From Okamejei kenojei (Eukaryota): DNA of 64,000 nt. The position numbers and the translations under genes are program-made. Of this stretch, positions 1 to 64,000 are shown in pieces. How positions within the stretch are numbered: position 1 is the stretch's first letter; the number at the start of each line of letters is the position of its first letter. Below the pieces are notes generated by a model. The model was not told the origin of the DNA, did not search any database, and was given only the letters and a program-made list of their open reading frames with translations. The DNA is taken from contig CM069165.1 in NCBI GenBank assembly GCA_035221665.1, positions 20,088,001 to 20,152,000 of the forward strand. Reading direction: 5' to 3'.

Positions 1-254
1 TGCCCTTGTAAATTGTTGGATCACATCCTGCCAATGTAAAGTACATTGTCCATCATCATAGGTCAAAAAATTCTGTCCCTTTCAATTTATAGATTAAGCC
101 AGGTTCTTTCTAAGAACAATTTAACTCCAAATTCCATAGCAAACTTGTTATTGACAACATAGTCCTTGTCCTCCTGTATTGTCAGGTGCCTTGAAATGGG
201 GCAATTATGTGTAAACACAACTGTAATTTCTACATAAGGAAACCAAAATGTATA

Positions 255-390
255 GAAATACCCTTTAATAGAATCTGACAATGTGCACTTTAACCACATG
301 TGATTTTTTTTCTATTACAAATCTCAAGTTGTGAAGTACAGAGGCAAATAAATAAATGATGGGTCTTTGCCCAACCATTATGGAGGGCAC
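255..390. mobile_element. Probable Tc1/mariner terminal inverted repeat remnant
   Basis: Ends ...ccattatggagggcac; the reverse complement (gtgccctccataat...) resembles a CAGTG-type Tc1 TIR lacking its terminal bases. Recognised from memory, not by search. Confidence 0.35.
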
Positions 391-986
391 AATATATGCA
401 CAGAATCTCATGCCCAGAGTAGGGAAATCAAGGACCAGAGGACATAGGTTTAATGTAAAGGTGAAATTATTCAATATGAATCTGAAGGGTAACTTTTATA
501 CACAAAGAATGGTGGGCATATGGAACAAGCGGTCAGAGGAGGTAGTTGAGACTGGGACTATCCCAACTTTTAAGAAACAGTTAGACAGGTACATGGATAG
601 GACAGGTTTGGAGGGATATGGACCAAGCGCAGTCAGGTGGGACTAGTGTAGCTGGAGAAACTCAGCGGGTGCAGCAGCATCTATGCAGCGAAGGAGATAG
701 GCAATGCTTCGGGCCGAAACCCTTCTTCAGACTGATGGGGGGTGGGGGGAAGAAAGGAAAAAGGAGGAGGAGCCCGAGGGCTGAGAGTGTAGGGTTTCGG
801 CCCGAAACATTGCCTATCTCCTTCGCTCCATAGATGCTGCTGCACCCGCTGAGTTTCTCCAGCATTTTGTGGACCCTCGATTTTCCAGCATCTGCAGTTC
901 CTTCTTTAACATTAGTGCAGCTTGAACATGTTGGCCGGTATGGGCAAGTTAGGCCGAAGGGCCTATTTCCACATTGTATGGCTCTA
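391..986 (+). mobile_element. CR1-type LINE 3' fragment, interrupted by a Penelope-derived foldback element
   Basis: Translation SRTRGHRF...GNFYTQRMVGIWN...FKKQLDRYM is the typical CR1 ORF2 C-terminus; CR1-like 3' UTR resumes after 912. Confidence 0.8.
651..912. mobile_element. Penelope pseudo-LTR-derived foldback element
   Basis: Arms 651-732 and 790-865 are reverse complements; flanked by near-identical tagtg(t/c)agct at 644-653 and 913-922 (TSD). Confidence 0.8.
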
Positions 987-1719
987 AGAGGACTGCAAAG
1001 GCAGTTTCTCTGAAGTATAAATCAGGTGTCACTGTATACAATGTTAGCATACTTTAGGCAAGAATCTTGTGGTGCTTCATTTCATTAATAGCACATTATA
1101 AACTTTAAGGTATGTCATTCAGCACGTTCCACTGTTATTGATAAAATGATCCCTACTTTATTCCTCTTTCCCCAATACACATCAATTTCTTCCCCTTGAA
1201 ATATCTGTCCAATTCAGTTAGAAAGTTCCTGTCAAAGCTGACTGGATAGCACGCAACAAAACAGTGGAATTTGGGGTACTGATTGGGGATGATCAGCCAT
1301 GATCACATTGAATGGCAGTGCTGGCTAGAAGGGCCAAATGGCCTGCTTCTCCACCTATTGTCTAAAAACTTTTCACTGTACCTCGGTACACTACAGGTGA
1401 CAATAAACTATCACAGTGACCCTTCAGCCAGAGGAATCGGTCCTTTACATCTAACCTTATCAAAACCATTTATTGTCTTCAAATATATCAGTTAAATCCT
1501 ACTCTTCACAACTTTTATGATTCATTCCCTGCAGTTGACAAAGACAATCAGCATTGACTTCCCTTCCCATCTTTGAAATACCAAGTTGCTTGTCCGACCA
1601 TCAGTTTGTATCTGGAGCTGGAAATCAACTGAGACCTCCACTCTCTCCTTGTAACTGAAGTCCCTCATCCATAAGAATAGTCCACAAATTGTTCTGCACG
1701 TACAAGGCAACTAGTGCCT

Positions 1720-2447
1720 CCTACAAGAGGAGACTAAAGAAGGTCCATCTGTCTCCTCAGATTCTGGTGAACTTCTACCGCTGCACCATCGAGAGCATCC
1801 TTACCAACTGTATCACAGTATGGTATGGCAACTGCTCTGTCTCCGACCGGAAAGCACTGCAGAGGGCGGTGAAAACTGCCCAACACATCACCGGTTCCTC
1901 ACTCAACTCCATTGAGTATGTCCAGAGCAAGCGGGTGTCTGCGAAGGGCGCGCAGCATCGTCAAGGACGGTGCTCTCTCCTCAGCCACAGACTGTTTACC
2001 CTCCTCCCATCCGGGAAGCGCTACAAGTCTCTCCGTTGCCAGACCAGCAGGTTCAGGAACAGCTTCTTCCCTGCGGCTGTTACACAACTTAACTCTGCAC
2101 CTTGGTGAATGCCAGTCACCCCCCCCCCCCCCCCCCCCCCCCACTCCTTCCCCCAGTNNNNNNNNNNNNNNNNNNNNNNNNNNNNNNNNNNNNNNNNNNN
2201 NNNNNNNNNNNNNNNNNNNNNNNNNNNNNNNNNNNNNNNNNNNNNNNNNNNNNNNNNNNNNNNNNNNNNNNNNNNNNNNNNNNNNNNNNNNNNNNNNNNN
2301 NNNNNNNNNNNNNNNNNNNNNNNNNNNNNNNNNNNNNNNNNNNNNNNNNNNNNNNNNNNNNNNNTTGCTTTTCTGTGTGAGATGCGAACTGCATTTCGTT
2401 GTCTCTGTACTGTACACTGCACCATGACAATAAAGATTGTATCTGAA
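1720..2447 (+). mobile_element. Rex1/Babar-type LINE 3' fragment (spans N gap)
   Basis: RRLKK...NFYRCTIESILTNCITVWYGNC and LLPSGKRY...SFFP motifs of the Rex1/Babar ORF C-terminus, frameshifted; 3' tail with acaataaa. Confidence 0.8.
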
Positions 2448-2672
2448 GATGTGGGGAATACTCTGCTGAGGAGTAGGCCTTTGCCACTTCCCGATCCTCT
2501 ACTTTGGATGGAGGTGCTGCTGGCGGGTGAAAAGAGTGACAGAGAGGCAAATTAAACCATGTAAATGGGCAGCTGGGCGTTGCCCTGGCACCGTGCAGGG
2601 GGTTTGCGAGATGGCAAGTGGGGAGAGGAGAGGGCGGAGAGGAGGCGAAGAGGGTGAAACAGGGCGACTTAC

Positions 2673-3101
2673 CCCCCGGGGCAGCTTCCAACACATCCAA
2701 AATGGCGGCCTGGATACCGCAGCGGCTGCCGGTGGGCGGCGGGCACACCGAGACACCCTGCCCCGCTGACGGCCTCGGACATGAAACCCAGCGGCGGGCC
2801 TGCCTGCCTGCCTGCCCCGACCTCAGTGCCTGGCCCCAGGGTCGGTGAGGGTCGGTGGGTCGGGCGGGCGGGAGGCTGCCTGGGAACCGGCCTGTGCGTG
2901 TGACGTGTACCGCCGGCCACCCACCCAACTTGCTGGCGGCCGCCCTGATTGACGGCCCGGCTAGCCAATCGGACGCTGCCCAGCGAGCAGACCCCGGCGG
3001 CACTAACCAATCATCGCCATCGGGAGGCGGGATCTTTGGATCAAGTTTGATTGACCCAAGAGCGCTTCGCAAAGGCCTTTGGGACAAGGCACTTTAATTG
3101 G
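2673..3101 (-). promoter_or_regulatory. CpG-island promoter and non-coding first exon of a divergently transcribed gene (likely GBF1 by synteny)
   Basis: Very GC/CpG-rich; CCAAT boxes at 2965, 3007 and 3097 (rev); GC boxes; YY1 motif CAAAATGGCGGC at 2698-2709; perfect minus-strand donor GG|GTAAGT with the exon ending at 2673. GBF1 identity is inferred only from the known head-to-head PITX3-GBF1 arrangement. Confidence 0.65.
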
Positions 3102-3629
3102 TGTTTCCTCAAACTCACCCAGAGACTGGGACAATATCAGATCCCGGGCATGGGTCTTATCGGCACCGTGCAACGTCTCCGGCTCATACCACTCCGTGCA
3201 CCACTGCCCAGAACTTCTCTTGCGTTGCATTATTTTGTTTATGTCTGATCCAATGCCCCAGCTGTGAACTCTGTTCACTGCACACTGAACCTTGAACTCT
3301 GTGCAGTCTATGTTGGCACTTTAGGGAATGACGTGGCACATTATGAAATGTTGCCCTTTCCATTTTTTTTGAAATGTACCAATAGAAGCAATAATTAATA
3401 AACATAAGACGTATTGGTGGAATCAATCTAAGAACTGCAAACACTACTCACCTCTTCAGTGAATCCTATCATCTGAACGTTCCGGCTTCAACCCCATTCC
3501 AGCTACTTGTACTCAAAAACCCAGAAAGGGCACAGATCCTGCCTTGCGGATTCCCTTATGCTGCCTTGGGGAAAAGGGTGGACGTAAAGATCGCTATTAC
3601 TATTTAAACCCAGACACTATCACAAAATT

Positions 3630-3792
3630 GATTATCTAGTCTATGGCCATATTTCTGTTTGAGGAAGCTTGCTGTGGGCAAATTGGCCCGCAGGTTTGCG
3701 ACTTTGCTGTGTGTACGTATTGTTCATAAGTTGATTAATGTTCCGCCACCATTTCAAAGTAATGTGAAAGATGGCATGTAAATGCTAGACAT
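3630..3792 (+). mobile_element. Ancient DeuSINE-like (SacSINE1/AmnSINE-type) 3' relic
   Basis: tctgtttgaggaagcttgctgtgggcaaattggc...gtgaaagatggcatgtaaatgc resembles the Deu-domain/tail consensus; related copies at ~51330-51610 and ~57190-57342. Confidence 0.45.
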
Positions 3793-6700
3793 TCCGTACA
3801 GCGTGGCACAGTCTAATAGGCACGAAGACAGGTGTACATCACGATAAAAGGTTTTATGATGGTGTGAACCCTTTTTCGATCAATCCGAAATGAAAATGTC
3901 AAGATAGGTATTTGAAAATAAATCAATTGAAAGGTTAAGGCCAGGTTGATAAGTTTACATTTTATCCCACGGTTAAAATACAGCGTAATTTAAAGTAATT
4001 TAAATAAACTTTAGCAAAGAACATTTAAGAATAACATTGGCTTGAAACTTTTGACTCTGCCCACTGCCTCATATTTTGTGTTGGGAATATGTACCGTGCA
4101 ATATTTAATACGAGCCTACCAGTTGTCCCCAGCGAGATTAACTGCGATGCAAATTTCTTTTGCCGCCTATTCCAGAATTTATGTTTAAATTTTAAATATT
4201 CTTTTTTTAAATCAGTCTTCATAGCGCCGCTCTATAGTGGATTTCTGATGTAGAACAGTTGCAGATCAACCGCTTCTTTATCTACAAAAGATAAATAGAT
4301 GCTCAGTCCAGAGGTGGCCATTTTCCCCCTATTGTGAACTTGTTAATGTTCAGCCCGGTGGATCCGCGTATGTATATTCAGAGATCCAATCCAATCTCCC
4401 TCAACTCTTCTGAATGAATCGGGGATGGGTAAGGCGGGGGCGGGGAGAAAAGGGGGTGGTAGCTGGGAACGGAGTGTACTGCGGTGGGCCGGACCTCTCC
4501 GCTCACACAGTGGTCGCGTCGTTTCGCAGCAGCCGATGGTATTGGCATAAAATCAATCCTTCCAGCAAATGGGATCGCATAGCTTGGGTTTCACTGAGAC
4601 TCTCCGAGCAACTGCAAGGACCTGCCGCGTGTTTTCGAAGGAACTCTTAATTCTGACAGCTCCAGGAATCTCTAATCTTCGGTAAACTTATCCTATCCCT
4701 GGATTTATTCATTTAAAGAGGAATTTGCTGTAAGTGATTATCAGTATCGACCTTCTCACTGATAAATGTTTGAGAATCGTTTTTCTTTCCTGAGTTGCCT
4801 TGCCCTGTGCCTGTACTGTACATCTCAACAATTGATATTTGCATCTATATCATGTATATAATACAATGCGTTATTTCTCAAACAGGAAATCCCCTTAATC
4901 CACGATATGTAGTTCAGCTGTAGCCCGCATTAAATGCATTTTAGACAAATGTTTGGGCCAGTGTGTATGTGTGTGTGTGAGTGTGTGCGTGTGGTTTAAT
5001 TGTGTTTGGATTCACAGGTTTTTTTTTTGCGAGATCTTACGCTTCTATTTTTGAAGTCTGACCCTATTAGCATTGATCCAACAGCGCGACATTGTCCCTG
5101 ATTTACTCCCCGTAAGGCCTATTCCCTTATGCCCATGGCTTGATATCGAAGGCGTGTTAACAGGGGGATATTTTGAGAATGATTAATGAAGCACGGTTTT
5201 TACAACGCTCTCTCTCTATTTAGACTGGGAGCGAAATTTACATCTCTTGGCAACCGGGTAAAAATTTAAAAAATGGTTTCCAAGTTGATTGTTTTTATGT
5301 AATTGCATGTCCATCTTTTTACTACCTAACACTGTCATGGCCGTAGCGATCGGTTCCGCGTGTCAAGTCTAATATCTTTTAAAATGAGATATAGCGACAG
5401 CAGGAAGGAAACGATTTTACGAACCCTGTCCAATTATTTGACCATATAACCAGAAACAGGTTTAGATTGGGAACTGTCATCTTATTCTTAAAACTAAGCG
5501 GCGATGTGAGAATCTGGGTACTGGTTGGTTTCCAGATACATAATCTACGTGAAGTAAACCAATGTATCAGGAAAGAACAGCCTCAATAACTTCGGCGCGG
5601 AGTTACGAAAAGTTATAACAAATACGACAAATATGTCAGAGCTGAGGAGATGAAGACGGATGAAAATATTTGTGATGCTAAAACGCATAGATTTACGTTG
5701 CTGTTCCATTACTTAGTGCAATACGAGAGTGCTGTTTGTTCAAAAGTAACATTCTCTTGAAATTATGTCACTCTGTAACTGGGCAGCTGCGAATCAAACA
5801 GTATGCATTCTTCCATCTCATACACAAGAGCCGCCAGACTCACGATCAAGATTTGAATGATTATCCCTTTCCTGACATTAGTTTACCCAACTCTCGATTT
5901 CTAAAACAATGACATTGGGCCCAGGAATTTAAGACGATTATTTAAATGGTAAGAGACCGAGAAGTAAACTTGGGTTGAAATAATTTTTTAAAAGTGTATG
6001 GCATTCTTCAGCAGTTGTGAAAGATTTTTGTCTTCCTTAGAACAATTAATGGGGTTGTCTGTGGAAGAAGCAGCTGCTGCCTTATTTCGGGCGGATTCCA
6101 AGTGTCACTGAACACAACAGAGACAGGGCGGGTAGGTTCCTGACACTCACCTTCAGATCCAATGCAGGTAGGCCCGAGAAAGAGACAAATAACGTATAAG
6201 TATATTCCGCTGTCCTCGTGCGGCTGGACGGTGAACAAAAGAAATCTTTCACGATTGTGCCGGGTGGGTTCGGGAGGAAAATTGATGGCTAGCAGGTGCG
6301 CCCTAGCCGCGGGAGACCCTGTATAAGATCCGCAGACTTTCGTGCACGTTTACTGCAAGGGGCAACATTCAGCTTGGAGAAAGTACCCGAGACAAACACA
6401 GGCATATGTTCTAAAATAAAGGGGAGGACGAGGTCGATAGAACGCCTCCGCCAGTCCTGATTTTAAGTAAACATTCCAATGATCCTGCTTGTTCAATATC
6501 TGTATTTTCACGAGAAGATATGTAGTTTTTAAGTTAATTATAACGCTGTTTTTTGTCAAGCATAAACGGTAGGCACAGTTCGATTGCTCTGCATGCTTAG
6601 ACTCAAACCACGTTGAGAGGCTAGTGTCTAATGCTTAAAGTGTAAAAGGATCAGTTTATAGTAAGAAATGTATAGCTTGTACTAATTAATATCTGCACGA

Positions 6701-8249
6701 GCAGAAATTAAAACAACATTTAGAAGTATATGACGGCATAGACGAACGCAACTAAACAATATATATAAATGGTAACGAATCTTGTCACGGGAAAGGTTTA
6801 AGCGGGTAGTTTGTGCTACCGACACTTAACGAAATTAATTGTTCACTCTATTTAAATAGATCCCTAGTAAGAAATGGATGAACAGCATGTGAAATATTTC
6901 TCAAACTTATTTTCCTACGAGCTATCCTTTATTTTGACTGCGAATAACTGCCAGTTGGAAGAAATGAAACACCCGCGTATATGTAATGCCAGAATAGTTA
7001 CGTAAGCGGGATAGTTTTTCAACATAATAAAAATGTTTAAATGAATCATAGCTTGCCGAGAAATTAAACATTTCATCCTCAAACTATGAAGCATTTTATT
7101 ACCTTTCGACCAAGAAGCGGATGTTTTCGATTTAGGAAGAGAAATGCTCTTGAAAGATAAGCCGAACTACCTGCATTTTCTCAGCTCTATGTGTCATGAC
7201 ACCCGCTATTTAATAAGAAAAAATAACGCGAATTATGAAATTGATTTTAATTAGGAAATCCGCATGGCTTCACGTCACATTTGGGCCTCTTCTGTTCTGA
7301 TGGAATCTTTCCCGGAGGTGTTTTGAAGGCAACATCAGCAAGGGAGGGCAGATTACATGAAATGGTAACATTCCTAAATCAATCACCTTAGTCTCGGTGG
7401 TTCGGTTAAATTCGAATGATGCCCAGATATTGCACATGGAGGTAATTCGGGCTTGTTAATGGTCTGTGATTAGGTGCCTCTGGAGCGCGCTCTATAATGC
7501 CACCAGTCCGAGGGTAGAGAGCTCTGAATGGGAATAAAACATTACAGAGAAAATGTCCAAGGTGAGCATAACCACGAAAAAAAGGTCGCCTTTGATGTCC
7601 ATAATTTGTATCTTTTACTGCTATTAAATTACTAACTGATTATTCAGTCAGTAAATCAACTTTTAATTTTCAAATCAAGGTGTACTTCCAGAGACGCGAT
7701 AGAACAAAGGGGAAGATGCTGCTAAATATTGCGTTGTTTTAAGCTAGATTCTGATGTTCCTGTTTGAACCCTGTAAAGTGTTCACTATCGTCCAACACAA
7801 CGGTGGGGCGACTGGAGCAAGATCTTTTTATTCAGTGCATTAAATTAACTCCACGCCGCCCAGTAACACGGATAAAGCTCCGACTCGACTCGATATTGAA
7901 TATTAATGCGACCAAACAGATTGGATAATAAATGTGACATGGAATTAAATGAAGCTGTTGCTGATCTACATGACCCGACTCCCCCCCTCGCTCCACGCGG
8001 AGACAGGCAGTTGCGGAGAAAGGAAACGCGCCTGACAGATGCAATCAGATGCAAATGGGGGCAGAAGAGCTGAAATTATCATCTACAAACATTCCGTCAA
8101 AATTCCATCTGCTTCCCTCTATATCTATATCTACGCGTGTATATATAGGGACGGACGGGGAGCCGCCGCATCTTAATAAGTTATGGGACGGCAAATTGAC
8201 ACACATCTTAATCAAATGTTAATCCAAGAAATTAATTCACAGCGCGTGT

Positions 8250-8418
8250 ATGTCTCTCTGCCTCTCTCTCGTTCTCTCTCTCTCTCTCTCTCTCTCGTTC
8301 TCTGTCTCCCCCCCCCCCCTCTCTTTCTTTATCTGTCTGTCTCTGTCTCTGTCCCTCCCTCTGTGTGTGTCTCTAGTTCTCTGTCTCCGTATCGCCTTCT
8401 CTCTTCCTCTTTCTTTCT
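8250..8418. repeat. CT-rich compound microsatellite
   Basis: (CT)n and (CTGT)n runs seen directly. Confidence 0.9.
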
Positions 8419-9181
8419 ATATCTTACATGGAGAATGTTATCAGACTGTATAAAACTATAGATATGTATTTGGTCATAGAGTGAGGCATCTGACATGAAT
8501 TGGAGGGTATATTATTTAACATGCGTGGATTTGATTTTAGCAATTAGCGCTTTAAGCATGGGCTAAGTTTGGGTTGTAAACAACAGTTTAGAACCCCGCC
8601 TCATTCGTTCGCCTGAAGTTAATACACCAGATATGGTGATGTAGAATTTCAGTGCAATTGACTTTTTGGGGGATTTATTTAAATAACATCAACGTTTGGG
8701 CTCGAGATACGAATATCATGTGCTGATTTTCACAAATGAAAATTGGATCGGAGTTTGGAGGGAAGGGGGAAGTGTAGAATCAAAATAATGGTGTACCAGA
8801 CAAACAAAAATAAAACCAGAACATTCACGTCACCGAAGTTAGGTGGAAGACTGACCGTGAAACTAGCAATCGCAAGAGACGAATCTCAACGACTCCAACA
8901 GCTCGAAACCGGCCTGAAATTGTGAATATGCAGTTTATAAATGCACGTCTTTGTCTCACGTTCAGTCTTTAATGGGCCGCATAGCTGCGAGTTCGATAAA
9001 ACGTAATTACGATCTGTTTCGAAGTTAATTAAATGTCCTAGCCTTTGCAATAAAGTTGCTGTCTGGTTAAATTGTCAGGGTGAAGGGGGCGAGGGCGCAT
9101 GGTTTGCCTATATTTCGGACCCCTATAATTCACTAAATAATGCAAAAGTCCCCTTGGTTGACATGCATTGTTTGTAAGTAA

Positions 9182-9329
9182 AACTAGGCACAAAATGCTG
9201 GAGTAACTCAGCGAGACAGGCATCATCTCTGGAGAGAAGAGATGGGTGACGTTTTGGGTCGAGATTCTCTCTCTTTCTCTTTCTCTGTCTCTGTCCCCCT
9301 CTCTCTGTCTCTCTCGTTCACTGCCTCTG

Positions 9330-9373
<44 letters not shown>

Positions 9374-9638
9374 TTTCTCGAAAAAGAGTGAAAACGGATG
9401 TCTCCTGAGGCAATGACCAACACCTCACAAAACTCGGATTTATTTAACAAATAACGACGGTATTATAACCATCCTGTTTCGAGGATCTGATGACATTTCC
9501 AAACCAGGAACGTGGCGAGATCTCGACCCGAAACGTCACCCATTCCTTCTCTCCAGAGATGCTGCCTGTCCCGCTGAGTTGCTCCAGCTTTTTGTGTCCA
9601 TCTTCGGTTTAAACCAGCATCCGCAGTTCCTTCCTACA
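9182..9638. mobile_element. Penelope pseudo-LTR-derived foldback element carrying captured genomic cargo
   Basis: Inverted arms ~9186-9263 and ~9521-9598; 16-bp TSD cattgtttgtaagtaa at 9166-9181 and 9639-9654; interior 9380-9517 matches 10419-10540. Confidence 0.85.
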
Positions 9639-10761
9639 CATTGTTTGTAAGTAATACTTCTCCCCAAACATTGGCTCTGCCTGGCGATACCTCCCTGACA
9701 GCTGTCTGGGTTTACACCGTGGTAGAAATCACATCTCTTTGCATCGTTTTTATCACGTTTCGAGCGACATCTCAAAAACGTTGTATAGTCAATAAACTGT
9801 TTCACGGAATGAATGTATTGGCTAATATATAGACAAACTACAGACATGTGCGCTTAGGAAATCAGATTCGCCGTGGCAAAACGAATAAGTCTCTGCTTTC
9901 TTGATAGTCAGTAAAAAAAAAGTAAATATACACTGACTCTCTTGATTACTGTAATTATAGGACCACAATTTATCAAAGTTAATGTCGCAAGTAGAATGTG
10001 TGTTCGCTCGGATTTTAGCGCAAACTTCATGTTGTGAAGTGCGGAATAAGATCCAATGATAACCACATTATAGTGGACTACAAGTCCGGGCTTTGCTTGC
10101 TGTTTTGTTTTGTTAAGGAAAGATAATATGAACCACAGTAAATGGACTCAAAAAAACACAAAGTGCTGGAGTAACTCAGCCGGTCGGGTAGCATCTCTGG
10201 AGAACATGGATATGTGATGTTTCGGGTCGGAATCCCACTGAAGGGTGAGGAGAGTCGTATTTTACTAAAATATCGCAAGACGTTGTTATAGACAAGGAGG
10301 GCAATCGATTAGTGATTCTCGTCACGATTCGCATAGAATGGGAGACCCATCCAATTTGAACTTTCAATTTGACGGCGTCTCCGCTGTGAATCACTGTGAA
10401 TCGAACGGGAAAGATTAAGAAAAAAGAGTGAGAACGGATGTCACAAAACCGCGTTTTGTGAAATATTCAACAAATAACGACGGTATTATAACCATCCTGT
10501 TTCGAGGATCTAATGACATTTCCAACCCAGGAACGTGGCGTGATGTATGTTATTAACTTTATTTTGAGTTAGAAAATGTTTTAAATTATGAATTCCCAGG
10601 TGAAGATTGTAGCTGCCCGATCCAAAAAAACAAAATCACAGTGGCAATAAGGCGGCGCAGAGAGAATCGCAGAAGGGAGAGTCTTTGTTTAGGTTGGGTT
10701 TGCAGATGTACGTTGACTTGACTTTGCATCGCGTTTCACTTTTGCAGCACAGACGCATCGA

Positions 10762-10888
10762 ATGGAATATAATTTGTCGAGTGGAGTTCTGACCGACTCG
10801 GATGCTCCCGATCGCAGCCCGATGACTCTCTCGGATTCCGGGACCCCACAAAGAGAATCCATCTGCAAAGCACACCAGGAGAGCAGCG
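10762..10888 (+). CDS. pitx3: Pitx3 coding exon 1 (N-terminus MEYNLSSGVLTDSDAPDRSPMTLSDSGTPQRESICKAHQESS)
   Basis: Matches the Pitx3-specific N-terminus (L-TDS...RSP..LSDSGTPQ...CK); acceptor ttcacttttgcag ends at 10747; donor G|gtaag at 10889; phase 1 joins the next exon to give GAT (Asp). Confidence 0.92.
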
Positions 10889-11098
10889 GTAAGCTGGTCA
10901 TTTTCTAACTTGCGAATGGATGCAACTTCTCAGGGGCAAGGATAGGAAGGGGGGAGAAGAGGAGAGACGAGAGCTGACGCACCTCCATCAAGAAGGTGCA
11001 AAATCACAATCAGAAACGGCGACAATTTGGAAGAAAAATGTGTCTTAACAGCTAAGGTAGCGTCAATGATTGGAAAAGTACCAATGATGTTAGATCCC

Positions 11099-11113
11099 GC
11101 GACATCTAGTGGT
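11099..11113 (-). promoter_or_regulatory. CTCF-like motif
   Basis: gcgacatctagtggt; reverse complement ACCACTAGATGTCGC is one mismatch from the CCACTAGATGGCGC core. Confidence 0.5.
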
Positions 11114-35013: not shown

Positions 35014-35939
35014 ACACACATTTATTTTGACCTCAACTATCCTCCTCCTACCCCTGCATCTGCAATATGCTTGGTTTCTAACTTTTCCAACTCTGATGAG
35101 AGATCATTGATCTGAAACTGTAACTCTGTTCATCTATCCACATCATCTGCCTTAATATTTCCACTTTTCTGAGCTTTCATCTCTTTTAATAAGGTTGGTT
35201 GAGCTTCTCTTCCCTTCTCCGAGATGGCATTGTGAGATCGTTCACATGCATTTTGGTTAGGTTTAGTGTCTCATTTGAACGTTAGTGTCCCATTTCAATG
35301 TAATAGTTAAGATAACTTAATTTAATTATGAGCCCAGATTGTTTCATTATGTTGTTAATGATGTTATTCTTCAAAGATTGCAAAGTAACCAAAAATCTTT
35401 TCATTGAATGGTACAATCAATTAGTCTCCCATTCAACCTATTAGAAAGTTACCACTGAGTCTGCTCTCACCGTCCATTCAAGCAGAAGATTTCAGATTGA
35501 AATTATTCCTCAAGTATCGTTTCATTCTTTGAAGTCACCTGTTAATTATTTTGCTAATTGCTTCAAATATGGAGTTTTTGAGTGTCAAACATGTTGTCAG
35601 TGGAAACACCTGTTCTATTGAAACCTTTTGCAGTTTTGAACCTATGAATCCTTCCCCACCTGTAGGAGAACCATTCCTTATCTCAAATTCTCTTCACGTA
35701 ATTGGTCATTCATTTATTTGAAGCAAACTGTACCATTCTAGTAAAGATTCTGTTTATCCTCTCCAAAGTATTAATGCTTTTCCCAAAATCTGTGCAATAT
35801 CCCAAAATTGGATGCAATATCCTAATATTCTAACCTTCACAAATGTTTTTTTGTATCTGTTTCATGTTAGTGCTCAATAAATCACCAAACTTTGCTCCAT
35901 TCTCTTGCCCTTTCTCAATCAGTGAATATAAGTAACCAT

Positions 35940-36152
35940 GCAGGATGGAACTGCATATGCTTGTTTTCACCGAAGATAGATACAAAATGCTGGAGTAACT
36001 CAGAGGGTCTGGCATCGGCTCTTGAAGAAAGGATTAAGAGACAAGTCGAGTCAGGTCTGAACAAGGGTCTCAACCCAAAATGTCACCTATTCCTTTTCTC
36101 CAGAGATGCTGGCTGACCCACTGAGTTACTCCAGCTTTTTGTGTATCTTCAG
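35940..36152. mobile_element. Penelope pseudo-LTR-derived foldback element
   Basis: Inverted arms with a decayed hammerhead motif near 36057. Confidence 0.7.
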
Positions 36153-36504
36153 AAAAAGTAATTATGCCTTCCTTGCGTAAATAATGCTTAGAATTTTGCT
36201 TCCATCCAGTCATCTGTATTCTAACATCAGTACTGGTTAAAAATAAAATATTTTTCATTATTAAATTGAAACCTCAACCAAAAATTTGAATAGCTTTGTT
36301 TGATATATCAGTTTTTTTCCTGATCAGTAGCAACAATATGAGAGAAGTTAAGACATTATGTTATGTTATGCCATTTTGTAACTCAAACTCTTGCTGAATA
36401 AATAGTATGTATCTGACTACTGTAACCTGCATACATATTACAGCCAAGGTTTATTTACCTTGTCCTAAACACTAATGCAATCCATGATTAAATGTATCAT
36501 AAGG

Positions 36505-36720
36505 TCATGAGGTAGGAGCAGAATGAGGCCATTCAGCAGATCAAATCTATTCCGCCATTCAATCATGGTTAATCTATCTCTCCCTTATAACCGCATTATC
36601 CTGCCTTCTCCCCATTGTCTCTGACACCTGTACTAATCAAGAATCTATCTATCTCTGCCTTAAATATATCCATTGACTTTGCCTCCACAGCCTTCTGTGG
36701 CAAAGAATTCCACAGACTCA
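36505..36720 (-). mobile_element. CR1-type LINE 3' tail
   Basis: Reverse complement of the tail family also at 45125-45295 and 60825-61110. Confidence 0.7.
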
Positions 36721-37359
36721 CACCAATTTGAAGCATTCACATAAATATACTGCTGCTCATTTTGGCATGATCCATTACACTATTGGTTTGCCAATGTGGG
36801 CTCTGCATAATCTGCTTTTGGTCCCAAATTCCCCTTGATACTTTCCAAGGAAATGGGCCCAAATACCACAATAGTAAGTGGGCAAGAAATATACTCCAAG
36901 TTAAATATTAATTCAATTTAGTTTAGTTTATCAGCTCAAAATTAAACTGAACTGATATTTCATCTGGATTATATTTCTCAAGATGTAAAGTAAAAGTGCG
37001 GGATGTTAAAATAGGGTATTTCTCATTTGCGTGTAGGAAAGAACTGCAGATGCTGGTTTAAATCAAAGGTAGACACAAAATGCTGGAGTAACTCAGCGGG
37101 ACAGGCAGCATCTCTGGAGGGAAGGAATGGGTGACGTTTCAAGTTAAGACGCTTCTCTTTAGCAATACATCTTGATGGTTGGACAAATATCCCACTGAAG
37201 GCAAAGAATGGATTGCAAGTGAAATTATTTAACTGACCTGATATTCCTAATCTGTAGTCCTAGCATTTAAAATATACTTATCTCATAATAATTAATCAAA
37301 TCTCATAAATATACTTCTCATAATGCTTAAATCTTTATGTAATAAAAGGGAATGGCAGA

Positions 37360-38000
37360 TGTTTATACCACAGAATGACACAAAATGTCAGAGTCACTCT
37401 ATTTTTTCCTTGACCAAAGACCCAACCGATTTTCCTCTCCTCCACCCAGCGTAACTTATCCTCGCCCTCAACAACTTCTCTATAGACTCCTCTCACTTTA
37501 TCCAAGTTAAAGATGCAGCCATGAGCACTCACATGGGCCCCAGCTATGCCTGCCTTTTTGTTGGTTACGTCGAACAGTTCTTGTTCAAGGAAATGGGCCC
37601 AAATGCCAAAATAATTTATTTCCCAGCGCAATGAATGTTGGATTCTCTATTTTTTGGTAACTTCTACAAACATTCCCCTTCCACCTCACTCCCCTCTCCC
37701 CACTCCTCCCCTCAACCTCCACCCCCACCCCCCTCTCTGGCCCTTTCCTCGACTAAAAGTCAGTTAACCGGTTTCACAATTCGCAATGATGTATCCCTCT
37801 TGGAAGCACACCAGCCTAGCCTGAGGTAATCTGTTACCGGCTCTGATTTGTCCTGGTCTTTTCTTGTTTCCAGTTAACCCTTCCCCCCCAATCCCCACAA
37901 TCAGCGTGAAGAAGGGTCCCGACCTGAAACATCACCTATCCATTTTCTCCAAAAATGTTGCCTGACCCGCTGAGTTGTGCCAGCAGTTCTTGTCTATCTT
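37360..38000 (+). mobile_element. Internally deleted Penelope-like element (RT fragment plus pseudo-LTR)
   Basis: 37498-37578 translates FIQVKDAAMSTHMGPSYACLFVGYVEQ, the PLE RT motif (G.AMG...PSYA.LF); pseudo-LTR with decayed hammerhead at ~37907. Confidence 0.75.
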
Positions 38001-40393
38001 ATGTTTAAATCTTTCTTTATTTAGCCGTTTCATTGTTTCATTATAGAATGAAATTAATTTACATAAACTATCCGAAGAATATTAAGGCAAAGCTCTGCAT
38101 GCGCTGAAACCCAAGTTCAGAGGCAATTTGATCAGTGGTAGGTTGCACAGTAGTTTATTTTCAACAGGATAACATGTTGGATGAGTTATTTTTGTAACCC
38201 TAGCTTCGAAATCATCTTTGACATTTGCTTTTAATGTGGTTCGCCTGGGTGATTTACTATTGAGCAAAGTCTAAATGAAATGTTGCTGCAACATCAAATG
38301 AAGTAATTATTTTTGTTGGCTGCTGTTAAAACAAAGGTTCTTTCTATCTGGGGAGAGCGGATAAACCCCACCCCCACGTGGAAATTATTGACACAAAAAA
38401 AATGGTGCTAGGATTGTGTCCGGAGCACTGGCATGACTCAGAAATGAAGAATAATAATGTTTATATTTGAGTACTTCATTATAACTAAGTTTAGCAATCT
38501 GGCCTGGTCACAGAAAGCACTTGCAAATGTTATTTCTTTCCCCAGCATATTACTGGATCATGGAAAATGTTTGGTTTCTTTCTCAAGGAAGGATAGCCTT
38601 GCCTTTGAGAATGTACAACAATGGTTCAGTGGGAGAGGTTGTGAGAGAGATCGGTGTATCTGAGAAGAGAACTGGAGGGCTATTTGAAGAACAGGAAGAT
38701 ATCAGGCTGTGAAGGGCAATGGGATTAGTTTACAAAATGTTCCAGCTAAAAGCTATCAAGAGCCTATTCGAACTATATGATCTTCTGGATTCCAACAAGC
38801 TGATGTTTGTTGACTGACTATGGGTTATCAGGGAAGCATGATTGTGATAACTATAGAAAGAGCAAACCACAGCAAACCTGTGAAGAGATGCCAACGGCAC
38901 TATGCAAACACAATTTTTTTCCCCTCTATACCACAGGAAACGTTAGCTTAGGTAAATTTGAGCGAAGTAAGAAAAATATGAGGCAGTGGATATGTTGATA
39001 GGGTGAGATGAAGAAAGTATAATGTAATCCTGTGAGGTAAATACTGACTGGTGTGGACACGATTGATGAAGAGGCCATTTCTATGCTGTAAATTCTCTGT
39101 GATTCTTTCAGAATTGATGAAGATGCCTTGATAATGTGTTCCTTGCGGTTCCGAGCGACATGGGGAGCCTGATTTGAGCTTCAGGCTTGCATTTTAGGGA
39201 ACAAAACTCACTATTGAACAATTAGTCGATCTTTCCAAGCAGGGCAAAGCATGAAAGGAGGTTAATTTAATAATTGTTACGTCCATGTTAGTTTAAATTA
39301 ATTAATGATGGCAGACAAAATAAATAAACGGAAAGAAGCACATAGCTAGTACCCCAGAATTTTGATGTTTGTGGTGTTCATGTGATAACATGTGAAGTTG
39401 AGCTCAAGCAGCTGATGAATCAATAACTCTAAGTACGGACCTGAAGAAACGGATTGAACATGATTAAGACGCTGGATAGCTCAGATGTTTTGTACTAATA
39501 TATTGGACTGAGTAAAGTACTGTCATGACATATTTGGTTGAAAGCAAACACACTCAGTGAATTTATTTACATTCTGGACAGAGGGTGGAGAACCACATAC
39601 TCTGCAAAATGTGTGAGCATTTGTTTAAACCTCAAGGCTTTTTGATTGCCTCTGTTTATTCCTAATATTTAAACATTTAAGTGTCTGAAGGCAATATTGC
39701 ACTGTGATTACATCCTTCTGGTATTTTAATACAAATTTCTTGCTAAACGTATTCAAGATCAATTTAATTGTCACATGTACCAATTAAGATACAGTGAAAT
39801 TTGAGTTACCATACAGCCATACTAAGTAAAAAGCACCAAGACACACAACCACATAAAATACAATTTGACATAAACATCCACCACAACGGAATCCACATTC
39901 CTCACTGTGATGGAAGGTAATAAAGTTCAATCATCTTCCTCCCTTGTTCACCCGTGGTCGAGGCTTTTGAACCCTCCGCAGTTTGCCGCTGCCGACGGTC
40001 TGATGTCCGAAGCCCTCTCGTCGGGATGATGGAAACTCCACCTATTGATCTGAGAGCAAGGGTTGTAGTTCAGTTTTATAGCCAGGACAAGCTCTATTTA
40101 CACAGCTGCCTCCTGCTGGAATCATAACTGGCTTTTTTCAAGGAAGCTTTGTGCGTCTAGATCGTGGCCCAGATAGATCAGATAAAAGTCAATTGTGTCT
40201 CTACAATATAAGTAGGAAGCCATTTTGGTTTGGCTGGGTGCTAAACACATCTGCTGGTCAGTCAGGTGCTCACCCCATTTGATGTCAGTGTGGTGCCAGA
40301 GAAAGGACTCTGCTGTGAAGTCGAGGGAGAATTTTTCTGCATGTGCTGACAGTTTGCTAGAATCCTGGATGTTGGATTAAAGCAGCAGATGCA

Positions 40394-42080
40394 TCATTGT
40401 ATTGTATTGTATTGTACTGTATATCTTTATTATCATTTTTCTGAGTATTTACATACCCAGAGGAAAACGAAAAAGCGTTTCTCAACCAGTGTCCATTCAG
40501 TGTGTGGTAAAAAATAAATAGAAATAAAGAATAAAAGTACATATATCACGAGTTCCGATCGGCAGCGGCACGACAATGGCTCTGCTTCAGTGTGTCCAGG
40601 TTGGTGTTTGGTGCGCGATACTTTGGCAGGGGGCAAAGTCCGTTTATCAGTCTTATAGCCTGCGGGAAGAAGCTGAGGAGCATCCTGCTGGTTTTGCAGC
40701 TGATGCTCCCGTACCTCTTCCCAGATGGCAGGATGGAGAATATGTGATGCAATGGGTGGTAGGGGTCTTTGATGATGGAGATGGCTCTGCTAATACATCT
40801 CTTCCTGTATATGTCCAGCAATAAAGGGAGTGGAGCACCAATAATCCTGCTGACGGTCTTCACAATCCTGTCCAGTTGGTGCCGTTCGTACGCCTTGCAG
40901 CTCCCAAACCAGGAGGTGATGCCGTAGGTTAATGTGCTCTCGATTGTCCCCCTATAAAAAGTTCGTAGGTGTGCAGTGGAGAGACCTGCTTTCCGTAGTC
41001 TTCGGAGAGGGTGTAGTCGCTGCTGGGCTCTTTTAACCAGTGCTGTGGTGTTGATCGTGGACGTCAGGTCATCTGACAGATGGAGTCCTAGGAACATCAC
41101 ACTGCTGACCCTTTCCACATCAGCTCCATCGATGTGCAGAGGTGTATGGCGTTGTTTTCTCATCCTCCTGAAGTCAACCACCATCTCCTTCGTTTTTCCC
41201 ACGTTGAGAATGAGGTTGTGGGATTTGCACCATCCTGTGAGCAGCTCCACCTCCATCCTGTACGCCGACTCATCATTGTCACTGATGAGACCCACCACTG
41301 TTGTGTCGTCAGCGAACTTGTTGATGAAGTTGTTGTTGAGTCTAGCAGTACAGTCGTGTGTAAGCAGACTAAACAGCAGGGGGCTTAGGACACAGCCTTG
41401 GGGCGAGCCAGTGCTCACAGTTATGGTTTTTGATGTCCTACTGCCCACCCTGACTGTCTGCTGCCGTTGCTATAGATAGTTCAGGACCCAGTTACATGTG
41501 CCAGCATCAACCCCCAATAACTCCAACTTCTCCACCAGCTGCTGCGGAATGATTGTGTTAAAAGCAGAGCTGAAGCCTATGAAGAGGATCCTGGCATAAG
41601 TATTTTTCCGATCAAGGTGTGGCAGTACGAGGTTCAGTGTTGTTGAGACTGCATCGTCTGTGGATCGGTTGGCTCTGTAGGCGAACTGCAGTGGGTCTAG
41701 GTTGGCAGGTAGGCTATTTTTGATATGCTGCATAACCAGTCGCTCAAAACACTTCATTACTATGGGTGTTAGAGCCACTGGTCTAAAGTCATTATGGCAG
41801 GCTGGGTTTGGTTTCTTCGGGACAGGAACGATGGTGGCACTCTTAAGACAGTTGACCACTACTGCCTGGCTGAGCGAGGTGTTAAAATATCTGTGAAGAC
41901 ATCTTTCAGTTGCTCGGCACAGTCTCTTAGAACGCACCCATGCCAGTTTGTATGCTGCGTTGTCTCCAGATTTAAATGCAGCATTCCGGATTCTCAGTAG
42001 GGAACACACTTCCCCAGTTAGCCAGGTTTTCTGATTGGCACGCCTCCTGACGGTTTTTACCACCATTAACTCCTCCATGT
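40394..42080 (-). mobile_element. 5'-truncated Rex1/Babar-type LINE, disrupted RT ORF
   Basis: ORFs 41470-42078 and 40546-41448: [42 protein letters not shown]; (ATACA)n-like 3' tail at ~40395-40420; frame break near 41460. Confidence 0.9.
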
Positions 42081-42879
42081 GACTGAAAGCAAAACCGATG
42101 ACAGATGGAACGTGACTGCATTCTTAGGAAATGAGACAGGAGGGAAGAATACTTACTCTTAATATTACCATTAAGGTCAGACCAAAAATCTGTCTCTTCA
42201 GCCTTTTACAGTACAAACCACCCTGGATTAACTCTGCACGTGTCAATTCCAAGTGGTCCAAGATGACATCCCAAACCTTTCCTTGCTTCAAATGCTGAAT
42301 CTTGATTTAGATTGGAATGAAGCAGAGATTCCTGATGGATTATGATCTATCCTGAGCTTCTCTGCAATACCAGTTAAGATACATTATGCAACAATTTAAA
42401 AAAAAGCAACAAGTGATGGAAAGACTCAACATGCCTTTGGTACACCTCTGACAAGTAAAGATAGAGAAGTATGGGCGCAGATGTACCATCATGACTTTAC
42501 ATATTTACACTGCATTAAAGAAAATATATAGTAAAGGAGTAACTGTAAGGATTAAAAACCATGAGGCCACAGTTTTGAAGGTATATTATACACGCAATGG
42601 GCACTGTTAGCCTTCACACTGTGAATAAGACTTTGATGTTAGAGATTATACACTATGATGCTGATAGATATTAAAACGTTAAAATAGGGAGGAAGACAAA
42701 GTATTGGTTATTTTTACATTAGAACAATACAGATTTTACAGGAAAATATTTAATAATCAATGAATTGAGCTGCAAGGTAGAAGGAAGGGGATCGTTACAG
42801 TTGAGATGGTCTCAACAGTAGTCTAGAATTTGGAGCATATAATAGAAGAAAATTGAACTTACTTTATATAGGGTAATAT

Positions 42880-43668
42880 TGCAGGATATCGTTGAACAGG
42901 GGAAGTGAGCTAAGAAATGACAAATGGGATTGAGCTCAGAGACATATAAGGCGTTGCATTTTCAGTAAATGGTCAGGCCCTGGAGCATGTTGCAGAACAA
43001 AGGGATTGAGGATTATAGGTACATACCTGTAGCTCCCTGCAAGCGACAAAACAGGTAGACAGGATGGTGAAGTATTCCTTGGCACCAATGGTCAAAGCAT
43101 TGAGTACAAGTGTTGGAATGTCATATTACAACTGTAAAGTCATTGTTGAGACTACACATGGAGTACTGTGTACAGTTCCGGTTGCCCAGCTATAAATAGG
43201 ATGTCATTAAACCGGAAAGGGTGCAGAAAAGATTCACGTGGATGTTACTGGAAATTGAGGGGTTGAGTTATCAGGGGAGGCTGGATAGGCTGAGTCTTTT
43301 TACCCTGATGCATAGGAAGATGAGGGGTGATCTTGTAGAGGTCTATAAAATCAGTCTGATATGATATATATGAGGGGCATGGATACAGTCAATGTTTATT
43401 TTCCAAGTGTCGGGGAGTCAAAAACTGGTGCGGATAGATTTAAGGTGAGATGATAAAAATTCAAAAGAGACCTGATGGGACACTTTCTTACGCAGGGGAT
43501 GTTGAGTACATGGAATGAGCTGCCAGAGAAAGAAATGAAGGCAGATATAATTACAATGTTTGAAAAGACAGGAACATGGATAGGAAGAAATTAGAGGATC
43601 TAGGCCAAATGGAACTAGCATAGATAATCTTGGTTGTCATAAAAGGCTCCATGCTCTCTGGATCTATG
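42880..43668 (+). mobile_element. Degenerate CR1-type LINE 3' region
   Basis: Fragments of CR1 ORF2 motifs (EQRDL-like, EYCVQF, RVQKRFT, RGDL..VYKI, WNELPE) with many stops. Confidence 0.75.
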
Positions 43669-44309
43669 TTTCCCTGTCGGGGTGTGTTTGGCAAACATTC
43701 CAGTGAGGTGCCTTGGGACATTCTGCCACAGCAAAGGTTACAGGAGTGGGATTAGAACTAATTGCTGTTCTGGAGTTTGCATAGATGATACCTCACTATC
43801 CACAGCCACCTATGTCTTTGTTGCATCCATTCGGCACCAATGAGTAATTAAACTGTAATTGCCTTATCAGATCATTTAGCCAGTGGAAAGGATAACTTCA
43901 AGATTGAATATACTATAGGTAAGTTTCTGTGACTTCAGACAGAGAATAAGCAAGTATATTATTATTCCAATTAGTTATCCCCATGGTTAGAAACATGCAA
44001 ACATTGTCATGGTAACCAAATACAGATGATGAATCTGAAATACATGTGATGAATCATTAAAGAATTTAAATCTTTCTCAATTTATCAGATTCAATGTACA
44101 AAGCTTTGCATATTCTAAGGTCTAAGATTATAATTATTCCACCAATCATGGCGTATTGGTGTTCTCACCCACACACAATAACCATGTCCCTCAAGTGGGG
44201 ACATGCTATTCAGAAGTTTTTTTACACACTTGATAAGAAATATATTGAGCCAACTCTGAAATAAGTTAGTCTAACACTTGACTTCAACAGCCAGCAGCTT
44301 ATCAGACTG

Positions 44310-44893
44310 TACCGACAGTCTTTTCGCATGAGGCAAAGGTTCACTTGCACCTCATCCAACCTCATCTACTATATCCGCTGTTCTTGGTGTGGACTCCTGT
44401 ATATTGGCGAGACCAAGCGCAGACTCGGCGATCGTTTCGCTGAACACCTCCGCTCAGTCCACCTAAACCTACTTGATCTCGCGGTTGCTCAACACTTTAA
44501 CTCCCCCTTCCATTCCCACACTAACCTTTCTGTCCTGGGCCTCCTCCATTGTCAGTGTGATGCTCAGCACTAATTGGAGGAACAGCACCTCATATTTAGC
44601 TTGGGCAGCTTAGCCCCCAACAGTATGAACATTGACTTCTCCAACTTCAAGTAGTCCTTGGTTTCCCTCTCTCTCCACCCCCTCCCCCTTCCCAGTTTTT
44701 CCACCAGTCTTACTGTCTCCGACCACATTTTAACTCTGTACCGCCCACTCCCTTGACATGAGTCTGAAGAAGGGTCTCGACCTGAAACGTCACCCATTCC
44801 TTCTCTCTAGAGATGCTGCCTATCTCGCTGACTTACTCCAGCATTTTGTGTCTATTTTTGATTTAAACCAGCATCCGCGGTTCTTTCCTTCAC
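44310..44893 (+). mobile_element. Penelope-like element 3' end: GIY-YIG endonuclease plus pseudo-LTR with hammerhead motif
   Basis: ORF 44328-44573 NLIYYIRCSWCGLLYIGETKRRLGDRFAEH (GIY-YIG with PLE Cys/His pattern), premature stop; ctgaagaagggtctcgacctgaaacgtc at 44764-44791. Confidence 0.9.
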
Positions 44894-45295
44894 ATATCAG
44901 AAGATAATGTTTGGTTTGCAATCTGTTAATTCATAATCTTCATAACTACCTTCTCCAAGTAAATTGAGAATTACTAAAGTGGATTTGTGTTCTACTGTTT
45001 TCAAAATAATTTCATTTAAGGTCAGCATTAAGATGTGTATTTGTATCCATTCTGCCGCACGTTACCTCCATCACACTCTGCTCAAAGCTCCACGATTAAA
45101 GTGACTTTTTAAACAGAATGGGACATTTGAAATAGAATGGGCTTGGACAGCCTGGATGTGGAGAGGATGTTTCAACGAGTGGGAGAGTCAGGAGAATGGG
45201 GTTAGGAGGGTGAGATCGATCAGCCATGATTGAATGGTGGAGTAGACTTGATGGGCGGATTGGCCTAATTCTGTTCCTATCACTTATGACCTCAT

Positions 45296-45462
45296 AGGTA
45301 AACAAAAATGCAGGAGAAACTCAGCGGGTGAGGCTGCATCTATGGAGCGAAGGAAATAGGCAACGTTTTGGGCCGAAACCCATAGTTTCTGCCTCACCCA
45401 CTGAGTTTCTCCAGCATTTATGTCTACCTTCGATTTTCTAACATCTGCAGTTCCTTCTTGAA
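45296..45462. mobile_element. Foldback pseudo-LTR element inserted at a CR1 tail
   Basis: 15-bp TSD cacttatgacctcat at 45281-45295 and 45463-45477; inverted arms. Confidence 0.8.
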
Positions 45463-46254
45463 CACTTATGACCTCATGACATGCCAACCAGTCATGGTTT
45501 AGCTGTGTTACTGCTAAATTGATGCAGAATTGTTTATTGTCCAAATGTATTGGTAAAATTAAAAAAATCCTTTGTGGTGATATCCTCATAGAGATTTTAT
45601 TGCCGAAGGTTGTTCATAACCTGAAGGAGAAATATTGTTATCGGCTCTTAACATAAATAAAGAGGAAGATAAAATAGATTAACGAAGAACATTGCAACAG
45701 ATACAATTCAGATTTAAACTTCTTAAAGTATATTTATATGTAATTAATCGTGCATAAGATGCCAATCCTTATTTGTATGTTACGGCAGATAGTAAAATGA
45801 TATGTGTCAACTACTTATTTAGGATTAAATAAAGTATCATAGAGAAGGACAAATTGAAGGCGATTTAAGAAGTGAAGTGTCAGACATTAAATTACAGGAC
45901 ACCCAATACATCTTAAAATAACTAATCTCAAAAAACATTATGTCTCACTTTCCACTTTGCAGACCAGGAAAATAGATTCAACCCAGCCACTAGTGACATG
46001 GGCTGGAAAATAATACAAATGGAGCATTTATAATTATTTGCAACATGCAGACTTTACAGTAGAAGTGACAAGAGCATCCAGATCAAGAATTTATTTGATT
46101 CACTTGTTAACAAAGCACTCGTTGTCTAATGGATTTGATAAATGGAGGAACTAATGTTTTGTGTGCAATTACACTGAAGACATTGGATTGCCGATCAATT
46201 AGATCATAAAGTCCTAACTGGATTGAAAAGTGGGCTGGAATAGATATTAGTGCA

Positions 46255-46461
46255 AAGATAGACACAAACTGCTGGAGAAACTCAGAGGGTCAGGCAGCAT
46301 CTCTGGAGAGAAGGAATGGGTGACATTTCGGGTCAAGACCCTTCTTCTGACTGACTTCAGTCTGAGGACGGTTCCCGACCCGAAACAACTCCCATTCCTT
46401 CACTCCAGAGATGCTGCTTATCCCGCTGAGGTACCGATGCAACTACAGTTCCTTCCTACAA
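46255..46461. mobile_element. Foldback pseudo-LTR element with two opposed decayed hammerhead motifs
   Basis: Arms 46255-46352 and 46358-46460 are reverse complements. Confidence 0.75.
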
Positions 46462-46964
46462 ATTCGGAATTAGTGTGCTAGTTTACAATAATCTGGCATT
46501 TTCAAGGTCATTCAGATGGTTGCTCATTGTAAATTCTGAGATTTATGGAATTCAGTTTCACAACTTATCACAAGCTGGTTCAGGGTCATTGTCACAATAA
46601 GTTTGATAGAAGCTGATGCTCCAGTATAGTGTTGTAATGTTGGAATTGCTGTATTTTGGGAAGTTAAATGACACCAAGGCCTCATTTATTCAGTTGGGTG
46701 AACTGAAGATCCCAAAATTACCAGTTACCTGCCCTAATAGGCCCACTGTTTCTGCCTGGTAATTAACAGTTCTTCCCCACGACTCCTCCATTTTGCTCAA
46801 ACTCATTGCCAATATTTATTAGCTAACTGACGTCACTAGGTACAGATTATCTTCTTTTGCACAAATTCACAGGATGTACATTTTACTGGCTGGACCAGAA
46901 TTTGTTCCCAGTTCCCAATTCCGGCTGTATTTGGTGATGTGCTGGCCACTTCAGCTGGCAACTG

Positions 46965-47708
46965 AGGCACATGAGACTGCAGATGCTGGAATGATGAGCA
47001 AAAGGGTAAACTGCTGGAGGAAATCAGGGGGACAGGCAGCACCTGTGCAGGGAAATGGAACCGACCCCATAGCGAACCCAACCTTGTCATCAAACCTGCT
47101 GACGAAGGCGATGCCGCTGTAGTGTGGTGGTCTAATCTTGCTGAGGCTAGGCATTAGCTCTCGGACATCTCCTCACACCTATCCCTTGACCATGATTCCA
47201 CAAACCAACACCAGGCCACTATCTCCCAAATCGTGACAGATTTCATTCGCCAATCTCCTCTCCACAGTCTCTAAACTGACCGTTCCCAAACCATGCACTG
47301 CCCATTCCCATCTCCTACCCAACATCCACAAACTGGACTGCCCTGTCAAGCCCATGGGCCCAGTCTGCTCTTGCCCCACTGAACCTATCTCCTCATACTG
47401 TGACTGTATCTCGTCTCCTCTCTTCCCACCTACATACAGAACACCTCACACACTTTCTACCACTTCCAGAACTTCTAATTCTTTGGATTCCACTGCCCAT
47501 CTTTACCATGGAAACCTTCACACTTCCATTCCACCTCAGGAAGGTCTCAGAGGCTGTCTGCTCCCAGACCCAATACCCAACAGTTCCCCTCAACGAATCC
47601 TCTCCTCCACCTCAATCTGAAGAAGCACCTCGGCCAAAATGTCATCTACCCTTTTCCCTCCACAGATGCTGCCTGACCCGCTGAGTTCCTCTGGCAGTTT
47701 GTTTTTTA
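46965..47708 (+). mobile_element. Old Penelope-like element with inverted 5' arm, RT N-terminal fragments and 3' pseudo-LTR
   Basis: KPADEGDAAVVW (KPADKG..VV motif), LLPNIHK.DCP, CSCPTEPIS and IFTM motifs of PLE RT; arms at 46965-47058 (inverted) and 47612-47708. Confidence 0.7.
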
Positions 47709-49529
47709 ACAAGACTATCTTCTTAGTCACAGTCATAGTGACCGATCATCTTCCTTGAAGAACATTTTAACTCCAGATTTTATTTAATTGGTCTTCAGTT
47801 GTTGTGGTAGGTGTAATCCTATACCCTTGCAGTTTCTTAGTTTATCGAGCAGTTATTTCAGAGTAACACGGTAATGCACAGGTAATGCAGAGAGCTCTGT
47901 GCCTGGTTTATTTTAGACTTTTCTCAGATTTTGTAAGTGCACACGAAAATACACGTATGATCAATTAAATCACATTTATTTACATACACACTGGAAGTGG
48001 AAAATTCTTCAGTGGGTTGAATGCCAGTTTGAATTATGCTGCTACCCTAATGAGCCATGGCTTATTGTTTCACCCATGTGTTGATTCTGCTTGCTGAGTT
48101 AAAACTACCGCTTTCAAATTGGTTGCTGCCCTGTTTGGCAGGCATCACACATATGCAGATGGTTCTCCTGATTAACCTGTACCATGAAAGTTAACAGGGC
48201 TTTTCTAGTGTAGGGAGGAACTGTAGATGCTGGTTTGCATCAAAGAGAGACACAAAATGCTGGAGTAACTCAGCAGCATCTCTGGAGAAAAGGATCCGCT
48301 TGGGATCGGAAATAGTCTGAAGAAGAGTTCTGACCCAAAGAAATAATTTATTGTGCTAATTTATTATATTATGAGGACAAGAATAATTCAGAAGAATCCA
48401 AATTAAGATGTGAGGTAATATTAATGCGGAATCCTACACTATTCCGTTTTCTGAGTACTTTGACCTCAATGACCCAAATCATACTGACAAGATATTTTAT
48501 ATATATTGTGCAAAGACTTTACTATTGCCAACATGCTTATTTCATATTTCATTACCACATAGGAGATGATTGGACCCTTTGAGTCAATCCTGACTCACAA
48601 AGCAATCTCATTCGCCATTATATTTCTCTGTAATATATTTTCTCATCATTCCTATCAACTTCCTGAAGATTTTACCTCTCGCCCATGGAGAATTTGCAGT
48701 GCCAATTAGCCTACCACCCACATGTCTTTTGGGAAGTGTGAGGAACTGAAGCAGCCTGAAGAATCCCTGGTCACAGGAAAAATGTGCAAACTTCATATAG
48801 AGAACATCAGAGATCAAGAATAAACCCGGTGCTATGAGGCAGCAGCTCTACCTGTTTTATTTCAGAGCTGGGCAACTTTAAGCGAATCTGCCAAGACTCT
48901 TATTGTTATTCATTGGTATAACATTTTTCCAATGCAATGGCCTAGTAGCATAGATTGCATGGCATCCAGGGAGAGCTAGCTGACTGGAGAGAAAATTGGC
49001 TTCATGGAAGAAAGCAACGGGTGATGGTGGAAGGTTGTTTTTTGGACTGGATGCCTGGGACACGAGGTGTGTGTGTCAGGAATCAGTGCTGAGTCCTTTG
49101 CTGTTTGTAGTTTATATCAACGATTTGGATGAGAATGTAAAAAGCATGATTAGCGAGTTTGCAGATGGTGAGTCATATTGAGCAGTCTGTGTGGTAACTG
49201 TGTGGCAAATTTTCATGTAGGTGTGCAATATATTTCCCAACCTTTTTGTGCAGAACATGCAGTTGGTTGATTCTGCTATTCTTTTCCTTGTAATTGTGGG
49301 TTTCAACGTGGCTGTTGAGGAAGTGAGTTGCCGCAGTGCATTTTCAGATGGGACATCGGCCTTTGTATTCCCAGGCCAACAAAGATGCTCTAATCAGGCT
49401 CAACCAGCGTTGGTGGGTGAGGTACACCATCCCGATGTCTGACACTAGACTCCTAAAGAGAGCACTCACTCTGAGCTCAGTTGTGGCATAAGCCTTCCTA
49501 GATGGTGGCGAAAATGCTTCAAATGTTTA

Positions 49530-49820
49530 GCTTAGTTTAGTTAAGAGATGCAGCATGGAAACAGGCCCTTTGGCCCACCTAGTCTGCAATGACCAGCGAT
49601 CCCCACACATTAACACTATCCTACACACACTAGGGACAATTTACACTAAAACCAAGCCAATTAACTGACAAACGTGTACGTCTTTGGAGTGTGGGAGGAA
49701 ACTGAAGATCTCGGTGAAAACCCATGCGTACAGACAGCACTCGTAGTCGGGATCAAACCTGGGTCTCCGGCGCTGCAAACGATGTAAGGCAACAACTCTA
49801 CTGCTGTGCCACCATGCTGC
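49530..49820 (-). mobile_element. tRNA-derived SINE (V-SINE/HE1-like)
   Basis: Minus strand: gcatggtggcacagcagtagagttg...ccaggtttgatcccgactac, tail (ctaaa)n; same family as 22183-22705. Confidence 0.8.
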
Positions 49821-49859
49821 TTGTGTTCTAAAAGTCTCATGAATAAAAGGTAACTCCCA

Positions 49860-50150
49860 CTGACTCGTGGGATTTCCTGGCCGGTGACCATGCAGACGGA
49901 CTACGGAGATACTGAGCCACTTGAGCATCTTTGATGGGAGGATGCAGGGACCAAGTGCAAGAAAAGTCAGACAAAAAGCGCAACATCCTGAGGAGCCCAT
50001 CCTTCCAATCCGGCAAGCTCCAGCTGTGACAAGGCCTGCATTTCTTACATCAAACTCATCAACTAGCTCAGACACTTCTGAGCTATAATAGAGGCAAGTC
50101 ATCCTCAACCACATCGGACAGCTGAAGAAAATAATTAGAAATAAAGAGAA
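49860..50150 (+). mobile_element. RTE-clade LINE 3' remnant
   Basis: CDKACISYIKLIN resembles the RTE C-terminal C..C.SRIGL.SH motif; highly decayed. Confidence 0.4.
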
Positions 50151-53100
50151 CCATGTAACATGACCCCAAAAGGAGCGATAGAAGTCATGTAATAATGCTG
50201 GATTCATCTTATTCTGTGGTCCAGACCGCAATTTGTCCTGATTATTACTCACGATGTATTGTTTGTCTCTTCTATGCTTTGCTTTGAATCTTTCAAGGCA
50301 GTCTGCCTTTTTATCTTTCACTTTTTATCTCCTAATCGTCATATTTTTTGCCTGTTGCACGGTTCCTCAAATGTTTCTGTTCTTAAATTGTTTTGTTAGT
50401 TTTTCCCGTTTTTTTCTCCTTTACTTTCTTTCCATTCCTGATTGATGAGCAAAGTGCTCTTTGTGTCACTGGGGTGCAGATGGCCTGAATTAACTTGACA
50501 GCCGTTCCAAGTTCCTCCTGGTTTATTTGCATCGCCGAACAAATTGTGAGCATTTAGACAATCCAATACACAAAAGGCGAGGTAAAATGGTGAGGAGTAG
50601 GATTAGTGAGAAGACAGATGATTGAGTGTCATCCCAGTGCACTTGAGGTCCATTAGATTACACTAGAATGTGCTTATTTTTCATTATGTACTGCTGGCCA
50701 ATCTTCTTAATACACCTCATGTCCAGCAGTAGTTGCAACTCATAACCAGCACACAATTGGAAGTAGAACCTGTTATAAATTGGTGCGACAAAAGTAAGCT
50801 TTGGACTTAATCTCCTGAATTAAAGATCAATACATCTTTTCACAGGATGGCATGCCAATTGAGTACTAATTAAATGGAGTATATGCAATAGTTAATTACT
50901 TTAAAAATGATTTATTTTGAACAACTCTTGCCCCCCACCCCTAATTGAATTGTCCAGAAGTTCAACGTGCAATAAATGTCAGATCCAATTTGGAAGACAA
51001 AAAGCACATACTATGGATTCATTAAGACGCACTCATTCCAATGCACTCCCCTGAAAAGACTTGAAATTGTTCTCATTCATGTCTTGCTAACCAACATTAA
51101 CTCATTCAGTTTCAAGTCATCTCTGTGCGCTTTTATGGTTCCCGTTTAGAACACTTTACTGAGAAATGATGACCTTGTACCTCAGTGGAACATAACATTT
51201 CAGATCAACATTGATATATATATGCACCTGACACCAGCCACAACCTCATTTGAGAAGTGTTAGGGCATTAACATCAGAGGTTGGCATCCTTTTCATTTTT
51301 GAATGTCAACGGGTCCCAGTCATATACTAAGAATGCAGTGCCACTCTATTCTATTCTGGGAGTACTGCACTGTTGGTGGCGATTTTTTTTTTTTTTACGG
51401 CTGAGTTGAACTAAAGCCATCCCAGACAAATGTAAAATATCCATGTCAAACATGAAAGAAGAGCATAGTGATTTTCCTAATGTTCAGACTAATATTTGGC
51501 TCTCAAACGGCCTGTACAATTCTAAATTATCTATTTACTTCGATGCTCTTTGTTGGAGCTTGCTATGCACAAAGTGGCTTCCTTTCATTATATGAAAAAC
51601 AATGACTATAGATCAAAAGGAGAGGTACTAGGTTGCCTTTGTAGCTCTTTGAGATACCCTGTTTCCTTTTCTTGTATGCTAGTGGGAACAACTTACACAT
51701 TGATGTCGAGATTTTGGAAACAGCTACGGATCTGATGAACCTGTGAAAAATGTCACTAATGATTGGAGGGGCAGTCTAATCCCCTTGATGATGTGTTTCC
51801 TTGTTTGACTCTTATTTCTGAAATCACAGCTGTGCTGTAGAAGTCTTGATTTTCTAATGACGTTTTTGTTTTGGACATTTATATTGTTTAATTTAGATTT
51901 TCCTCGTTGCCCTACCATTAATCAAGATTTATCACTGGAGTTTCTCTCATGTTGGTTTTCTTGATTTGAACCACAATTCTTGCATATCCGGGTGGATTGA
52001 TTAATCAGGTCTGCAGGAATGTAATCAGTGAAATAGGTGACAAAAGCTTTGCCTTCCAATATTTGGGATAAGGATGTTCATATCTGTGGGGGTCCATTCA
52101 ATTGCAATTGACTTCAATGTTCTGTTAATAATTTGCATGGATATGTTTCATTCCATATTTATTTATTGTGCCACAACGATTCGCCCATACAGAAGCACTA
52201 TTTGCTATGGTTAAGTCCATTAAATCCAAAATGGCTCTTTTGATGTTTTTTCCCCTGTACTGTATTGGTTCTCATGAGATTCAGATGGCTTATTCTCTCC
52301 TTCACTTTTTCCTTGGACTTCAACAAATGTTTTCTCCTTTGTCCCTTTATTTTTTCCTTGGTTTTCTACTTTTGTTCCTCTATTTTGCAATCCTTTCTTT
52401 TCCTCTTCTCTCTCTTTCTTCCTCTCTCTGACCTCGCCAGGTTTTTAATGGAACATCGAGGTCCAACACCCTGTCTATGAGAATAAAACAAGCAGAACTC
52501 AGTTGCAAATAAAAGACTAAGCAGGGCCATGTTAGGCTCCGTACTTCATTTCTTTACATGGTTTCATCCAAAGGGGACTTTATTTGTAGTTGTGTGTGCC
52601 TCATCCTCCCTCCCATGGGTTGGAGTTTCACTCCAAGGCTTCTGTTGTAACCAAGAGTCATTCAATAAATACAAGAGCTTATCCATTTGGTCAGTTGGTC
52701 TTATATTGATAATAACTTAGATGATAACTTACATTTGTGCAATACTTTTAAAGCTGTAAAAATTTCTAGCTGAAACACGACCAGTCTCTGCACAAAATAA
52801 ATGGGCCAAAGGTCAATTGGTGCAAAATATCAAATCTTTGGCCAACGAGGAATGTATTCAGCACTTTTAAAGGGAGGAGGGAGAGGTTTGAATTTCATAA
52901 CTTAGGATCTAGGGCTAAAGAAGTGGAGGATGGACAAGTGACACGAGTTGGAGCAACATACATAAGAGAGGGAAGATTCATCTTGCCTTCAATGGTGTGA
53001 TTAGGTATTCTGTTATTCTGCTATGATTCTTAATGCAACAATTAATAGTTCAAATTAGTTATTAATGCTGGGCTGAGTTTGTTCACATATTGATTTATAT

Positions 53101-53695
53101 TTGAGATGTGAAGCTTCAAAATGTTTCAGTGTGTTTTTTTCAACTCTTCAACCAAAATGTCATAAGACAAGTTAAATGCAGTAGACGATGTACAACAGGT
53201 AGACTGTACATTAGTAGATGGAGAGATAGGGGGAGGATTAGTCTGTTTATGTTACTTTCTGGGGATTAGGTAAGTCACTGTCTTGTTAAAACCATTTGTC
53301 TTTCTGGGGTGGTCCTGCATAATGCAGGCAGCAGCGAGTTGCTTGTCAGGACAAGCTGGATTAGAGGGAAGCAGACAATCCTACACACTCACTGTTGGCT
53401 TTCTGTGAGAGAAGGGCATGAAGATGGGACGACACAAAAAGGTGTTAAGCTCTCTTGCAGCAATTCTATAAACACAAAGCAAGAAAGGAACTAAGAAAGT
53501 GAACTTTGGAATTTTCATATCCCGAAGCCCCAACGATCGGACTTTGCATTGAAATAGCGCACAAAGACATTTAAAGGCATCCACCTAAATCCGTGCAATG
53601 TTTATGGAAATTTACTGCTTCAATCTAATAATGACTTGCACGAAATTTGCTCTTATGCCTAGCACTTCCATAGAGACCACTTATATACTGGCTGC

Positions 53696-53834
53696 GGGGT
53701 GGAAGATTGCAACCTTCACCGCATCCGCCCTGTTTCGACTAATGCAATCAACTCGACGTGCACAAACGGAAGATCAAATAGAACAAGTTGTCCAACAACT
53801 TTAGGCTGTGCACGCCACACAAAAGAAGACGAAG
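53696..53834 (+). mobile_element. Short non-autonomous retroelement with 5' HDV-like ribozyme fold (copy 2)
   Basis: Perfect 13-bp TSD atatactggctgc at 53683-53695 and 53835-53847; tail aagaagacgaag; same 5' end as 34876. Confidence 0.85.
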
Positions 53835-56139
53835 ATATACTGGCTGCCAATCTCAGATATGTACTGGAATGAATTTATAGCTTGTTTATAATATCTGGTT
53901 GTAAATTTGACTCTGATAGTCAGCTGATAAGACTTAAGGATCATTGAAACACAAGAAGGTAGTCACAGAATGCTGGAGTAACTCAGCGGGGCAGGCAGCA
54001 TCTCTGGATAGAAGGAATGGGTGACATATCGGGTCGAGACCCTTCTTCAGATCAGATCAGTCTTCCCACCTGAAGAAGGGACTCAAGTGAAACTTGCAGA
54101 CATTTCAAAGAAATTTGCCTTTGTGTTCATTTTTATAGCGTTGCTCCCAATCTCAGAGCCATGGCTGGTGTGCATTATACTTGCACACATTAGCAATAGG
54201 AATTCTATTTTTGAAATCTCCATCCCCCTACCTCTTCACTTTAGATCACATACGTTTTGTTTATTTCTCCAAATCTTTTACTCTTTGGTTCAGGGTCTAT
54301 TACTTTCTTAAACCCCCACGAATTTCTACATGAAAGAGCAGTGTATAAATGCAGAAGCAATATAGTTTCGTCGATGCAAACCATGAATTGAAACAGAAAG
54401 ATGGAAACACAAGAAACTGCAGATGGTGGAATCTTAAGCAAAACACAAATTATTGGAGGAATACTGCGGGTTTTCCTGATAAAGCATCATTTTCACTCTT
54501 GTAGTTTGCGAACCTCATTGTTATTAGAGTCTTCTTATAATATCACCGAGTTCCTCCAGCACTGTATTTAAAAACGGGAAGGTGCTGACAACAATCTGAA
54601 GTCTGTGGAGAGAGAGGATCAGAGAAAGTTCATGTTGATCTGATAAATGATCATCGACCTGAAGTATTAACCCAGTGGCTTTCCACAGATATCGCCTGAC
54701 CCGCTGAGTGCTCGCCTACTGATAAATCCATGTTTCTCTAAACGTTGACCATTTTCTTCCTTTCCTTTACAACATCATCACAGTCCACACTTACAACAGA
54801 ATCATATTTCTAAACTACTGGACTGAAAATAATGCTTTATTAGGAACAAATGTGTTTGAAAATATAGTGATAAAATCATCCACTGGCTGAGGGTAATGTT
54901 GGGAATAATGGTTTCATAACTCATCAATAGAGCATTACATAATCAGAGGTTTAAAAAAAATTAAAGGATATTAGTTACTGTTAATTTCTTGTCCCTGTGT
55001 GATGTCCCTCCCATGTAATGAGGGGCTGCAACCTCCGTACAAGATAATGGATGACCTACGGTACGATACCGACAGGAATGAATCAAAAGGATTCCACTGG
55101 TGTCATGAATCAAGGGCAAAGCACGTGTGGTATTCAATGTCACTAGAACTTGTAGATTGAATTAGTGCCTCGTATCCTTGACAGCCTTGTTGTTATTCTT
55201 TTTATTGTACCGAGAAGCATTTATATTTATTATCTGAGCTCGCTGCATGTTGGGTTTTTTTCCCTGTGGGATCATTCCACAGCCATTGGGAAGTATTTCT
55301 TTTTAATCCTTTCCCAGGATTTGGGTGATGCTGGTAAGGGCAAACTTATCAGCTGCTGCGGAGAAAGTGAGGAGGACTCTTACTGAACTATTCTATTGAA
55401 CAAAGCTGGTGAAATAGATAAGAGTGTTCATGGATCTGAAGAAATGCAGTTCCAAACAATTATGTTGCTTGTTGAATACTATTTTATCTTCGGGAACACA
55501 GCAGTGATAAATTGGGATGTACAAATGATGCACTAAACCTACAGCTTTTTTTTTCAGATTAAACACCTTTCATCTTCAACATAAACATAATCAACTCTGA
55601 TTCTCCATCGATGAATAAGTACTTCCACAATTTCTGCTTTTGTTTCAGAATTCAGATCTGCGTTACTCAGCTTTTACATTTGAGTTTTATTGTTGAATAA
55701 TTAATTCAGATATGGTGTAGGGAACATGCTCTAACTTGAGGGACCTGAGGGAGTAGTTCAGTGCAGTCAGAAAATCCATGGCTCATGGCCGGTTGAAGGA
55801 AATTCCTATCGCCCAAGGGTGAATAGAATTGTTCACTTGCCTCCTGCCCTATCAAACCTAATACCAAGTAGGGTAGAAGAAGTAGGTAGATGACGTACAC
55901 AGTTCTATTATTGATGCATTAACAATAAATATAATTGGGATAAAGCTTTGCTCTGCATGGTCATAATAAGTGCATGGAAGAGTCTTGAACACTGGTTACA
56001 CTCACCTCTCACACTTTGAGTTCTGTTGATGTCAATGGAAACAAATGTGTGAAGATGACCATGGCCCAAGGCTGATAGCCTCTCGCACATTTAGTGCTGG
56101 CAACCAACAAATAATCTCTCTCTCTCTGTATCTTTCAAG

Positions 56140-56665
56140 CCATCGGGTTTCCAATATTGCTGACCATCCCACCATCAAAGAGATTTATTGGAGGCGATGC
56201 CTCAAAAAGGCAGCCAGCATCATCTAAGACCCATCCCACCATGGCTACCCTCTCATTTCACTCCAACTATCGGGAAGAAGATACAAGTGTCTGAATGGCT
56301 CGATTGTAATCATGTACTGTCTTTCCGCTGACTGGATAGCACGCATCAACAGCTTTTCACTGTACCTCGGTACACGTGACAATAAACTAAACTAAATAAA
56401 CTAAAACTATGAACTCCAGGTTCAAGGACAGCTTCTTCCTGACCGCCATCAAGTTCTTTACCACCAGGAAACGCTAACTAAACTATGAACTATGGACTCT
56501 CTTGCTGGCACTAAGGACTTTGGCCTTTTTTTCTGTACTGTATTTTTTGAGGATTATTATTTAATTTTGTTGTTGTTATTTATTCAAGGTTATCTATGAG
56601 CGTTGTGTTTACTGTTATGTTTCTGCAAGTAAGGATTTCATTGTTCCATTGTTAATACATATAAC
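56140..56665 (+). mobile_element. Rex1/Babar 3' fragment with a nested short repeat (~56293-56405)
   Basis: IKEIYWRRCLKKAASII*DPSHHG...SGRRYK; the nested gctgactggatagcacgc...gtgacaataaactaa unit also occurs at ~1237-1410 and ~17450-17505. Confidence 0.65.
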
Positions 56666-59594
56666 AAACGTTCTTGGTCAGTGTGAATCTTGTGAAAGAT
56701 GGAAGTCTGAGATCTACGGATGGAGTTGAGTGACCACTGGGATGGGCAGGAGGCACAGAGGCAAATATGTCTTTTCACTCAGCGAATGGACTTTGCATTG
56801 ACTTACTCGGAATCCTCTGCATTGTGTTGAGGAATTACTTCTTGAATCCTGTGCCAGCTAGACCTGTTCCCTGTCCCCTTTATTTTCAATTGGGATTGTA
56901 GGGTAAAGGTTTAGGAGGCAAAAGGAAAGTTAGGTTTTAAAAAAATCATTTTGTTTAAATGTTTTTCATTATTTGCAAAATGTTATGTGTTTTTTGTTCA
57001 TTTTAATCAGTTTTTTAAATTTTAAAATATCACATTTGGAGGTGGTTTATTGGAGAGGAAAGACTGAGGAAATCCATCAGCTTTCTCAGGTGAAAGTCAA
57101 AGATGTCATGGCACAATTTGGAGGAAAAGCGCAACATTCTCTCTGGCTCCCAGTTATTTTTCAATCAACATAATTGAAACACATAATCATTACATTGCGA
57201 TTTGTGGTGCAAACTGCTTTGTGCAAATTGCCAACTGTGTTTCTTATATTACAACTCTCTACACATGGCAATTATTTCATTGGTTGTAAAGTCCTTTGTC
57301 ATGAACTAAAATGACAATTAAAGATGCAGTAGAAACAAGTCCTTGTTTGTTTCTTTCTTCTGACATGTGGAGTTTGGTCAACATTTGGCCAGAAACTGAT
57401 CCTTGGTTGTTGCTATTTAATCTGAGTTGGCAGGTTCTTTTTATTTAAGGGGAAAAGCCAGGTTTATGGAGTCAAGCAACAGTTTAGCTAAGGCGTTATT
57501 GTATAGCAGAAGCGGCTTGAGGATGGAAAGGCCTCGCGTTCTTCTTGTTCTTCTGTGGTGGCCATATTTTCACGGCCAACGACTCACTCCAAGTGTCCCT
57601 CACAGTGATTAATTGCCCGTGGGTGTTCCTCCAGCAATCGTGCGAACGCTGTCGTGGGTCAGCGATGAATCAGGCGGGGTGCAATATCAGCTCGTGATCC
57701 CAGCACCGTTACTGAAATTAGCGGCTGTTGAAATTTAGGTCTGCTGTAAAACCTTCCGCCAATGGAACAGCGGTCGATCTGATGACAGACATGCGGCATT
57801 GTCACCCTTTGCGAAACCATCTGGTCAGCACTCAGTTTTTCCCTGTAACACAATCTTGCATTCAGATGACTCTGAAGAGTCATCAAATGAAGGCAATGTG
57901 CTCTCACCAATAAAGTACGAAAATATATCTGCTCTGTCCTGGGGTCTTTACAGTTCCCGCTGTTACTATTTTATTTGGATCCATTAAAATTTGAAGCATT
58001 TGGTCACGCTGGATTGGAAATAGCAAAAGTATCAGTGACATGCTGTTATCCAGGAAATGCCTCATATCTCAGCCTTCCTCTTACCCTGGTTAATGTAAAA
58101 GCCAGCTATCTGCCTGACCCACTGTTGTTTCCCTGGGCAGCTAACTGGTGGCCAACACAGTGAGTGAAGCCTTGTCAATACAAAGAATTCAAGTCTTCTT
58201 TTGAAGCGCTCTTCCTCATTGCACCTCTAATTTGTTTTTTTTGCACTGTATTGAATGGAGCAAAATGCCCCGTGTTGTAAACATAACTCTATGGAAACAA
58301 ATGCCGGCCAATAGTTAACAGATATATACCTGTGGGGTGAGTTTTACAGCGATCCCAATGAATAAGGTAAACAGGTTATGAGAATTCCTGAGCTTGGGAA
58401 CGAGATAGCTTTAAAGATTGGTCACCACCTGTGGTGGATGAAATGAGGCCAGAATTCTCAGAGCATTGCAGAGATACAGATAAAGTGTAAGGTTTCAACA
58501 GAAGAATGTGTGAGATTTGTACTGACAGCCGATTGTGGATTAGCTTCCGATGAAGACGTTTTGAGATGGACAGCGATGACCTCTGAATAGACAAACCCCA
58601 ACTAATAAACTTACACTCATTTTCTCAGCATACAGTTCGTTCCTTGTCAGTTGTTCAATAGGAAGATTTTTCTTCCAAGTGGGTCAGATATTTGTGGATA
58701 TTAAGTTGATTAATCTAAAGTTTACACTCTCAATGCAATGTTGACGGTGCTGAATTAAAAACAGAAATGACCAGAAACACTCAGCAGGTCAGGCAGCATC
58801 TGTGGAATGGGGAAAACTTTAATTTTTTTGTGAGAACTGGGAAAGAAAGATAAAAAATGAAAAAATATATACTGTAAGTTGCTGAGAATGTTGCATGGGG
58901 GATGGAAAAATCAAAGAGAATATTTGTCGTGGGTGAGACCAGATCAGAAGGAATGGGACTTTTACCGAGTGATTATGATTCCTCGTGTTATGTGTTGCTA
59001 ACACCAAAGCTATAGAACATACCCCGCAGGACAGCCTGGACACAAGGAGCAAAACTGTCACACTCACAGAATGGATGACTTACATCAGAAATGACATTTA
59101 ATACAGATGGAAAGAAATAGTCACCTCTAGTTGGAGAATTCAAAGTTGCATCTGACAGAGTGCTGCACTGTCAGAAGCACTGGGCTGCACTGGGAGAAGT
59201 TAACATCAAAGCTCAGTGGGATTATTTTCCTCAATATTTGTTCCCTGCCTTTAGCCTGACAAAATCATAAATTAATGGGCCATTGTCGCTTCATCTTTTG
59301 AAGAATTATACTTTTTCAAAGCACTTATCTTAAACCATTTATCTATGTCAATCTATTGTCAATCTCTGTGAGATGATTGCTTTCAACTCTGAATTTTGAA
59401 TTTCTTTATAATTCACTCTGTTCTGATGAAAAATGGCCCCAAATGATAATCCAAACTCAATCCAATTTGCAATTCAATTTGCACACATCAATTTAATACT
59501 TTCTGGTTCTCTATCTTTGTAACATAACCACTACTGAGCCATAGGGGGACCCAAATATTCATCTATTCCCGTCTGAAAGCAACAATGAAGGTCT

Positions 59595-59800
59595 AGAAAC
59601 AGAGAACTGCAGATGCTGATTAATACACAAAAGGACACAAATTCCTGGAGTAACTCAGCAAGTCAGGCAACATCACTGGACCATGGGTAGGGTATGTTTC
59701 GGGTCACGTCTAAAGAAGGGTCTCGACCAGAAACATCACCTATCCACGATCTCCAGAGATGCTGCCTGACCTGCTGAGTTACTCAGCACTTTGTGTCCTG
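59595..59800. mobile_element. Foldback pseudo-LTR element
   Basis: Inverted arms; imperfect flanking atgaa(g/a)gtct duplication. Confidence 0.65.
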
Positions 59801-60824
59801 ATGATGAAAGTCTCCCAGTTTATGCGCTCAGATAATGCCGCCTTGAATTAAAGATATAAAGACGAATTGTGTTCCACTTCTGGACTCAATATAGCACAAA
59901 AGCATCAAGATCAGGGAATGGACGAAGTTTGTGTCTCTGCAGATTCTTCATGTGATGCATGAGAGTACAACCATAGTTAAAGTCACCACTACATCAGCCC
60001 ATTTATGTTGGGTCAGCAGGCCGTTACAAGGTCAAGATGATCATTGTAGCGGTACCTCCTCCAACATTTGGTATAAATTCACTGCAAAGCCAAGTGGAAT
60101 AGCTGTACATACCCCTTCTGCCTGCAACAATCTGGGTCTCATGTGACTCAAATCTACAATTTAGGATGTAGATCCTAAAATCTACAAATCTAGGATTTTT
60201 CATGCATGCATCAATTTTCAGAAACGATGTAAGTATGCCCTTGAACCTCACTCAAAAACCCAGTGCTTTGTGGAGGAGTATTTATGTTCAAACTATCGTT
60301 GTGTAATAGTAGTATATTAGCAGTTTGAAGTTACGCCAAAAGTTGTAAACATTTTAAGGCAGCCCTGTATGGATCAACTTACTATTGGTTACTAACCTTC
60401 AATTAGCGTACACTCTAGTAATGTTACAATTAATGTTACAATTGAATGCCTTTTCCTGCACCTCTGTTCATTAGCCTAACCTGCTGGTCTCAGATCAATT
60501 TTCTAAATTTCATACAGGTGGGAGATAGATTGAATGGTCCCAGGGGAGTTGAAGAGCAGTGACAGACTCATCTTGTTAGCATCAAGAAATCTGAAGCCCT
60601 CATGAAGTGGGGGATGGTACATTGCAATGAGAATGAAATGAGTTTTGGTTCTTCCATGAACTCTGTCCAGCTGAAAGCAATACAATCATTTGTATTTCAA
60701 TCACCTCATCCCTGAGTTGCTCCCAGAATCACAACATTGATTTCATTTACCTTGAGGCAGAATTAACATTATCTTCACCATGTGTTAATTCCAATAGAAA
60801 TGGCAGGAACAACACTAACAATGG

Positions 60825-61112
60825 GAGAGTCCAGGACTCGTGGTCATTGCCTCAGAATTAAAAGAATTAGGAATTAGGAGATGAGGAGGAATTTCTTTAG
60901 ACAGAGGGTGGTGAATCTGTGGAATTCTTTGCCACTGAAGGCTGTAGAGGCCAAGTCAATGGATATTTTTAAGGCAGAGATAGATAGATTCTTGATTAGT
61001 ACGTGTGTAGGGGTTATGGTGAGAATGGGGTTAGGAGGGAGACGTTGATCAACCATGATTAAATGGTAGAGTAGACTTGATGGGCCTGAATCCTACTCCT
61101 GTTACTTATGAC
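60825..61112 (+). mobile_element. CR1-type LINE 3' end
   Basis: EMRRNFFRQRVVNLWNSLP...IFKAEIDRFL motif. Confidence 0.8.
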
Positions 61113-61831
61113 AACTATATATGGCCTATTTTTAGTCTCAAAATACTATCTTTAAGTATCTCTTGATTGCTCATGGCATCTTTCGACTGTCTCCCAACAG
61201 AGCCAAACTCAGTACAGATTGACATATCCCAAACAATTTTCTCGCTTCATTTTTCGCCTCAGTATTTCAGCTCTGGGTTGGAAATATGATGTATATGCAC
61301 ACAGTGATCTCATGTGAGCTTCGTGGTACGCCAAAATGTATGTCTGACACATTCGTAGGTCTACATGGCCGATCCAAAATGGTGAATATTTTCTGGGAGC
61401 CATTCTCCAATGAGTGGACTTCCTTTTACATTTTTGCTGTGTTGAAAACTGGAAAAGAGAGGCGAAAATAAACGAGTGCAGTAATGGAACGAATACAGAA
61501 AGAAGAACAGATATGCTAATAAATAAGGGGAGATAATGAGAGAGAAAGAAGTAAGAGAGGAGAATACAGGAATAGGGAAGGGTGGGGGGAAGATGGGATG
61601 GAGACAATTATATTATATTGGGTGTGGTTGAGAAAGTGGTTAGGAGACAGATTCAGAAAGGTACATAGAACCTGGAAGATTAGTCACATATCTTAGAATG
61701 CTGGAATATGGTCAATGGACTGAGAAATCTCTTTTTGCTCATGTTACCTACTTAGTTTAACACCGAAGGAGACTATAAAGCCCATCAGCGCCACATCAGA
61801 TCCCTGCACAGCAATCCCAATCCATCAGCAT

Positions 61832-62040
61832 CTTTGCTGCATTCTTTTTGTCCCATTGCTGATGGAGATATCGAAGCAAAATGTTGGCCTCCTCTGTCAT
61901 AACGATCGGTTCCAACGGCGTACTCTCATGTTGGGAGGTATACAGATGGTCTTCTATTCTAATCTTTGCAAACAGTCTGCGTATAACCGGCTGAAATGGC
62001 TTTCATTATAGACTGGCAGTCCTTTTAAGAAGTCCGCCAT
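61832..62040 (-). pseudogene. DDA1: Processed, 3'-truncated DDA1 (DET1- and DDB1-associated 1) pseudogene
   Basis: Minus strand from ATG at 62040: [22 protein letters not shown] /frameshift/ [16 protein letters not shown] /frameshift/ [29 protein letters not shown], matching DDA1 residues ~1-70; no introns, two frameshifts, two stops. Confidence 0.92.
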
Positions 62041-63483
62041 CTTCTTCGGCTTCATATTTCTCTCCTTACATCCCTGGGGCCCTAAAATCTGTTCGCTCTC
62101 ACATTTTTATCAACTCCATTTTGATGCCTACTTTATTTAAGGCTAATTTATTGTAGCTATTTAACCAACTAGCGTGTCTTTGGGATAGGGGAGAAAACCT
62201 GAGCACATGATCAGGTAAGGAGCATGCAAACTCTACACTGACAGTACTCAAGACAGTACATTGGAACTGTGGGCAGTAGAGCCAGCGTTCCTTCCTATAT
62301 AAAAGAGGCTGTTCTCATGTAAAATGGGCACAATGACCATCCTCAATATTCCTGACGAAGCTGATCTGCCTTTTCAAAGCACAGGGGTTCATCTGGAAAA
62401 GTTACATCCTCAGTGTTATAAAATAGGGAATTCTAGCATTTTGACCCAGCAACAGTGATAGGGCGAGATGTATCCAAGTTACGATGGCATCCGGGAGAAG
62501 GAAACTTGACGATGTTGGTTTGTTCCATCAGCCTTCGGATGCTTTCCTTGCTGGTGAGGGACATCATGGGTTTGGAGGCACTGTTAGAGAACACTCCAGT
62601 GTTGCTGCAGAGAATCTTTTAGATGTATCTTCTTATCGCCAGAGCAGTCAAGCTGTGAGATGGTGCGTTTCACCGATCGATGGTCAAAAGGCCACGTCTT
62701 CTCCCATTTGCTCAAGCCATAAGGAAACTACTTGCTCCTCTGCTGGGGCTGCCAATCCTGACTGCAGTGCCACTTGGGAAAAGGGAATGATAATCTGCAA
62801 CCATGGACAGCTGTAACCAATTAGAAATAAATTGAATCCAGAAGCTAACTCTTCCAATTCAACATTTCACAGACATGGCAGTGAGGTGCAGGATTTCCTC
62901 AACATTACCTCTGACCTTTGTCATGCCTGACCTAAAAATGATGCTCAGGAAGGTCAAACAGTTTTCTAAAAAGGCCCCAAACACAAGAAAGATAGAGACA
63001 TATAAAACAATTAACATAAATTTCCATTCATACTTTATCAGGCTTTCTTCATGTGAACTAAAGTCACTAACAAGAGCACAGTGCACTTCAAAATTGCGTG
63101 ATCCATCAGAAATGGCTTCAACCGTTCAAATGATTGAACAGTGGAAATAGCAACTGAAAATAAGATTAAAATCTGCAAGACCTGACAGGGCAGTGTAAAT
63201 CGATCCAAGTAAGGCAGAAAGCTCTTTTTCCTCCTTTAATGTAGCACTGTGGTGCAGATGATAGAACTGCTGCCTTACATTGCCAGATACCTAGGTCCGA
63301 TCCTGAACTATTTCCTTGGACTAAGAAATCACCTTGTGAATCATCTCTGTGCTTTCCTGTACCTCAAAATCCTATAAATGGCAAAGAACCCAAAGAGAAC
63401 ACCCATGCTGGTTTTACATCCATTTTAGATAAGAGCATTAAGATGTGTGGAACAGAGATGGTAGGTGAGGTGCATGATGACTA

Positions 63484-63610
63484 TGTGTAGCAAAGAACAG
63501 CAGATGCTGGTTTAAATCAAACTAGACACAAAATGCTGGAGTAACTCAGTGGGACAGGCAGCATCTCTGGCGAGAAGGAAAGGAGGATGTTTCGGATCGA
63601 GACCCTTCAA
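63484..63610 (-). mobile_element. Penelope pseudo-LTR single arm
   Basis: Same family consensus as 37031-37158 and 53955-54050. Confidence 0.7.
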
Positions 63611-63699
63611 AAGCTCATCTAATTATTTCTCAAATATTGTGAGAGTACCTGCCTCAGCTTGTGTATTCCAGGTTCTACCCACACACACTGGTTAAATAA

Positions 63700-64000
63700 A
63701 TTCTTCCTCTAAACTTTCTCCCCTTAATCTAAACCTATACATTTAGCTTTGGATACTTTTGCCATGGGGAAAGGTTTCCTCCCACCTATCCTATTGATGC
63801 TCCTCATTTTCATACCTCTATCAAGTCCATTCTTCGCCTCCTCACTCCTCGGAAAACAAATTCCAATCTAGTCTCTCTTCATACCAAACGCTTCCAATGT
63901 TGGGGGAGTCCAGAACCAGGAGCCACAGTCTCTAAGAAGAAAGGGGAGGCCATTTAAGACAGATGAGAAAAAACTTTCTCACCCAGAGAGTTATAAATTT
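63700..64000. mobile_element. Opposed CR1-type fragments (minus ~63700-63890, plus ~63900-64000)
   Basis: Plus strand GESRTRSHSL...FFTQRV-like motif; minus strand DLIEV*KMRSINRI. Confidence 0.55.

Follow-up and report, generated by a model that had tools for sequence, protein, structure and literature searches.

Pack-MULE and Pack-TIR elements carry host DNA between inverted transposase TIRs, and their cargo is spread. A second system is the repair-mediated duplication: Pace et al. (2009, PMC2671141) describe 824 cases within 5 kb, with a mean length of 162 bp and 20 two-donor chimeras. Described features of Penelope-like elements (PLEs) are a truncated arm in inverted orientation, a tail on one side, a target duplication (TSD) and a junction palindrome (PMC8557442, PMC3846280, PMC11167929), and unrelated host DNA has already been reported between solo pLTRs inside TSDs (PMC3846280). 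Templated insertions at LINEs are documented in 22 cases (10.1101/2024.08.27.596794) and in three more (PMC11702581; also PMC4245944; for related literature, see PMC2912911 and 10.64898/2026.07.22.740005).

Here we analyse a window of 64 kb from the skate Okamejei kenojei, the whole stretch of DNA to which our coordinates refer (Table 1). At 9182-9638 it holds a unit whose two inverted arms, with a tail on one side only, are bounded by an exact 16-bp TSD; we call it the 9k unit. The first-pass annotation had described an inverted-arm unit bounded by a 16-bp TSD, and this description is confirmed. Between the arms lie two pieces of filler, and the filled unit occurs a second time as the 26k copy. 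The locus preserves a legible record of two copying events, one linked to the other: from a donor into a foldback, and from the filled foldback into a second copy. For the DNA that lies between PLE ends it provides a donor that could be traced, and it bears on how the inverted ends of PLEs are joined, a question left open in the cited accounts of these elements.

How does the 9k unit compare with the described systems? Like a Pack-MULE or Pack-TIR element it holds host DNA between inverted ends, but the ends belong to a retroelement (pLTRs, not transposase TIRs) and there has been no spread of the cargo. With repair-mediated duplications (PMC2671141) it shares copies of about 90 and 120 bp taken from about 1 kb away, a low-copy donor within 5 kb, two donors, an acceptor site in a transposon, no poly-A, and microhomology or filler at the junctions (a match at five of six positions on the right, a short TC match on the left, none between the two pieces). 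Unlike the cases in that paper, it has the axis of a PLE foldback as its acceptor and a donor on each side; its product was copied again at a distance of 17 kb, and repair would have followed insertion. The layout of arm, tail, TSD and palindrome is that of endonuclease-positive PLE inverted-pLTR insertions (PMC3846280, PMC8557442). In contrast to those cases, for which the accounts cited trace no local donor, the donor here is identified and local; the 9k unit also carries no gene, and nothing was mobilised in trans. As in LINE templated insertions, nearby genomic DNA of less than 250 bp sits inside a retro-insertion. Here, however, a PLE is the carrier and the filler may post-date integration; the donors lie at a distance of about 800 bp, whereas 15 bp or less is typical of the LINE cases cited. 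Among literature titles we found none on locally traced fillers in PLE foldbacks; closer cases may be present in the supplements of PMC3846280 and PMC11702581.

Table 1. Features of the locus, in window coordinates
Feature	Position	Strand	Remark
Probable donor 1, compound CT tract	8320-8417	+	750-850 bp left of target
Left TSD copy, 16 bp	9166-9181	+	exact repeat of 9639-9654
Inverted short arm, assigned to the PLE pLTR end	9185-9265	-	no tail
CT-rich filler	9266-9379	+	probably copied from 8320-8417, since expanded as (CT)n
Second filler piece	9380-9517	+	copy of 10419-10540
Palindrome, 10 bp	9516-9525		inner end of right arm
Right arm and tail of about 42 nt	9521-9638	+	tail on this side only
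Right TSD copy, 16 bp	9639-9654	+	exact repeat of 9166-9181
Donor 2, unique DNA	10419-10544	+	770-890 bp right of target
Pitx3 first coding exon	10748-10888	+	ATG at 10762
Pitx homeodomain exon	17720-17925	+	homeodomain placed at 17791-17928
Second-generation copy (26k)	26109-26552	-	9k left flank and TSD (9149-9185), left arm, filler, right arm, tail
Host segment X	26553-26582	-	repeated at about 26079-26108
Neighbouring foldback A	26583-26786	-	2-nt spacer, very stable hairpin

To judge from their sequence, the arms are pLTR ends of an abundant endonuclease-positive PLE. The family has 44 matches in the window and 772 units in the 1.66 Mb that we surveyed (C35, C5 and C15). Its parent element is represented by a 5'-truncated, degenerate RT and GIY-YIG copy with a 13-bp TSD (L097:421-2030), in which a 307-aa RT-like frame is followed by a Cys-rich linker (C-x4-C-x2-C) and a broken GIY-YIG-like motif. 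By Pfam alone the match of this copy is weak (RVT_1, E 0.036), whereas two close homologues that we scanned gave RVT_1, below the curated cut-off, together with GIY-YIG, above it. The nearest named homologues are shark, skate and ray proteins. Through this copy the pLTR end is linked to an ORF with RT and C-terminal GIY-YIG; the 9k unit itself shows the inverted truncated arm, the tail at one end (30-40 nt being the length expected of such elements) and the TSD. Longer arm-family copies begin with what we take to be a minimal hammerhead core, read by eye; an Rfam scan of the 64-kb window returned sub-threshold hairpin matches only and no hammerhead. This core, which is upstream in the family, is cut off from the right arm of the 9k unit. 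A Cys-rich linker between RT and endonuclease is described as a feature of the Neptune clade (PMC3846280).

The two arms are 91% complementary over 77 nt (9189-9265 and 9520-9596), and their inner ends fall at an identical pLTR position. The same 6-mer stands on both sides of the filler. On the right it forms the first six bases of the 10-bp palindrome; on the left it recurs at 9260-9265, where the filler junction has one extra T. Compared with the end of donor 2 (10539-10544), the 6-mer matches at five of six positions.

The second filler piece had been claimed as a copy of 10419-10540, and this holds. Positions 9441-9521 and 10464-10544 are identical at 77 of 81 sites, and 9381-9402 matches 10421-10442 at 95%. 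A 19-bp insertion in the 9k version separates the two matching blocks; it is a later change, and it is missing from the 26k copy and from a contig of organism E. When the 2.76-Gb assembly was searched with the donor and with the cargo, by a method that skips very common words, three places only were found: the donor, the 9k unit and the 26k copy (26229-26346). The cargo is low-copy and not a dispersed repeat, just as the first-pass annotation had expected.

The donor is present in organism A and in four of four relatives, B to E; for organism D we have a donor contig only, which is not proof that copies are absent. This distribution supports a donor that is ancestral, as had been proposed. Organisms D and E and the 9k cargo all lack two bases held by the donor of A at 10457 and 10459, so the cargo keeps an older donor state. 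No cargo contig was seen among those of C and D and no 26k-type contig among those of E; these are gaps, not proof of absence.

Could the region be misassembled, a condition that would have undone the original claim? We consider this very unlikely. Contigs of A (second sample), B and E run from the left flank into the left arm; contigs of the same three also join the tail to the right flank, via only 10-26 tail letters, below our 31-letter rule. Organism B holds both 9k-type and 26k-type variants as well as a contig spanning the 26k flank junction, and organism E holds a 9k-type contig. Among the contigs of A (second sample) and the relatives, none bridges the filler-arm junctions of the 9k unit, and those of the relatives, which break inside the arms, include no filler-free orthologous allele.

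The 26k copy takes along 33 bp of the 9k unit's own flank. Because it contains both this flank and the TSD, it derives from the 9k locus; the flank has two matches in the genome. The two versions of the unit are 4-7% different. At 26k, the tail and segment X together form a direct repeat of 75 bp, with seven mismatches, that frames the copy. Its right arm differs from that of the 9k unit at one of the first 76 positions and at seven of the last 45. Its tail has two rare variants in common with the tail of foldback A, and only one of 142 other copies has both. A-type tail variants on a 9k-like right arm point to a return by homology into the arm of A, and a switch between homologous arms apparently produced the 26k copy. 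The right arms of 9k, 26k and A, like eight of 142 others, have a rare G at arm position 61, for which a simple switch-back does not account.

How ordinary is the 9k unit within its family? Among tailed units, 25 of 153 have a TSD of at least 12 bp, against one of 153 in a shifted control. The 1.66-Mb survey yielded 187 head-to-head pairs, 41 of them with a TSD of at least 9 bp (range, 9-17 bp). Since 40 of these 41 foldbacks have a tail on one arm only, the frame of arm, tail and TSD at 9k is ordinary. Low-copy filler is lacking in 37 of the 41, and filler of at least 60 bp is present in three. The screen of other foldback spacers that had been suggested found a local donor at 9k but none at the other 40, and general filler capture by this PLE family is rejected. 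One other foldback of the family, TSD-bounded at L077:4548-4884, holds 120 bp of unique filler with no second match in the genome. Another candidate, L042, was set aside when its extra sequence proved to be a dispersed repeat.

Two further places in the survey deserve mention. At G000:C5:30317821-30318137 the 5' end of a unit adjoins 43 bp that repeat, in inverted orientation, DNA lying about 110 bp downstream of that unit, a candidate for local capture. At G000:C35:20472253-20473545 the right arm of a foldback, itself decayed, is interrupted by a 47-bp copy that is 98% identical to a source at 1.2 kb.

The inner ends of the 9k arms are unusual. Of 392 units, 171 start within four bases of one fixed pLTR position; the 9k arms end 15 nt past it, where four of the 392 start. 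The two ends lie within 2 nt of each other in five of the 41 TSD-bounded foldbacks. The palindromic centre of the 9k type has one exact match in the genome, at L168:1381-1607, a spacer-less and perfectly palindromic foldback with a one-sided tail, a TSD-like repeat of 8-9 bp and no filler. Loop-free stems of at least 8 bp occur in two of 113 tight foldbacks.

Short local duplications are common background. After nine of 50 were removed because they fell in two segmental-duplication regions, 41 remained in the 1.66 Mb (about 25 per Mb), most of them away from PLE ends and 22 of them in direct orientation. Duplications at unit 5' ends reach p 0.05-0.08 when 9k and its copy are included; with both excluded there is no enrichment at these ends, one of the three observed remaining against a null mean of 0.87.

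We propose, at about an even chance, that the filler is a two-donor repair-mediated duplication made at the palindromic centre of a PLE foldback. Two short PLE ends lie inserted head-to-head inside one 16-bp target duplication. We infer that closure of the foldback first gave a perfect palindrome, which later broke at its axis. The right broken end would have primed on donor 2 through the microhomology and copied about 120 nt. The left end would likewise have primed on its own side, at the CT tract, and been extended by about 90 nt. Both extensions would then have been joined without microhomology, by two-ended synthesis-dependent annealing or by loop-out end joining. Subsequently the filled unit would have been re-copied once, inverted, to 26.1-26.55 kb: synthesis would have entered the 9k left flank, crossed the unit and then, likely through homology, returned to the right arm of foldback A, duplicating the tail and about 30 bp.

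Repair of this kind is favoured because the inner ends of the two arms share one non-preferred pLTR position, because the same 6-mer is found on both filler sides and because L168 is a filler-free palindrome with the same centre. It is also favoured because size, distance, insertion site in a transposon and number of donors match repair-mediated duplications, and because local duplications mostly lie away from PLE ends. An upstream donor on the left and a downstream donor on the right, both direct, are expected from loop-out priming at each end (PMC2943611), and an RNA template is not needed for the observed order and orientation. Several points count against it. The TSD is equally compatible with capture at integration; the right 6-mer could be donor-derived with one substitution, and the extra T stands at the left junction; perfect palindromic centres are rare; donor 1 is low-complexity sequence that draws on a post-hoc score; and the missing filler-free orthologue, the unbridged filler-arm junctions and the G at position 61 must be set beside these. 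On balance, the 9k unit is likely a repair scar of a known kind and no vehicle for genes, and no function of the filled unit is indicated.

Alternatively, the DNA could have been captured in one step: both nicked target strands would have been primed on element RNA, and the two cDNA ends would have used nearby chromosomal DNA as template during their joining. The filler does lie where two cDNA ends would be expected to meet, inside one TSD, and the cargo has diverged about as much as the arms. An anole PLE protein is described as cutting and extending both strands, its two start sites defining the tail (PMC11167929), and L1 and ZfL2 yield templated junction DNA (PMC11702581, 10.1101/2024.08.27.596794, PMC4245944). 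Capture in one step nevertheless requires two ends to stop at an identical, rare pLTR position and leaves the repeated 6-mer unexplained. In the sources cited, L1 templates are typically no more than 15 bp from the site, against 800 bp here, and unit 5' ends show no excess of local duplications once 9k and its copy are removed. We regard it as the main rival and a strong one, though less likely than later repair. The first-pass annotation had proposed local templated copying during integration: the local copying is supported; the timing is possible, although the junctions are somewhat better accounted for by repair of a palindrome that already existed than by capture at integration.

A separate question is whether the CT-rich filler was copied at all. 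Only 10419-10544 may have been captured, at either time, with the CT part a microsatellite seeded by slippage at the arm end. Under standard scoring, pure (CT)n tracts score as well as or better than the local tract, and the 9k tract is expanded relative to that at 26k. Against slippage, the alignment of the less expanded 26k version with 8328-8414 spans 88 columns, needs two gaps and keeps the G/A interruptions colinear. No token shuffle in 300 reaches the score of the 26k copy at any of four token sizes; for the 9k copy, 10 of 300 do so at 8-mers. Ranked against 285 other pyrimidine tracts, 8320-8417 comes third for the 26k copy and sixth for the 9k copy by the standard score; it comes first when purines are given more weight, a scoring picked post hoc. 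An upstream CT-rich sequence of the PLE family was also considered as the source; none outranked the local tract among the tracts ranked. The resemblance to 8320-8418 noted earlier thus stands up to token shuffling, although it is first-ranked only by the post-hoc weighting. These comparisons give moderate support to the CT part being probably a copy of 8320-8417; its local origin is likely, and slippage correspondingly unlikely.

On a more far-reaching reading, PLE foldbacks in skates might act as breakage-prone sinks and homology relays, drawing DNA from both sides and passing a filled unit to a neighbouring foldback, so that a repeat family of very large size would shuffle unique local DNA around developmental genes; in its boldest form, PLE reverse transcriptase would work on nascent host RNA. 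We think this improbable.

For the 9k unit itself, a template jump would have carried PLE reverse transcriptase from its own RNA to nascent Pitx3 RNA, yielding two sense fragments, with the 26k copy a read-through retrocopy. The first-pass annotation had hinted at a nascent pre-mRNA template. Both filler pieces are indeed Pitx3-sense, a splice acceptor 14 nt before the Pitx3 ATG implies a non-coding upstream exon, template jumps have been proposed for PLEs (PMC3846280) and the 26k copy includes 5' flank. The hint is not supported: two sense pieces arise by chance one time in four, and direct orientation is frequent in the background duplications. The 26k tail is of the A type, not the 9k type, and its 75-bp repeat far exceeds the family's TSDs. 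A jump to RNA also assumes that 8320-10544 is transcribed. A splice origin of the two-piece filler is rejected, since no GT-AG marks the point where the pieces meet. We therefore hold a jump to Pitx3 RNA to be highly doubtful.

The label 'Pack-element-like' was misplaced, since the cargo was never dispersed beyond a 17-kb neighbourhood and its carrier is a Penelope retroelement stub; the existence of a second full copy at 26k notwithstanding, a Pack-type element transposing with its cargo, or an assembly artefact, is scarcely credible, given that the 26k copy carries 9k flank and TSD 17 kb away, the genome has no other matches, the copies differ, and flank junctions or variants recur in contigs of other organisms.

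Donor 2 ends 208 bp upstream of the AG at 10746-10747, the acceptor of the first coding exon of Pitx3. This exon is 93% identical to stingray Pitx3 over 41 aa (two candidates scored), and the last exon of the gene contains the OAR motif. Was potential regulatory DNA duplicated, as had been suggested? Among the columns listed, organism D differs from the donor by about four substitutions and two deletions in about 108 bp, and from the donor flank at 22 of 378. With divergence much like that of the flank, the donor shows no special constraint, and 10419-10544 contains no TAATCC/GGATTA site; a cis-regulatory value is for these reasons unsupported, as is any regulatory role of the copies or effect on Pitx3. 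Elsewhere upstream of the gene, the stretch 8100-8255 contains a TATA-like motif and a TAATCC site, making it a candidate Pitx3 promoter or non-coding exon, and a possible splice donor lies near 8480. In organism E this stretch differs at three of 156 positions, compared with about 6% nearby.

What the first reader, a model, noticed from the sequence alone, without database searches (positions are those of the whole stretch)
53696..53834. Second independent insertion of the HDV-ribozyme element with complementary lesions
Seen: a different, perfect 13-bp TSD, yet the same first nucleotide and identical spacing: P1 GGGGUGG/CCGCCCU, P2 GAUUGCA/UGCAAUC (7 Watson-Crick pairs, where copy 1 has a G-U at the varying site), catalytic-position C in CUAA (53739), but L3/P3' damaged (UUCACCG-CAU). 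Two unrelated insertions starting precisely at G1 is what self-cleavage predicts and random 5' truncation does not. The two copies together reconstruct an intact fold, while each alone is probably inactive (inference).
Basis: partly seen in the sequence, partly recalled or inferred. Interest (0 to 1): 0.75.

Follow-up and report, generated by a model that had tools for sequence, protein, structure and literature searches.

The report
Ribozyme-headed mini-retrotransposon from a Vingi-like LINE
This is one damaged copy of a roughly 139-base jumping element, present in many thousands of copies, made of the front and back ends of a longer Vingi-like retrotransposon; its front end is a predicted minimal self-cutting RNA that likely frees each copy from host transcripts.

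Summary
There is a perfect 13-bp TSD, the element starts at G1 of an HDV-type fold, the catalytic-position C is at 53739, and a private 4-base lesion damages L3/P3. Copy 1 lacks that C.

The 'two copies reconstruct the fold' point is moot. The family has 7,033 exact matches to the intact 30-nt core and about 19,000 copies by estimate. Of 30 unselected copies, 29 start at G1 and 17 pass a strict intactness test.

I found the parent: a 3.0-kb single-ORF Vingi-like LINE sharing the first ~75 and last ~38 bases. The element is therefore an internally deleted non-autonomous derivative, like R2 SIDEs and NARTc.

Five Vingi-like families in this genome begin at G1 of an HDV fold whose helices covary. 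Junctions show no cap-type extra G. Cleavage itself was not tested, and a fixed promoter start is not excluded.

Three points I did not find in print: ribozymes in Vingi-like elements; a 54-nt P4-less ribozyme in an animal genome; and family-specific complementarity between the post-ribozyme segment and the 3' tail (cognate pairing ranks 1 of 120, with windows chosen after a first inconclusive test).

The parts
53683..53695 (+). left target-site duplication (13 bp)
   Evidence: identical to 53835-53847
53696..53834 (+). non-autonomous element, younger subfamily, full length
53696..53749 (+). predicted 54-nt P4-less HDV-like ribozyme: P1 53696-702/53725-731, P2 53705-711/53743-749, P3 53712-714/53722-724, L3 53715-721, P1.1 53732-733, 5-nt loop 53734-738, J4/2 53739-742
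   Evidence: on intact copy L002 the top two Rfam hits are HDV families, both below gathering score
53720..53723 (+). private four-base lesion removing L3 G25 and two of three P3 pairs
   Evidence: absent from the other 29 loci
53739..53739 (+). catalytic-position cytosine (HDV C75 equivalent), intact in this copy
53696..53767 (+). segment homologous to the 5' end of the parent Vingi-like LINE (family E)
   Evidence: 89% over 72 nt to L344, 82% to L333
53757..53764 (+). 5' arm of the predicted end-to-end stem (from the LINE 5' UTR)
53785..53801 (+). junction hairpin (7-bp arms); the 5' arm is not in the parent's ends and is the reverse complement of the start of the tail segment
53795..53834 (+). 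segment homologous to the parent LINE's last codons, stop, 3' UTR and (GAA)n tail; includes the 3' stem arm 53807-53814
   Evidence: 91% over 35 nt to L349
53835..53847 (+). right target-site duplication
34876..35011 (+). copy 1, older subfamily; catalytic-position C changed to A; TSD 34864-34875 / 35014-35025 (11 of 12)

Best explanation
The element is a non-coding derivative of a 3-kb Vingi-like LINE that keeps only the LINE's two ends; its first 54 bases are predicted to fold as a minimal HDV-type ribozyme that likely cuts the RNA out of host read-through transcripts at G1, after which a Vingi-like reverse transcriptase likely copies it into new sites. Shown: shared ends with the parent, TSDs of 9-15 bp, 5' boundary at G1, and covarying helices across five families. 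Inferred: cleavage, an uncapped 5'-OH end, trans-mobilisation by target-primed reverse transcription, and pairing of the post-ribozyme segment with the 3' tail. The window copy is likely inactive because of a mutation acquired at or after insertion; the lesion has no function.
For: Family size: 7,541 exact tail 26-mers and 7,033 exact core 30-mers; overlap 38 of 99 gives about 18,500-19,600 copies. Boundary: 29 of 30 tail-selected copies start at position 1-2; 55 of 68 TSD-resolved copies abut G1 and 13 have 1-2 extra bases. Parent: L288, L331 and L333 (3,043 nt with TSD) carry the same head and tail around endonuclease and RT remains. Covariation: families A-E have different P1/P2 sequences that all pair; P3 and P1.1 covary in family B; all begin at G1; 0 descriptor hits in 1.9 Mb shuffled. 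No cap signature: only 2 of 13 extra-base junctions contain G, and G at -1 is 15 of 92 against 22% background; an untemplated G is associated with capped L1 RNA (PMC9341517). No tRNA head in 4 of 4 loci. Precedent: R2 SIDEs and NARTc.
Against: No cleavage assay and no RNA 5'-end data (one search holds contigs only). Rfam scores are below threshold: 21.8 of 50 bits, E 0.24; the window itself gives 0 hits. J4/2 reads CUAA in most copies and CAGA in family A, whereas the descriptor in PMC6326823 is C-R-R-A. P1.1 has one Watson-Crick pair. A G37-C44/U38-A43 mini-hairpin could compete (seen in the sequence). Only 17 of 30 copies pass the strict test, and 6 of 30 share a P3 mismatch at position 29, which suggests an imperfect master could amplify. 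Only 3 of 11 parent-LINE heads reach position 1-2. Nested-fold z-scores are not significant (0.30, -1.01, -1.65), but that tool ignores pseudoknots.
Confidence: 0.8

Rival explanations
1. The head acts mainly as an internal Pol II promoter with a fixed start at +1 (as Pr77 does); the ribozyme fold is inherited from the LINE but no longer cleaves usefully in the P4-less form.
For: The L1Tc/NARTc first 77 nt are both promoter and ribozyme (abstract). Non-canonical J4/2 letters. A shared P3-mismatch variant in 6 of 30 copies.
Against: No extra-G cap mark. C44, A46 and A47 are kept in 29 of 30 copies, and subfamily changes in the head fall at positions 8, 32 (pair kept as G-U) and 45. The fold covaries across five families.
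Confidence: 0.14
2. The youngest subfamily changed partner and was mobilised by another Vingi-like family (B, A or C) rather than by its parent E. This is compatible with the best explanation and concerns only the enzyme source.
For: Young copies diverge 2.8% (median, n=18) against 5.0% for E 5' ends (n=16) and 5.2% for old copies (n=12); family B is 3.4% and family C 0.3%. All families end in a similar CA(T/A)(A/T)CG-(AAG)n-type tail.
Against: The best E 3' ends diverge 2.2-5.5% (29 best of 1,287 candidates, biased low), overlapping the young subfamily. Samples are small and score-selected.
Confidence: 0.3
3. It is a conventional Pol III SINE with a small-RNA head, and the HDV fold is coincidence.
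For: Short, high-copy element with a precise start and a LINE-derived tail.
Against: The head is 82-92% identical to the LINE's own 5' end; ARAGORN finds no tRNA in 4 of 4 loci; no Rfam small-RNA hit.
Confidence: 0.03

Closest known systems
Bipartite non-autonomous Vingi elements (e.g. Vingi-1_EE internal-deletion derivatives; Kojima 2011 as cited in PMC5786205)
   Same: Only the 5' and 3' ends of a compact single-ORF APE-RT LINE without RNase H are kept.
   Different: [quoted passage not shown] Here five Vingi-like families carry the fold. Identity with a named Repbase family could not be checked.
R2 SIDEs of Drosophila (PMC3414825, abstract read)
   Same: A 5' HDV-like ribozyme joined to a LINE 3' end, spread by TPRT.
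   Different: SIDEs are rDNA site-specific and described as rare; this family is dispersed, about 19,000 copies, with an APE-type partner and a 54-nt ribozyme.
NARTc / L1TcRz of Trypanosoma cruzi (Ingi clade; PMC3383444, abstract read)
   Same: The ribozyme cleaves 5' of +1 of a LINE and of its non-autonomous derivative; Ingi is the sister clade of Vingi.
   Different: 77-nt element with shown promoter activity; here 54 nt, no P4, no promoter test, animal host.
Minimal (P4-less) HDV-like ribozymes, drz-Mtgn-1 and theta ribozymes (10.1101/2023.06.13.544163, passages read)
   Same: Nested double pseudoknot without P4; catalytic C first in J4/2.
   Different: Those lie in gut phages, often beside tRNAs, and the theta motif gave no reported hits in human, mouse or protist genomes. 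This one heads a retroposon in an animal genome and has a single-pair P1.1 (CPEB3-like, recalled).

Membership tests
HDV-like ribozyme | 7-bp P1 starting at G1 with a G-Y first pair, P2, 3-bp P3, nested order | tested here: met
   Met in intact copies and in five LINE families with covariation; not met in the window copy (P3 1 of 3).
HDV-like ribozyme | L3 U...CG motif (reverse U-G wobble) and P1.1 | tested here: met
   U20 29 of 30, C24 30 of 30, G25 27 of 30, C22-G37 29 of 30; only one Watson-Crick P1.1 pair; G25 lost in the window copy.
HDV-like ribozyme | Catalytic C first in J4/2, descriptor C-R-R-A | tested here: inconclusive
   C 29 of 30 and terminal AA 29 of 30, but the second base is U in 19 of 30, G in 9, A in 1, against R in PMC6326823.
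HDV-like ribozyme | Mg-dependent self-cleavage 5' of G1, lost on C-to-U change | not testable with these tools
   Needs an in vitro assay.
HDV-like ribozyme (Rfam) | Reaches the gathering score of an Rfam HDV family | tested here: not met
   21.8 of 50 and 16 of 44 bits on L002; these models expect P4.
Bipartite non-autonomous LINE | Both ends derived from one autonomous LINE, no ORF, TSD and tail | tested here: met
Vingi clade (parent LINE) | Compact single ORF, APE endonuclease plus RT, no RNase H | tested here: met
   A 3,043-nt element matches 984-aa P0073 from its N- to near its C-terminus; relatives P0073 and P0002 have EN and RT and no RNase H, while control L181 has RNase H. Definition from PMC13708176. 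Genomic copies are decayed, so architecture was read through database relatives.
Vingi clade (parent LINE) | RT phylogeny as sister to Ingi, grouping with named Vingi elements | not testable with these tools
   No named Vingi or Ingi protein among the listed hits; the label rests on architecture and on a recalled N-terminal motif.
Pol III (tRNA/5S/7SL) SINE | Small-RNA-derived head | tested here: not met

The most novel reading that the evidence does not exclude
Vingi-like RNAs close into a loop. After the ribozyme cuts, the segment just behind it base-pairs with the segment just before the 3' tail, using a different but matching sequence in each of five families. This end-to-end stem plus a P4-less ribozyme is the complete cis signal for mobilisation, which would explain why these LINEs yield two-ended mini-elements and would define a ~135-nt minimal template for Vingi-based gene writing.
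Probability: 0.4. Interest if true: 0.78.

Novelty: new variant of a known kind. Interest (0 to 1): 0.55.

Why it matters
The single damaged copy is unimportant; the family is what matters. It offers a natural 54-nt P4-less HDV-type ribozyme at about 19,000 sites in an animal genome, with thousands of natural variants. It extends 5' ribozymes to Vingi-like LINEs, which a 2018 survey did not list and whose two-ended derivatives that paper left unexplained. It points to an end-to-end RNA stem as a testable cis signal. Vingi-1 is being engineered for gene insertion using both UTRs (PMC13708176), so a minimal ribozyme-plus-stem template has practical value. If active, intronic sense copies would also cut host pre-mRNAs.

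Tried and rejected
Rfam at gathering threshold on the window: 0 hits.

Pattern searches for a LINE with a different flank beside the exact tail (101 hits, 30 examined) or the exact head (97 hits, 30 examined) returned deleted, inverted or truncated short copies and no parent. The parent was found instead through PF14529, a Vingi-like singleton (L192) and its distant relatives.

Metagenome contigs: 0 hits for head and tail patterns.

Public runs: 23 rows from 10 studies hold the element. Four were laid; all are contigs, and RNA status is mostly a guess. They show varied flanks before G1 but cannot show RNA ends, so they were not used as evidence. Whether this insertion has an empty allele, and whether the lesion appears in reads, remains open.

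Nested-fold energies were uninformative.

End-pairing test: the first version (45-nt windows, single copies) was inconclusive, with only family C at p<0.05 and off-diagonal hits. My prediction of family D's tail from its head was met at 9 of 10 pairs, not 10. The next-24-nt control equalled the cognate value in family B.

Earlier scan findings: nothing relevant.

Ruminski 2011 and Kojima 2011 are not held and were not read; they, Repbase/Dfam and patents may already describe Vingi ribozymes.

Full report
Observation. The 139-nt segment 53696-53834 lies between identical 13-bp repeats. Numbered from G1, P1 (1-7/30-36) and P2 (10-16/48-54) pair fully, C44 is at 53739, P3 pairs 1 of 3 and G25 is lost. 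The damage is four adjacent substitutions at 25-28; the copy otherwise equals its subfamily majority except at polymorphic position 99. Copy 1 (34876-35011) has intact P3/L3 but C44 changed to A, and belongs to the older subfamily.

Family. In the 2.76-Gb genome a 26-nt tail pattern has 7,541 exact matches and a 30-nt intact-core pattern 7,033, with 0 in the reversed controls. On the first 24.6 Mb of contig C1, 38 of 99 core hits also had a tail hit, giving about 18,500-19,600 copies. This is rough: it assumes independence and extrapolates from one region. In the first 30 tail matches in genome order, 29 start at position 1-2 and one at 17; 17 of 30 pass a strict structure test. In 30 loci chosen by the 3' 70 nt, 28 reach positions 1-4 (this set includes the window copy). 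Among 92 distinct copies already selected for reaching the 5' end, 68 have a TSD of 9-15 bp. Of these, 55 abut G1, 12 have one extra base and 1 has two; the control gave 2 of 92.

Parent. Exact-flank searches found no LINE. An endonuclease family search returned one compact element among 50 loci (L192), and its endonuclease pulled out five families, A-E. Family E carries the short element's head and tail. L288 is an internally deleted copy with a 247-aa frame ending in the shared tail. L333 is 3,043 nt with a short TSD, and it matches 984-aa P0073 along most of its length. The window copy matches E over its first 72 nt (82-89%) and last 35-40 nt (85-91%). Relatives have EN and RT without RNase H, the architecture given for Vingi in PMC13708176 (passages). 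No named Vingi was available for a tree, so 'Vingi-like' rests on architecture and a recalled motif. The host is probably a cartilaginous fish, recalled from the flanking repeats and not tested.

Ribozyme evidence. On an intact copy the top two Rfam matches are HDV families, both below threshold. A descriptor finds the fold at the 5' end of all five families. Hits were 5 from 24 loci for A, 1 from 15 for B, 3 from 11 for C, 1 from 8 for D and 4 from 50 for E (two of the E hits are a nested short copy), with 12 from 30 short-element loci and 0 in 1.9 Mb of shuffled sequence. P1 and P2 differ between families yet pair, P3 and P1.1 change together in B, and the P4 region ranges from 40 nt down to 5 nt in E and the short element. 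Most A, B and C heads begin at or next to G1, but only 3 of 11 E heads reach position 1-2, which I cannot explain. Junctions lack an extra G (2 of 13 extra-base cases; G at -1 in 15 of 92, p=0.92), while T at -1 is enriched (44 of 92, p=1e-5). Untemplated G is linked to capped L1 RNA (PMC9341517, passages), so the pattern fits an uncapped end. The T may reflect non-templated A on the cDNA or target preference (inference). Against activity: J4/2 departs from C-R-R-A (PMC6326823, passages), 6 of 30 copies share a P3 mismatch, and nothing was assayed.

End-to-end stem. The short element's 3' domain folds as a stem joining LINE 5' UTR sequence to the tail. Testing the 24 nt after the ribozyme against the 22 nt at the tail, every family pairs best with its own tail. 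The cognate assignment ranks 1 of 120, with shuffle p of 0.016, 0.037, 0.001, 0.001 and 0.003 for A-E. Caveats: the windows were narrowed after an inconclusive 45-nt test; family D's head comes from one copy; C and D are related; the D prediction was met at 9 of 10 pairs; and the next-24-nt control matched the cognate energy in B and came near it in E.

Mechanism. Likely: host read-through transcription, ribozyme cleavage at G1, recognition of the tail (perhaps with the stem) by a Vingi-like protein, TPRT from the (GAA)n end, and run-off at the 5'-OH end (0.8). Rivals are a promoter-defined start (0.14) and a Pol III SINE (0.03). A partner switch for the young subfamily (0.3) is compatible with the main reading.

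Literature. R2 SIDEs (PMC3414825, abstract) and NARTc (PMC3383444, abstract) are the same kind of element. PMC5786205 (passages and section 23) names Vingi as a source of bipartite elements but not as ribozyme-bearing. PMC6765202 (passages) notes that some LINEs and SINEs use HDV-like ribozymes in diverse metazoans. Minimal P4-less forms are described from phages and metagenomes (bioRxiv 2023.06.13.544163, passages). I also read passages of PMC7761336 and PMC3391268. Searches showed, at listing level, no paper on Vingi ribozymes, this family or end pairing. Kojima 2011, Ruminski 2011, Repbase, Dfam and patents were not seen, and no supplements were read; any of these may bear on novelty.

Verdict. 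A real feature and a new variant of a known kind. The lesion story is minor; the family, the P4-less ribozyme and the possible end stem carry the interest (0.55).

Noticed in passing
L153, L166, L169, L170, L173 (around 1450-1530): Copies in which the ribozyme core between the two P2 arms is inverted relative to the rest of the element: 5 seen directly, and 2 more of the 97 hits show the same junction. Likely hairpin-mediated micro-inversion.
   Followed up: partly
L268-L275, L279, L293 (family C): Very young Vingi-like family (median 0.3% divergence, n=10) with a canonical HDV fold including P4, GG P1.1 and CGAA; L272 is a ~1-kb internally deleted copy. Best candidate for a recently mobile element.
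   Followed up: partly
L301-L324 (family E 5' ends): 8 of 11 parent-LINE heads lack the first few to about 15 bases, whereas 29 of 30 short elements reach G1; unexplained.
   Followed up: partly
L156:1440-1610: A second internal-deletion derivative of family E with a different breakpoint (longer 5' UTR part joined directly to the tail).
   Followed up: no
L276-L278, L282, L299: Family D copies share the same upstream flank on several contigs and occur in close repeats, suggesting amplification inside a larger repeat or satellite.
   Followed up: no
window 53691-53698 versus 53719-53726: The four-base lesion lies in a stretch matching the reverse complement of the TSD/G1 junction at 7 of 8 bases; possibly a templated (quasi-palindrome) change, but chance is not excluded.
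   Followed up: no
window 9185-63617 (e.g. 53960-54054): Abundant unrelated ~95-150 nt repeat family, at least 14 copies in one orientation plus inverted ones; several ribozyme elements elsewhere inserted into it (L005, L007, L047, L086).
   Followed up: no
L338: A young short element inserted near the 5' end of a family E LINE copy, consistent with the young subfamily being later than that LINE copy.
   Followed up: no
L288:2423-3016 (-): Decayed Tc1-type transposase frame downstream of the parent copy (identity recalled from sequence, not searched).
   Followed up: no
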